46,706 nucleotides of DNA, from the IMG/VR virus record IMGVR_UViG_3300035524_000057, positions 1 to 46,706 of that record; one strand, 5' to 3'. The notes beneath the pieces were generated by a model. It did no database searches. It was not told the DNA's origin and saw only the letters and a program-made list of their open reading frames with translations. This document shows positions 1-46,706 of this stretch, in pieces. Source of the stretch: a virus (taxonomy: Duplodnaviria > Caudoviricetes). Every line of letters begins with the position of its first letter. Positions within the stretch are counted from its first letter, which is position 1. Made by a program: the position numbers and the translations under genes.

Positions 1-289
1 GGTGCTGCGGGAAATATGAGAGGAGCATCCCTCTCCGGAACATGGCATAGTGTTCACGCTTGAATGCCGCCACATCTACCTCAGGCAGTGTGAAGTCCTC
101 AGACTGCCTCTTGTCCGCAAGCCACGCTTGAAACCGTTCTTCGTCGTAGCTTTCTTCTTCGCCAAGCGTTGTGCGATATTCGTCCCGCAGTGTCTCACCT
201 TGCAAATATGACGTGATAAACAGGTCAAGCACCTTATCGGGCTTGCCTAGTTCTGCAACACGCCTTACATCGTCGAATGTTTTGAACAT
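1..289 (-). CDS. Partial hypothetical protein, possibly a tail-fibre-associated chaperone (runs off the window)
   Basis: Read manually: AGGAGA RBS, ATG at 289, MFKTFDDVRRVAELGKPDKVLDLFITSYLQG..., open to position 1; directly follows the 474-aa fibre gene. Confidence 0.7.
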   Translation of the reverse strand, partial: MFKTFDDVRRVAELGKPDKVLDLFITSYLQGETLRDEYRTTLGEEESYDEERFQAWLADKRQSEDFTLPEVDVAAFKREHYAMFRRGMLLSYFPQH

Positions 290-299
290 TATTATCTCC

Positions 300-1724
300 T
301 TAAACCGGTATTCCGGTGTCCCATCCGTAGGTACCGCACAGCACCACGTTGCCGTTGTCGTCGGTGGTGGTAACTACATTGTCCACAACAGGTATTTTAC
401 CGTCGTCGCCCCATGAACCTGCCACTGAGTCGTACACAAGCTCCTTGAACCACATTGCAACGCGCAAGGTGCCGCCGGACTCGTAGAGGCCGGAGAGGGC
501 CTTAACTGCTGGATTTGTCGAACCACTATTTGGCACAACCGCGACGTGGGAAAGGTTCCTGTTAAACAGATCCCCCCATACGTAACTGTTAACCTCGTAG
601 GTGCGTATCTTTGCCCACATTACGTTGATAGTACCACCAACGGGTACACCACCTATCAGCTCGGAGACGAGGTCCGCGCCTTGAAAGGGCGCATATCCAT
701 TCGCGTACCACACATCCCCCAACATTCTAACGTTAGTCGGGTTCGCAATCGGCCTCACCCGCCTTGCCTTGGTCTTGTACTCGACCTTGACGACAGAGTT
801 CGCTAGCATGTCGGCTTCGGAGGTGTAGCCGAGGGCGGCGTAGGAATCAGTAATATTAATATGGAAGATGTTCTTCATATTGTCCCCCGCCCATCCGTAC
901 TGAGTCGCGGTTACGTGTGCCCAGTCGCCTAATGAGAAGCTCTGATAATCTCCATCTGCACGACGAACGGAACAGTTTAGATTGTAGATATTATCAATAA
1001 ACTTACGTGACGCCTTTACACTTATTACATGGCTAGTAACACCTACATCCCCCAATAACTGCGACTGCCAGTTAGGACCGTCCCAGTGGCCAACGTTAAG
1101 CGTGGCGTAGGAGCCAACACCGCCTGTGATTGTGTTTACGCTTGCCGTGTCGGTCTTGTTGTTGCCGAGGAAGTACTCAACTACGTCAAGGTTGCCCGTC
1201 TGCTGGTCTGCTGGGTCGGATGACTCTTGGAAGACAAAGACGGGGTAGGTGTTGCCTGTGGTGAAGTCTGCGGTTACGTCGCCGTGCTTGGGGTGTAGTT
1301 GAATAGCTCTTACTGACGAATAATCACTGTTGGCAAAGGTGCCTTGATAGGGCGCGCCAGAGTCCCCAATCGTAAAGTGCTTATAGTCCGGATTTATGAG
1401 CTCGAAGTTCCCATAGTCTTTTAATACTTGCGTATTTTCATCCCTCAGCCTGGTGCCAAGGCTACCCACAATCGTCCCAATTGTAACCTCAGTGGGAGTA
1501 ACGGACCCCACAAAAACACACTTCCACCGCCCCTCAGTACCCTGCGCCTCGCCGGAAATGAGCTTGTTAGTCTCGGTGCGTAGGACGCTATCCAGGTCCT
1601 TTGCATATTTCGGTAGGACGAGCTCAGCCAGCTTGCCCTCCGCATCCAGCACAGGCACGCTGTCCGGGGCAGTCCCCACGTCCCGCAGAGCAGCAGTACC
1701 GTATCTGTTAATTTTCTTAGTCAT
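300..1724 (-). CDS. Putative second tail fibre / receptor-binding protein (474 aa)
   Basis: N-terminal GTAALRDVGTAPDSVPVLDAEGKL resembles a common fibre-shaft motif; body rich in G/S/T/N/V; sits at the end of the tail module; AAGGAG RBS. Confidence 0.6.
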   Translation of the reverse strand: MTKKINRYGTAALRDVGTAPDSVPVLDAEGKLAELVLPKYAKDLDSVLRTETNKLISGEAQGTEGRWKCVFVGSVTPTEVTIGTIVGSLGTRLRDENTQVLKDYGNFELINPDYKHFTIGDSGAPYQGTFANSDYSSVRAIQLHPKHGDVTADFTTGNTYPVFVFQESSDPADQQTGNLDVVEYFLGNNKTDTASVNTITGGVGSYATLNVGHWDGPNWQSQLLGDVGVTSHVISVKASRKFIDNIYNLNCSVRRADGDYQSFSLGDWAHVTATQYGWAGDNMKNIFHINITDSYAALGYTSEADMLANSVVKVEYKTKARRVRPIANPTNVRMLGDVWYANGYAPFQGADLVSELIGGVPVGGTINVMWAKIRTYEVNSYVWGDLFNRNLSHVAVVPNSGSTNPAVKALSGLYESGGTLRVAMWFKELVYDSVAGSWGDDGKIPVVDNVVTTTDDNGNVVLCGTYGWDTGIPV

Positions 1725-1738
1725 ATTCTCTCCTTACC

Positions 1739-2038
1739 TTATACCCACACCCTCGCCGGGGTAGCCGGGGTTTCGATCTCGTAGGACTCAAGACCAACCG
1801 GGATGTCTCCGCGCAGGTTCACATGCCAGCCCTCCACGAAGGTCGCTTCTGTAGTGATGTTACCGTCCTCATTCATGACTGCGGGAGTGTCCACAATCAG
1901 ACCCACAACGTCGATGGTAGTTCCGTTGTGATAGAAGGGCACGAACTCGTTTCCCACTTCATCAACGGCCAGCAAACCAGCAGAGCGCATAGCCTCAAGC
2001 ATGGCCGTTTCGCTGTCGAACTTCAGATATTTATCCAT
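1739..2038 (-). CDS. Small acidic tail-fibre-associated protein (99 aa)
   Basis: IDVVG...GWHVNLR...PARVW pattern typical of short genes that follow fibre/spike genes; GGAGG RBS. Confidence 0.65.
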   Translation of the reverse strand: MDKYLKFDSETAMLEAMRSAGLLAVDEVGNEFVPFYHNGTTIDVVGLIVDTPAVMNEDGNITTEATFVEGWHVNLRGDIPVGLESYEIETPATPARVWV

Positions 2039-2046
2039 GATTCCTC

Positions 2047-3720
2047 CTAGTTGGTTAGGGCTTGCAGCGCAGTGTTAGTCAAGCGGCGCGGGAAGTAAGT
2101 AATGTGCCTGATGTGCCCGTTCCAGAAGCCTACCGTTCCCGTGGAGCCAATATACAAGGCCGTTATCCCCTGTGGGATGGCCCCAGAAGAGTACGTGCCA
2201 ACATCACCGCCATTGAAGCAGGTCGCAAAACCGTCTTCCGCCCAGGAGAAAGCACAACGGAATATGTCGTCACCCATGCCCGACAGGGTAATATCCCCCA
2301 CTACCACGCCCGCCGCGCGCGCAAACAACCTACCATCACCATACGAGTTGATATTTAGCCAAATGCGATTGTCGTTGGTGCCATCGTCAAGCCGGGCGGC
2401 TACGGGCCGGTTTGCCCAGGCCGACGTTTCGGCCTCAACGTAGATGGCCCCCTCGTTCACACTGAACGGGAATGTACTCGTCGCCACAGACAGAACATCA
2501 GCCGCCCGTGTGGCGGCGGCAGTGGTGGTTGGGATAAACGAAGTTGCGAAACTACCGGCTTCGATTTGCGCGTACTTGACATCTCCAGTCACCGTACAAG
2601 TCAGCGTTCCGGCAGACGGAGTGAAGGTCAGGGTCACTCGGTCCGGGTATGTCCCCGTGCCAGAGAGCGTTGCAGAATGCGATCCACTGAACACAATGGA
2701 CCCAGAACCGTAAAAACTGACTGTGTACGGCTGTGCAGAGACGATAACGTTTTGCGTGGATAGGTTTGTCCCGTCAGCCAGGGCGTTCAAAAACAGGTTC
2801 GTCCGCTGCTCCTCGATCAAAATCCCCTTGTATTCACCAGTCACCGGGTCGTAGTCGTGGCGCAACGCATTATTGTTGGCGGTCTGGATCACTCCCAAAG
2901 AATCGACGTAACTGGCAGAACTCGGCCGTACGAAGTCGAGGCGCGGATGGCAGCCGTTCTCTTCCGCTTCCCAATCCTCCGGGAAAAGTTCAAGCGTTGG
3001 GGGAGTAGTGATACCGGGGATATCGAGAAGCGCAAAACCACCTAGCCGACGAGCGGTGCCCTGAGCCCGGTCCAGGGCGTCTTGCAGTCCTGTAATGGCG
3101 ACAATGGGATGCGCGTCCGATACGTCCCGGTTGGTAAGGTTGTTGTGAGGTCCTTCAGCGATGTGCTCTGCCTCATCTCTCGCGTTTTCCGCAGCGGCCT
3201 GGGCAGAGAGGGCCGCGTCCCGGGCGGCCACGGCTGTGGAGGCGGATCCTGACGCTTCGGCCAGGTAGATTTGCATTTCAGCCGAGAGATCGGCGACATT
3301 GACATACTTAGGTGACGGGGTTTCTGGGCTGTATATCATTGCCCGGTCAAGTTGTTCCTGAAGCTGCTGGGCAAAAAGCGTGATCCTGTCGCCCATTCGC
3401 TCGATCACTTCCGGGTAAAAGGCTGTCAGATTTTGCAGATCCGTTTCTTGTTTTAACTCCGCATCAAGATAAATCGTCAGGTACTCGCCCGTACCAGCTC
3501 GATAGTTAGCATTGGTCACGGTCACGGTCCCGTTTTCACCGTCGCCGCCGGTCACGGTGTAATCGGTATCGAGCTTCAACGTGGCCACTGTGCCATTGGT
3601 GGCAGTATGCTTCACTACCAGGTCGTCAGCCTCCAGGAATTGGAACGTGACCGGGTACTCTGAAGTCGGAACCGCCGTCCCGACGTACTGTTTTCTTGTT
3701 GTCTGTGAAGTGATGGTCAT
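2047..3720 (-). CDS. Tail fibre/spike: T7 gp17-like N-terminal anchor plus LamG/concanavalin-like C-terminal region (557 aa)
   Basis: N-terminus YPVTFQF..DDLVV...LDTDYTVTG...QETDLQN; then LDFVRPSSASYVD...GILIEEQRTNL, AQIEAGSFATSFIPT..A.TRAAD and GHIRHITYFPRRL. Confidence 0.8.
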   Translation of the reverse strand: MTITSQTTRKQYVGTAVPTSEYPVTFQFLEADDLVVKHTATNGTVATLKLDTDYTVTGGDGENGTVTVTNANYRAGTGEYLTIYLDAELKQETDLQNLTAFYPEVIERMGDRITLFAQQLQEQLDRAMIYSPETPSPKYVNVADLSAEMQIYLAEASGSASTAVAARDAALSAQAAAENARDEAEHIAEGPHNNLTNRDVSDAHPIVAITGLQDALDRAQGTARRLGGFALLDIPGITTPPTLELFPEDWEAEENGCHPRLDFVRPSSASYVDSLGVIQTANNNALRHDYDPVTGEYKGILIEEQRTNLFLNALADGTNLSTQNVIVSAQPYTVSFYGSGSIVFSGSHSATLSGTGTYPDRVTLTFTPSAGTLTCTVTGDVKYAQIEAGSFATSFIPTTTAAATRAADVLSVATSTFPFSVNEGAIYVEAETSAWANRPVAARLDDGTNDNRIWLNINSYGDGRLFARAAGVVVGDITLSGMGDDIFRCAFSWAEDGFATCFNGGDVGTYSSGAIPQGITALYIGSTGTVGFWNGHIRHITYFPRRLTNTALQALTN

Positions 3721-3723
3721 TCG

Positions 3724-6700
3724 CTAGTCCTCCCACCGTTTGCGGTAAGCAAGGTCTTTCATTTCAAAGTCCGGGTCATCTTGTATGGCGCGCCAAGCCG
3801 CTTCCCCGGTAATCCACGCTTGGTCCGTAGGCAGCCTGAGTAGCATCCCGGCAACGTCCAAGGCCTTTTTTGCCGCCATTCCGTACTCGCCCTCTTCAAC
3901 AACATCTTCATAGCCGTGCTTGAGCAACCAAATGGCTGATTTGAGGCCGCTTTCAACGGGTGTGATGGAATAGTCGTAAGGAGTCACGACGGCGTTCCCG
4001 ACGTCGCGGACATACGGGAACATCCCTAGCAGGAACAGCGCTGAGTTTTGCGCGGCCCAACCGGTCCACGTTTCATCTTGGTCCTCATCCGGCGGACGTC
4101 CAGAAAGCAATTCCGCGACAGAAGGCCCAAGCACGGCAAGCAATGTTGCCGTCCACGCGAATTCTGCGAAGTGGACTTTCCTCCCGCGTAGCGGCTTGCC
4201 TATCATGTTGTAAGCGGTGGAAAGGAATGAATAGAACATGGTCGCCATCTTCACGAACTCGGAATGTGATCGCTGGATTTTTGAACGGTCTTTCATTTCG
4301 CCGCCGCCCTGACTCATGCGAACAACGCTGTCCGCATACCGAGCGGCCCGTTCATGGTCCCCGCTTTTTTCCATCTCTGCGTCGAACGCCGCGCCCCATG
4401 TTGCCACGTCCACCGTATATTTCTGGGCTACGCCGATGAGTCGCAAGAAGACGTCTCCAGCTTTATCCAAAGCCTTTTTGCGCATGGAAAGGGAAGAAAA
4501 CACGTCTGTTGTCTCCCGGCTCACGTTGGCTATCCTGTCGCGCATAAACGCTGAATTCGCGTCCGCAAACCGTGCCATCGAGAGAAACTTGTCAGGCCTG
4601 CTATAGACCTTGAGCAGTCTCCACCAATCCTTTTTAAGCACCGCCGCAGATTGCAACACACCAGCAGCTTGCTGCATCCCAACCGACACTTTGGCAAGTC
4701 TGGCAACCGTGGTCCCGATTCGCAAATGCCGGAAAAGCCGTTCCCAGGAGTTTACAGGTTCCGGCGGCACGTTGGCGATGTCCTTTGCCCATGGGACGAG
4801 CTGATCGGCAAGTTCTTTCCCTAAATACGTCTCCGCAGCCGAGATGAACTCTTTGTCCCGCAAAACCTTGCCCATTTGTACGACGCGCTCACGGTGCGTC
4901 AGGTCGTGGGTCACGCCAAGCAGGTGCTTGGCAATGTCCCCAAGGTCGGTGGAAAGGGGCTGGCTCCCGGCGCTTTGGGCGCGCTCCTTGAGGTGTCCGT
5001 GTTTGGTCATGATGTGCGTCGGACTTTTGCCAAAGAGCTTTGCCTTTTCCAGATCCAGCCGGGCCTGCTGACGGGAGCTGTCATTGTGCGATATGATTAC
5101 GGGGAAATATCCCCCGCGGTATACGCCGTGCGGGGTGCGCACTTCACGGGCCTCAACCTTTGTTGGTCTGCGCCCGGTGAGCCTCTCTTCCAGGTCAAAA
5201 GCAGGGCCGCCGTAAGTGTCGATGTAGTCCCAAATAGCCTGGACAAAATCCCAATCGCGCTTGCCAAGCTTGGAAACCACAGCCTGCATTTGCGCGTCCG
5301 ACCACCCGTCGCCATCACGCCTGCGCGTGTAGTTGCCCTCGTTGCCAAAGTCCAAGGCAATCCGCACGATTTGCCCATGCGTGAACGTCTTCCCAACCTC
5401 GCGGACGCGGATTCTCTTTTGCAGCAGCCCCCCCTGCTCACGCGTGGAATAATGGGAGTCAAGAAGGTTCTTCAGGTCTTTGCTGATTCGGGCCAGCATC
5501 GTGTTTTTATCACTCGCGGCGTCGTCTGCCGGGCGATAAAACGTATCAAACCAAACCCCCATGTCATCGCCGTCAATTACGCGCAACAAGTGCTCAATTT
5601 TCACCATTTCAGCGTCCATCGACCGCAGCCAACGGAGCGTTTTCGCCGCCTTGCTGTACTGTTCCCGGAATCTGTCCCGATCTTTCGGGGCATACGTCTT
5701 CTTCAGCTGCTCGACCAACTCACCCACAACTTTCTTGACTGCTTTTCGTTCGCCGTTGATAAGGACAGTGCGTTCTTCGCGGTCCACCGTCTCAATCTGC
5801 TTGCGCGCGTCCATTACGCTTCGGAATTGGTTGACAGTCAGGTCTTTATAATCACCCAGGTTCGAACGGTCCGACACGATGTCGGCAAAGGCAACAGGGT
5901 AGCCATTCTCGGCAGCCTCAGCGGCCCAAGCGGAAAAGTTCGTGCTTCGGCCTCCAACCTGTTCGCCGCTTGCGTCAAATTGTGCTTGGCCCTCAATGAA
6001 CTTATTCCACTTCTTGATGGTCTGCTCGATGGTTTCCCCGGCACGACGCTTGAACCCAAAGCGGTAAGCAAGATCAAGCAGAAGGTCGCGCTGGGCCTGA
6101 CGCATGGTCTTGTGCTTTACCGCGCGGAGCATGGCACGACGTCCGCTTTCTATTTCCTCGCGCACCCTGCGGGCTTCGGCGGCCATCTCAAAATTCAACC
6201 GCGCCTTATGACCTGCTCTAGCAGCCGCCCCCCAATCGCCCTTTTTGATTGCAAGCCTTTCCTCTCGCGTGGATCGCTTAACTGCGGACATGAACAGATC
6301 AACTCTGGTAGCATCACGCACAGACATTTGTTCCACGGCCCGCCTTGCCTGCGCCTTAAACGCACTTCGGGCAACGGCCTTCCGGCTCTTCGGGTCAGCC
6401 TGCATGATCTGACCTTTGGACTGGACGTAGTTCGCCAGTACCCCAAGATAGTCAGCGTAGCCGTCCGTCTGAACAAGAAAGTCTTCCGCTTTGAGCGACT
6501 GTTCAAACTCAGCTTGCAATTCAGCAACACGGGCTTTTACGGCCTTCTGGAAGGGGAGGTAGTTTTCCAGGGCGGAAAGAAAGTCTTCCATGGAGGCAAA
6601 CCCGGCTTCCACCGCAGCCTCTTCAGGGGACATTCCCCCCTCCTTGAAGAGCTTCTTCCCGCGCGGGGGTTTGTTCCCTGAAGATTTGGGGCGTGGTTTT

Positions 6701-9700
6701 ACGCCGTGCGTTTCCGCGATTTCTTTACGCGAGGCCGAGCCAAGCAGGTAATCAACGATGTCGTCAGTGTCGCCGAGATATCCGTTCTGCTCTGCCCAAT
6801 CCGCCAGCTCGTCAATGTGGTACTGGGAATCCTTCGCAAAGAAGCCGGGGCCAAACTTGCGCATGAGTTCCCGCGTTGCCCACGTGCCATACGCGTTCGT
6901 CACGGACGTCGCAGAAAGCACCCGACGGGCGCGGCGCACCACCGGGGATTCAAAATCTTCAATATAGAGATGGCTTAACGCGTCTTCACGCAGAATTTCC
7001 AGATGTTCGGCGGACAGCCCAGCCTGTTCCTGGGCAACATCATTTTCCAACCGCTCTATGAACAGGTTGAATTCTTCATGGCCGATGTTTAGTTCTTCCC
7101 AGATTCCTCCGAACGGGACTTCGGCGTGGGCGTCAAGGATTCCGATGTCGACTGTCCCATCGTCTCTGGACGCAAACTCTCGGATTTTTGCTTCAATTTC
7201 CGCATCTCGTCGCGCAGATTCAGTAATTGTGCCGCGCGAATAATCTGTTCCCTGGTTGGGGGACTGTACTTGTCCTCGCTCATTTTTAGGCTCCTGCTGC
7301 TTTTTCTTTTCCCCAAACCGCCCACGGATGGCCTCAACGGTCTCCTCTCCCCATGTCCAGGCCGCGACATCAGGGTCAATACCTCTCCCGGCCACAATCT
7401 TGTCCATGGCAGTATGGACGCCCTTTGCCGCAATCTCTTCTTCCGCTTGCCGCTTCCAGTTCTCACGGTTCCCGCGAACGCCTTTTTTTCTGGCAGAGAG
7501 CAAAGCGGCCTCTGCCTTCTCCTGTGCATCGCCCATAATGCGCGAAAGATATTCCTGATCCTCCACGGAGATGCCGAGGCTGTCCATTTCCGCCTTTGTC
7601 ATAGGGGACAGCCCCACCATGTCAGCAGCAAGCTCAACATTCGATTCAGCAACCAACAGGCGGTCAAACACGCCGCGAACCTCAGGCGTAAGTTTCGCGT
7701 CAAGCTGTGATATGTGCTTGTAGATCTGCTTCAGCCAACGCTTAAAGCGGGCAAACGCCCCCATTAGTTCAGGCGTAGGGGCTTTGCCTTCCATGAGGTA
7801 GGTTTCAAAACCTCTTGCAAACTTCTCATGCTTGGCGATCTGCCGCGCACGCTCCCTCTCCGCTTCTGTCAACGCGTCAAACGTCCTGCCGCCAAAATGC
7901 GATTGAACGTACTTGCTATACGACTTGGCCAGAGCTTCGTCACTATCGAGATCAGAAAGCCACTTGCGGGCAACAAGATAATCCTCTTGCAGGGCTTGAT
8001 TCGCATAGCCTCCGTCCACAAGCCTGCCCATTTCTTCAAAAAAGACGTGCGCCATTTCGTGGAACGGTGTGGAGGCGTCCGCGTTCTCAAACAGGTTCAC
8101 GATATACCCGTCAGATCGAATTTGCGTTGCGCCCTTGGCCCCCTGGTAAAAGATCCTCTCATCGTACGGGTCAAACGTCCCCAGGTTGTAAACGGACTTG
8201 ATTTGTGTGGGGTCGAAAACGGCATATGTTTTGTGTTGGCCTTCGTCGCGGGTGTTATCAACAAAGACAACACTGTCGTATCCCTCTTCGCGCGCCCAAT
8301 TAATGAAATCGGACATCATCCCGTCTGCGTAGTTCCCGGCGGCCTCTAGAAACGTTTCCCACAAAGACCCATCAACAAGACCGCCATTCTCCTCCAGGAC
8401 CGAGGGGAGGTTCCCGCCGCAGTAACCTTCTGCGAATTCTTCAATATCTTCTGCGCTGTTAACATATAGCGGGTCTTCAGCCTGGAGATACACTTTAAAA
8501 ATACTGTCTCTTCCATCTCCATATTCAAGGGCAGCGTCTATGTCCGGGGTGAAAAACGTTGCTTCAGATTGAATACTATCAGTTCCCTCATTTGCTCCAG
8601 GTGTGAACACAAACTCTTTGTCACTTGTGTCTCCCATTTGCGTCCCGTGGTACACCACCAGCGGCTTGCCTTCCGCATCCACCACCTGGGAATCGCCGAA
8701 CCACCGTTTGAACTCCGGCGTGTCGATTTTGGCCTCGCCGGTCTCCTGGTTGTAGGTCACCCCGTCCACGTCCTGCCCCGCCACGATGTTGCGCGGCTGG
8801 TTGAACTGTACGCGGGCCATCAACTCAGACGCGCTCACGCCGTCCGAACGCATGGCAAGGGAGGTTACGGCCCTGGCAAGCGTCTGTGCCGCCTCTCGGG
8901 CCACCTGGGGGCTTGCCCCAACCTGTATGGCCTCAGCCTCAATTCTTTGCTGCTGCGCCGTGAATTCGGACTGTTCCGAAGCGTAGGCGTCGAACCGCTC
9001 TTGCAGCTCCCCGGCCTCCATGGCCATGCCTTCGCGCACCTGCCGGACAGAGTGTGCGCCGGGGGACGGCTTGATCGAATCAAAAAGCTGTTCCTTTACT
9101 TCGGTCGAAAGCCGCGTGTGGAACGCGCCCAGGTCCACGCGGATATCGCGCCCCTGCTCCGCGTCCTGCACCACCTTGACGGCTTCAACCCCGAGCGTCC
9201 GGGCAAACTCTTCAACAACTCCGGGTGCGCTTTGGTTCAGCTCCAGGATGGTTTCGCCTTCAATAAACGCATCCTGCTTGCCAAGCCCCATGTGCTCGTC
9301 CAGGAAACGTTCCATCAACGCGGGGTCACGCTCAATCAACCGTTGGCCGTTGGTGTCCACGGCCTCGGAAAGCTGTCGCTGGGCGTCGGCAAAGCTAGCT
9401 GAAGCTGCGTTATCGGTAGTTTCGTGCGCACGGCGCTGGATGCTTGTAACCAGACTCGGGCCAGACCCACCCAGAAAACCCCCAACAAAAGATTCCAGAT
9501 TGCGAAGGGAGCCGACGACTTCAGCGTGCAATTCGTCATCCCGCAACCCACGGGCAAGACCACTGAAAAGGGCTTGGTACGGCTCTTCGGCGTATTCCGT
9601 CAGCCCCTCTGAGGTCGCCCCGAGAAGCCCCCGCGCCGCACGCCCGGCAAACGTCCTGGCTCCCTTTCCGCCAAGAACCCCATCAAGGCCCAGCTTGTTG

Positions 9701-10656
9701 AGCGCGCCCGTTGTAATCCCGAACAAGATTGACGAGTTCAACGCTGTTTGGTTGTCTACATCTTCAGATATAAGCTCGTTAAAGAGGGCCCCCGCCTCCA
9801 TCATCCCGCCAACAATCCCGCCTACGGCGGAGCTGCCACCGGACATATACGCGGCGGCAATCGTCGCGGCGAGCGAAGGCGCGGCCTCCCCAAATGTATT
9901 GATCAAAAATTCCGGGTCGCTGAAAAGCCCCCAGTCAACGTTCCAATTCTCATCAACAAGACGCCTCCCGTCTATGACCTCGGACGGCCTTAACCACTCC
10001 ACGCCCTCAAGCAGGTTGCGGATGTTGTCGGCATCATCTTGCGCCCAATCTCTGAGGCGGGCAAAAGACCCGTCATAGCCAAGACCAGTCGCTTCGCCGA
10101 ACCCCTTGTGCATCGCGTCAAGGCCGCCAAACACCATCCCGATCATTTCATCAACACTTGCTCCGAGATGCGGGATGAATTTTACAGTCTGTTGCCCCAG
10201 GGCCATCGCCGAACGCGCGAAAGCGCCCGGCTTGTCTCCAGCCTCTTCTATTTTAGCCAATGCTTCCGTCTGATCAAACGCAAGCAAGGCCGCTTCAGGG
10301 TCGGTGAGCAACATGCGCGTGGCCTTGCTACCCTTGAGCGCGGCACTGGCCCTTTGGTTGTTTGCCAATTCTTCGGCGTAGTCCGGGGCTTCCTGCACCG
10401 CCCGCAGAGGCACGCCGAGTTGACCGGCAATCGCTTTTTGCTTGGCCGTGTCATCCGGGTTTACCCCTGCCATGCCAGCCAGCCGGACATTGCGCTCGGA
10501 CGGGTCCGGTTCCGGCGTGCTGAAGTCTATGCCGTAGATATCTTCAGACGGGCTTGACCTTTCCACCTCCGGGACAAGCGGGGCTTGCAGCGGACTTTCA
10601 GGCTCCGGCCGGGTTTGGGCGTCATCTCCAAAGTCTATGCCGTAGATGTTGCCCAT
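3724..10656 (-). CDS. Giant internal virion (DNA ejection) protein, polyvalent type, with an ART-PolyVal-like domain and HExxH motif (2310 aa)
   Basis: Occupies the T7 gp16-equivalent position; contains FKRWFGDS..VD..GKPLVVYHGT...FDPTQIKS and NADASTPFHEMAH; largely helical composition. Confidence 0.8.
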   Translation of the reverse strand: MGNIYGIDFGDDAQTRPEPESPLQAPLVPEVERSSPSEDIYGIDFSTPEPDPSERNVRLAGMAGVNPDDTAKQKAIAGQLGVPLRAVQEAPDYAEELANNQRASAALKGSKATRMLLTDPEAALLAFDQTEALAKIEEAGDKPGAFARSAMALGQQTVKFIPHLGASVDEMIGMVFGGLDAMHKGFGEATGLGYDGSFARLRDWAQDDADNIRNLLEGVEWLRPSEVIDGRRLVDENWNVDWGLFSDPEFLINTFGEAAPSLAATIAAAYMSGGSSAVGGIVGGMMEAGALFNELISEDVDNQTALNSSILFGITTGALNKLGLDGVLGGKGARTFAGRAARGLLGATSEGLTEYAEEPYQALFSGLARGLRDDELHAEVVGSLRNLESFVGGFLGGSGPSLVTSIQRRAHETTDNAASASFADAQRQLSEAVDTNGQRLIERDPALMERFLDEHMGLGKQDAFIEGETILELNQSAPGVVEEFARTLGVEAVKVVQDAEQGRDIRVDLGAFHTRLSTEVKEQLFDSIKPSPGAHSVRQVREGMAMEAGELQERFDAYASEQSEFTAQQQRIEAEAIQVGASPQVAREAAQTLARAVTSLAMRSDGVSASELMARVQFNQPRNIVAGQDVDGVTYNQETGEAKIDTPEFKRWFGDSQVVDAEGKPLVVYHGTQMGDTSDKEFVFTPGANEGTDSIQSEATFFTPDIDAALEYGDGRDSIFKVYLQAEDPLYVNSAEDIEEFAEGYCGGNLPSVLEENGGLVDGSLWETFLEAAGNYADGMMSDFINWAREEGYDSVVFVDNTRDEGQHKTYAVFDPTQIKSVYNLGTFDPYDERIFYQGAKGATQIRSDGYIVNLFENADASTPFHEMAHVFFEEMGRLVDGGYANQALQEDYLVARKWLSDLDSDEALAKSYSKYVQSHFGGRTFDALTEAERERARQIAKHEKFARGFETYLMEGKAPTPELMGAFARFKRWLKQIYKHISQLDAKLTPEVRGVFDRLLVAESNVELAADMVGLSPMTKAEMDSLGISVEDQEYLSRIMGDAQEKAEAALLSARKKGVRGNRENWKRQAEEEIAAKGVHTAMDKIVAGRGIDPDVAAWTWGEETVEAIRGRFGEKKKQQEPKNERGQVQSPNQGTDYSRGTITESARRDAEIEAKIREFASRDDGTVDIGILDAHAEVPFGGIWEELNIGHEEFNLFIERLENDVAQEQAGLSAEHLEILREDALSHLYIEDFESPVVRRARRVLSATSVTNAYGTWATRELMRKFGPGFFAKDSQYHIDELADWAEQNGYLGDTDDIVDYLLGSASRKEIAETHGVKPRPKSSGNKPPRGKKLFKEGGMSPEEAAVEAGFASMEDFLSALENYLPFQKAVKARVAELQAEFEQSLKAEDFLVQTDGYADYLGVLANYVQSKGQIMQADPKSRKAVARSAFKAQARRAVEQMSVRDATRVDLFMSAVKRSTREERLAIKKGDWGAAARAGHKARLNFEMAAEARRVREEIESGRRAMLRAVKHKTMRQAQRDLLLDLAYRFGFKRRAGETIEQTIKKWNKFIEGQAQFDASGEQVGGRSTNFSAWAAEAAENGYPVAFADIVSDRSNLGDYKDLTVNQFRSVMDARKQIETVDREERTVLINGERKAVKKVVGELVEQLKKTYAPKDRDRFREQYSKAAKTLRWLRSMDAEMVKIEHLLRVIDGDDMGVWFDTFYRPADDAASDKNTMLARISKDLKNLLDSHYSTREQGGLLQKRIRVREVGKTFTHGQIVRIALDFGNEGNYTRRRDGDGWSDAQMQAVVSKLGKRDWDFVQAIWDYIDTYGGPAFDLEERLTGRRPTKVEAREVRTPHGVYRGGYFPVIISHNDSSRQQARLDLEKAKLFGKSPTHIMTKHGHLKERAQSAGSQPLSTDLGDIAKHLLGVTHDLTHRERVVQMGKVLRDKEFISAAETYLGKELADQLVPWAKDIANVPPEPVNSWERLFRHLRIGTTVARLAKVSVGMQQAAGVLQSAAVLKKDWWRLLKVYSRPDKFLSMARFADANSAFMRDRIANVSRETTDVFSSLSMRKKALDKAGDVFLRLIGVAQKYTVDVATWGAAFDAEMEKSGDHERAARYADSVVRMSQGGGEMKDRSKIQRSHSEFVKMATMFYSFLSTAYNMIGKPLRGRKVHFAEFAWTATLLAVLGPSVAELLSGRPPDEDQDETWTGWAAQNSALFLLGMFPYVRDVGNAVVTPYDYSITPVESGLKSAIWLLKHGYEDVVEEGEYGMAAKKALDVAGMLLRLPTDQAWITGEAAWRAIQDDPDFEMKDLAYRKRWED

Positions 10657-12381
10657 TTACTCCTCCACCTGGATAGGTTCGTTTGAGGCTTCCCCAACAA
10701 CGCTATTGGGGGCCATGAGCTTGCCCGTGCGCTGGAAGTGCCTCCATGCTCTGGAGTCCATATACGACCCCGAGATATACGCCTTGCGCCAGAATGTGTT
10801 CACGTCCACGCCGTGGACCCGCGCGACGTGCAGCAGGTATCGCTGGTGGTTCTCGGGGATATCGTCAAACTCTACGGACTCGTTAAATTCAACTATGTCT
10901 TCTTCGGTAAGATTATAACGCGGCTTTTCCGTGTCAAAAATCATGCCGCCCTCTGTCACAACCTCCATGCCGAGGATCGCGGCCATGCGGCGGATATCCT
11001 CTGGTGAAGGCTCCTTGCCGCCATTTGCGGCGCGGTAGGCGTTCACACGCTCAAGCAGGCGGGAGTTGAAAATCGTCCTGTCGCGCTTTTTGACGCCATA
11101 ATCCTTGTAGTCTCTGGAAATCTCCTCAAGCACGGACTTGCTTTGGCTTTGCTGCAAGTCTTTGAGGTACTTCCTGTCCTCCCGGGCCAGCTTGAACGCC
11201 AGGTCATCCACGTTCACGGCCTCACCAGCCAGAATGCTGTTCATAGCCTGGTCATACGTCGCCGCGTCTGTAACGGTGTTTCTCCCGTCCACAACGCTAT
11301 TCACCGCCCGTAGGGCGTTCGCGCTCGTTTCCGGGTCGCTCAAGGCTTTTGCCTGAAGTTGAAGCACCCGCAACTCCTCCGGGGACTGCGCGCTTTCAGC
11401 GGCCAGCGTGAATCTTGAAACCGTGCTTTCCCGTTCGCGGGCTGTCTCTTTATTGCGCCACCGCTCAAACGTCCCGATCCAGCCCATGGACTCGCGAATC
11501 AGTTCCGAATCATCGCCAAGCCTACCCCGGAGCAGACGGTCATAATCGGCCGCATCTCCGCCAGGGTATCGGCCCGTCAAGTCAACTGCGATATCGTAGG
11601 CCTCAGCACTACGCGTGGCCTTGCTCACAAGCCCGACAAGCCCTTTTTCAACCTCCCCCCCGATCTCCCCAGCGTGCTCCTCAAGGTATTTCTTGGCCAT
11701 GCCTGGAGTACCCTCGGACACAAGCCGGCGCACGGTCCAATCGTGCAGAGCGGTCAATTGCTCCTCGACCATGGCAGTCGCGGTTTTGTCGTCCAGTCCT
11801 TGAAGTCGGGCCAGCCCACGCACGTGGGCGCGTAGCATCTCCACGTTGGCCTGCCACGCGTCAGGGTCATCAAACGTATCGAAGGCATCTTCTTTGGCTT
11901 GTTGGATGGTCGCCTTTGTGGTGGCCACCTCGGCCACGTGCTTTTGATCGGACTCGTGCTTGAAGGCACGATCCAAAGCAACGCCCGAGGACTGCCGGAA
12001 AAAACCATTGAACAGGTCACGCTGCGTGCCGTTGCCAAGCTGGGCTAAGGACTCTTGGTGAATCCTCTCGATTTCGCTTTGCGTGGTTTTTGATATGCCA
12101 AGAGCGTCATGCCCCTGGCGGTTCATAATGCCTTCTTCCGGGTCATACATCAGCGCACGGACTTTCTTTTGCGCTTCATAAAGCGCGTCCTTTGCTGCCC
12201 TGATGTCGTCACGTTTTTTTATGTCCAGGGCCACGTTGAGCAAGTCTTGCCCGACCTGGCCGGACCTGGCAGTGGCTTCCGCCACCTGCTCCCCAGCGGC
12301 ACCGGGGACAACCCGCCCAGGTACGCCCCCTTGCAGCGGCTTCGGCGCAATACGCCGCTCATATGTGCGTATTTTCGGCAT
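10657..12381 (-). CDS. Internal virion protein, T7 gp15-equivalent position (574 aa)
   Basis: MPKIRTY N-terminus, helical charged composition, located between the gp14-like gene and the giant gene. Confidence 0.65.
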   Translation of the reverse strand: MPKIRTYERRIAPKPLQGGVPGRVVPGAAGEQVAEATARSGQVGQDLLNVALDIKKRDDIRAAKDALYEAQKKVRALMYDPEEGIMNRQGHDALGISKTTQSEIERIHQESLAQLGNGTQRDLFNGFFRQSSGVALDRAFKHESDQKHVAEVATTKATIQQAKEDAFDTFDDPDAWQANVEMLRAHVRGLARLQGLDDKTATAMVEEQLTALHDWTVRRLVSEGTPGMAKKYLEEHAGEIGGEVEKGLVGLVSKATRSAEAYDIAVDLTGRYPGGDAADYDRLLRGRLGDDSELIRESMGWIGTFERWRNKETARERESTVSRFTLAAESAQSPEELRVLQLQAKALSDPETSANALRAVNSVVDGRNTVTDAATYDQAMNSILAGEAVNVDDLAFKLAREDRKYLKDLQQSQSKSVLEEISRDYKDYGVKKRDRTIFNSRLLERVNAYRAANGGKEPSPEDIRRMAAILGMEVVTEGGMIFDTEKPRYNLTEEDIVEFNESVEFDDIPENHQRYLLHVARVHGVDVNTFWRKAYISGSYMDSRAWRHFQRTGKLMAPNSVVGEASNEPIQVEE

Positions 12382-12392
12382 AGTATCTCCGG

Positions 12393-12908
12393 CTACCCCT
12401 TCAGTTTGTAGTATCCAGAGGCAACGGATCCGGCCCCGGACAGCAAGCTTCCCATGGCGTTTATCCTCCCGGCGGTGGCACTGTTCGCTCCGGATAAACG
12501 GGAAAGTCCCGCCTGCTCACGCATGCCAATGGCATTGTTGCGGTAGCCCCACTTTTCCTGTTCGGTGTTATAGTGGCTCATGCGATCGTCGGCCCTGGCC
12601 CGTTCGTCCAGGTCCACCTCCCAATCAAGCGGGGAGCCGGACCCGAGCTGTACGCCGGACGCCCCCCACCCCGCACGACCAGCACCGACCATCTTTGCTG
12701 CTTGGAGCGCAATGTCTTGACGCTCCATTCGGCCGCGATACTCCGCGTCCCGCGCCTTCATCTCCGAGATATTGGCCTCGCGCTCATACACGGCGGCCTG
12801 ATAATCAGCCTGGGCCTGAGCCGCCTGCCCCTGCTGCATGGCCCCCAAAACACTGCCTGCCGTGCCCAGCGCGGACAGCGCCAAACCTGCTTCAGCTATT
12901 CCGCACAT
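12393..12908 (-). CDS. Internal virion protein B-like (T7 gp14-type)
   Basis: MC start, hydrophobic A/G-rich N-terminus, QAAQAQA segment and ASGVQLGSGSPLD motif. Confidence 0.8.
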   Translation of the reverse strand: MCGIAEAGLALSALGTAGSVLGAMQQGQAAQAQADYQAAVYEREANISEMKARDAEYRGRMERQDIALQAAKMVGAGRAGWGASGVQLGSGSPLDWEVDLDERARADDRMSHYNTEQEKWGYRNNAIGMREQAGLSRLSGANSATAGRINAMGSLLSGAGSVASGYYKLKG

Positions 12909-12909
12909 A

Positions 12910-13383
12910 TCATTTCCCCCTCAAAATGAACCGTCGAAAGGGCGCACCTTCCGGGCCGTAGGGTTTCGGTTCTTCAAACTCCGCCCCCAGCCACTCCAGC
13001 CAGGCTATTGCTAAATTGTTTTCTGCATGGACGTAGTTGGCAAGTGGATTACGGACCTGAAGCATTTCATTAACGTAATGACGAGAGTGTTTTGCAAAGG
13101 CCACGGACCACTGTTCAATGCCCTGTGTCCCCAGCATCCAGATCGTTCCCCAGGAGGAGAGCAACGGCCCCTCTACCACGCCGAACATGGCAATGGGGCT
13201 GGCGTCCTGGAAGTCCAGTACCGTCCAAACCCGTGTGGAATGGCGAAACGAATCCCACGCCGCCCGCTCAGGGGTCATGTGGTGGGATAGCCAGACCTCC
13301 AGGCGGTCAGCCTCGCGCATCCCAGCCGCAATAGCTGGGATATGTCCTTCCTGCGCAACCACAACATGCCTGCTACCCGCCAA
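12910..13383 (-). CDS. Internal virion protein A-like / GNAT-fold protein (T7 gp13, DUF2833-like)
   Basis: MREADRLE...IWMLGT...LANYVHAENNLAIAWLEWLGAEF; directly after tail tubular B. Confidence 0.8.
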   Translation of the reverse strand: MAGSRHVVVAQEGHIPAIAAGMREADRLEVWLSHHMTPERAAWDSFRHSTRVWTVLDFQDASPIAMFGVVEGPLLSSWGTIWMLGTQGIEQWSVAFAKHSRHYVNEMLQVRNPLANYVHAENNLAIAWLEWLGAEFEEPKPYGPEGAPFRRFILRGK

Positions 13384-15742
13384 TTTTCACCTCCGGGATG
13401 ATCGCAAGGATAGTAAAAGGCAGAGGCAACGTTTGCCGGAAAAGAATCCTTCCGTTGGTGTTCCACGCGGGGAGAAGGGCCACACGGTAGTCTTCGATAC
13501 GAAGTGGCAGCATGTCCCCCCATAACTTCGGGAGCGTCTGCTTAATATCGACAAGGCCGCGTTCGTCCGGCCCAATGGACCCGCCCAGTGAATTTTCAAA
13601 CCGCAATGTCACGGCGGTGACGTTTTTCTTCCGGCCTTGCATAGTCTCGCCGCCACCAGCCTCAATGTTGAGAGTCTCAATGTCAGAGGTGAACGGCAGG
13701 CCCACTGTCGCCACGCTGGCGGCCTGGGGAAGCGTCACCTGGCCGTTCGTCACAACCTGCGGGGCAACGGGGGACCCATCCGCGAGAATGGCGATAGTTT
13801 TGCCCTCCAAATGTTCAAGCCCTGAAATTGTCGAAGCCGGAGTGCCGCTGTATTGCAAGCCGCAATCCACGAACCACGCTTGGGCCAGGTCTTGCCCCGG
13901 CAACCGTTCAGCCAGTTTTTCAATATAGAAAACTGTGGAGCCGTTCACTTCCCGCTCCACGGTAAAATACGTTTCGTCCGCATCGTCCCCTTCCAGCACG
14001 GCTACATCTCTGAACAATCCATCTGTTTCGTGCCGGTGCCAGGCCCATACCTCGTGCTCTTTCAGGTAGGTGTGCCCAAGCAGCACACCATCGTCCCGCA
14101 CACACCAAATGATGGAATTCGGGTCCTGCTGATAGGCCCACGCGACAACGGAATTATCACGCAACAAGTGTTCGGCCAGCACGGTCAGGTCTGTCCCGGT
14201 ATAGCTGTCTGAGGTCAGTTCATAGGCAAAATCACGCACAACCCGCCCGCCACGCTGGACAAACAGAACAGTGTTGCCGATCACGAGCGGGGGAAGGTGC
14301 GTACAGCCACGATACCCCTGCACCTTGAATTGCATGGACGTGGGGCTAAGCGCATCGGAGTTTTCGCCGGTGGTGAGCTTCCACTCGCCCCCGGCAGTAA
14401 AGATGAGCAAATCCTCCATGGGCACGAAGTGGCGCACCTCGTTGACCTGCCGGGAAACAATGGTCGCCTCTATGCCGTCGGAGTCTTTGAGCGGGGAGGA
14501 TGTGCCAAAGTTATTGAACAAACCGTTTTGGCTCCCCCAAATGGTTTGCGGGTCGTTCATACTCCCACCGTAAAATAGTCTCTGCTGATGGAACGATACC
14601 GCGCCAGGGTACTCCCCAACCTCCGCAAACCCGGAGAACGCCGATTGCGGCCCGTCGCCCACGTCCGGCTCGATGTTAGTGTCCTTGAAGCTATTACTAT
14701 CGGCCTGCCCAATCCAGCCGTAGTAACCGTTGCTGTTTTTATAAATGTTGTAGCTTGACGCCCCCTCCACAGCATCCCACGACAGATCCACCCATGCCCC
14801 TGCTTCCCAGTTGTTGGAGGGCCATGCGTCCGCAACGGTAAATGCTTCAGATGGTAAAGATTCTTCACCGTCGTCCCCAACAGCGGAAACCTTGTAGTCA
14901 ATCGAATAGGTGCCTGCCCCCCCGTTGGTGGCCGCAGCCCCGCCCGCGGGTGCCGTAACACCAGGGGAGAACGTTTGCTTTGTCCACTGCCACGCTGTGT
15001 GGGAGGTCCGGCTCAACAAGTACGGCGGATAATCCGGATGCGCGAAATAGATCGTGTCAGCCGATTGGACAAATTTAAGCCTAGCGAGATCGGACGCTGC
15101 ATACGGCGTTGCCACTCGTAAAACCGAATCCACTATCCAATATTCTTCCCAACTTGTTCCCGAACCTGGCTTGTTGTCCGCCTCAGAGGTGTGGTTTGTG
15201 ATGCATCTGTAAATGGTTCCGTCCGTCGGAGTGTAGATAAAATCATCCCCTTCATAGTCGGCAGATGCCCCCCACTCGGGCGCGGTGCTGGCCGCGCTTT
15301 CTTCCCAAAAAGATTCCCACCCAGTGCTGGACGCGCCCGGCTCGTCTGTGGGGCTGGACGTATGGTCTGCGATGCACACATAATCCACGCCAGCGTTCAC
15401 CACGTAGTCACCAACATAATACGCCGTGGACGCGACCCACGATGGGCGAACGCTGCCCGTATGGACCACGAATCCGCCGTCCTTGATCACGCGCATGGTA
15501 TAGTGCCCAAACTCCAGAATATATCCCTGTTCTGTATTGAACTGGAACGGCACCAGCCGGGTCAACGAACCGAGAGATTCCCCAACGAACACGGTGCCAG
15601 GACGATTGCTTACGCCACCGTGGGCATGGACAAACGCGTTTCTGCACGTTTTTAACGCGGTCCCATACTTGGCCAGATCAACGCGCCCGTGCAGACCAGG
15701 GCTTATCTCCCCGCCCGCGAAACTCGGTTGGATTATGCGCAC
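13373..15742 (-). CDS. Tail tubular protein B (nozzle), 789 aa
   Basis: SFAGGEISP..GRVDLAKY, QSADTIYFAHP, YPGAVSFHQQRL, VWAWHRHET, ISGLEHLEGK motifs. Confidence 0.9.
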   Translation of the reverse strand: MRIIQPSFAGGEISPGLHGRVDLAKYGTALKTCRNAFVHAHGGVSNRPGTVFVGESLGSLTRLVPFQFNTEQGYILEFGHYTMRVIKDGGFVVHTGSVRPSWVASTAYYVGDYVVNAGVDYVCIADHTSSPTDEPGASSTGWESFWEESAASTAPEWGASADYEGDDFIYTPTDGTIYRCITNHTSEADNKPGSGTSWEEYWIVDSVLRVATPYAASDLARLKFVQSADTIYFAHPDYPPYLLSRTSHTAWQWTKQTFSPGVTAPAGGAAATNGGAGTYSIDYKVSAVGDDGEESLPSEAFTVADAWPSNNWEAGAWVDLSWDAVEGASSYNIYKNSNGYYGWIGQADSNSFKDTNIEPDVGDGPQSAFSGFAEVGEYPGAVSFHQQRLFYGGSMNDPQTIWGSQNGLFNNFGTSSPLKDSDGIEATIVSRQVNEVRHFVPMEDLLIFTAGGEWKLTTGENSDALSPTSMQFKVQGYRGCTHLPPLVIGNTVLFVQRGGRVVRDFAYELTSDSYTGTDLTVLAEHLLRDNSVVAWAYQQDPNSIIWCVRDDGVLLGHTYLKEHEVWAWHRHETDGLFRDVAVLEGDDADETYFTVEREVNGSTVFYIEKLAERLPGQDLAQAWFVDCGLQYSGTPASTISGLEHLEGKTIAILADGSPVAPQVVTNGQVTLPQAASVATVGLPFTSDIETLNIEAGGGETMQGRKKNVTAVTLRFENSLGGSIGPDERGLVDIKQTLPKLWGDMLPLRIEDYRVALLPAWNTNGRILFRQTLPLPFTILAIIPEVKIGG

Positions 15743-15744
15743 AT

Positions 15745-16380
15745 CTAAGCCCTCACGGAAACGAGCGTTGCGGTCTCGCTTGGCTTGCTTTCAGACGCAT
15801 CTACCCCCCGCGCCTCGAACAGCACTTGTTGGTAAAAGCTCATCATGTTTGATTGGAATCCGCTTGATTCCGGGAACACCCCGGCCAAGTCGGCAGCAAG
15901 CCGTAAAGACAACGCATCAATGAACAGCTCGTCGAATTGGTTTGGGTCGTCCTCGTCGTGGATATATGCGAGCTTGGCGTTTTCCATGTTTGTCATCAGG
16001 TCGCGGCCAAGAATCTTGAACGCCACACCAGGGACTGTGGGCTTGGCGTGTAAGGTGGCCGTGTAGATGTCGGACCGCACGTATCCAAGTGTGTGATCCA
16101 CCGACACCTCAGCCAGATTTGTCAACTCAATGGTCCGCAAGCATCGCGATGGCAGTGTGTAGCGGAAAACGTACCCGTACTCGGGGGGTGCCTCCGATCT
16201 CGCCAGCGCGACAACGCGCGTCGCAAAGTTCCATGGATGCCCCCGCAAAGTCGCCCTTCGGGCGCGGGGGTAAAACTGCTGGCAAAAAGCGGCTTCCGCG
16301 CTACCCTCATCAAGAGAGGCCACAGGGCGTTGCCCGATGCGGGCCAAAGCCAGATTGCAAATTCCCACTTCTGATGCCAT
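15745..16380 (-). CDS. Tail tubular protein A (adaptor/gatekeeper)
   Basis: ICNLALARIG...HPWNFA...FDELFIDAL..RLA motifs. Confidence 0.88.
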   Translation of the reverse strand: MASEVGICNLALARIGQRPVASLDEGSAEAAFCQQFYPRARRATLRGHPWNFATRVVALARSEAPPEYGYVFRYTLPSRCLRTIELTNLAEVSVDHTLGYVRSDIYTATLHAKPTVPGVAFKILGRDLMTNMENAKLAYIHDEDDPNQFDELFIDALSLRLAADLAGVFPESSGFQSNMMSFYQQVLFEARGVDASESKPSETATLVSVRA

Positions 16381-16383
16381 GGC

Positions 16384-17004
16384 CTATACCTCCGCTAACG
16401 CGCCGGATGCGGCATGGACTTCCACCCCGTTTGCACGCAGCTTTTGAACAATTCTGATTGCGGGGGCAGCAAAGCGGGAGTAGTTTTCCACCAGCGGCGC
16501 GCCCGCGACAAAAATTTTCCTGTGTCCAAGTTTCTCCGCCGCGCCAAGAGCCTCCGTAAGGGAACCGCCTTGATCTGGATTTGCCAGCAGGTGGGGGGAG
16601 AGAAGACCACTGTGCGGCCTGTTTGTGATGAAATGCGGCTGCACGCCGCCGGACCAGCCCATGCGCGACCACATCAGCCGCCATTCGGCGAGCATATCCG
16701 GATGCACGCTGCACCAATAATGGACAGGTGCCTTCCAGCGGAACGCCGCCCGGTTAATGGCCATGACCTCGCGCTCCAGCGGGACGTCCAAAGCCGCCAC
16801 ATCCCGCAGCATACAATCTGCGTCCCCGAGGATGAGCAAGCAATCTCCCCCACGCTTCGGAAGCGGCGGGGATGCGTTTTCGGCAGTCTCGTTTTCCCAC
16901 CGGAAGTTGGCTGGCTTATCTTGCTCACTCTCGCAAAAAAACACATCGCCAGGGACGTAAACAACGCCTCTGTGCATGGTTTTTTTAGTGCAGATCGCTT
17001 TCAT
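16384..17004 (-). CDS. Hypothetical protein: short virion-type N-terminal domain plus a domain resembling sialyltransferase/MAF_flag10-like Rossmannoid folds
   Basis: LLILGDADC...VMAINRA...YWCSVHPD...GGSL..A...LGHRKIFVAG pattern; fold call is from motif resemblance only. Confidence 0.5.
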   Translation of the reverse strand: MKAICTKKTMHRGVVYVPGDVFFCESEQDKPANFRWENETAENASPPLPKRGGDCLLILGDADCMLRDVAALDVPLEREVMAINRAAFRWKAPVHYWCSVHPDMLAEWRLMWSRMGWSGGVQPHFITNRPHSGLLSPHLLANPDQGGSLTEALGAAEKLGHRKIFVAGAPLVENYSRFAAPAIRIVQKLRANGVEVHAASGALAEV

Positions 17005-17015
17005 TTTCTGGCCTT

Positions 17016-17045
17016 TGAAAGAGGCGGGACCGCAGCCCCGCCCGT
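17016..17045 (-). terminator. Probable intrinsic terminator after the capsid genes
   Basis: Minus strand reads GGCGGG-gctgcggt-CCCGCC followed by TCTTTC, just after the stop at 17053. Confidence 0.55.
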
Positions 17046-17052
17046 TGTTCTG

Positions 17053-17343
17053 TTATGGCAAAGAACTCTCTGCCTTCTTCGCTTTGGACTTGCTCTTGAC
17101 CCTTTCGCCATTGGAGAGTTCCCACCACCCGCCACCAACATGTCGCGGGAACACATTGTTTTCTTCCCGTCCAAACCCAGGATGGTCCACGGTGTCAGCG
17201 GCTTCCGGTGTGTCCCCGCCCGCCACAGGGGCGAAGTGCTTCATCCATGGCCCAGGCCTAACCTCGACGCACTCACCTGCCCGGACAAACCTACTTTTGC
17301 CACCCATAGGTGCGGTGCAATCCCGGATGCAAACAGCCTTCAT
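17053..17343 (-). CDS. Small hypothetical head-module protein (96 aa)
   Basis: In the operon after the cement gene; C-terminal HVGGGWWELSNGERV motif seen in small phage head-region proteins. Confidence 0.65.
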   Translation of the reverse strand: MKAVCIRDCTAPMGGKSRFVRAGECVEVRPGPWMKHFAPVAGGDTPEAADTVDHPGFGREENNVFPRHVGGGWWELSNGERVKSKSKAKKAESSLP

Positions 17344-17353
17344 GTGTCCCCAC

Positions 17354-17773
17354 CTAGAACTTGTTCGAATCGCCGTCAGGTGAGAGGAAGATGTCGAATG
17401 CGCCAGCCGTCAACGCAGCGCCGCCGACGATAATCTGGGCCTTGAGGTAGCGTTCGCAATTGCCTGGGACCACCACACCAGCCGGGCCGGTGACTTTATG
17501 CCCCTGCGTTAGCGTGTCCTTGCCGATGGCACCGGAGTCCCACAGCGTGGTGTAACTGTCAGCCACACCATTGTCCGAGCTGGTCATCAGCTTAAACTGC
17601 ACGGTGGCCGCGCCGGAGCTGGTCACGGCAGTGGGGACTTGTACATGTAGCCGCATGGGCCGGGCCAGGGCATCGCCATCCGCGCCAAGATCAACCACGT
17701 TGTCACTGTCGTGGGTGGCAACCGTCGTTTCTTCCTGTGCATCGGAAAAAACATTGTATTTGTCTATGATCAT
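17354..17773 (-). CDS. Capsid cement protein, Bbp16-like
   Basis: MIIDK...FSDAQ...SDNVVDLG...ERYL...LTAGAF; follows the major capsid gene; AAGGAG RBS. Confidence 0.85.
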   Translation of the reverse strand: MIIDKYNVFSDAQEETTVATHDSDNVVDLGADGDALARPMRLHVQVPTAVTSSGAATVQFKLMTSSDNGVADSYTTLWDSGAIGKDTLTQGHKVTGPAGVVVPGNCERYLKAQIIVGGAALTAGAFDIFLSPDGDSNKF

Positions 17774-17798
17774 GGTGAATCTCCTTGATCGTTATTGG

Positions 17799-18821
17799 TT
17801 AGGACGCCTGAGGCAGGGCCGATTCGGTCAGCAAAAGCTGGTCGGAAACAACCACCGGGACCTCGTCAAAGTGCATGACCTTGCGACCCTCCACGGTGTC
17901 AAAAGTCAAATGCACATTCGAATCGGAACGCATCTGGAGCCGCAGCATGGTGCGAACGCGCTCATGCATGACCCACATTTTTTTCCCGCTCCCCTTCACC
18001 CGCTCGGAAAGCCGGATCATCAGATCTATGAGATCAGCGGCCCCGGAATCTGCCTCCAGGTTGGACATGTCGATATTGCAGATACGTCCCACAGACCGCC
18101 AATCACGGACTGTCAGGCCCACGTCCCACTTGTAGTGGGAAACATAGGCGAGGTAGTCGCCCGCCGGGTTGCCGGAGGCATCGTAGGCAGTAGTCAGCTT
18201 CTTGCCCATGTTCTCGTAGTTCAGGCCCGCCTTGGATCCTTTTGGGTAAATGAAAGAGCAGGCGTTATCACCCCAGGTAATGAGCCAGATGGACGTGTTG
18301 TCCGACCCTGCCCCACCGCCATGAATGACATTGTAATCCGACTTGGTATTGTCCGGGGTGGCCCGGCAATATGCGTTGTAACGCGGGTGCAACCCCGTGA
18401 ACCGCTCGGGGTGGATGGACGTATCCCCGTAAAATAAGGTAGCCTCAACGTCCTGCTTGAGCCCCTCCATATGGGGGGTGTGCTCGGAGAGGAGCGCGGC
18501 CTTGGGGTCAGTGGACTTGTCGATGAGGTCCACGTCAATTTTTGGCAGAGCCTCCAGCATCCCGGTGCCGTCCATGACCTGCTGGGTGCTGGACTTGCTG
18601 GACTGAATACCACCATAGATCTGTCGCCAGGTGCCAGAGGGCAGTCCTGTACGAACCGTTGTTTTGTGATTCGTGCCGTCGTTACACTCCAAAAAAGTGG
18701 CGTACTCCAGGGTCTGGTGGTCGTCGTTTAAAATTTCAACGATGGGAGCAATTTTCCCGTCCGGGTCTTTCCGCTTGGCAAGGTCGGCCAGGGTCAGATT
18801 ACGGGTACCAACGGTTGTCAT
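17799..18821 (-). CDS. Major capsid protein (BPP-1 Bbp17-like)
   Basis: TLADLAKR.DPDGKI..IVEIL, HKTTVRTGLP, FTGL.PRY, HYKWDVGLTVRDWR..RICNID. Confidence 0.92.
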   Translation of the reverse strand: MTTVGTRNLTLADLAKRKDPDGKIAPIVEILNDDHQTLEYATFLECNDGTNHKTTVRTGLPSGTWRQIYGGIQSSKSSTQQVMDGTGMLEALPKIDVDLIDKSTDPKAALLSEHTPHMEGLKQDVEATLFYGDTSIHPERFTGLHPRYNAYCRATPDNTKSDYNVIHGGGAGSDNTSIWLITWGDNACSFIYPKGSKAGLNYENMGKKLTTAYDASGNPAGDYLAYVSHYKWDVGLTVRDWRSVGRICNIDMSNLEADSGAADLIDLMIRLSERVKGSGKKMWVMHERVRTMLRLQMRSDSNVHLTFDTVEGRKVMHFDEVPVVVSDQLLLTESALPQAS

Positions 18822-18854
18822 TGTTCTATCCTCCGCGCCCTCTTCTGGGCGGTT

Positions 18855-19541
18855 TTATTTAAACATGTCTCCAAACAAAACTTCCTCCGGTCCCTTGGGG
18901 CGGGATGCGCCGCGCGCCCCTTCAACGAACGCGTCATCGCTGATCGCCCGCCCGGCGTTGGCAAGGAGTTTCACCAGCCCCGGGTGGTCGCCCATCCACG
19001 AGCCAGTGATCATTGCGGACGTTTCCGGGTCCGCCAGTTGCTTGAGCGCTTTTTTCGCAAGTCCCAAGCTCTTTTCGTATTCGGGTTCCGCTTTGACCTC
19101 TTCCCGCCATTTGGTGCGCTGCTCGTTAAGCTGACGCACCGCCTCGGTTTGGGCCTTGACCTGCTGCTGCGCATACACGTCAATCAACTTCTGGGCCTGG
19201 TCCTGCCCAAGCCCAAGCTCTTTGAACACAGGCACGGCTTCGGAAAGAGCTTCCTGGTCAACGTCCATGCCTTCTGGCATAGTGAACTCGTCATAGTCGG
19301 CCGGTTCTGCTTCCTCGACTTCGTCTTCTTCGGTGGCCTTTTCGGGGGCCTCGTCAGAAAGTAACGAAGACTCCTCAGCACCTTGCTCTGGTTTGTTGTT
19401 GTCTGCGGAGCCAGATTCCGGGTTGCCCTCGGTGTCCGCACCGGCTTCGGTTTTTTCCACGACAGCTTCAGCTTCGAGGTTGCCCTCGGCCCCAGGCTCG
19501 ACGTTGCCGTCCACCTGCTGCACGTTGGTTTCGTCAACCAT
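18855..19541 (-). CDS. Capsid scaffolding protein
   Basis: Acidic N-terminus, ELGLGQDQAQKLID, MGDHPGLVKLL; precedes the capsid gene; start placed at ATG 19541 (MVDETN) after AGGAG. Confidence 0.75.
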   Translation of the reverse strand: MVDETNVQQVDGNVEPGAEGNLEAEAVVEKTEAGADTEGNPESGSADNNKPEQGAEESSLLSDEAPEKATEEDEVEEAEPADYDEFTMPEGMDVDQEALSEAVPVFKELGLGQDQAQKLIDVYAQQQVKAQTEAVRQLNEQRTKWREEVKAEPEYEKSLGLAKKALKQLADPETSAMITGSWMGDHPGLVKLLANAGRAISDDAFVEGARGASRPKGPEEVLFGDMFK

Positions 19542-19842
19542 TGTTTGTCTCCTTGGAAATGTTTTCATCCTGCATGTCCCCGAACAGCTCCGGGCACGCC
19601 TCCAGCACGTCGTTATAAACTACTAGCCCCACGGCCCGGCGACCCTGCTTGTAGTAGGAAGCTACCGGCTGTTCGTCGTATGTCGAAAGGAACACCCGGC
19701 ACTCGCCGAGCAGACGCCAGACAAACCGCCTGCCCGCTTCGGTGCTCATGACTTCAAAAACATCTCTTAGCTCACGCAGACGCCTTGACCGTTCGCGCTC
19801 TTTAGCCGTCTTGAGCTGTTCCGGTGTTTCGATTTTTGGCAC
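19534..19842 (-). CDS. Bbp19-like protein
   Basis: VMSTEAGRRFVWRLL...YYKQGRRAVGL; lies between portal and scaffold; GTG start. Confidence 0.85.
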   Translation of the reverse strand: MPKIETPEQLKTAKERERSRRLRELRDVFEVMSTEAGRRFVWRLLGECRVFLSTYDEQPVASYYKQGRRAVGLVVYNDVLEACPELFGDMQDENISKETNNG

Positions 19843-19844
19843 GT

Positions 19845-21503
19845 CTACACCCCTCCCCCTGTCAGCGCGGTCAACGCATTATTGCCGTCTAGGTCCACCT
19901 CGGAGAGCACCTTGGCGCCCTGCGCGGCCTGGCCCATCTGCTCCATTTGCTGTTGCATTTGCGCCTGCTTCTGTTCGTTTTGGATAATGCCGTTCACCTC
20001 ATCGTCCGTGCGGGTCAACTTGGGCGGAACGCCCAACCTGTCCGCATAGTCCTCAATCGCTTCCAGCACGTTGAACTTGTGCCGAGCCTCAGGGTAAACG
20101 GCAGTCAGGTTGCCGACGTACCCGGCCAACTGTTCGTTGGCTGTGATGCCCACCATCTTCTGAGCCTGGGTAAGCACGTCGATGTACTCCACACGCAGAT
20201 CCATACCGTCCAGCTCTTCCGGCGGCGGGGGGATTATTTCGGCTTCCATACATTTGTTGAACGAAACAGTGATGAGCGGGTCCAACAGGTCGGAATGAAC
20301 CGCCTCGGAAAGTGGCGCAAGCATGAGTATCTTTTCTTCGTGCCTTTCCGCGATCTCTCGTGCCGTCACCTCGCGCCGGTCACTCATGGCCGTAAGCAGA
20401 AAAAGGTCGTTATAGAAGCCAGCCCGGATTGCCTCTCTGAGGTCAACAATCATGTCCTTGGCAGCTGCGATGTTCGGGCGCACCTCATGCAGAGGCCGCA
20501 GCCCGGGGCCAGGCCCCCCCCCATACGTCTCGTAGCTGATGCCCCCGGGCATGGAGTTGATAATTTCGGACTTGGCGTCCCCCCCAGAAACCAACGGAGG
20601 GTCAACCTCTTTGTCTACACCTAAGAGCGTTTTGCGCTTAAGGTGGTAGAGGCTCTTTACGTCAGGTAGCACGGTCATACCCGGGCCAACGCCGTACACG
20701 TTCGACCCAATTACGCCAGATCGCGGGGCCAGGATGGGGAAATTGTCGAAACCGAGCACCGCCAGGACCCCGTTTCCGTCTGGCTCCCAATAGACCGATC
20801 GATACTCTTTGGAGCCGGATCCGGCGTGCTTCATCCGTGAGTCGTTCGGCTCGATCAGGTGGACCACCTGCCGCCATTCGTGGCGGTTGTTGCGATAGGC
20901 CGCGCGCACCTGGCTGGACACGTTGTCCTCGCCAAACTTTTCCACCATCTGGCGCGGCGTCATCCAAAACTCGCGACAAAACGTGTCCACCACGCCGTTT
21001 TCGTTTTGGTCCAGCATGTATTCACCAATGGTGAACGGCCGGAACCGGACCACTTTTTCAAAGGAGTCAAAGGCACCCATACAGCCCGTGCCGAAAGTCC
21101 CCAGTTCTTCGTAGACCGAGGGCAACGCCTTGTAGAGGTTCGACTTGCCAAACACATAGCGGACCACATCTTCAGCGATCTTGAGCCACTGGAGCACCTC
21201 GCGGTTTTCCATGAGTGCAGTATCCTGCAACCCGAAGCGGAACCAGGGCCGGGCCGGGCTTGTCGTGGTGGCGTGCAGGCCAGACCCAAAGTCCCGGGCC
21301 GCCTTTTGCGGAAGCCCATCAAAGATGCGCGAACGCTTCTTTTTGCCGTCATTGGCCTTGTCTTCAGAAAAGGAAAAGACACCGTTGTCAGGCAGAATCA
21401 GCTCGGAAAGCTCGCGCCAATGGTCAAGCCACTTGCTACGCTCCTGGGAGAGGTCGCGCCTACGCGATTCAAGTTTTTCCCGAAACGTCTTCATGTCCTT
21501 CAT
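19845..21503 (-). CDS. Portal / head-to-tail connector protein (T7 gp8 / Bbp21 type)
   Basis: TSPARPWF, ELGTFGTG, YGVGPG, TAREIAERHEEKILML motifs; 552 aa. Confidence 0.93.
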   Translation of the reverse strand: MKDMKTFREKLESRRRDLSQERSKWLDHWRELSELILPDNGVFSFSEDKANDGKKKRSRIFDGLPQKAARDFGSGLHATTTSPARPWFRFGLQDTALMENREVLQWLKIAEDVVRYVFGKSNLYKALPSVYEELGTFGTGCMGAFDSFEKVVRFRPFTIGEYMLDQNENGVVDTFCREFWMTPRQMVEKFGEDNVSSQVRAAYRNNRHEWRQVVHLIEPNDSRMKHAGSGSKEYRSVYWEPDGNGVLAVLGFDNFPILAPRSGVIGSNVYGVGPGMTVLPDVKSLYHLKRKTLLGVDKEVDPPLVSGGDAKSEIINSMPGGISYETYGGGPGPGLRPLHEVRPNIAAAKDMIVDLREAIRAGFYNDLFLLTAMSDRREVTAREIAERHEEKILMLAPLSEAVHSDLLDPLITVSFNKCMEAEIIPPPPEELDGMDLRVEYIDVLTQAQKMVGITANEQLAGYVGNLTAVYPEARHKFNVLEAIEDYADRLGVPPKLTRTDDEVNGIIQNEQKQAQMQQQMEQMGQAAQGAKVLSEVDLDGNNALTALTGGGV

Positions 21504-21504
21504 A

Positions 21505-21720
21505 TCATTGTCCCAAGGCCGTTTTTTTCATTGTGTTTGCCGGTTTAGTCAGTCCCTGGCCACCGGTCTTGTTTGTCCCGGCAACGCCAGCGGCAAGCCG
21601 GGCCTTTTGCCGGGCGTCGTCCCGCGCCTTTTGCTGGTCCTCATCCGTGTATTGCACAGGTGCAGGTTGCGGCTCTGCGGGCGGCACACTCGGCATTTTC
21701 GGACTTGAAAACATACACAT
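21505..21720 (-). CDS. Small virion assembly protein, T7 gp7.3-like position, copy 2 (71 aa)
   Basis: MC start, Pro-rich segment, ends KKTALGQ; directly upstream of portal. Confidence 0.7.
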   Translation of the reverse strand: MCMFSSPKMPSVPPAEPQPAPVQYTDEDQQKARDDARQKARLAAGVAGTNKTGGQGLTKPANTMKKTALGQ

Positions 21721-21936
21721 TTATTCCCCCAGCAGTGATTTTTGTTGTGTGCTCGCCTGCCCGGATGCGCCCAACGCGCTTGTCTTTATCCTGGACGATG
21801 CAGCGGCGGCCTTTTGCCGACGCGCGGCCTCATCATCCCGCCGGGCTTTTGTCCCCGCGTTGGCCTGGCGCACGGGGGCGGGCGCTGGGGGGGCCGGGGG
21901 AGGCGGCGCAGGCCTGCCACCAGAAGAACCACACAT
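21721..21936 (-). CDS. Small virion assembly protein, T7 gp7.3-like position, copy 1 (71 aa)
   Basis: ATG at 21936 (TAATG overlap with upstream gene, GGAGG RBS): MCGSSGGRPAPPPP...QKSLLGE. Confidence 0.7.
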   Translation of the reverse strand: MCGSSGGRPAPPPPAPPAPAPVRQANAGTKARRDDEAARRQKAAAASSRIKTSALGASGQASTQQKSLLGE

Positions 21937-22220
21937 TAGTAAACCTCCACTATGTAAAAAATATACGCGGCAGCGCAGAGGAAGGGACACGCCCGTGCGG
22001 CCCAGCGGGCGGCGTACGACGTCCCGTAAGAGCACCACGCGGCAAACAAGCACAGCACGGCCGATGCCACACCGTGTTGAGACCCCACATCAGCCGAGAG
22101 CCACAGGGCCGCGATAGCCATCGTGAGCCCGAGGACAAAGCGCTGAACCTGGTTGAAAAGTTGTCCCAAGTACCAATGTGCAGTGAAACCAATCTGATTC
22201 AGTTCTTTCTGGTCCATCAA
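21936..22220 (-). CDS. Hypothetical membrane protein (about 94 aa)
   Basis: Two to three hydrophobic stretches; overlaps TerL stop and next start. Confidence 0.55.
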   Translation of the reverse strand: MMDQKELNQIGFTAHWYLGQLFNQVQRFVLGLTMAIAALWLSADVGSQHGVASAVLCLFAAWCSYGTSYAARWAARACPFLCAAAYIFYIVEVY

Positions 22221-23494
22221 GCTGCCTCCAAAGGGTTGTATTCGACACAGTTTTTGACCACACCGCCGCCCACGCGAGGCGGACGGAATCCCACGGCAAG
22301 GTAGCGAAAAGCGTCCGCGCCATGGCTGGACCAGTCGTGCAGCGGCTTGTCCTTAAAGGTCTGGCGCACATCGTCCCACTCGCGCTGGTAGGCCCAGAGG
22401 CTTTGCAGCCCCTGCTCGCACTTCTTTTGGTCGAAGTGGCACACCGGGAGGATACCGCGCACGGCCTCTTTGCCGTCGTCGAAGCTGAGCATGGGCGCGA
22501 TGTCGAAATTAATCCCCAGACCCCGGGCCGTGTCCAAACGGCTCTTCCCGGACGAAAACTCGCGCACCCGAATATCGTGGGGGGCAATGTGTTTGCCGTA
22601 GTTGTAGCCCTTTTGGGTCAGCACACTGGCGTAGTGCGGAAGCCCCTCACCGCTGGCCTCGTAGTAGTCCACGATGCGATATTCCCCGGCATGGCCCACG
22701 GGCAGATGCTGAAAAAACCAGATACACGTGGAGTCGCCCACGCCCAAATCCCAGGCCGTGTGCACCAGCAGATTCGGCTCCACAGGCACCTTGCCAATGC
22801 GCCCCTCGTGCTGGGCAACCTGCAAAAGCTGGCCGTAGTAAGACCCACGAGCCACCAGGACCGGATTGCCCTCCCAAACATGATCGTACTTTTCCGGGTC
22901 TGTCTTGCGGCAATGCTCCATTTCCGCCCGCAGCACGTCCGGGAACCACGGGTTGTCCCGCCAGCCCACTTTGCGAACCAACGAGTCAGGCGGCGGAGTC
23001 TTGACCACAAACCGCTGGTAGACAGGCCCGTTGATGCGGTCCGGGTTAAACGACAGCCAAATTTCAGACCCTTGCGTGCGGATGGTCGGGATCAGGAGGT
23101 CCAGACTTTTTTCCGAGACCGTCTCAGCCTCTTCGACCCACACCCGTGTGATGCCTTCGAACGATTTGATGCGCTCAGGATTGAGCCGCAGCCCGGAAAA
23201 GATAAAAAGAGAGCCGTTTTCGCCGCGTATCTCTGTGTCCGTGGAGCGGTAAAAGGACGACAACCCCAAAGCCTTAATGCGGTCGTCCAAAAGCCGCTTG
23301 ACCGAATCGCGAATCGAATTTTGAACCTCACGGGCGCAAAGCACGCGGTGCGGGGATTGCGCGGCCTGGATGAGTAGTGCGTCGGCAAAGGCCCAACTCT
23401 TAGCCCCGCCCCTCCCGCCGTAAAAAACCTTGTTACGATGCGGCTCAAAAAGGCCCTTAAAAGCGGCAGGGATGCGAATTTCTTCGTTATTCAT
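22217..23494 (-). CDS. terL: Terminase large subunit, PBSX family
   Basis: Walker A region GGRGGAKS, CAREVQNSIRDS, Walker B WVEEAE, nuclease WDLG..D and HGADAFRY; start reassigned to ATG 23494, overlapping the terS stop. Confidence 0.93.
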   Translation of the reverse strand: MNNEEIRIPAAFKGLFEPHRNKVFYGGRGGAKSWAFADALLIQAAQSPHRVLCAREVQNSIRDSVKRLLDDRIKALGLSSFYRSTDTEIRGENGSLFIFSGLRLNPERIKSFEGITRVWVEEAETVSEKSLDLLIPTIRTQGSEIWLSFNPDRINGPVYQRFVVKTPPPDSLVRKVGWRDNPWFPDVLRAEMEHCRKTDPEKYDHVWEGNPVLVARGSYYGQLLQVAQHEGRIGKVPVEPNLLVHTAWDLGVGDSTCIWFFQHLPVGHAGEYRIVDYYEASGEGLPHYASVLTQKGYNYGKHIAPHDIRVREFSSGKSRLDTARGLGINFDIAPMLSFDDGKEAVRGILPVCHFDQKKCEQGLQSLWAYQREWDDVRQTFKDKPLHDWSSHGADAFRYLAVGFRPPRVGGGVVKNCVEYNPLEAA

Positions 23495-23903
23495 CTTCGC
23501 CAGCCTCCACAAATCGGACCTCGATAGATTGCCGGACAGGCCCGCCGTCCGCGCCCTCAATGCCCAGCCGGTCACCGTATTTGCGCGGCCGGAGCTTGGA
23601 CGCCACCCACTTGCGCGCGTCACACCGGACCTTGACCGCCTGCGCGTCGTCCTTGCCCGTCGCGGTGTCGGCAATGTCCACAATCTGGTCTGCGAGGTAG
23701 TCGGCTTGCATCTCTCGTGCGCGCGCATACATCCCCCGGAAATCCGCATATCTCTCGTCCGCCAGCCACCGCAAAACGGTATTGTACGTGGGCATCCCAG
23801 ACCCCTTGAGCACGGCGACCAGCGACTTGCCCTGCGCGATGCCCGCGCAAATGCGTTCGGCCAACGCCTTGCTGTACTTACTGGGCCTGCCTTTTTTTGC
23901 CAT
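23487..23903 (-). CDS. terS: Terminase small subunit (Sf6 gp1-like HTH)
   Basis: GRPSKYS..LAERIC..IA.GKSL...MP...TVLRWL...YARARE.QAD; ATG 23903 after GGAG. Confidence 0.88.
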   Translation of the reverse strand: MAKKGRPSKYSKALAERICAGIAQGKSLVAVLKGSGMPTYNTVLRWLADERYADFRGMYARAREMQADYLADQIVDIADTATGKDDAQAVKVRCDARKWVASKLRPRKYGDRLGIEGADGGPVRQSIEVRFVEAGEDE

Positions 23904-23919
23904 CGTCTCCAACTCCAAG

Positions 23920-24135
23920 ACCCCCGAAGGGTGGGTTATTCGGCGGCTTGTCTCTGCCGTCCCGGCGTCCGTCCTGCGAAATATCGGGCCTGCGGAGCTA
24001 CTCCGACCGTCTCCCGCGTTGGGCGTCCCCTGCCGTCGTCGCAGTGGTGGGGACCATTTCGACCGCGCCCGTTTATCCGTTATGCCCCGCCGTGGGGCCG
24101 ATCGGCGCACGGAGGTGACAGCGCCGCAGGACTTC
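23920..24135 (-). ncRNA. Candidate structured non-coding RNA / late leader; strand inferred from the operon
   Basis: About 240-bp gap with nested inverted repeats; outer stem GTCCTGCG 23971-23978 pairs with CGCAGGAC 24125-24132. No family recognised. Confidence 0.3.
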
Positions 24136-24147
24136 TTTTTGTGCTGG

Positions 24148-24438
24148 CTATCCCAACACCCGGAACAGCCATGCCACGGCCGCACCGCCCACCATGGACC
24201 CGAGCGCGGCAATAACCAAAATTTGTGCGCGCAGCTGCTCCAGCCGCTGGATGCGCCGCTCTGCGTCGGCTTGGCGTCCCTCCATCGACGTTATCCGGCT
24301 CATGCGTGCCTCGCAGCGTTCGCCAAGCAACGCCTCGATGCGCGCCAGGCCCGTTTGCACGGCCGCCGACGTTGCCGCCGCTTCCGCGCGTAAGTCGTGG
24401 ATAGATGACCAAATTTCGCGAATATCCTGCTCGCTCAC
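24148..24438 (-). CDS. Coiled-coil protein with C-terminal transmembrane helix (XhlA-like lysis accessory), 96 aa
   Basis: GTG start overlapping the holin stop (GTGA); heptad-like body, C-terminal ILVIAALGSMVGGAAVAWLF. Confidence 0.6.
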   Translation of the reverse strand: MSEQDIREIWSSIHDLRAEAAATSAAVQTGLARIEALLGERCEARMSRITSMEGRQADAERRIQRLEQLRAQILVIAALGSMVGGAAVAWLFRVLG

Positions 24439-24839
24439 TTGGCTACTCCAGCGTGCTTGTCCCAACTCCGGAGCGCCCCCATGCCGAGCAGCCCGAAGAT
24501 CAGTTCCCAGAGCATGTCGTCGAGCGTGGGCAGGTCGGGGGCATCCGGCCACCAAGCCGCAGCCGCGACCAGGGCAAAAGGCCGCAGCAAATATTGGTAG
24601 GCAAGTGCGGCCACGCAAATCCACCCAATGGCCGGACGCCATCCAGCCACAAATATGGAGCGGTGCCCGGCCTCAACTCGGTTGATTTCGCGCTGGTCTT
24701 GGCTCTCGGCGATCGTCGCGTCCAACAAGGCCTTGCGATATTCGGCCTCGGCCTCGGCGCGCGCGTTGGGGTCGGGGATCAGCCCAATGAGCTTGTCCAC
24801 CACTGGGCCGACCAGCGGGATAAAGGACGCGAGGCTCAC
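24435..24839 (-). CDS. Holin, 3TM (GTA-holin) family
   Basis: IDK.IPDP-like N-terminus, EA.HRS.FVAGWRPAIGW, LG.GALRSWDK. Confidence 0.85.
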   Translation of the reverse strand: MSLASFIPLVGPVVDKLIGLIPDPNARAEAEAEYRKALLDATIAESQDQREINRVEAGHRSIFVAGWRPAIGWICVAALAYQYLLRPFALVAAAAWWPDAPDLPTLDDMLWELIFGLLGMGALRSWDKHAGVAK

Positions 24840-25249
24840 GGCGTCCCCCCCCTGGCATCCAGGATGGTGATAGTCCCGGACGTTGCCCCGGCCAGCGCGT
24901 CATGCAGCTTGGACACGGCCTTTCGGCTTTGCCACACGGCGGGCAATTTTTCGTCCAGGCCCAGGCCCAGCAGGATACAACCTTGCGTATCTCTGGGGTA
25001 ATTCCCGGGATGGATGAGGATTTCGGAGCGGCCCGGCACGTCTGACAGCTCGATCAGGTCCCGGCCAAAGCGCGGAGAGGGCAGCAAGTCCCAAGCATAG
25101 ACCCCGCAGGGCACGCAGGAGACATTGGGCTGGTTGCCCAACCAAGGTGGCTCAAGGGTGTAAGCCACGGCCTTGCCACCTACATATATGCGGCCCAGCA
25201 CGGCGGCGTTGCCCCAAGTGTGTCGCACGACGGTCAATACGCAGCTCAT
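24836..25249 (-). CDS. DUF5675 family protein, putative L,D-peptidase endolysin
   Basis: TLE.PW..N....SC.P.G.Y and VPGRSEILIHPGN...DTQGCILLG; adjacent to the holin. Confidence 0.8.
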   Translation of the reverse strand: MSCVLTVVRHTWGNAAVLGRIYVGGKAVAYTLEPPWLGNQPNVSCVPCGVYAWDLLPSPRFGRDLIELSDVPGRSEILIHPGNYPRDTQGCILLGLGLDEKLPAVWQSRKAVSKLHDALAGATSGTITILDARGGTP

Positions 25250-25399
25250 GCACTGACCGTATCAGGCCCGGCGGCCTGCTCGCAGGGGGGCTACCTGCCA
25301 CGTCATTGCGTGCGCTCTTTTTTGCCAGACGCTTTTAAGCTTTTTTCAAACTTTTTTACAACTGCTTAATTTGCTTAACTTTAATTTTAAAGAAAATGC

Positions 25400-25428
25400 T
25401 TGCATTTTGCGTCGGGATTGTGCACACT
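25400..25428 (+). promoter_or_regulatory. Putative sigma70 promoter of the plus-strand accessory cassette
   Basis: TTGCAT-17 bp-CACACT, preceded by an AT-rich tract (about 25330-25399). Confidence 0.45.
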
Positions 25429-25481
25429 GTATTTGCGAGCGGGGGATAGGCCCCCCAAACAAAACAAACCGGAGAGACACA

Positions 25482-25937
25482 ATGCAGACCAAGACCAACG
25501 CACCCATCATCGCGGACAACAACCCCGAGCGTCAGCTCTTGAGCGCGGCCATGCATTACGAGCTGCGGAGCTGGCTGGAGTGGCGGCCCATCGCAGGTCA
25601 GCCCCTGCCGGACGGCACCGAGTACGACGGCCCGGCCGAGTACCAGATCAGTGACGTCAGCCTGCGGGAGGACGGCGCAACATTTGGCGCAGTCCTGACC
25701 GTGCGCACCCCGTCGGACGACGCCCCACTCTTTGGCGCAGGCCCCGGCTACTCAACGACACGCGAGGATATCTTGCTGACGTTGCATGTCGGGATAGACG
25801 ATAGCGCAGCAGATTTGCCCAGATATAGTGTCATGATCGCCCACGATCCGGAGAGCACCACGCCAGTCCTGCGCCAGGACGCGGACCTGCTCAACGAGTT
25901 GGGCAGCAACATGGTAATCAATGCTGAGTACCTCTAA
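25482..25937 (+). CDS. Hypothetical acidic protein (151 aa)
   Basis: GGAG RBS, ATG at 25482 (MQTKTN); first gene of the counter-oriented cassette. Confidence 0.75.
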   Translation: MQTKTNAPIIADNNPERQLLSAAMHYELRSWLEWRPIAGQPLPDGTEYDGPAEYQISDVSLREDGATFGAVLTVRTPSDDAPLFGAGPGYSTTREDILLTLHVGIDDSAADLPRYSVMIAHDPESTTPVLRQDADLLNELGSNMVINAEYL

Positions 25938-25964
25938 AAAGTGAAAGACGAAGGAGAAACTTAA

Positions 25965-26222
25965 ATGAAGGTCTATGTTTACGAAATCGGTGAGTTCCGC
26001 AGCAGCAAGCACACCAAGGTCTACGCGGAGAAGCGCGAGGACCCATATCTGGAGCGGCACCAAGACACAGGACTCCCTTATGCGGACAGCCTCGCAGAAT
26101 TAAAAGAGGTCTGGGAGGTCCCCGGAGCCTACGCCATCGATGACGGCGGGGTGGCGCATGATAACATGCCGCTTACCGGGAAATGGTGGCCCAAGGGGAG
26201 CCGCAAGGTTAGGGAGGGATGA
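25965..26222 (+). CDS. Hypothetical protein (85 aa)
   Basis: AAGGAG RBS; tightly packed in the cassette. Confidence 0.75.
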   Translation: MKVYVYEIGEFRSSKHTKVYAEKREDPYLERHQDTGLPYADSLAELKEVWEVPGAYAIDDGGVAHDNMPLTGKWWPKGSRKVREG

Positions 26223-26573
26223 TTGATGCCGACTATCACAATAAGGAACATCGACGAACGAACGGTCAAGGCTCTTAAGCGCCTGGCCAGGGAGCGGGGT
26301 ATCCCATACAACTCCGTCGAGGAGTTGTTGCGTAGAGAGATCGACAGCATGACTCAGCAGCGTGCGACCCTGCCGATCAAGCTCTACATGGCCCCAGAGC
26401 TGCCGCGTCACTACGTGGCCGAGCTGGATGGAAGCCGCTGGATCATTCCTTCAACCACTACCGGCCGCCAAGCCTGGGCATCAGCCAAAGAATACAAAGG
26501 CAAATACGAGTTGGAGCTGCTGCCGGATTATATGGCCAAACTATACATGCCAGAGGCAGGCGCGGAGCCATAG
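26223..26573 (+). CDS. FitA-like ribbon-helix-helix protein with an extra C-terminal domain
   Basis: TITIRNIDERTVKALKRLARERG...SVEELLRREI matches the FitA/Arc RHH pattern. Confidence 0.75.
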   Translation: MMPTITIRNIDERTVKALKRLARERGIPYNSVEELLRREIDSMTQQRATLPIKLYMAPELPRHYVAELDGSRWIIPSTTTGRQAWASAKEYKGKYELELLPDYMAKLYMPEAGAEP

Positions 26574-26579
26574 AGGCCC

Positions 26580-26610
26580 ACCCGGTCAAGCCCTTTGGCC
26601 GGGTTTTTGT
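26580..26610 (+). terminator. Intrinsic terminator of the accessory cassette
   Basis: CCCGGTCAA-gccct-TTGGCCGGG followed by TTTTTGT. Confidence 0.75.
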
Positions 26611-26615
26611 CTCAG

Positions 26616-26972
26616 CTACGCCGCTCGTGGCACCCGCGCCCGCAGTCGCACATACGCCGCCCCGACCGCCCCGCCCTCGCCGTTGTAAAACGCATCGGCG
26701 TAGTCAACCGCCGCATCAAAGTCAGCAAGCGAGGCAACGAGCTGCACAGCCGCGTCCCGGCACAGCTCCAGGGCGCGCACCTCCTGAGCCTCCACCTCGC
26801 AGATCCTGTCACCGTGCGCCCGCCGCAGCCCCTGCCCACCTTCGCGGACAACAGCTGCCAGCGCGGCCACATCTGCACCGTCGCCATGATCACGCACCAA
26901 AAAAGAAGCGGCCATGATGTCGTACATGTGGCGGAACTCCGCCACGGCAAGGCGTTTCCGTCCCGCGCTCAT
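26616..26972 (-). CDS. Hypothetical protein, last gene of the leftward early operon
   Basis: ATG at 26972 just after the DUF3310 stop; Ala-rich. Confidence 0.55.
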   Translation of the reverse strand: MSAGRKRLAVAEFRHMYDIMAASFLVRDHGDGADVAALAAVVREGGQGLRRAHGDRICEVEAQEVRALELCRDAAVQLVASLADFDAAVDYADAFYNGEGGAVGAAYVRLRARVPRAA

Positions 26973-26974
26973 CC

Positions 26975-27244
26975 CTACCCCCTGGCCTGGTTGATGGTTT
27001 CTGCCATTTCCCGCGTCTCGGCATCCCAATCCGTTTGCCGAAACTCCATGTACTTCATGGCCTTAGCAATGTCCTCGACGCCATCCCCCTTGCCCTTCAG
27101 CCCGGCCCGCATGCGGTACTTGATCTCATTGCCCAGGCAGTATGCCCGGAACCCCTCTGCCCCCAGCACGGCCCGGATAATGTCAATCACCTCCACCGGG
27201 TAGGCTGTGTAATGGCTTGGATGATTTACGTTGTCTTCGTGCAC
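26975..27244 (-). CDS. DUF3310 (SaV-like) protein
   Basis: DNVNHPSHY...EVID...YCLGN.IKY..RAG.KG...EDI.KA..Y; GTG start chosen after GGAGG. Confidence 0.85.
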   Translation of the reverse strand: MHEDNVNHPSHYTAYPVEVIDIIRAVLGAEGFRAYCLGNEIKYRMRAGLKGKGDGVEDIAKAMKYMEFRQTDWDAETREMAETINQARG

Positions 27245-27435
27245 TTCTTCCTCCACCACTCCCGCACCTGTTCGATGTGCGGACAAATTAAAAATTCACG
27301 AATGGGCCTTGGCCGGGTGCCCCGCCTTTTTCCCCAGGCCGCATCGCCCCAACAAAACTTCCCATCAGGGGACAGGCAAGGCAGCTTGACCGCGTACTTT
27401 CCCCCGTCCTTCTGGCATGGCCGCCCATCTGTCAT
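27226..27435 (-). CDS. Small Cys-containing hypothetical protein (69 aa)
   Basis: ATGA coupling to the VRR-NUC stop. Confidence 0.55.
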   Translation of the reverse strand: MTDGRPCQKDGGKYAVKLPCLSPDGKFCWGDAAWGKRRGTRPRPIREFLICPHIEQVREWWRKKCTKTT

Positions 27436-27809
27436 GCGGCTACCCCGTATTCAGACTCTTCCAGGTATCGGGTGATCACCTCTCTGGCGTCGTCCCACCC
27501 GTAGCAGACAACAGCTTCGTAACCGGCCTCCACCAGCTCCCGTTGCCATGCTTTTTGATTGCCCCGGACACTCCCGCCGGGCTTTTTCATCTCAACGAAC
27601 AACCCATGTCGGCCGCAGGACGGCCAGGGCAAAAAAATATCAGGCACCCCGGCTTTGACGCCTTCACGTTTCAACACCGCTCCGGTCGCCGCGTTCCTGG
27701 CCCCGCCGTTCGGTATGGCAAACATCAACCGCAGCATGGGGTACCTGCTTTCAACCGTCCTGGCCCACCGAAACAAAGCTACTTGATGTTGGTGTTCAAC
27801 GTTTCTCAT
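27432..27809 (-). CDS. VRR-NUC domain nuclease (Holliday junction resolvase-like)
   Basis: EH..Q...FAIPNGGAR...LKREGVKAGVPD...FVEMK...Q..W. Confidence 0.92.
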   Translation of the reverse strand: MRNVEHQHQVALFRWARTVESRYPMLRLMFAIPNGGARNAATGAVLKREGVKAGVPDIFLPWPSCGRHGLFVEMKKPGGSVRGNQKAWQRELVEAGYEAVVCYGWDDAREVITRYLEESEYGVAA

Positions 27810-27967
27810 GCCGCTTTTCTCCTTTCCTCAGCATGTTGCTCACGCCGCTTCCGTGCGGCCTCCTCGTTAGCCTTCCAGTTATCCGCCCGGCGCACCTTCG
27901 TCCGCCTCACGTCATCATCCAAAATCGCCAGCCGAACCGCGCCCACAGCATATCCGTTGTATGCCAT
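27806..27967 (-). CDS. Small hypothetical protein (53 aa), below the ORF-track cutoff
   Basis: Read manually: MAYNGYAVGAVRL...RRKAA; start and stop overlap both neighbours. Confidence 0.55.
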   Translation of the reverse strand: MAYNGYAVGAVRLAILDDDVRRTKVRRADNWKANEEAARKRREQHAEERRKAA

Positions 27968-28461
27968 CACCACACCCCCACAGCTTGTTTGAATTTCTCG
28001 CCCAACGCCGTCCCATTTTCAATTTCTTCCCCTGCGGCAAAGTCCGGGTCATAAAGCTTATAAAGCGCGGCTAGGGCCTCAATACAGCGCAATGCGGCCA
28101 AACGCCGTCCCATGGGGAAACGCGGCACACTTTGGGCCACATCCTCGACCCACAAAAGCACAGCGTTGAGATACTCCACGGCGTTGACCTCTTCGCCGTA
28201 CTGCCGCGCCAACTCGGCCTTGAGCGCCCCGATCTCCCGGCGGTACTTGCGATAGTCTTTCGGGCAAAGTTCCAACCGTTCTCCACTCACGACTTCAGCC
28301 CACCATCTGCCGCGCTCAATTTTGAGTCGCCCCAGGGCACGGTCCGCGTTGCGGCGCATTGCCCCGGTCAGCTCGACGTTGGCCCTGCCCACGCCGTCAA
28401 TCACGGATTCGATCAAATCCATGGCCAGAATTTGCCGCAAAATAGAGCGCGACAGGATCAT
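27967..28461 (-). CDS. Hypothetical protein (164 aa)
   Basis: ATGA-coupled in the replication operon. Confidence 0.65.
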   Translation of the reverse strand: MILSRSILRQILAMDLIESVIDGVGRANVELTGAMRRNADRALGRLKIERGRWWAEVVSGERLELCPKDYRKYRREIGALKAELARQYGEEVNAVEYLNAVLLWVEDVAQSVPRFPMGRRLAALRCIEALAALYKLYDPDFAAGEEIENGTALGEKFKQAVGVW

Positions 28462-28883
28462 GCCGCCTCCTCCCGCAACATCCGCAATGCCACATTCACG
28501 GCTTCAAACCCGGAATAGCCCTGCTCCCGGGCTGCACGCAGTAACGCGGGCATCCGCCCGGTGGTTTGTTTCGGTTCCTCAATGGCCTGCCGCCGCCGCA
28601 TGGACGCGGGCAATATCCGCTCCTTGCGGTTCGCCTCCACCATGCGCCGAAGCCCTGCCGGAGTCGGGAACCGTTCTTCCTGGCGCATCCAACGATCAAA
28701 CCCCAGCTGGATTTCTTCGTGGTGGATGTCCTGCAACGCTTCGCCCCACTTTTCCGCCAAAAGCTGGATCTGCTCCGGCCCGCGATTGGAAAAAGGGAAC
28801 ACCTGATCCGCATCCATCACGGCCAGTGTCAGGCATTCCATCCGCCCCTCAGTGCGGCGGTAATCCAGTTCCCGTTGCCGCAT
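28458..28883 (-). CDS. Putative helicase loader / replication protein P-like
   Basis: Follows the initiator; W...L.D....I..G.....ERFPTPA pattern typical of phage loader proteins. Confidence 0.6.
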   Translation of the reverse strand: MRQRELDYRRTEGRMECLTLAVMDADQVFPFSNRGPEQIQLLAEKWGEALQDIHHEEIQLGFDRWMRQEERFPTPAGLRRMVEANRKERILPASMRRRQAIEEPKQTTGRMPALLRAAREQGYSGFEAVNVALRMLREEAA

Positions 28884-29736
28884 ATCCGTTTTCCTCCTTG
28901 GCTTCCCGCACTTGGCGACGCAGTTTGTTGACCATGGCAGCCTTTTGTTCTCCCAGGCTTACCGGCGGGCTTTTGCCTGGCGCAGCTTTGCGCCGGGGCT
29001 GGTCTTCCCAGCGCTTCCCGGTCAAATATTTCACCATCAACGGGGCAAACCCGTCAGCCCAAGCCGAATCCTGCTGGACCATGAGCTGGATGTGCTCCCG
29101 AATGGCGTACGACGGGGCCAGCGTGCCGTTGCGCGCCAGGCGCACCCACTCCCGCCAGGCGTTTTCCTGGTCTTGCTGCACCGGGTAAACCTGCCAGCAG
29201 GACAAAAACGCAGGCCACTCAGGGTCACCCCTGGACGGGCAATCCAGCTTTTTGGGCTTGGGCGGGTTGCCCGCTTGCCGTTCGTCGGCAGGGGGCAGAC
29301 CGTCGGCCGGGTGGCCGTCAGCCTCGCGCGCGCGTCTTTCTCTCTCTTCTTCTAACTCTGTCTCTGTATCTGGTGCGACATTGTCCGGAGCTTGTCCGGA
29401 TACTTTAGCCTTCTTTCTTGTGTATTCATCGCGGTATTTTAATAGCTTAGGGCAATCCACGCGGATCAATTTTTCACCGATTTCCACGGAAAAAAGACCA
29501 AGTTTTGACGAAAAGTTGAGAAAGTTTCGAAACTTTTTGGGCGAAATTTGCGTAAAACTTCGCCAGTTTTTCGGCGAAAGCTCGACAAAGGTTTTGTTGT
29601 CGTCATCGTCGAGCTGCTCCGCGATGCGCTCTAAAAGCAGCCAGTACAACCCATACCCTTCAAGACCGAACTCGTCCCGAATGCGCAAAAGAGCTTCATC
29701 TAAATGTGAAGACGCCATATGCTTGAACCAGCGCAT
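28849..29736 (-). CDS. Phage replication initiator (DUF4373 / Lin1244-like N-terminus)
   Basis: WFKH......D..L......G.EGYGLYW.LLE; C-terminal F..CWQVYP...YL.GKRWED. Confidence 0.8.
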   Translation of the reverse strand: MRWFKHMASSHLDEALLRIRDEFGLEGYGLYWLLLERIAEQLDDDDNKTFVELSPKNWRSFTQISPKKFRNFLNFSSKLGLFSVEIGEKLIRVDCPKLLKYRDEYTRKKAKVSGQAPDNVAPDTETELEEERERRAREADGHPADGLPPADERQAGNPPKPKKLDCPSRGDPEWPAFLSCWQVYPVQQDQENAWREWVRLARNGTLAPSYAIREHIQLMVQQDSAWADGFAPLMVKYLTGKRWEDQPRRKAAPGKSPPVSLGEQKAAMVNKLRRQVREAKEENGYAATGTGLPPH

Positions 29737-29740
29737 TTAT

Positions 29741-29902
29741 TTATCCCCCCACCCCAAACATCCAGCGCACCAAGCGCGGTATGCGTTGCAGCTTGCGGCG
29801 CAGGGCCACGGCCTCGCGGTGCCGCATGTGGGCTTCATGCGCCTTTTCTTGGGCAATGCGCTTCCAGGACGGCCGGCGGGTGACAACGCGCTCAACAGGC
29901 AT
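29741..29902 (-). CDS. Small basic hypothetical protein (53 aa), below the ORF-track cutoff
   Basis: Read manually: GAGGT RBS, MPVERVVTRRPSWK...FGVGG; fills the gap in the operon. Confidence 0.45.
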   Translation of the reverse strand: MPVERVVTRRPSWKRIAQEKAHEAHMRHREAVALRRKLQRIPRLVRWMFGVGG

Positions 29903-29904
29903 AG

Positions 29905-30117
29905 CTACCTCAATGGCGCATGGTTGATGTCGCGGTAGTCCACGCCGTTACCGGGCAGCAACTTCAGCGGGTCAGTGGTTGGGACGAGGTTGGGGCTTGC
30001 AGCCCGTCGCGATCGTTCCCAGACGCTGCGCCCGCAATCCTGGCCGCAATATTTTGCCGTGTTGCAGCGTGTTTCAAACTCTTTGCCGCATACCAGGCAG
30101 ATCTTGGTCCACTTCAT
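29905..30117 (-). CDS. Small zinc-finger-like protein (70 aa)
   Basis: CLVCGKEF...KYCGQDC; ATGA-coupled to the CII-like gene. Confidence 0.65.
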   Translation of the reverse strand: MKWTKICLVCGKEFETRCNTAKYCGQDCGRSVWERSRRAASPNLVPTTDPLKLLPGNGVDYRDINHAPLR

Positions 30118-30557
30118 GCCGCGTCCCTCCTGGTTGGCAGTTCGCATACGCCGCGCACCCGCGCAAAAATGTCTTCCAGTTCCTTGATGGCCCGTTCCAG
30201 CTTCGGCCCGATGGCCACATAGCCCTCCCCTGCGTTCACGGCCTGCATGTACTCGCTCACCGCGTCCAACGCCTGGACCAGTTCGTCCTGCATGTCCCGC
30301 CCGTCCGGCTGGGCGTCAATGCAGACCACCCGGCAGCCGCACCGGGCCGCAAGGTGCTGGAGCGGCTGGATGCCGCCGCAAACCGACAGCATCCGCACCA
30401 AATCCAGCACGCCGAATTTGGCTCCGTCGTCCGCCGGGTTCAGTTCGCGCATCAGCGTGGTGTACGGCTTGCCCATCTCTTCGGCGATGGCCTTTCGGGG
30501 CTTTCCGCTGGCCTCAATCATCTCTTCGATGGCGTCCAGGATGTTTTCATGTTGCAT
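30114..30557 (-). CDS. Phage regulatory protein, CII (CP76-like) family
   Basis: KAIAEEMGKPYTTLMRELNP.D.GAK.G helix-turn-helix pattern; downstream of cro. Confidence 0.8.
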   Translation of the reverse strand: MQHENILDAIEEMIEASGKPRKAIAEEMGKPYTTLMRELNPADDGAKFGVLDLVRMLSVCGGIQPLQHLAARCGCRVVCIDAQPDGRDMQDELVQALDAVSEYMQAVNAGEGYVAIGPKLERAIKELEDIFARVRGVCELPTRRDAA

Positions 30558-30616
30558 GAGATATCAACCCTCACTGGATAATTGTTTTTGGATGCTTCCC
30601 GCGTTTTTGTGGGTTC

Positions 30617-30853
30617 ATGGAGATAGACCTTCGTATCCACTTCAGGCGTCAAAAGGGCGGCGTCCTCGCCACAGTGCGAATGCTCACCGAGCACGATATC
30701 CACTTCCACCGCGTCTTGCTTCCGCCGGATGTGGACCCGGCAGACGTGCAACTCGCGCTTGCGGACAAGGCGCTCAGGCACTTGCAGCGCACCGGCGGGC
30801 CAGGATCGCGGGTTGTGACCATGCAGGCACCGCTCCCGGCTACCGCACGCTAA
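30617..30853 (+). CDS. Possible counter-oriented hypothetical protein (78 aa)
   Basis: Protein-like ORF filling the gap between cro-linked ORFs and cII; weak RBS. Confidence 0.4.
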   Translation: MEIDLRIHFRRQKGGVLATVRMLTEHDIHFHRVLLPPDVDPADVQLALADKALRHLQRTGGPGSRVVTMQAPLPATAR

Positions 30854-30909
30854 ACGCGGCCAGGGCCAGGACCATGAGCAAAAAAAGGGCTTCCAAAGCG
30901 GTCATAAGG

Positions 30910-31149
30910 CTACCTCGCAGAAAGCCCCGCCCAAAGGCTCGTCGCTGCGGCCAAAGACGACGCCAACGGCGCAGCAGCTTCCGGCACTGCGGACACGCCA
31001 AAGTGCACGCAACCACATGCGATCCCGGCAACAACGCTTGTCGCCATGCAGAGCGCGATTGTGGGCGTCCTTCGGACAAACAAAAAAATACATGCCCAGC
31101 CGCAGGAGGCGGCCCAAATCGACACAGCGCAAATTCCGTATGCACTCAT
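30910..31149 (-). CDS. Hypothetical membrane protein (79 aa)
   Basis: ATGA coupling to the cro stop with GGAGG RBS; hydrophobic. Confidence 0.45.
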   Translation of the reverse strand: MSAYGICAVSIWAASCGWACIFLFVRRTPTIALCMATSVVAGIACGCVHFGVSAVPEAAAPLASSLAAATSLWAGLSAR

Positions 31150-31379
31150 GCCGCCTCCTGCTGCTCCCCGTCGGGCCGTGGGCGCTTGTCGCCGTAAAGG
31201 TCCGGCCGCAACTCGGAAAGCGGGATGCCCAAAGTTCGGTGGTACACGAAAGAGGCTTCTCCGGGGATTCTGTCAGCAGAGCAGTGTCTCCATACGGAAG
31301 CCTTCGCCCCCCCAGCCAAAACGGCCAATTCGTCATAGGTGAGCTTTTTGGCCCTTCGAAATTTTTCAAGTGCGTTCAT
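31146..31379 (-). CDS. Cro-like HTH regulator (77 aa)
   Basis: LEKFRRAKKLTYDELA...ASVWRH...IPLSELRPDLY; divergent from the putative repressor. Confidence 0.8.
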   Translation of the reverse strand: MNALEKFRRAKKLTYDELAVLAGGAKASVWRHCSADRIPGEASFVYHRTLGIPLSELRPDLYGDKRPRPDGEQQEAA

Positions 31380-31386
31380 GTCGGCA

Positions 31387-31463
31387 ACAGTACCAAATCT
31401 GAAACTTTTAGCAAGTAAAAATGCCAATCCTGAAATTGACGCACAACCGGGCCATGATATTAA
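31387..31463. promoter_or_regulatory. Divergent cro/cI promoters with two operator copies
   Basis: Operators TACCAAATCTGAAA 31391-31404 and TGCCAATCCTGAAA 31422-31435; minus strand TTGCTA-16-TACTGT; plus strand TTGACG-16-TATTAA. Confidence 0.65.
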
Positions 31464-31469
31464 CGGAGC

Positions 31470-31856
31470 ATGGGGATTTTACACGTGAAGATATTAGACA
31501 AAATCAAAGCGTTCATTGCTGAAAACGGTGGCGTTGACGAAGTGGTCAAGCAAGAAATTTTAATTGGGTCGCGGTCTACCCTCTTTAGAGCCACGAAAGA
31601 GGACAAACTCCCAGGGGGAGACACTCTTTTGTCTTGGCTTGAAACGCTTAATGCGAAAATAATTTTCCCCGGTGATCCTTGTTTGTCCAAGTGCGCGACA
31701 AAAGAGGCCGCAGCGGTTGACGCAGCCATACTTGCGATGAGAGGCGCGGGGATGGCCGAGCCTGCTGTCCGGGCCGGTGCTGTCAACGAGCTAGATTCAC
31801 AATTCGAAAAAAAATGCAGTCCAGAATCGACTGAGCAAACAAAACGTGCCAGTTAA
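31470..31856 (+). CDS. Putative prophage repressor (cI position) with no S24 peptidase domain (128 aa)
   Basis: Divergent from cro; SRSTLFR...KLPGGDTLLSWLETL resembles an XRE-type HTH; too short for a LexA-like protease domain. Confidence 0.55.
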   Translation: MGILHVKILDKIKAFIAENGGVDEVVKQEILIGSRSTLFRATKEDKLPGGDTLLSWLETLNAKIIFPGDPCLSKCATKEAAAVDAAILAMRGAGMAEPAVRAGAVNELDSQFEKKCSPESTEQTKRAS

Positions 31857-31974
31857 AGGTGTTACGTGGCGGCCTTACGGGTTCTCATCGGTCAAAAAAT
31901 AGGGTTGTTGATAGGGGAAACTCCCAACTTGTACTTATAAACACCGTTCGCAGCAGAACAAACAAGGAGACACC

Positions 31975-32358
31975 ATGAGCCTTGTCAGCAGGGTCTGGCG
32001 CGGGGAAATCACACTCTGGAAAACGTATTGGTTTGGAGGTTTGTTTCTGGTAGCCTTAAGTACGGTCTGCGATCTCTTGGTCCTATTCCTTGCGGAGCGG
32101 GTTGCACATCACAAATTGCCCGCTACCACATTCCTTTTGCTCCTCATTGCTTTTGCAGCCGTTAAGATTTGGTCCTGGGGGCTGCTTTTGGGCGGCGTCT
32201 GGCGCAGCGCAGGGAACTATCAAGGCCCGGCGTTCTGGAAAATTCTGGCCCGCATCGTGGTGGTTATCGGCGCACTCAGCCTAACGGCATTCGCATCAAC
32301 TTTTTTGCGGGCGTGCACCAACATGGTTGAGGCAGGCTATTACAACGGCCTCTCATAA
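31975..32358 (+). CDS. Hypothetical membrane protein (about 3 TM)
   Basis: AAGGAG RBS; W.G...LWKTYW and GVWRSA..Y.G...W..LAR pattern; hydrophobic helices. Confidence 0.8.
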   Translation: MSLVSRVWRGEITLWKTYWFGGLFLVALSTVCDLLVLFLAERVAHHKLPATTFLLLLIAFAAVKIWSWGLLLGGVWRSAGNYQGPAFWKILARIVVVIGALSLTAFASTFLRACTNMVEAGYYNGLS

Positions 32359-32402
32359 CCGGCCACAGGCCCAGGATAAACAAAATCAACAAGGGTTCAA
32401 AG

Positions 32403-32756
32403 ATGCTGACAGTCGCCGGATTTGTTGTTGGGATTATTGTCTATAATCTTTCCGCATTTATATTGGCCAGCCTCTTCTTGTTGACACAAAAAGATAAATT
32501 CATTTTTGGTGCCGCGATTGGTTTTTTATCAACCTTCAGCGCGACGTTTGTCTTTATGAAAACAGCGAAACACTGGCCGCCCTCCCCCTGGGTGTCGGTT
32601 CTTTTTTTCCTCTTCCTTTGTGGTTCAGCCTTAGGGCCAGCGCGAAAGATCCACGCGTACAGTGGTGGCCTTGCCGAAGTCCCCAATTGGCTGACCGGAC
32701 ACTTTTGGGGAACAATCTGTCTGTCTGGGATGACAATGTACAAAATGTACTTGTAA
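32403..32756 (+). CDS. Hypothetical membrane protein (about 4 TM)
   Basis: Very hydrophobic 117-aa ORF in visibly T-rich DNA. Confidence 0.7.
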   Translation: MLTVAGFVVGIIVYNLSAFILASLFLLTQKDKFIFGAAIGFLSTFSATFVFMKTAKHWPPSPWVSVLFFLFLCGSALGPARKIHAYSGGLAEVPNWLTGHFWGTICLSGMTMYKMYL

Positions 32757-32801
32757 TTGGCCCGAGAAGTATGCCCTAATCCGCAAGAAATTGAGACCAA
32801 A

Positions 32802-33209
32802 ATGGCACACATGAGCAAGGCTTACCTGCTATTATTCTCCTTGTTGCTTCTTGGTTCTTGCACGCCGTCAACCTGGCACTACGTCCGCACCATTGACGGT
32901 GACACCATTGTCATGTCCAACCCGAGCTGGCCGGAAGTCGTCGGCCAGGGAATCCCCGTGCGCCTTGCTGGATGCGATGCCCCAGAGCTGTCCGCCGAAG
33001 ATCCGAACCTGCACGCCCTTGCGGAGCGCTCCCGCGACGCTGTACGCCACATCATGGAACACGCCACAACCATCGAGATGGAGCGCATTAAGCGCGGCAT
33101 GTATTTCCGCATTGTCGCCAACGTCGTTGTTGACGGCGTCCCCCTTTGCCCGTTGTTGATTCGCCAGGGCTTGGCCCGCCCCTATGACGGCGGCAAGCAT
33201 CCCTGGTAA
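32802..33209 (+). CDS. Thermonuclease (SNase-like) family protein, probable lipoprotein
   Basis: IDGDT, VRLAGCDAPE, YFRIVANV, L..GLA.PY.GG; signal MSKAYLLLFSLLLLGSC with lipobox; start at 32802 or 32811. Confidence 0.85.
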   Translation: MAHMSKAYLLLFSLLLLGSCTPSTWHYVRTIDGDTIVMSNPSWPEVVGQGIPVRLAGCDAPELSAEDPNLHALAERSRDAVRHIMEHATTIEMERIKRGMYFRIVANVVVDGVPLCPLLIRQGLARPYDGGKHPW

Positions 33210-33249
33210 CCAACCTCTCCTGACCTCTTTCCATTTTGGAAACAACTGT

Positions 33250-33273
33250 TCCCGCTTCGGCGGGATTTTTTTT
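33250..33273 (+). terminator. Intrinsic terminator closing the repressor-linked cassette
   Basis: TCCCGC-TTCG-GCGGGA followed by a T tract. Confidence 0.85.
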
Positions 33274-33282
33274 GGCCAATCT

Positions 33283-33332
33283 ATTTCAAATTTGAAATTT
33301 TATCTTGACCTTTGTTTCAAATTTGGTATTCT
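33283..33332 (+). promoter_or_regulatory. Early promoter (lambda PL-equivalent) with operators
   Basis: Perfect palindrome ATTTCAAATTTGAAAT 33283-33298; TTGACC 33305-33310, 16 bp, TATTCT with upstream TG; operator TTTCAAATTTGGTA 33315-33328. Confidence 0.7.
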
Positions 33333-33510
33333 CTCTTCACCAACGCGGCACACCGCCCCGAAAACCCTCGCCACGGCAGGAAGTACGGGCAGGAGCCGCG
33401 AAGGTACCCGGCCAGGGCGGCAGGGAGGCGCGAACAGCCGAGAGGCTCAGTAAACGACCTAGAACGAGGCCCACGATGGACGGGGAAAACGCAAACATGG
33501 AGGCAAACAG

Positions 33511-34464
33511 ATGCGAGAGCTGGCCGAAGACGAAATTCAAATCCTGCAACGACACAGAAAATTCCTTGCTGGCGAGGTTGGCGGAGAGCTGGCCGACCTG
33601 AGAGGGGCCGACCTGAGAGGGGCCGACCTGTTCAGGGCCGACCTGAGCGAGGCCGACCTGAGAGGGGCCGACCTGAGAGAGGCCAACCTGAGAGGGGCCG
33701 ACCTGAGAGGGGCCAACCTGAGAGAGGCCAACCTGAGAGGGGCCGACCTGTTCAGGGCCGACCTGAGAGGGGCCAACCTGTTCAGGGCCAACCTGAGAGG
33801 GGCCAACCTGTTCAGGGCCAACCTGAGCGAGGCCGACCTGAGAGGGGCCGACCTGAGAGGGGCCGACCTGAGAGGGGCCGACCTGTTCAGGGCCGACCTG
33901 AGCGAGGCCGACCTGAGAGAGGCCAACCTGAGAGGGGCCGACCTGTTCAGGGCCGACCTGTTCAGGGCCAACCTGAGAGGGGCCGACCTGAGAGAGGTCG
34001 ACCTGAGAGGGGCCAGCCTGTTCAGGGCCAACCTGTTCAGGGCCAACCTGAGAGAGGCCGACCTGTTCAGGGCCGACCTGAGCGAGGCCGACCTGAGAGG
34101 GGCCAACCTGAGAGAGGCCGACCTGAGAGAGGTCGACCTGAGAGGGGCCAGCCTGTTCAGGGCCAACCTGTTCAGGGCCAACCTGAGAGAGGCCGACCTG
34201 AGAGAGGTCGACCTGAGAGGGGCCAGCCTGAGCGAGGCCGACCTGAGAGGGGCCAACCTTGATTTCTCTTGCTGGCCGCTTCACTGCGGCTCGACAACTC
34301 CCAAAGTGGACGACCGTTTTTTTGCACAACTCATTTTTCATCTCACGCGTCTAGACGTATCTGCGGCTTCGGGCGGGGTTCGCGAGGCGATGGATTACAT
34401 CCGCCAGATGGCCGCGGCAGACTTATTTTGCGAGTACCGCCACGACCTGAGGCGGATTGACTAG
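33511..34464 (+). CDS. Pentapeptide-repeat protein (317 aa)
   Basis: GGAGG RBS; about 45 A(D/N)Lxx repeats flanked by IL..H..FL.G..GG and LDFSCWPL.CGS, typical of phage pentapeptide proteins. Confidence 0.95.
   Translation: MRELAEDEIQILQRHRKFLAGEVGGELADLRGADLRGADLFRADLSEADLRGADLREANLRGADLRGANLREANLRGADLFRADLRGANLFRANLRGANLFRANLSEADLRGADLRGADLRGADLFRADLSEADLREANLRGADLFRADLFRANLRGADLREVDLRGASLFRANLFRANLREADLFRADLSEADLRGANLREADLREVDLRGASLFRANLFRANLREADLREVDLRGASLSEADLRGANLDFSCWPLHCGSTTPKVDDRFFAQLIFHLTRLDVSAASGGVREAMDYIRQMAAADLFCEYRHDLRRID
33592..34260 (+). repeat. 15-bp coding tandem array, about 45 units
   Basis: Units are (AGAGGG/TTCAGG/AGCGAG/AGAGAG)+(GCCGACCTG/GCCAACCTG/GTCGACCTG/GCCAGCCTG); 44 full units in 33601-34260. 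Confidence 0.97.
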
Positions 34465-34663
34465 CGTCCATGTCAGAGAGTTTTGGCATAATTTTCCCCG
34501 CTACCGGCTCCGTGTAGGCGTCAATCCACGGACAGACGCGAGGTGCAACGGGCAGCATAGGGTTTCTCCAACCCACGGCCCTGCCGGGAGGCCCAAAACC
34601 CCGGCAACATTTCTCATTAACAAGTCGTGGCGGCCGACTCTAAATGCCGCCGGGGAGTAAGAA

Positions 34664-34819
34664 ATGCAGCATCACGGGCAACAAGATTTTCTGGAAGAGT
34701 GGCGTGCGGAATATATCCGCCGCCGCGAGTACGAAAACAACGATAACGGCCTGCTCTGGCGGCTGGCCATCATCGTCCTGGCCGTGGCCGCTCTGATCGG
34801 TTCCACAGCCTGGATATAA
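34664..34819 (+). CDS. Small protein with C-terminal TM helix (51 aa), below the ORF-track cutoff
   Basis: Read manually: GGAG RBS, MQHHGQQDFLEEW...LLWRLAIIVLAVAALIGSTAWI. Confidence 0.55.
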   Translation: MQHHGQQDFLEEWRAEYIRRREYENNDNGLLWRLAIIVLAVAALIGSTAWI

Positions 34820-34832
34820 GGAGGGAAAGAAC

Positions 34833-35024
34833 ATGTTTGAGCTGAGACACCCCGAGTACCGGACCACGGTCATGTTCGACGAATCCGAGGTCCGCCGCAT
34901 TCTCACGGACGACGGCCTGTTTGTGGGCACGGCCCTGGGGCTCATCGCCCGATGCGTGGACGGTGAACCCATCAACTACCACGGCGGCACGCTCCGCTAC
35001 GTGGCAACCGCGGAGGCTGCGTAA
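34833..35024 (+). CDS. Hypothetical protein (63 aa)
   Basis: AAGGAGG RBS; packed in the early operon. Confidence 0.7.
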   Translation: MFELRHPEYRTTVMFDESEVRRILTDDGLFVGTALGLIARCVDGEPINYHGGTLRYVATAEAA

Positions 35025-35279
35025 ATGGAAATTATCCCTACCTGTGGCTATTGCGAGAACTACGACCAAGGTCTGTGTGACGCGGCCCACGACCTGCTTG
35101 TGGTGGACATGGGCTTCCCCCCGTTGGAGATCCGGGTGGACGAGCGGGCAGACGCCACGAACTGCCCCGAATTCGAGGCCACGGACGAATACTACGAGGA
35201 CTTAGCCCGATGCTCTGACACGGACCGTTACAACGGCGTCAGTCGTGGGGACGATTACCCCGGAACGCTGGCTGCGTAG
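35025..35279 (+). CDS. Hypothetical Cys-containing acidic protein (84 aa)
   Basis: CGYC...C...CPEF; abuts the previous stop. Confidence 0.65.
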   Translation: MEIIPTCGYCENYDQGLCDAAHDLLVVDMGFPPLEIRVDERADATNCPEFEATDEYYEDLARCSDTDRYNGVSRGDDYPGTLAA

Positions 35280-35284
35280 AAAAT

Positions 35285-35941
35285 ATGAACTCCCAGACAA
35301 AAAACGCCCCCTCGCGTGAAGATTGGCTCAAAGAGCGAAGAAAGGGGCTTGGCGGCAGCGACGCCGCCGCAGTGCTGGGCCTCTCCCCGTGGAAGACCAA
35401 TGTGGAGCTTTGGGAAGAGAAAACCGGACGCCGCGAGGAAAAAGACATCTCTGCGGATTCATGCGTCCAATACGGCGTAGCCGCGGAGCCGGTGATTCGC
35501 GCACAGTTTGCCCTCGATTACCCGCAGTATGAGGTGTTGCACGAGGAAAATGTTTCCATCGCCAGCAGCGAACACCCGCAACTCCGGGCGTCTCTGGACG
35601 GCAAATTGATCGAACGCGAAACAGGCCGGGTGGGCGTCCTAGAGATTAAAGCGGCCATGATCAACAGCCGCGCAGACAGGGACAAATGGAACGACGCCGT
35701 GCCGCAGCATTATTTCCTCCAGGTTTTGCACAACATGGCCGTTATCGTCGCTGATTTCGCCATCCTCAAGGCCCGGCTCGTGAGCAACTGGAACAACGAC
35801 TTGTGGGTGGCAGAACGCAGCTATTTGTTTGAGCTCGACGAATACAAAGAGGACATGGCTTACCTCGTCGAAAGGGAGCTTGCCTTTTGGAGGCTGGTTG
35901 AAACCGGCACGAGGCCGGACCTCATCCTGCCGGAAATATAA
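35285..35941 (+). CDS. YqaJ-like viral recombinase exonuclease
   Basis: WLKERRKGLGGSDAAA.LG.SPWK...LW.EKTG, ASLDG, LEIK, Y..QV.H. Confidence 0.93.
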   Translation: MNSQTKNAPSREDWLKERRKGLGGSDAAAVLGLSPWKTNVELWEEKTGRREEKDISADSCVQYGVAAEPVIRAQFALDYPQYEVLHEENVSIASSEHPQLRASLDGKLIERETGRVGVLEIKAAMINSRADRDKWNDAVPQHYFLQVLHNMAVIVADFAILKARLVSNWNNDLWVAERSYLFELDEYKEDMAYLVERELAFWRLVETGTRPDLILPEI

Positions 35942-36091
35942 CAGTTGGAGGATGGTAGGCAGATGTTGCGCGACAACTGCGAGGGCGGATGCTGCATCAA
36001 TGCGAGCTACTGCAAGATCCACAACAAGGAAGACTACAAATCCGGCGGGTGTAAGCGATACCAGCCAGGACCGGGAAACAAAGGAGAACGT

Positions 36092-37003
36092 ATGTCTATG
36101 GAGCTGAAGATTTTTAGCCCAAAGGAAGACGGCTATATCAAGGCCATTGAGTTCAATTTTGACGAACTCAAGGAGGAATTGGAGGTCCGGCTGGAGAAGT
36201 ATCAGGGGCTGGCCTACACCGACGAAACAATCCAGGACGCTAAAAAAGACCGTGCCTCGCTGAACAACTTCAAAAAAGCCTTGAACGACAAGAGATTAGA
36301 AATCAAACGGAAGCACATGGAGCCGTACAACGCGTTTGAAGCCAAGATCAAAGAACTTGTCGGGATGGTGGACGCGCCTGTCCTGGCCATCGACGCCCAG
36401 GTCAAGGGATATGAAGAGCGAAAGCGCGAAGAAAAGCAGCAAGCAATCTACGAACTGTGGCGCGCCCAGGAATCCGAAATCAAGGGCATGGTCAAACTGG
36501 AAGAAGTGTTCAACCCGCGGTGGCTGAATGTGTCCTACGCTATGGACAAAATCGAACAAGAAATCTCCGCGTTCCTTTCTAAGGTCGAGGAAGAGCTGAA
36601 CCTTATTTACGACCTGGAGACCGAGCACGAAGGTCAGGTTATCCGCACGTATCTGAACAGTTTCAACGTGGCTCAAGCCCTAGCCGAGGATAAAGCACTC
36701 AAGGAAGCAGCAGCTAAACAGGAAGAATACCGCAAGCAGCGCGAGGCCGCCAAGGCCGCAGCGGGAGAGGCCAGAAAAGCAGAAGATGCGAAGTCCGCCC
36801 AGCCCAAACCAGTTGTCCAGGCCGCGCCGCCAGCACGGGACGCTGAACCGGAGCCGGCTCGAGACATCCCCGCCACGCCTATTGTTCGACAGATGGACTT
36901 CCGCGTGTGGGCCACATCAGAGCAGCTTTCTGGGCTCAAAAAATACTTGGTCAATAACGGAATCAAATACGGGCGCGTCGAAGACAGCCGCCAAGCCGCA
37001 TAA
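36092..37003 (+). CDS. DUF1351 domain protein
   Basis: IEFNFDELK......Y....T......AKKDRA.LN..K...D.R..IK; between yqaJ and recT; start placed at ATG 36092 after AAGGAG. Confidence 0.85.
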   Translation: MSMELKIFSPKEDGYIKAIEFNFDELKEELEVRLEKYQGLAYTDETIQDAKKDRASLNNFKKALNDKRLEIKRKHMEPYNAFEAKIKELVGMVDAPVLAIDAQVKGYEERKREEKQQAIYELWRAQESEIKGMVKLEEVFNPRWLNVSYAMDKIEQEISAFLSKVEEELNLIYDLETEHEGQVIRTYLNSFNVAQALAEDKALKEAAAKQEEYRKQREAAKAAAGEARKAEDAKSAQPKPVVQAAPPARDAEPEPARDIPATPIVRQMDFRVWATSEQLSGLKKYLVNNGIKYGRVEDSRQAA

Positions 37004-37017
37004 AGGAGACCATCGGC

Positions 37018-37992
37018 ATGAAACCCAAGAACCAGCTCGCACCGCGCCAGGGCCAAGCCCCGGCCACGTTTTCCAACTTCATCACCGGCGAAGGCGTCCG
37101 GCGCAAGATTAACGAAATGGTCGGCGGGCAGGACGGGCAGAGATTTATCACGTCCATCATTTCCGCGGTCAGCGCGAACCCAGCGTTGCAGGAGTGCGAC
37201 CACAGTACGATTTTGAGCGCGGCCATGCTGGGGGAAAGCCTCAAACTCTCCCCATCAGCACAACTTGGGCAGTTTTACATTGTCCCGTTCCGGGACAGGA
37301 AGAATGGGCGCACCGTGGCCACCTTCCAAGTCGGGTATAAAGGCTACATCCAACTTGCCATCCGCTCCGGCCAGTACAAAAAGCTGAACGTGCTGGCCAT
37401 CAAGGAAGGCGAGCTTGTCAGCTACGACCCGCTCAACGAAGAGATCGAAGTTGACCTGATCCAGGATGATGCCGCACGCGAAGAAGCGGAAACCATCGGC
37501 TATTACGCCATGTTCGAATACACCAACGGTTTCCGCAAGACCATGTACTGGTCCAAAGCGCGGATGCAGGCCCACGCCAAAAAATATTCCCAAGGGTACG
37601 CCAAAGACTTGGCAAGAGGCTTGTCCTATTCGTTCTGGTCCAAGGACTTCGATGCCATGGCCTACAAGACTATGTTGCGCCAGATTATCAGCAAGTGGGG
37701 AATCATGTCCGTGGAAATGCAAAAGGCCATGGACGGCGATAGCGCCATCCTGATCAACGGTGAACCGCAGTATGTTGACGTGCCCGCAGACCCCCCCAGC
37801 CCAAGGTCCACGCAGGAGGAAGAGGAAGACTTTTTCTCTGAAGCGGAAACTGAATCCCCCAATGCCGCCGCCGAAACAAAACCCACCCACGGGGGCGCGA
37901 CCTGCCCTATCACGGAAGCCCCCGTAGAACCCGGTGATTGCGACCAGTGCAAAGAGCGCGGGCAATGCCCCGTGGTCAGCCAGGCCGCCTAA
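37018..37992 (+). CDS. recT: RecT family single-strand annealing recombinase
   Basis: LG..YIVPF...ATFQVGYKGYIQLAIRSGQY, W..DFDAMA.KT.LR. Confidence 0.93.
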   Translation: MKPKNQLAPRQGQAPATFSNFITGEGVRRKINEMVGGQDGQRFITSIISAVSANPALQECDHSTILSAAMLGESLKLSPSAQLGQFYIVPFRDRKNGRTVATFQVGYKGYIQLAIRSGQYKKLNVLAIKEGELVSYDPLNEEIEVDLIQDDAAREEAETIGYYAMFEYTNGFRKTMYWSKARMQAHAKKYSQGYAKDLARGLSYSFWSKDFDAMAYKTMLRQIISKWGIMSVEMQKAMDGDSAILINGEPQYVDVPADPPSPRSTQEEEEDFFSEAETESPNAAAETKPTHGGATCPITEAPVEPGDCDQCKERGQCPVVSQAA

Positions 37993-38063
37993 CCTCCCTC
38001 CCCTACACCCTGCGGGGCTGGGCCGTGCAATGCGGCCTGGCCCCCAAAAAAAGGAGAAAGAAA

Positions 38064-38609
38064 ATGCAGCTAAATGTGACTATTGATCTTGGCGACTTGT
38101 ATGGCGAAGAAATGACTGTCGAAGAAATAATTACGTCTGAAATGCGACAGCAGGTGCTCAGTGAAGTCGCAAAGATAATGGCTGACGGCGAAGTCAGAGC
38201 CATGGCTAAAGAGATGTCCAATTCTGTCCGTGGGGAGATCGAAAGGCTCATGCGTGAACGGGTGGACTCTTTCATGGGCGAGGAGATTGCCCTCACTGGA
38301 CGGTGGGGGGAGCCTGCCTTTGTCGGGACGATAGAAGACCTTTTGAAAAAGACATTCGATGAAACTGTCATGGCCCCTGTTGATGCCAGGGGAGAACGCC
38401 TAAGTGGTTGTAGCTCATCCAGCGAAACGTACCTTGAGTTCTCTATTAAAAAGGCGGCCGAGAAGTTTATGAAAACGGATTTGCAAAAGGCAAAGGAGTC
38501 TGTCGAAAGGGTCATCAGAGGAGAGATCAAAAACCAGCTTGAAGAATATAAGGCTGGTGTCCTGAAGGAAGAAGTTTCAGAGGCTATCAAGGCTATCCTT
38601 GGCAAATAG
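38064..38609 (+). CDS. Hypothetical protein (181 aa)
   Basis: AAGGAG RBS before ATG 38064 (MQLNVTIDL). Confidence 0.75.
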   Translation: MQLNVTIDLGDLYGEEMTVEEIITSEMRQQVLSEVAKIMADGEVRAMAKEMSNSVRGEIERLMRERVDSFMGEEIALTGRWGEPAFVGTIEDLLKKTFDETVMAPVDARGERLSGCSSSSETYLEFSIKKAAEKFMKTDLQKAKESVERVIRGEIKNQLEEYKAGVLKEEVSEAIKAILGK

Positions 38610-38611
38610 GC

Positions 38612-38869
38612 ATGAGAAAAAAGGAACTAGGCGAATCAAACATCGAGGAAACAGGTGAGCACTTTATGCTGTTCTCCGCCAAAGGTGAAGACGACGGAAG
38701 TCGTGTCGAAGGTATACTGAGTTGCAGCCCAATCGCCCTGTCCGCAATGCTGCTTACGGTGTTAAAGCAGAATCCCGGAGTTTTATCCATGGTGCTCGCG
38801 CGAATTTTCTCAGAGGGTTCTGCCAAGGGAGATGAGGCAGCAAGGGGAGCAAGCAGTATAATGCAGTGA
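38612..38869 (+). CDS. Hypothetical protein (85 aa)
   Basis: Starts 2 bp after the previous stop. Confidence 0.55.
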   Translation: MRKKELGESNIEETGEHFMLFSAKGEDDGSRVEGILSCSPIALSAMLLTVLKQNPGVLSMVLARIFSEGSAKGDEAARGASSIMQ

Positions 38870-38882
38870 AAAAGGAGAAATA

Positions 38883-39422
38883 ATGTCCAAATACACAACA
38901 AAACAGCTCGTGGACCTTCTCCGCAAGGGTGACCCGTTGAGCCACAAAATACTCAAGGTCATTGCCGACAGGCTGGAGAGCAGCCATCGCGAACACGCAC
39001 ACCGCTTGGACGAAGTGCGAGAGCTGCAAGAAAAAATCATGTGGTTCTTGGAGTGCTGGGAGATGAAACCGCCGCAAGATGCTGGAGCGTACAAAGAGGC
39101 CGAGCAGACATTGATAGCATCCGTGGATGCTCTGGCCGACAAGGTGGAAGGACGCTCCCCGTTGGTACTAGATGACGAACACGACGTGGATATCTTTGTG
39201 GAGAATATATTCCGTCCTGCCTTGGTGGTCACACTCAAAGCAGAGAACCACCGCCTACGGAGAGGGCTGGAAGAAATCGTTTCCACTGCCGAATCCGATC
39301 CTGAAAACCAATACGACATGAACAGCTATGCCGCCGGTTATTCTGGCGGGCTTGAGGAACAAGCGCAGAGGGCGCGCGAGGCGCTGCTGGAGAAGGATTC
39401 CCACACGCAACCGAGCTATTAA
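38883..39422 (+). CDS. Hypothetical protein (179 aa)
   Basis: AAGGAG RBS; helical composition. Confidence 0.7.
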   Translation: MSKYTTKQLVDLLRKGDPLSHKILKVIADRLESSHREHAHRLDEVRELQEKIMWFLECWEMKPPQDAGAYKEAEQTLIASVDALADKVEGRSPLVLDDEHDVDIFVENIFRPALVVTLKAENHRLRRGLEEIVSTAESDPENQYDMNSYAAGYSGGLEEQAQRAREALLEKDSHTQPSY

Positions 39423-39452
39423 GAAACCCTTAATAGCTGGAAGGAGGCAAGA

Positions 39453-40133
39453 ATGCAGGTTAAGCCTATTTTGTTTAGCGGTCCGGATGTTCGGGCTGTC
39501 TTTGACGGGTGGAAGACGCAGATGCGGCGGGTTGTTGAGCCGCAACCTGACGAAGATGGGCTGTGCAGGTGGGCGCCAGACGCACCCGGTGTTCCATTTA
39601 GCTATGAGCATAACGTTTGGCGTGACACCTCCGACAGTGTTTACAGGCCACGATATGTCCCCGGTGACATTTTGTGGGTGCGGGAGACGCACGGTTTCTT
39701 TTGCCCTGGCGACCCCAAAACCGGCTTACCAGACCGCAGCGACATCCGAATCATCTATCCAGCAACCGACGAAGTTCCGGACATCGGAGTCGATGAAGAC
39801 GACTGGTTCATTGATGAGCGTCCGCTCCCCATGCGCCCCTCCATTCACATGCCCAAGTGGGCGTGCCGTTTGTGGCTCCGCGTGACGGACACGGACGTAG
39901 AGCAGATTCAGGACATGACGGAGCAGGGCGCAGAAGCAGAAGGGTTCACCTCGATTGCGGAACATTCTCCAGGCAGGCCAGATAAGATGATAAGAACAGC
40001 TCGCCAATCGTTCCGCGACCATTGGGAAACCCGCTACCCCGGCTCGTGGGAGCGTAATGACTGGGTGTGGGTATACGAATTCGAGCGTTGCGAAAGGCCG
40101 GCAGGGTGGCCAGAGAGTGAGGTCGCGGCGTGA
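39453..40133 (+). CDS. ASCH/PUA-like phage protein
   Basis: PILFS...VRA..DG.KTQ.RR, PGD.LWVRET, RPSIHMPKWACRL.L, VE..QD.....A.AEG, WVWVYEF. Confidence 0.75.
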   Translation: MQVKPILFSGPDVRAVFDGWKTQMRRVVEPQPDEDGLCRWAPDAPGVPFSYEHNVWRDTSDSVYRPRYVPGDILWVRETHGFFCPGDPKTGLPDRSDIRIIYPATDEVPDIGVDEDDWFIDERPLPMRPSIHMPKWACRLWLRVTDTDVEQIQDMTEQGAEAEGFTSIAEHSPGRPDKMIRTARQSFRDHWETRYPGSWERNDWVWVYEFERCERPAGWPESEVAA

Positions 40134-41092
40134 CGCTGACGGTAGGCTCCCTGTTCTCCGGCATCGGAGGACTTGACTTGGGTTTGTCCTGGGCCGGGAT
40201 GCGCCACAAATGGTTTGTGGAGCAAAACCCGGATCGTCAAACCGTGCTGGCCGACCATTGGCCAGATGCGACCATATACGGAGACATCGATGCCATCGAC
40301 CTCTCAAGCCTTGCTCCCGTTGACCTCATCGTCGGGGGATTCCCCTGCCAGGGCTTTAGCCTCGCCGGGATCCGAAAAGGCACGGCAGATGACCGTTTCC
40401 TCTGGCCAAAAATGTTTGAGGTTGTGCAGGCTGTCCGCCCCAGATGGGTCTTGGCAGAAAATGTTCCTGGGATCACTTCTACTGAATCCGGAGTGGCGGT
40501 CAGCAGAGTTTTTTTTGACCTGGAGAGTTGTGGATATGACTTGCTCCGCGGTCCAGACGGGCACCCTGCGCTACTCGATATTCCGGCTTGCGGAGTCAAT
40601 GCCCCGCACATACGCCACAGAGTCTTTTTCGTTGGACACCGCATCGAGGATGACATGGGCGACCCCTGCCGCGAGGGATTACAGGCACCCGAACAGCCCG
40701 GAAAGCCAGGAGCGAAGGAAGCAAGGCCGGGAGAAGGCCGGGGAACAGCTGCCCAACCAGGTGGCACAGGAAGTGTGGAGGACTCCGCAGGCCGCGATGA
40801 CGAGTGCCAAGGCGAACGTCACGAAGCTGAAAGGGAGAGAGGCCACAGACCCGCAGGTGGGGTTGCCGGACCAAGTAGCCCACTTGACCACTGGGACGCC
40901 GCCGAACACATCCTCTGCAACGACGGGAAAGCCCGCCGCGTGCCCACCGCTGAATCCAGGATTCGTCTTGTGGCTCATGGGGTTCCCCGCCGGCTGGCTC
41001 AAATCTCTGGAGCAGGAGACGCGGTAGTGCCCCAAGTCGCATACATGATTGGCCGGGCTATTATCCAGGCAGATACGGAGGACCTAGCATGA
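40130..41092 (+). CDS. C5-cytosine DNA methyltransferase, main (alpha) chain, lacking in-frame motif IX
   Basis: Motif I SLFSGIGG, IV GGFPCQ, VI ENV, VIII HIRHRVF, X GDAVVPQVA. Confidence 0.92.
   Translation: MTLTVGSLFSGIGGLDLGLSWAGMRHKWFVEQNPDRQTVLADHWPDATIYGDIDAIDLSSLAPVDLIVGGFPCQGFSLAGIRKGTADDRFLWPKMFEVVQAVRPRWVLAENVPGITSTESGVAVSRVFFDLESCGYDLLRGPDGHPALLDIPACGVNAPHIRHRVFFVGHRIEDDMGDPCREGLQAPEQPGKPGAKEARPGEGRGTAAQPGGTGSVEDSAGRDDECQGERHEAERERGHRPAGGVAGPSSPLDHWDAAEHILCNDGKARRVPTAESRIRLVAHGVPRRLAQISGAGDAVVPQVAYMIGRAIIQADTEDLA
40290..41027 (+). CDS. Overlapping +1-frame ORF: putative beta chain of the methyltransferase (TRD-like repeats plus motif IX)
   Basis: Frame open 40173-41027; GGAG 6 nt before ATG 40290; W(A/R)TP.A...LP(N/D)QVA twice, then LNPGFVLWLMGFPAGW. 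Confidence 0.65.
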   Translation: MPSTSQALLPLTSSSGDSPARALASPGSEKARQMTVSSGQKCLRLCRLSAPDGSWQKMFLGSLLLNPEWRSAEFFLTWRVVDMTCSAVQTGTLRYSIFRLAESMPRTYATESFSLDTASRMTWATPAARDYRHPNSPESQERRKQGREKAGEQLPNQVAQEVWRTPQAAMTSAKANVTKLKGREATDPQVGLPDQVAHLTTGTPPNTSSATTGKPAACPPLNPGFVLWLMGFPAGWLKSLEQETR

Positions 41093-41131
41093 GCACATGC
41101 TTGGAAGAAAAGACCCTCTTGAGGCATTGAC

Positions 41132-41359
41132 ATGGAAGATCTGATGTACGTTCCCGCCAAGAAGGCCGCGTCCATTTGCGGCTATTCGCACCGCCATTTC
41201 ATGCGGCTGGTGGCGGAATACGACATCCCGCGCTACGGTCCCGGGAGCAACCGCTTTCTTGTGTCGGACCTGCATCTATTCATGGAGAATCCCCACGCGT
41301 TTAAGGCGGTAGCCAAATCCCGACATCGGCACGGTGCCTTTACTCCGGTTGCGGCCTAG
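41132..41359 (+). CDS. xis: Excisionase-like HTH protein
   Basis: AKKAASICGYS...F...IPRYG....RF..SDL..FM; immediately upstream of the integrase. Confidence 0.75.
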   Translation: MEDLMYVPAKKAASICGYSHRHFMRLVAEYDIPRYGPGSNRFLVSDLHLFMENPHAFKAVAKSRHRHGAFTPVAA

Positions 41360-41373
41360 GGTATCGGGCTGGG

Positions 41374-42426
41374 ATGAGCGTCCACAAGACCAAAACAGGC
41401 ACATGGTACGTCCAGTACCGGGTCAAAGGCCAAAAGTCCCCCATCAAGGAGTACACGGGCAAGGGACGGGCCGGAAAACGTGACGCTGAAGTCCGTGACG
41501 CAGAAATAAAGCTCATGAAGGCCAAGGGAGACGAACCCAGGGCCACGAGCAAAGTCTATCTGGACCAGCTTGCCCAAGCATATCTGGATGACGCAAAACG
41601 GCGGCGCGTGTCCGAGCGCTACCGCAAAGAGTTCGCTGCGCTGCTCAACGCGTACATTCTCCCCTCGCTCTGCCACAAGCCGGTTGACCACCTTTCTCAC
41701 GAGGACGTAATGCGCGTTGCTTCCCGCTGGGAAAACGCCTCCACAGCCACCCAAAACAGATATATGGGATATCTGCGCTCAGTGTTCCGATTCGGGATCA
41801 AGTACGACCTGACAAGCGTGAACCCTCTGGCGAAGTGGGAGAAGGTCCGCGAGCGCAAGTACGAAATGCGCCTGACCGTGGCCGACCTCCAGCGCATCCA
41901 CGCGGCAGCCGAGCCGCACTTGCAGTGGACCCTGGAGGTGGCCTTGAACCTCGGCACGCGCCCCGGGACCACCGAGCTGTTTGCGCTGCGATGGGACGAT
42001 GTGGACTACCAGTCAGGAACGGTGCACGTCCGGGGTACCAAGACGGAAAAATCCGACCGCATCATCCCTTTTTCGGCGGGATTCCGCACTCGGCTGCTGG
42101 GACAGCAGCGCGTGGCCACCACGGACTACCTGATCGAGTACAACGGCAAGCCCGTCAAGTCGGTCAAGCGGGCATGGGCCACGGCCCTGCGCCGGGCAGG
42201 CATTACCTATCGCGTACGACTCTACGACGTGCGCCACCTGTTCGCCACAACCATGTTGGCCGGAGGCGCGGACCTGGCCGCAGTATCAAAGCTCCTAGGC
42301 CATGCCTCCATCCGCACCACGCAGGAACATTATTACCAGCTCCTCCAAGGTGAAATGGAACGCGCGGTCGCCAAGCTGCCTTCGCTGGCCCCCACCAAAC
42401 AGGGCAAAATTATCAAGATAGGGTGA
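41374..42426 (+). CDS. int: Tyrosine recombinase / phage integrase
   Basis: Catalytic pattern R (GTRPG), K (GTKT), YDVRH (Tyr in place of the first His), LLGH, and C-terminal Tyr; next to the tRNA. Confidence 0.95.
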   Translation: MSVHKTKTGTWYVQYRVKGQKSPIKEYTGKGRAGKRDAEVRDAEIKLMKAKGDEPRATSKVYLDQLAQAYLDDAKRRRVSERYRKEFAALLNAYILPSLCHKPVDHLSHEDVMRVASRWENASTATQNRYMGYLRSVFRFGIKYDLTSVNPLAKWEKVRERKYEMRLTVADLQRIHAAAEPHLQWTLEVALNLGTRPGTTELFALRWDDVDYQSGTVHVRGTKTEKSDRIIPFSAGFRTRLLGQQRVATTDYLIEYNGKPVKSVKRAWATALRRAGITYRVRLYDVRHLFATTMLAGGADLAAVSKLLGHASIRTTQEHYYQLLQGEMERAVAKLPSLAPTKQGKIIKIG

Positions 42427-42430
42427 GCGG

Positions 42431-42450
42431 TTGTACCTGTATTTGTACCT
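42431..42450 (+). repeat. Direct repeat TTGTACCT x2, probable integrase arm-type binding sites
   Basis: Copies at 42431-42438 and 42443-42450, between int and the tRNA 3' end. Confidence 0.55.
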
Positions 42451-42499
42451 ACAGAAAAATGAAGGGCCCACGGTTGTAGCCGTAAGCCCTTGATTCTTC

Positions 42500-42574
42500 T
42501 GGTAGGCGCGGAGGGATTTGAACCCCCGACCCTCTGCACGTCAAGCAGATGCTCTCCCCCTGAGCTACGCGCCT
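42500..42574 (-). tRNA. tRNA-Val(GAC), prophage attachment site
   Basis: Acceptor AGGCGCG/CGCGCCT plus ACCA; anticodon arm TCTGC-TTGACGT-GCAGA; T-loop GTTCAAATC; 75 nt. Confidence 0.97.
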
Positions 42575-42671
42575 TTATTTCTTCCCCTCAACGGGGAAGG
42601 CCTATTTAGCCGTACGCACTTTCCTTGTCAACCGCTTTCCACTCCCCTTTTTCGTTTTTTTCTCCATAGAC

Positions 42672-45600
42672 ATGACAAGACCCTGTGCTATCATGCGAGG
42701 CGTGAGGTGCTTACTCAAAAAATTTCATCGCCAGACCGTGGCGCGCAAGCTGGCTGTGGCCGCATTGGTCCTGCTGGGTCCGGCCGCCATACTTGGCGCG
42801 TTCATGGAGTCGGGGTTCCGGTATGACCTGCGGATCGGCCGCACAGAGCTGGCCGGTACGCGCTACCTGCGCCCCGCGTTTGAACTGCTGCACGCCGTAA
42901 GCGAGCACCAAACCGCCCGTCTGGTACAGCGGGCCGATGCTCCGACCGTCCCAGCGGAAGGAACGGTCCTGCTGACGCCACAGGAGCTGGCTGCCGAGCA
43001 GCGGGCCCCCGCAAGCATCCCACCTGTGCCGAAATCCCGGCTCATGACCGTGGAGCACACCCTGGGTCTGCTGGAACAAACCGTGCGCAACGAAGCGGCT
43101 CGGTTCAGAAGTTCCCCGTCCTTTCTTCCGGAAGACGAACAGCGCATGAACCCGGAACTCTTGCGCCATGCCTGGGAGGCGATTCTTACCTCGGAAGACC
43201 TCGAAGCCTACGACGACATGTTCATGATCCTGCTCCAGGCCATGTCCGCCGTGAGCGACTGCGCCAACCTCGCCCTGGACCCGGCTCTGGACAGCCACGC
43301 CCTGGCCACGGCCATCGCCCTGAACCTGCCGCGCGCCAGCGTGCTGCTTTCAGAACTGGAACGCATGGCCTTGGAACTGCATTCCCACGGCGTCTCCCTG
43401 TCCCCGGGGCAAGCCGATCCCGGGCTTTTGCAACGACGGGACCGGATTCTGCGGCGCATCGGCCTGCTGCGGGACGGGCTGGTGGCGGAAGTGACCAGCA
43501 ACGCCCGCCGGGCCGTTCTGGAAGATCCCAATTTTTACGGTGTCATTCCCGAACTGGAAAAAAACCTGCTTCCGGTTCTGGCCCGTTTTGAAGAAGAAAC
43601 CCGCCGGGCCGTTGAATCCATGCAGGACCTCTGCCATGGACGGGGCGACCCGGCCAGGGCGGCTCTTCTGGTCCGCCAAGCGCGCATCGCCCTGACGGAT
43701 CTGGCCATGACCGGCTTGACCCGGCTCGACCTTATGGTGCAGCAGCGCATGGACGTCCTTCAGCAGCGGCGGCTGGCCGCCGTTCTCAGCGGCATCGCGG
43801 CAACAGCGCTGGCCCTTTCCATTCTGATGCTCATCTGGCGGCACTTGTCCAGTTCCATCTCCCGTGGGCTGGAATATGTGCACCGCGTGGCCGAAGGGGA
43901 TTACTCCGCCCGGGTGGACGACGCGGACTTTGGCCATGATCTGGCGGCCTACACCAATGGCGTGCGCCAGATGGTGGGAACGCTCAAACAACAGATCGGT
44001 CTGCTGGACGGCGTGCTCCGCAACATGACGGTTCCGTGCCTGGTGGTGGATGCCGAAGAGCGGCTCACCTTCATCAACCGGCCTTATCTGGACCTTTTTG
44101 AAATGGATAAAGAGGCCGAGGATTACCTGGGCCTGACCCTGAACCAATTCTTCTATGACGGAAAATCCGTCAACACCATTTTGGGCAAGGCCATGCAGGA
44201 AGGCAACGCCCAAAAGGGCCTTCAGATGTCCCTGCTCTCGGTGGGCGGCAGGCCGCTCACCGTGCGTTACGACGTGGCCCCCCTACACGACCTGGACGGC
44301 ACGCTCATCGGCGGATTCGCCATGTTCGTGGACCTGACGGAAATACATGAACAACAGCAGGAGATTGAACGGCTGGCCGCCTTTCCCCGGGAAAATCCCA
44401 ACCCGCTCTTTTCCACGGACGCCCAGGGCGTGATCCTGTTCATGAACCCTGCGGCGGCCAAGGCCATTGAAGACCTCCGGATCGGGCCCGAGGCTCTTTT
44501 GCCCCCTAACCATGCAGATATCGTACGGGCCGTCGTGTCCACGCGTTCCTCACGACTGGACGTGGAATCCCGGCCCGGGGACCGCATCTACAGCTGGGCC
44601 TACCACCCCGTGCCTCATCAAAAACAGGCTTACGTCTATGGGCTGGACATCACCCTGCGCCGCCGCATGGAAGAACAACTGACCCACGACGCCCTGCACG
44701 ACGGCCTTACCGGACTGCCCAACCGCTCCCTGTTCCTGGACCGCGTGGAGCAGGCCCTGGGTCGTGCCCGGCGCAATCCGGACGCCCGTTTCGCTATTTT
44801 GTTCCTGGATCTGGACCGGTTCAAAAACATCAACGACTCCCTGGGGCACGCGGCCGGGGATGAACTACTCCTGCAATTCAGCGAACGGCTCGGCAGTCTG
44901 CTGAATGAAGAGGACACCCTGGCGCGGCTGGGCGGCGACGAATTCGTCATTCTTCTGGAGCACCTCGCCGGAGCGGACCGGGCCCTGGCCCTGGCCGACA
45001 AAGTCCACCAGGGCATGAGCCGCCCCTTCCAGGTGCAGGAACACGAGCTCTTCATCACGGCCAGCGTGGGCCTGGTGGTGGGCCCTGAAGACAACGTCGG
45101 CCCCCAGGACCTGCTGCGCAACGCGGACACCGCCATGTACCGGGCCAAGGCTGAAGGACGGGCCCGGTCCGCCGTCTATGACCAAGCCATGCACAACGAA
45201 GCCCGCGAACGCCTCAGCCTGGAAATGGACATGCAGCGCGGTCTGGAAAACGGAGAGTTCGAACCTTACTACCAGCCGCTGATCAACATCGCGGACGGCC
45301 AGTTGCACGGCTTCGAGGCGTTGGCCCGTTGGAACCACCCCACACGAGGGCTGGTTTCCCCGGGCATGTTCATCCCCATTGCCGAGGAGACCGGTCTTAT
45401 CGCGGTGCTGGGGCGGCGCATGCTGGAACTTTCCATGCAGCGCCTTGCGGCCTGGCGCCGGGAGCTGCCCCCCAACTCTCCCCTGAGCATGAGCGTGAAC
45501 CTCTCCCCAGAACAAATGGGACGTGAAGACGTGCTCCAAGAGCTGCAAGACGTGCTGCAACGCCATGACCTGACACCGGAGCTGCTGAAAATCGAAATCA

Positions 45601-45992
45601 CGGAAAGCGGGGTCATGAGCAACCCAAAGTGCGCTTTGCGCCTCCTCAAGAACATCAGCGCCCACGGCATTCTCCTGGCTGTGGACGACTTCGGCACCGG
45701 GTATTCCTCCCTGTCCCACCTGAGCCGCTTCCCATTCGACTTTATCAAAATCGATCAGTCTTTTGTCCGCGGCATGCTTACCAGCAGGCAGGATATGGAA
45801 ATCGTGCGTTCCGTCGTGGCCCTGGCCCACGGGCTGGAAAAGAAGATCATTGCCGAAGGCATCGAAGAACCGGAGCAGCTCATGGCCCTCCAGCAAATGG
45901 GCTGCCACTTTGGACAGGGATACCTCTTCTCCCCTCCCGTGCCCGCGGCCAAGGCCCGGATGATGCTCTTTCGCACCAGCCCCTGGTATTGA
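42672..45992 (+). CDS. Host membrane-bound diguanylate cyclase/phosphodiesterase (HAMP-PAS-PAS-GGDEF-EAL)
   Basis: Two TM segments, HD.LTGLPNR, DLDRFK.IND, RLGGDEF, FEALARW, EITES, DDFGTGYSSL; true start may be slightly downstream. Confidence 0.95.
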   Translation: MTRPCAIMRGVRCLLKKFHRQTVARKLAVAALVLLGPAAILGAFMESGFRYDLRIGRTELAGTRYLRPAFELLHAVSEHQTARLVQRADAPTVPAEGTVLLTPQELAAEQRAPASIPPVPKSRLMTVEHTLGLLEQTVRNEAARFRSSPSFLPEDEQRMNPELLRHAWEAILTSEDLEAYDDMFMILLQAMSAVSDCANLALDPALDSHALATAIALNLPRASVLLSELERMALELHSHGVSLSPGQADPGLLQRRDRILRRIGLLRDGLVAEVTSNARRAVLEDPNFYGVIPELEKNLLPVLARFEEETRRAVESMQDLCHGRGDPARAALLVRQARIALTDLAMTGLTRLDLMVQQRMDVLQQRRLAAVLSGIAATALALSILMLIWRHLSSSISRGLEYVHRVAEGDYSARVDDADFGHDLAAYTNGVRQMVGTLKQQIGLLDGVLRNMTVPCLVVDAEERLTFINRPYLDLFEMDKEAEDYLGLTLNQFFYDGKSVNTILGKAMQEGNAQKGLQMSLLSVGGRPLTVRYDVAPLHDLDGTLIGGFAMFVDLTEIHEQQQEIERLAAFPRENPNPLFSTDAQGVILFMNPAAAKAIEDLRIGPEALLPPNHADIVRAVVSTRSSRLDVESRPGDRIYSWAYHPVPHQKQAYVYGLDITLRRRMEEQLTHDALHDGLTGLPNRSLFLDRVEQALGRARRNPDARFAILFLDLDRFKNINDSLGHAAGDELLLQFSERLGSLLNEEDTLARLGGDEFVILLEHLAGADRALALADKVHQGMSRPFQVQEHELFITASVGLVVGPEDNVGPQDLLRNADTAMYRAKAEGRARSAVYDQAMHNEARERLSLEMDMQRGLENGEFEPYYQPLINIADGQLHGFEALARWNHPTRGLVSPGMFIPIAEETGLIAVLGRRMLELSMQRLAAWRRELPPNSPLSMSVNLSPEQMGREDVLQELQDVLQRHDLTPELLKIEITESGVMSNPKCALRLLKNISAHGILLAVDDFGTGYSSLSHLSRFPFDFIKIDQSFVRGMLTSRQDMEIVRSVVALAHGLEKKIIAEGIEEPEQLMALQQMGCHFGQGYLFSPPVPAAKARMMLFRTSPWY

Positions 45993-46074
45993 CCGGAACC
46001 CGCTTTCTTGCCATGAAATATAATTAAAGGTACCCAAAAAAGAAGTTGATCAACACCACAAGCCGGAAACGATC

Positions 46075-46706
46075 ATGAACAAGCCTTTGGGCAAACGCCT
46101 TACAGAACGCTTCGACCTTGAGCTGCCCGCCTCCCTTTCCATTGCGGAGCCAAACGGCGCCAAGGACCTTGTGCAGCTTCTGACCAAGGACATCTGCTCT
46201 CAGGGGGCGTTCCTGAACACCAAGGCTCCGCTCCCGCCCGGCACGCAGGTGAATCTCCGACTGGTGGTACCCTTGGACCACATCCCGGAACTGCGGGGAC
46301 GCCAGTCCGAAATCCAGGCTTCCGGAACAGTGATCCGCAATCATGAAAACGGCATGGCCATCCGCTTTGACCTGGGGTACCAGCTTCTTCCGGTACGCCC
46401 CCATTTCTTTATCCACGTCACCGGACGAAACAAGTTGCTCAATGAACTGCTGGCCCGCCACGTATCACGGGAAATGGGCATGCGGGCCGACTTCGGCCGG
46501 GTGGAACAGCTCACCCGCGGCAAAGTGCTTCAAAACGGCACCACTTATCTTGCCCTGGTGGACTATCTGGACATTCGCGCCGGGCTGCCCCTTTCCGAGC
46601 TGGAAGAAGCCATCGACGTCAAGGGTGCCCAGTGCGTCATCGCTCTGTTCAATGCGGAGCGGGACCAGACCCTGACGGACAGCGCCCTGCGCCACGGCGC
46701 CCGGGG
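46075..46706 (+). CDS. Host PilZ-domain fusion protein, partial (runs off the window)
   Basis: Read manually from ATG 46075: KRLTERFDL (RxxxR), TKDICSQGAF, GTVIR....MAIRF; then a receiver-like segment; no stop before the window end. Confidence 0.75.
   Translation, partial: MNKPLGKRLTERFDLELPASLSIAEPNGAKDLVQLLTKDICSQGAFLNTKAPLPPGTQVNLRLVVPLDHIPELRGRQSEIQASGTVIRNHENGMAIRFDLGYQLLPVRPHFFIHVTGRNKLLNELLARHVSREMGMRADFGRVEQLTRGKVLQNGTTYLALVDYLDIRAGLPLSELEEAIDVKGAQCVIALFNAERDQTLTDSALRHGAR

Follow-up and report, generated by a model that had tools for sequence, protein, structure and literature searches.

The cytosine-C5 DNA methyltransferase M.EcoHK31I is reportedly a two-polypeptide enzyme, as recorded by Lee, Kam and Shaw in 1995. 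According to the available portions of two accounts, this E. coli enzyme (recognition sequence YGGCCR) is built from two chains, with beta nested in another frame inside alpha; motif IX is carried on beta, and motifs I to VIII and X, along with a predicted target-recognition domain (TRD), are carried on alpha (PMC2836561, PMC3404938). Beta arises from internal Met starts, no activity is described without it, and deletion of at least 42 of its residues weakens association, again as far as the available text reports (PMC2836561). The nested two-chain layout is treated in those portions as a peculiarity of this one enzyme (PMC2836561, PMC3404938). Among phages, an excerpt citing Trautner et al. 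1996 describes several target-recognition domains arrayed in a single C5 methyltransferase of temperate Bacillus phages (PMC12707154), and phage cytosine methylases are listed, in the sections of two surveys available to us, with no mention of a second frame (PMC2884959, PMC6536676). A search of openly available full-text literature, judged by title and start of abstract, found no paper that presents the phage family treated below as dual-coded.

Here we describe a prophage gene that is open in two frames and probably makes two proteins that would assemble into one C5 methyltransferase of the M.EcoHK31I type. The gene lies in the window, by which we mean the whole 46,706-nucleotide stretch analyzed (positions 1 to 46,706 of IMG/VR record IMGVR_UViG_3300035524_000057). 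A nested two-chain prophage methyltransferase had been proposed in an earlier note on this DNA, and that proposal now draws support from selection on the +1 frame across the family, from a natural fusion (locus L166) and from contigs of other samples that carry no indels. For each main-frame motif, repeat and open frame the note had listed, the coordinates agreed with ours (Table 1).

Table 1. Features of the dual-coded gene and its surroundings, in window coordinates.
Feature	Positions	Strand	Basis or remark
Upstream phage ORF, 226 aa, unknown function	39453..40133	+	phrog_874
GAGGT ribosome-binding-like site and alpha GTG start	40119..40133	+	Anti-SD duplex -9.4 kcal/mol
Main frame (alpha), 320 aa, GTG start	40130..41092	+	C5-methyltransferase large domain (motifs I-VIII), predicted disordered filler, motif X helix
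Motif I, FSGIGG	40154-40171	+	Main frame
GGAG-6nt-ATG, likely beta start, inside main-frame motif III (GDI)	40280..40292	+	GGAG at 40280-40283
+1 frame (beta), 245 aa from ATG 40290	40290..41027	+	phrog_1008, E 5e-19; family stop depletion
Motif IV, GFPCQ, catalytic Cys73	40337..40351	+	Main frame
Motif VI, ENV	40457-40465	+	Main frame
Motif VIII (RxR)	40607-40627	+	Main frame
Main-frame filler overlapping beta modules	40646..40894	+	Composition; pLDDT <50; no conserved column in alpha alignment
Beta module 1 (TWATPAA...LPNQVA), putative target-recognition cassette	40653..40766	+	+1 frame
Beta module 2 (VWRTPQA...LPDQVA), different putative cassette	40773..40880	+	+1 frame
Motif-IX-like segment LNPGFVLWLMGFPAGW	40950..40997	+	+1 frame
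Motif X, GDAV (D variant)	41015..41026	+	Main frame; beta stop 41025-41027 lies inside motif X
Small HTH_17 protein	41132..41359	+	Pfam E 0.00085, below Pfam cut-off
Tyrosine integrase	41374..42426	+	PF00589, E 6e-22
tRNA-Val(GAC)	42500..42574	-	Prophage end

The window represents a prophage; its genes include those for head, tail, terminase and recombination functions, and it ends in an integrase followed by tRNA-Val, which is likely the integration site. The GTG start of alpha overlaps the TGA stop of the ORF upstream (GTGA), an arrangement suggesting that the two are translationally coupled, and the HTH_17 protein just downstream may be excisionase-like, judging from its domain and position. 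One phrog_452 'endonuclease' lies 7 kb from the methyltransferase gene. No cognate restriction endonuclease was recognized by Pfam and PHROG among the neighbors and the longer prophage ORFs scanned.

The main frame encodes the catalytic part of a C5 methyltransferase, with motifs labeled by the established nomenclature for these enzymes. Motifs I, IV (PC), VI (ENV), VIII (RxR) and X were found in a Rossmann-type large domain, the match to PF00145 covering residues 4-175 only (E 9.7e-39), and alpha also matches TIGR00675 and phrog_363 (E 4e-64). Residues P72, C73 and Q74 are invariant in an alignment of 92 alpha sequences. An AlphaFold2 model built from 92 sequences (mean pLDDT 75) predicts the large domain and a C-terminal helix with confidence and a disordered gap between them, with pLDDT below 50 over residues 188-200 and 204-255. 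In a Foldseek search the model matches M.HaeIII and M.HhaI best, with about 172 columns aligned (for M.HaeIII, 1dct, E 8.8e-15 and rmsd 1.5 over 172 columns). Between motifs VIII and X, the variable region and motif IX do not appear in alpha, and filler stands in their place; residues 173-255 are 53% Gly, Glu, Arg and Pro and 7% large hydrophobic. The picture drawn earlier, of main-frame motifs arranged around a G/E/R/P-rich filler with no motif IX, is therefore the one we obtained.

Candidates for what the main frame lacks are found in the +1 frame. This frame is free of stops over 882 nt (40146-41027), somewhat further than the 855 nt that had been counted from TTG 40173 and that we also find, and when main-frame codons were synonymously resampled, the span from 40290 to motif X stayed open in 0.6% of 2000 draws. 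Alpha and beta overlap on the same strand for about 740 nt, spanning the catalytic motifs. The segment LNPGFVLWLMGFPAGW, said in the earlier note to stand exactly where motif IX belongs, is present in the +1 frame, its residues G231 and P233 are invariant in 91 betas, and the same segment occurs in frame between motifs VIII and X in L166. Compared with canonical motif IX, beta aligns in the right register, but the likeness is weak and not significant (hhalign E 0.11; PDB 4onq E 1.9). We assign motif IX to the second chain and motif X to the first on grounds of position and the L166 fusion, with this weak likeness to canonical motif IX. Modeled alone with AlphaFold2, beta is poorly predicted (mean pLDDT 61, pTM 0.27), its best parts being the motif-IX-like segment (pLDDT 80-89) and module 1 (71-82). 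A structure search with this fold returned no PDB match at E<=0.001, and a Pfam search gave PF00145 in 0 of 91 betas and no C5-methyltransferase match. Poor folding of beta by itself and the missing structural and PF00145 matches count against a two-chain model, as does the published placement of the M.EcoHK31I TRD in alpha, the opposite of what we propose here.

The layout recurs in relatives. We examined 166 loci: 5 from annotated phages, 80 viral (the best 80 of at least 590 confirmed), 80 genomic (the best 80 of at least 518 confirmed) and the window itself. The catalytic ORF pattern was found in 163 of the 166 sequences. A pattern search placed the motif-IX-like segment in the +1 frame in 150 sequences and in the +2 frame in 3, each of which carries a single-base shift; the main frame never held it. 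Read by eye, the 16 loci without a +1 pattern match comprised eight dual-coded loci that the pattern had missed (L004, L028, L059, L071, L115, L124, L155 and L164), three cut by a contig end (L063, L070 and L149), the three single-base shifts (L047, L130 and L152), one disrupted locus (L123) and one in which motifs IX and X lie together in the +1 frame (L143). Because its search pattern overlaps the motif-IX-like segment, the viral scan favors dual-coded matches (74 of 80 in +1), whereas the genome scan used patterns for motifs IV and VIII only and gave 71 of 80. None of 119 alpha homologues has the segment in frame. A viral scan with P0001 alone returned no relative, and when metagenomes were scanned for close relatives, the 9 loci that came up were all distant. 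A beta profile of 91 sequences matches 52,147 cluster representatives (50% identity) at E<=0.001, and 11,396 at 1e-30; motif IV or X occurs in none of its best 150 matches.

Stop codons were counted in 136 distinct loci with a +1 motif-IX-like segment, motif X and a closed ORF, against expectations from synonymous resampling. Over motifs IV to VIII the +1 frame holds 1 stop in 12,666 codons where 493 were expected, and from VIII to IX it holds 0 in 13,670, counts that are not independent events because the loci are related. The upstream control region, in the same frame, has 239 stops against 247 expected, the +2 frame has stops at about 5% throughout, and in seven canonical single-chain enzymes 28 of 658 such +1 codons are stops. 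Selection extends to the amino acids of beta inside the overlap, with 97 Ser against 21 expected and 79 Asp against 29. Conservation of both open frames in homologues, which had been proposed as a check, thus extends across the family. Dual coding is real and under selection, and is neither chance nor error: the second ORF is nested over its whole length in the main gene, in a different frame, and is kept by selection. Each of five annotated dual-coded phage records carries an annotation for only one of the two frames, just as the earlier note had expected of standard annotation.

Two compensating indels in an ordinary single-chain gene could in principle mimic this layout, and their exclusion had also been proposed. 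No such indels appear in the contigs of other samples, which are contigs and not reads. A contig of run X1, possibly the source sample, is identical over the 1,201-nt span 40000-41200, X3 contigs are identical and gap-free over 40212-40714 and 40737-41063, X7 pieces are identical and gap-free, X9 pieces are gap-free, and a divergent contig of X5 differs at 33 positions over 40023-40563 without any gap. With the same layout in about 150 relatives as well, we give an artifact of this kind almost no credence.

It is also very unlikely, in our judgment, that the family is dual-coded and the window's copy inactive. Such a reading can point to motif X, which is GDAV and not GNAV, to single-base shifts in 3 of 166 loci and to a close relative, X4. 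In that contig (depth 5) the main frame is stopped by a change at 40835, silent in +1, and 432 letters replace 24 at 40957-40982 in the motif-IX-like segment; it looks broken, and broken copies therefore occur. Against this, neither frame of the window's copy is interrupted and no catalytic residue is missing, none of the 46 differences listed for two X5 contigs (23 of 33 in one and 23 of 25 in the other) introduces a stop into either frame, and GDAV is common to P0004, P0006, P0020 and P0041. P0004 is a 76% identical relative from a Desulfovibrionaceae MAG.

How the second frame comes to be read can be approached through the position at which stops begin to be avoided. Across the family, +1 stops follow expectation as far as the column of 40296 (25 against 26) and drop to 6 against 16 in the next stretch. 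Across motif IV (columns of 40320-40388) there are 3 where 121 were expected, and across the columns of 40389-40641 none where 471 were. Selection on the second frame thus sets in between motifs III and IV, where its reading would begin. A frameshift near 40620-40650, offered earlier as an alternative route, is therefore excluded as the cause of the open frame, and because avoidance starts about 100 codons before that site, internal initiation is favored. Such a programmed +1 shift would link motifs I-VIII with the modules and with motif IX, giving the canonical order I-VIII-TRD-IX, and runs of T are present at 40509-40515 and 40625-40629; however, amino acids are already selected upstream of the site, the shifted product would stop at 41027 and lack motif X, and the first run is interrupted in the X5 relative (T40515C), for which reason the T7 run at 40509 was rejected as a slippage site. 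We regard this route as highly improbable. A shift near motif III, which would fuse alpha residues 1-55 to the +1 chain with no internal start, predicts the same boundary of stop depletion and would fit a first ATG that is not at one fixed column. It is nonetheless a poor prospect, as there is no slippery run at 40270-40330, internal Met starts are documented for beta of M.EcoHK31I in the available text (PMC2836561), and start codons are placed as internal initiation would need them. In loci whose last stop falls within 26 codons of the catalytic Pro, ATG, GTG or TTG is present in the interval in 44 of 44 (29.5 expected; ATG alone 36 against 23), often directly after a stop; in the other 90 loci the figures are 81 and 70.

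Internal initiation of beta is thus the likely route, probably at ATG 40290. The GGAG and six-nucleotide spacing claimed for this start are there, and its Shine-Dalgarno-like duplex (-6.6 kcal/mol) is the strongest among +1 starts upstream of motif IV, with those of neighboring genes at -5.2 to -11.7 kcal/mol. The differences listed for the X5 relative imply that ATG 40290 is kept there. ATG 40266 was rejected as the beta start, having a duplex of only -1.5 and being lost in X5. The column of ATG 40290 is not conserved (2 of 134), the first ATG column varies in the family, and the GGAG falls within codons of motif III and could be incidental for that reason; on both counts the exact start is likely and not certain.

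Single-chain relatives show the same parts joined. In L166 a single frame holds motifs I-VIII, three modules, the motif-IX-like segment and motif X, and the +1 frame has 13 stops. The beta profile matches L166 with probability 98.5 (E 2e-15), which is stronger evidence on the nature of beta than its alignments to canonical enzymes. L175 is a second single-chain form with the same modules and segment in frame, and gp54 of mycobacteriophage Babsiella is similar to L166. The existence of single-chain phage enzymes with the segment in frame, asserted in the earlier note, is borne out by L166 and L175, but some apparent examples are the +1 chain annotated alone (L005). A tree of alpha cores (48 rows, quick search) sets the two single-chain relatives among dual-coded ones and apart from canonical enzymes, and since most of its inner branches are unsupported, we claim no order of fusion or fission events. 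L166 lacks the N-terminal part of beta, about 120 residues, which suggests that this part serves association with alpha, consistent with the deletion result for M.EcoHK31I beta.

These fusions also bear on whether the +1 protein could be an accessory or independent DNA-binding factor, with alpha methylating alone at relaxed specificity. Beta shows no significant similarity to known small domains, and phage m5C enzymes of relaxed specificity have been reported in the available part of one survey (PMC6536676). However, L166 and L175 carry the same modules and motif-IX-like segment in frame between VIII and X, the predicted structure of alpha has no folded small domain, and alpha of M.EcoHK31I without the beta starts is described, in the portion available, as inactive (PMC2836561). 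We consider an accessory role unlikely and keep to the two-chain enzyme.

The modules of beta behave as cassettes. Loci carry 0 to 7 W-x-T-P modules, most often 2, and every module adds some 30 residues (r = 0.74). The 136 loci hold 297 modules; not one of the 271 pairs drawn from within a locus is similar (score >= 60), and module types recur across loci at different positions. The nearest relative of window module 1 is module 3 of 3 in L006 (score 64, 95th percentile 37) and that of module 2 is module 2 of 3 in the same locus (score 82, 95th percentile 27), so that L006, 51% identical in the alpha core, holds both window types in reversed order. Between themselves, the two window modules share 55 identical columns in an alignment of 126 with 114 nt and score 34 (BLOSUM) outside the WxTP core; they have only a scaffold in common, and a recent tandem duplication was rejected. 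The two 'repeats' reported earlier are accordingly present where they were placed, but they are not duplicates. Their sequences mark them as different cassettes on one scaffold, shuffled across the family. Tandem, different and exchangeable cassettes between VIII and IX, as in multispecific phage enzymes, were found here.

From its position, each cassette would read a DNA target, and the enzyme is possibly multispecific, with one target per cassette. More speculatively, and with less than even confidence, the family as a whole may be a very large phage group of multispecific cytosine methylases whose entire DNA-recognition subunit is written over the catalytic gene and rebuilt from shuffled cassettes of about 30-40 residues, each with its own target. 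On that reading, cassettes could be freely gained and lost, because the main frame there need only stay free of stops. A QLxLF-like N-terminal motif, which might couple the enzyme to the host sliding clamp, is found in about a fifth to a third of family members and is absent from the window's copy.

Taken together, the parts suggest how a two-chain enzyme of this kind might work. The main frame would supply the SAM-binding and catalytic domain, with all catalytic residues, and the internally initiated +1 chain would dock on it through its first 120 or so residues, those written over motifs IV-VIII. The cassettes and motif IX of beta would form the small, DNA-reading domain, and the main-frame filler would be a passive loop carrying the reader across to motif X. 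Because no restriction endonuclease was recognized beside the gene, the most likely role is that of an orphan phage methylase acting against host restriction, which would protect phage DNA, possibly at more than one target sequence.

A nested two-chain layout demonstrated to date in a single E. coli enzyme would then be the usual arrangement in a widespread family of phages and prophages, kept in many phages and bacteria. Because annotation keeps only one frame, a codon-optimized clone would lose the second chain, and any prediction of specificity from the annotated protein is drawn from filler. Should the cassettes prove to be recognition units, the family would be a large natural collection of exchangeable modules for DNA recognition and would offer a direct model for the evolution of overlapping genes and for phage tuning of antirestriction methylation.

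Among described systems, the closest is M.EcoHK31I, a likeness drawn from the available published description: in both, beta lies wholly inside alpha in another frame, alpha holds I-VIII and X, beta holds IX, and a long N-terminal part of beta precedes motif IX. Unlike the E. coli enzyme, with its predicted TRD in alpha, the main-frame variable region here is unconserved and predicted to be disordered, and the conserved modules are in beta; the array of shuffled W-x-T-P cassettes (0-7 per locus in the family), the prophage setting and the lack of a recognized partner endonuclease are further differences from what is described for M.EcoHK31I. M.AquI (CYCGRG) is likewise divided, in the portion of the source available, into a catalytic chain and a chain with the variable region and motif IX, but its motif X is on the small chain, whereas here it is on the large one (PMC3404938); L143, with IX and X together in +1, is AquI-like. 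PHROG 363 (alpha) and PHROG 1008 (beta) are both labeled 'DNA methyltransferase', yet they are kept as separate families. The multispecific enzymes of temperate Bacillus phages, compared through the excerpt available, are also phage-borne with different tandem cassettes between VIII and IX, but they are single polypeptides with experimentally mapped domains, while the putative cassettes of this family lie in an overlapping frame.

Near the N-terminus of beta, the proposed DNA-recognition chain of the +1 frame, a QLTLF-like pentamer occurs in 42 of 136 distinct dual-coded loci, compared with 3.0 expected, and its strict form QL[STD]LF is found in 26. It is also present in 38 of the best 150 beta-profile matches. 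The window's own beta lacks the pentamer and carries PLTSS at that site. The pentamer resembles QL[SD]LF, the consensus for binding to the sliding clamp; alternatively, it could serve as a structural docking strand. Our literature search on this pentamer of the beta chain found nothing.

Locations of variant methylase loci, the beta pentamer and other open reading frames
Feature	Location	Strand or frame	Content
L143	1092-2150	+1 frame	beta N-terminal part, one module, motif IX, long linker, then motif X
L175 (Mycobacterium phage Babsiella gp54/gp55)	1201-3048		modules, IX-like segment and motif X in frame on a single chain
L005 (Acidovorax phage Alfacinha3)	679-1845	beta frame	annotated 'cytosine-specific methyltransferase'
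QLTLF-like pentamer, family-wide	window columns 40317-40331	+1 frame	opposite main-frame 'xVDLI' directly before motif IV
Long overlapping ORFs, region 33337-34464, both strands	33337-34341	minus	
	33312-34262	plus	
	33511-34464	plus	
2,310-aa virion-region protein	3724-10656	minus	phrog_9880 match, E 1e-209

The W-x-T-P modules of beta vary in number and place. The closest relative, P0004 (421 amino acids, from a Desulfovibrionaceae MAG; 76% identity), has the rare insertion after motif VII that the window's copy also has, and its filler, the predicted-disordered main-frame stretch opposite the modules, is about 100 residues longer; this extra length would fit roughly three more cassettes. 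Two beta-type proteins, P0180 and P0187, carry additional W-x-T-P-like modules on the N-terminal side of the putative docking region, a position that corresponds to motifs I-III of the catalytic gene or to sequence ahead of that gene.

An altered copy was seen in a run from another sample. A related contig from run X4 has a stop in the main-frame filler at window position 40835 and, within the motif-IX-like segment (window 40957-40982), 432 letters in place of 24, a net gain of 408, which is a multiple of three. One contig from run X5 has a loose end at this site, position 40957.

In the window the dual-coded methylase gene adjoins that of the phage integrase, and L001 and L004, two of the five annotated phage loci that were inspected, show this arrangement as well. 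Elsewhere in the window, the frame beginning at 33511 gave repeated matches to several uncharacterised PHROG families, which suggests that its predicted product is internally repetitive.

The two chains are also divided and overlapped in other ways. In L005 the beta frame starts where the catalytic frame starts and overlaps it end to end, and the catalytic frame is without annotation. In L175, Babsiella gp55 is annotated as a short ORF of the +1 frame in which beta-like sequence and modules occur again; this locus has cassettes in both frames. The main frame of L143 ends without motif X; this one locus is possibly an evolutionary intermediate, and its split is AquI-like, with motifs IX and X both on the +1 chain.
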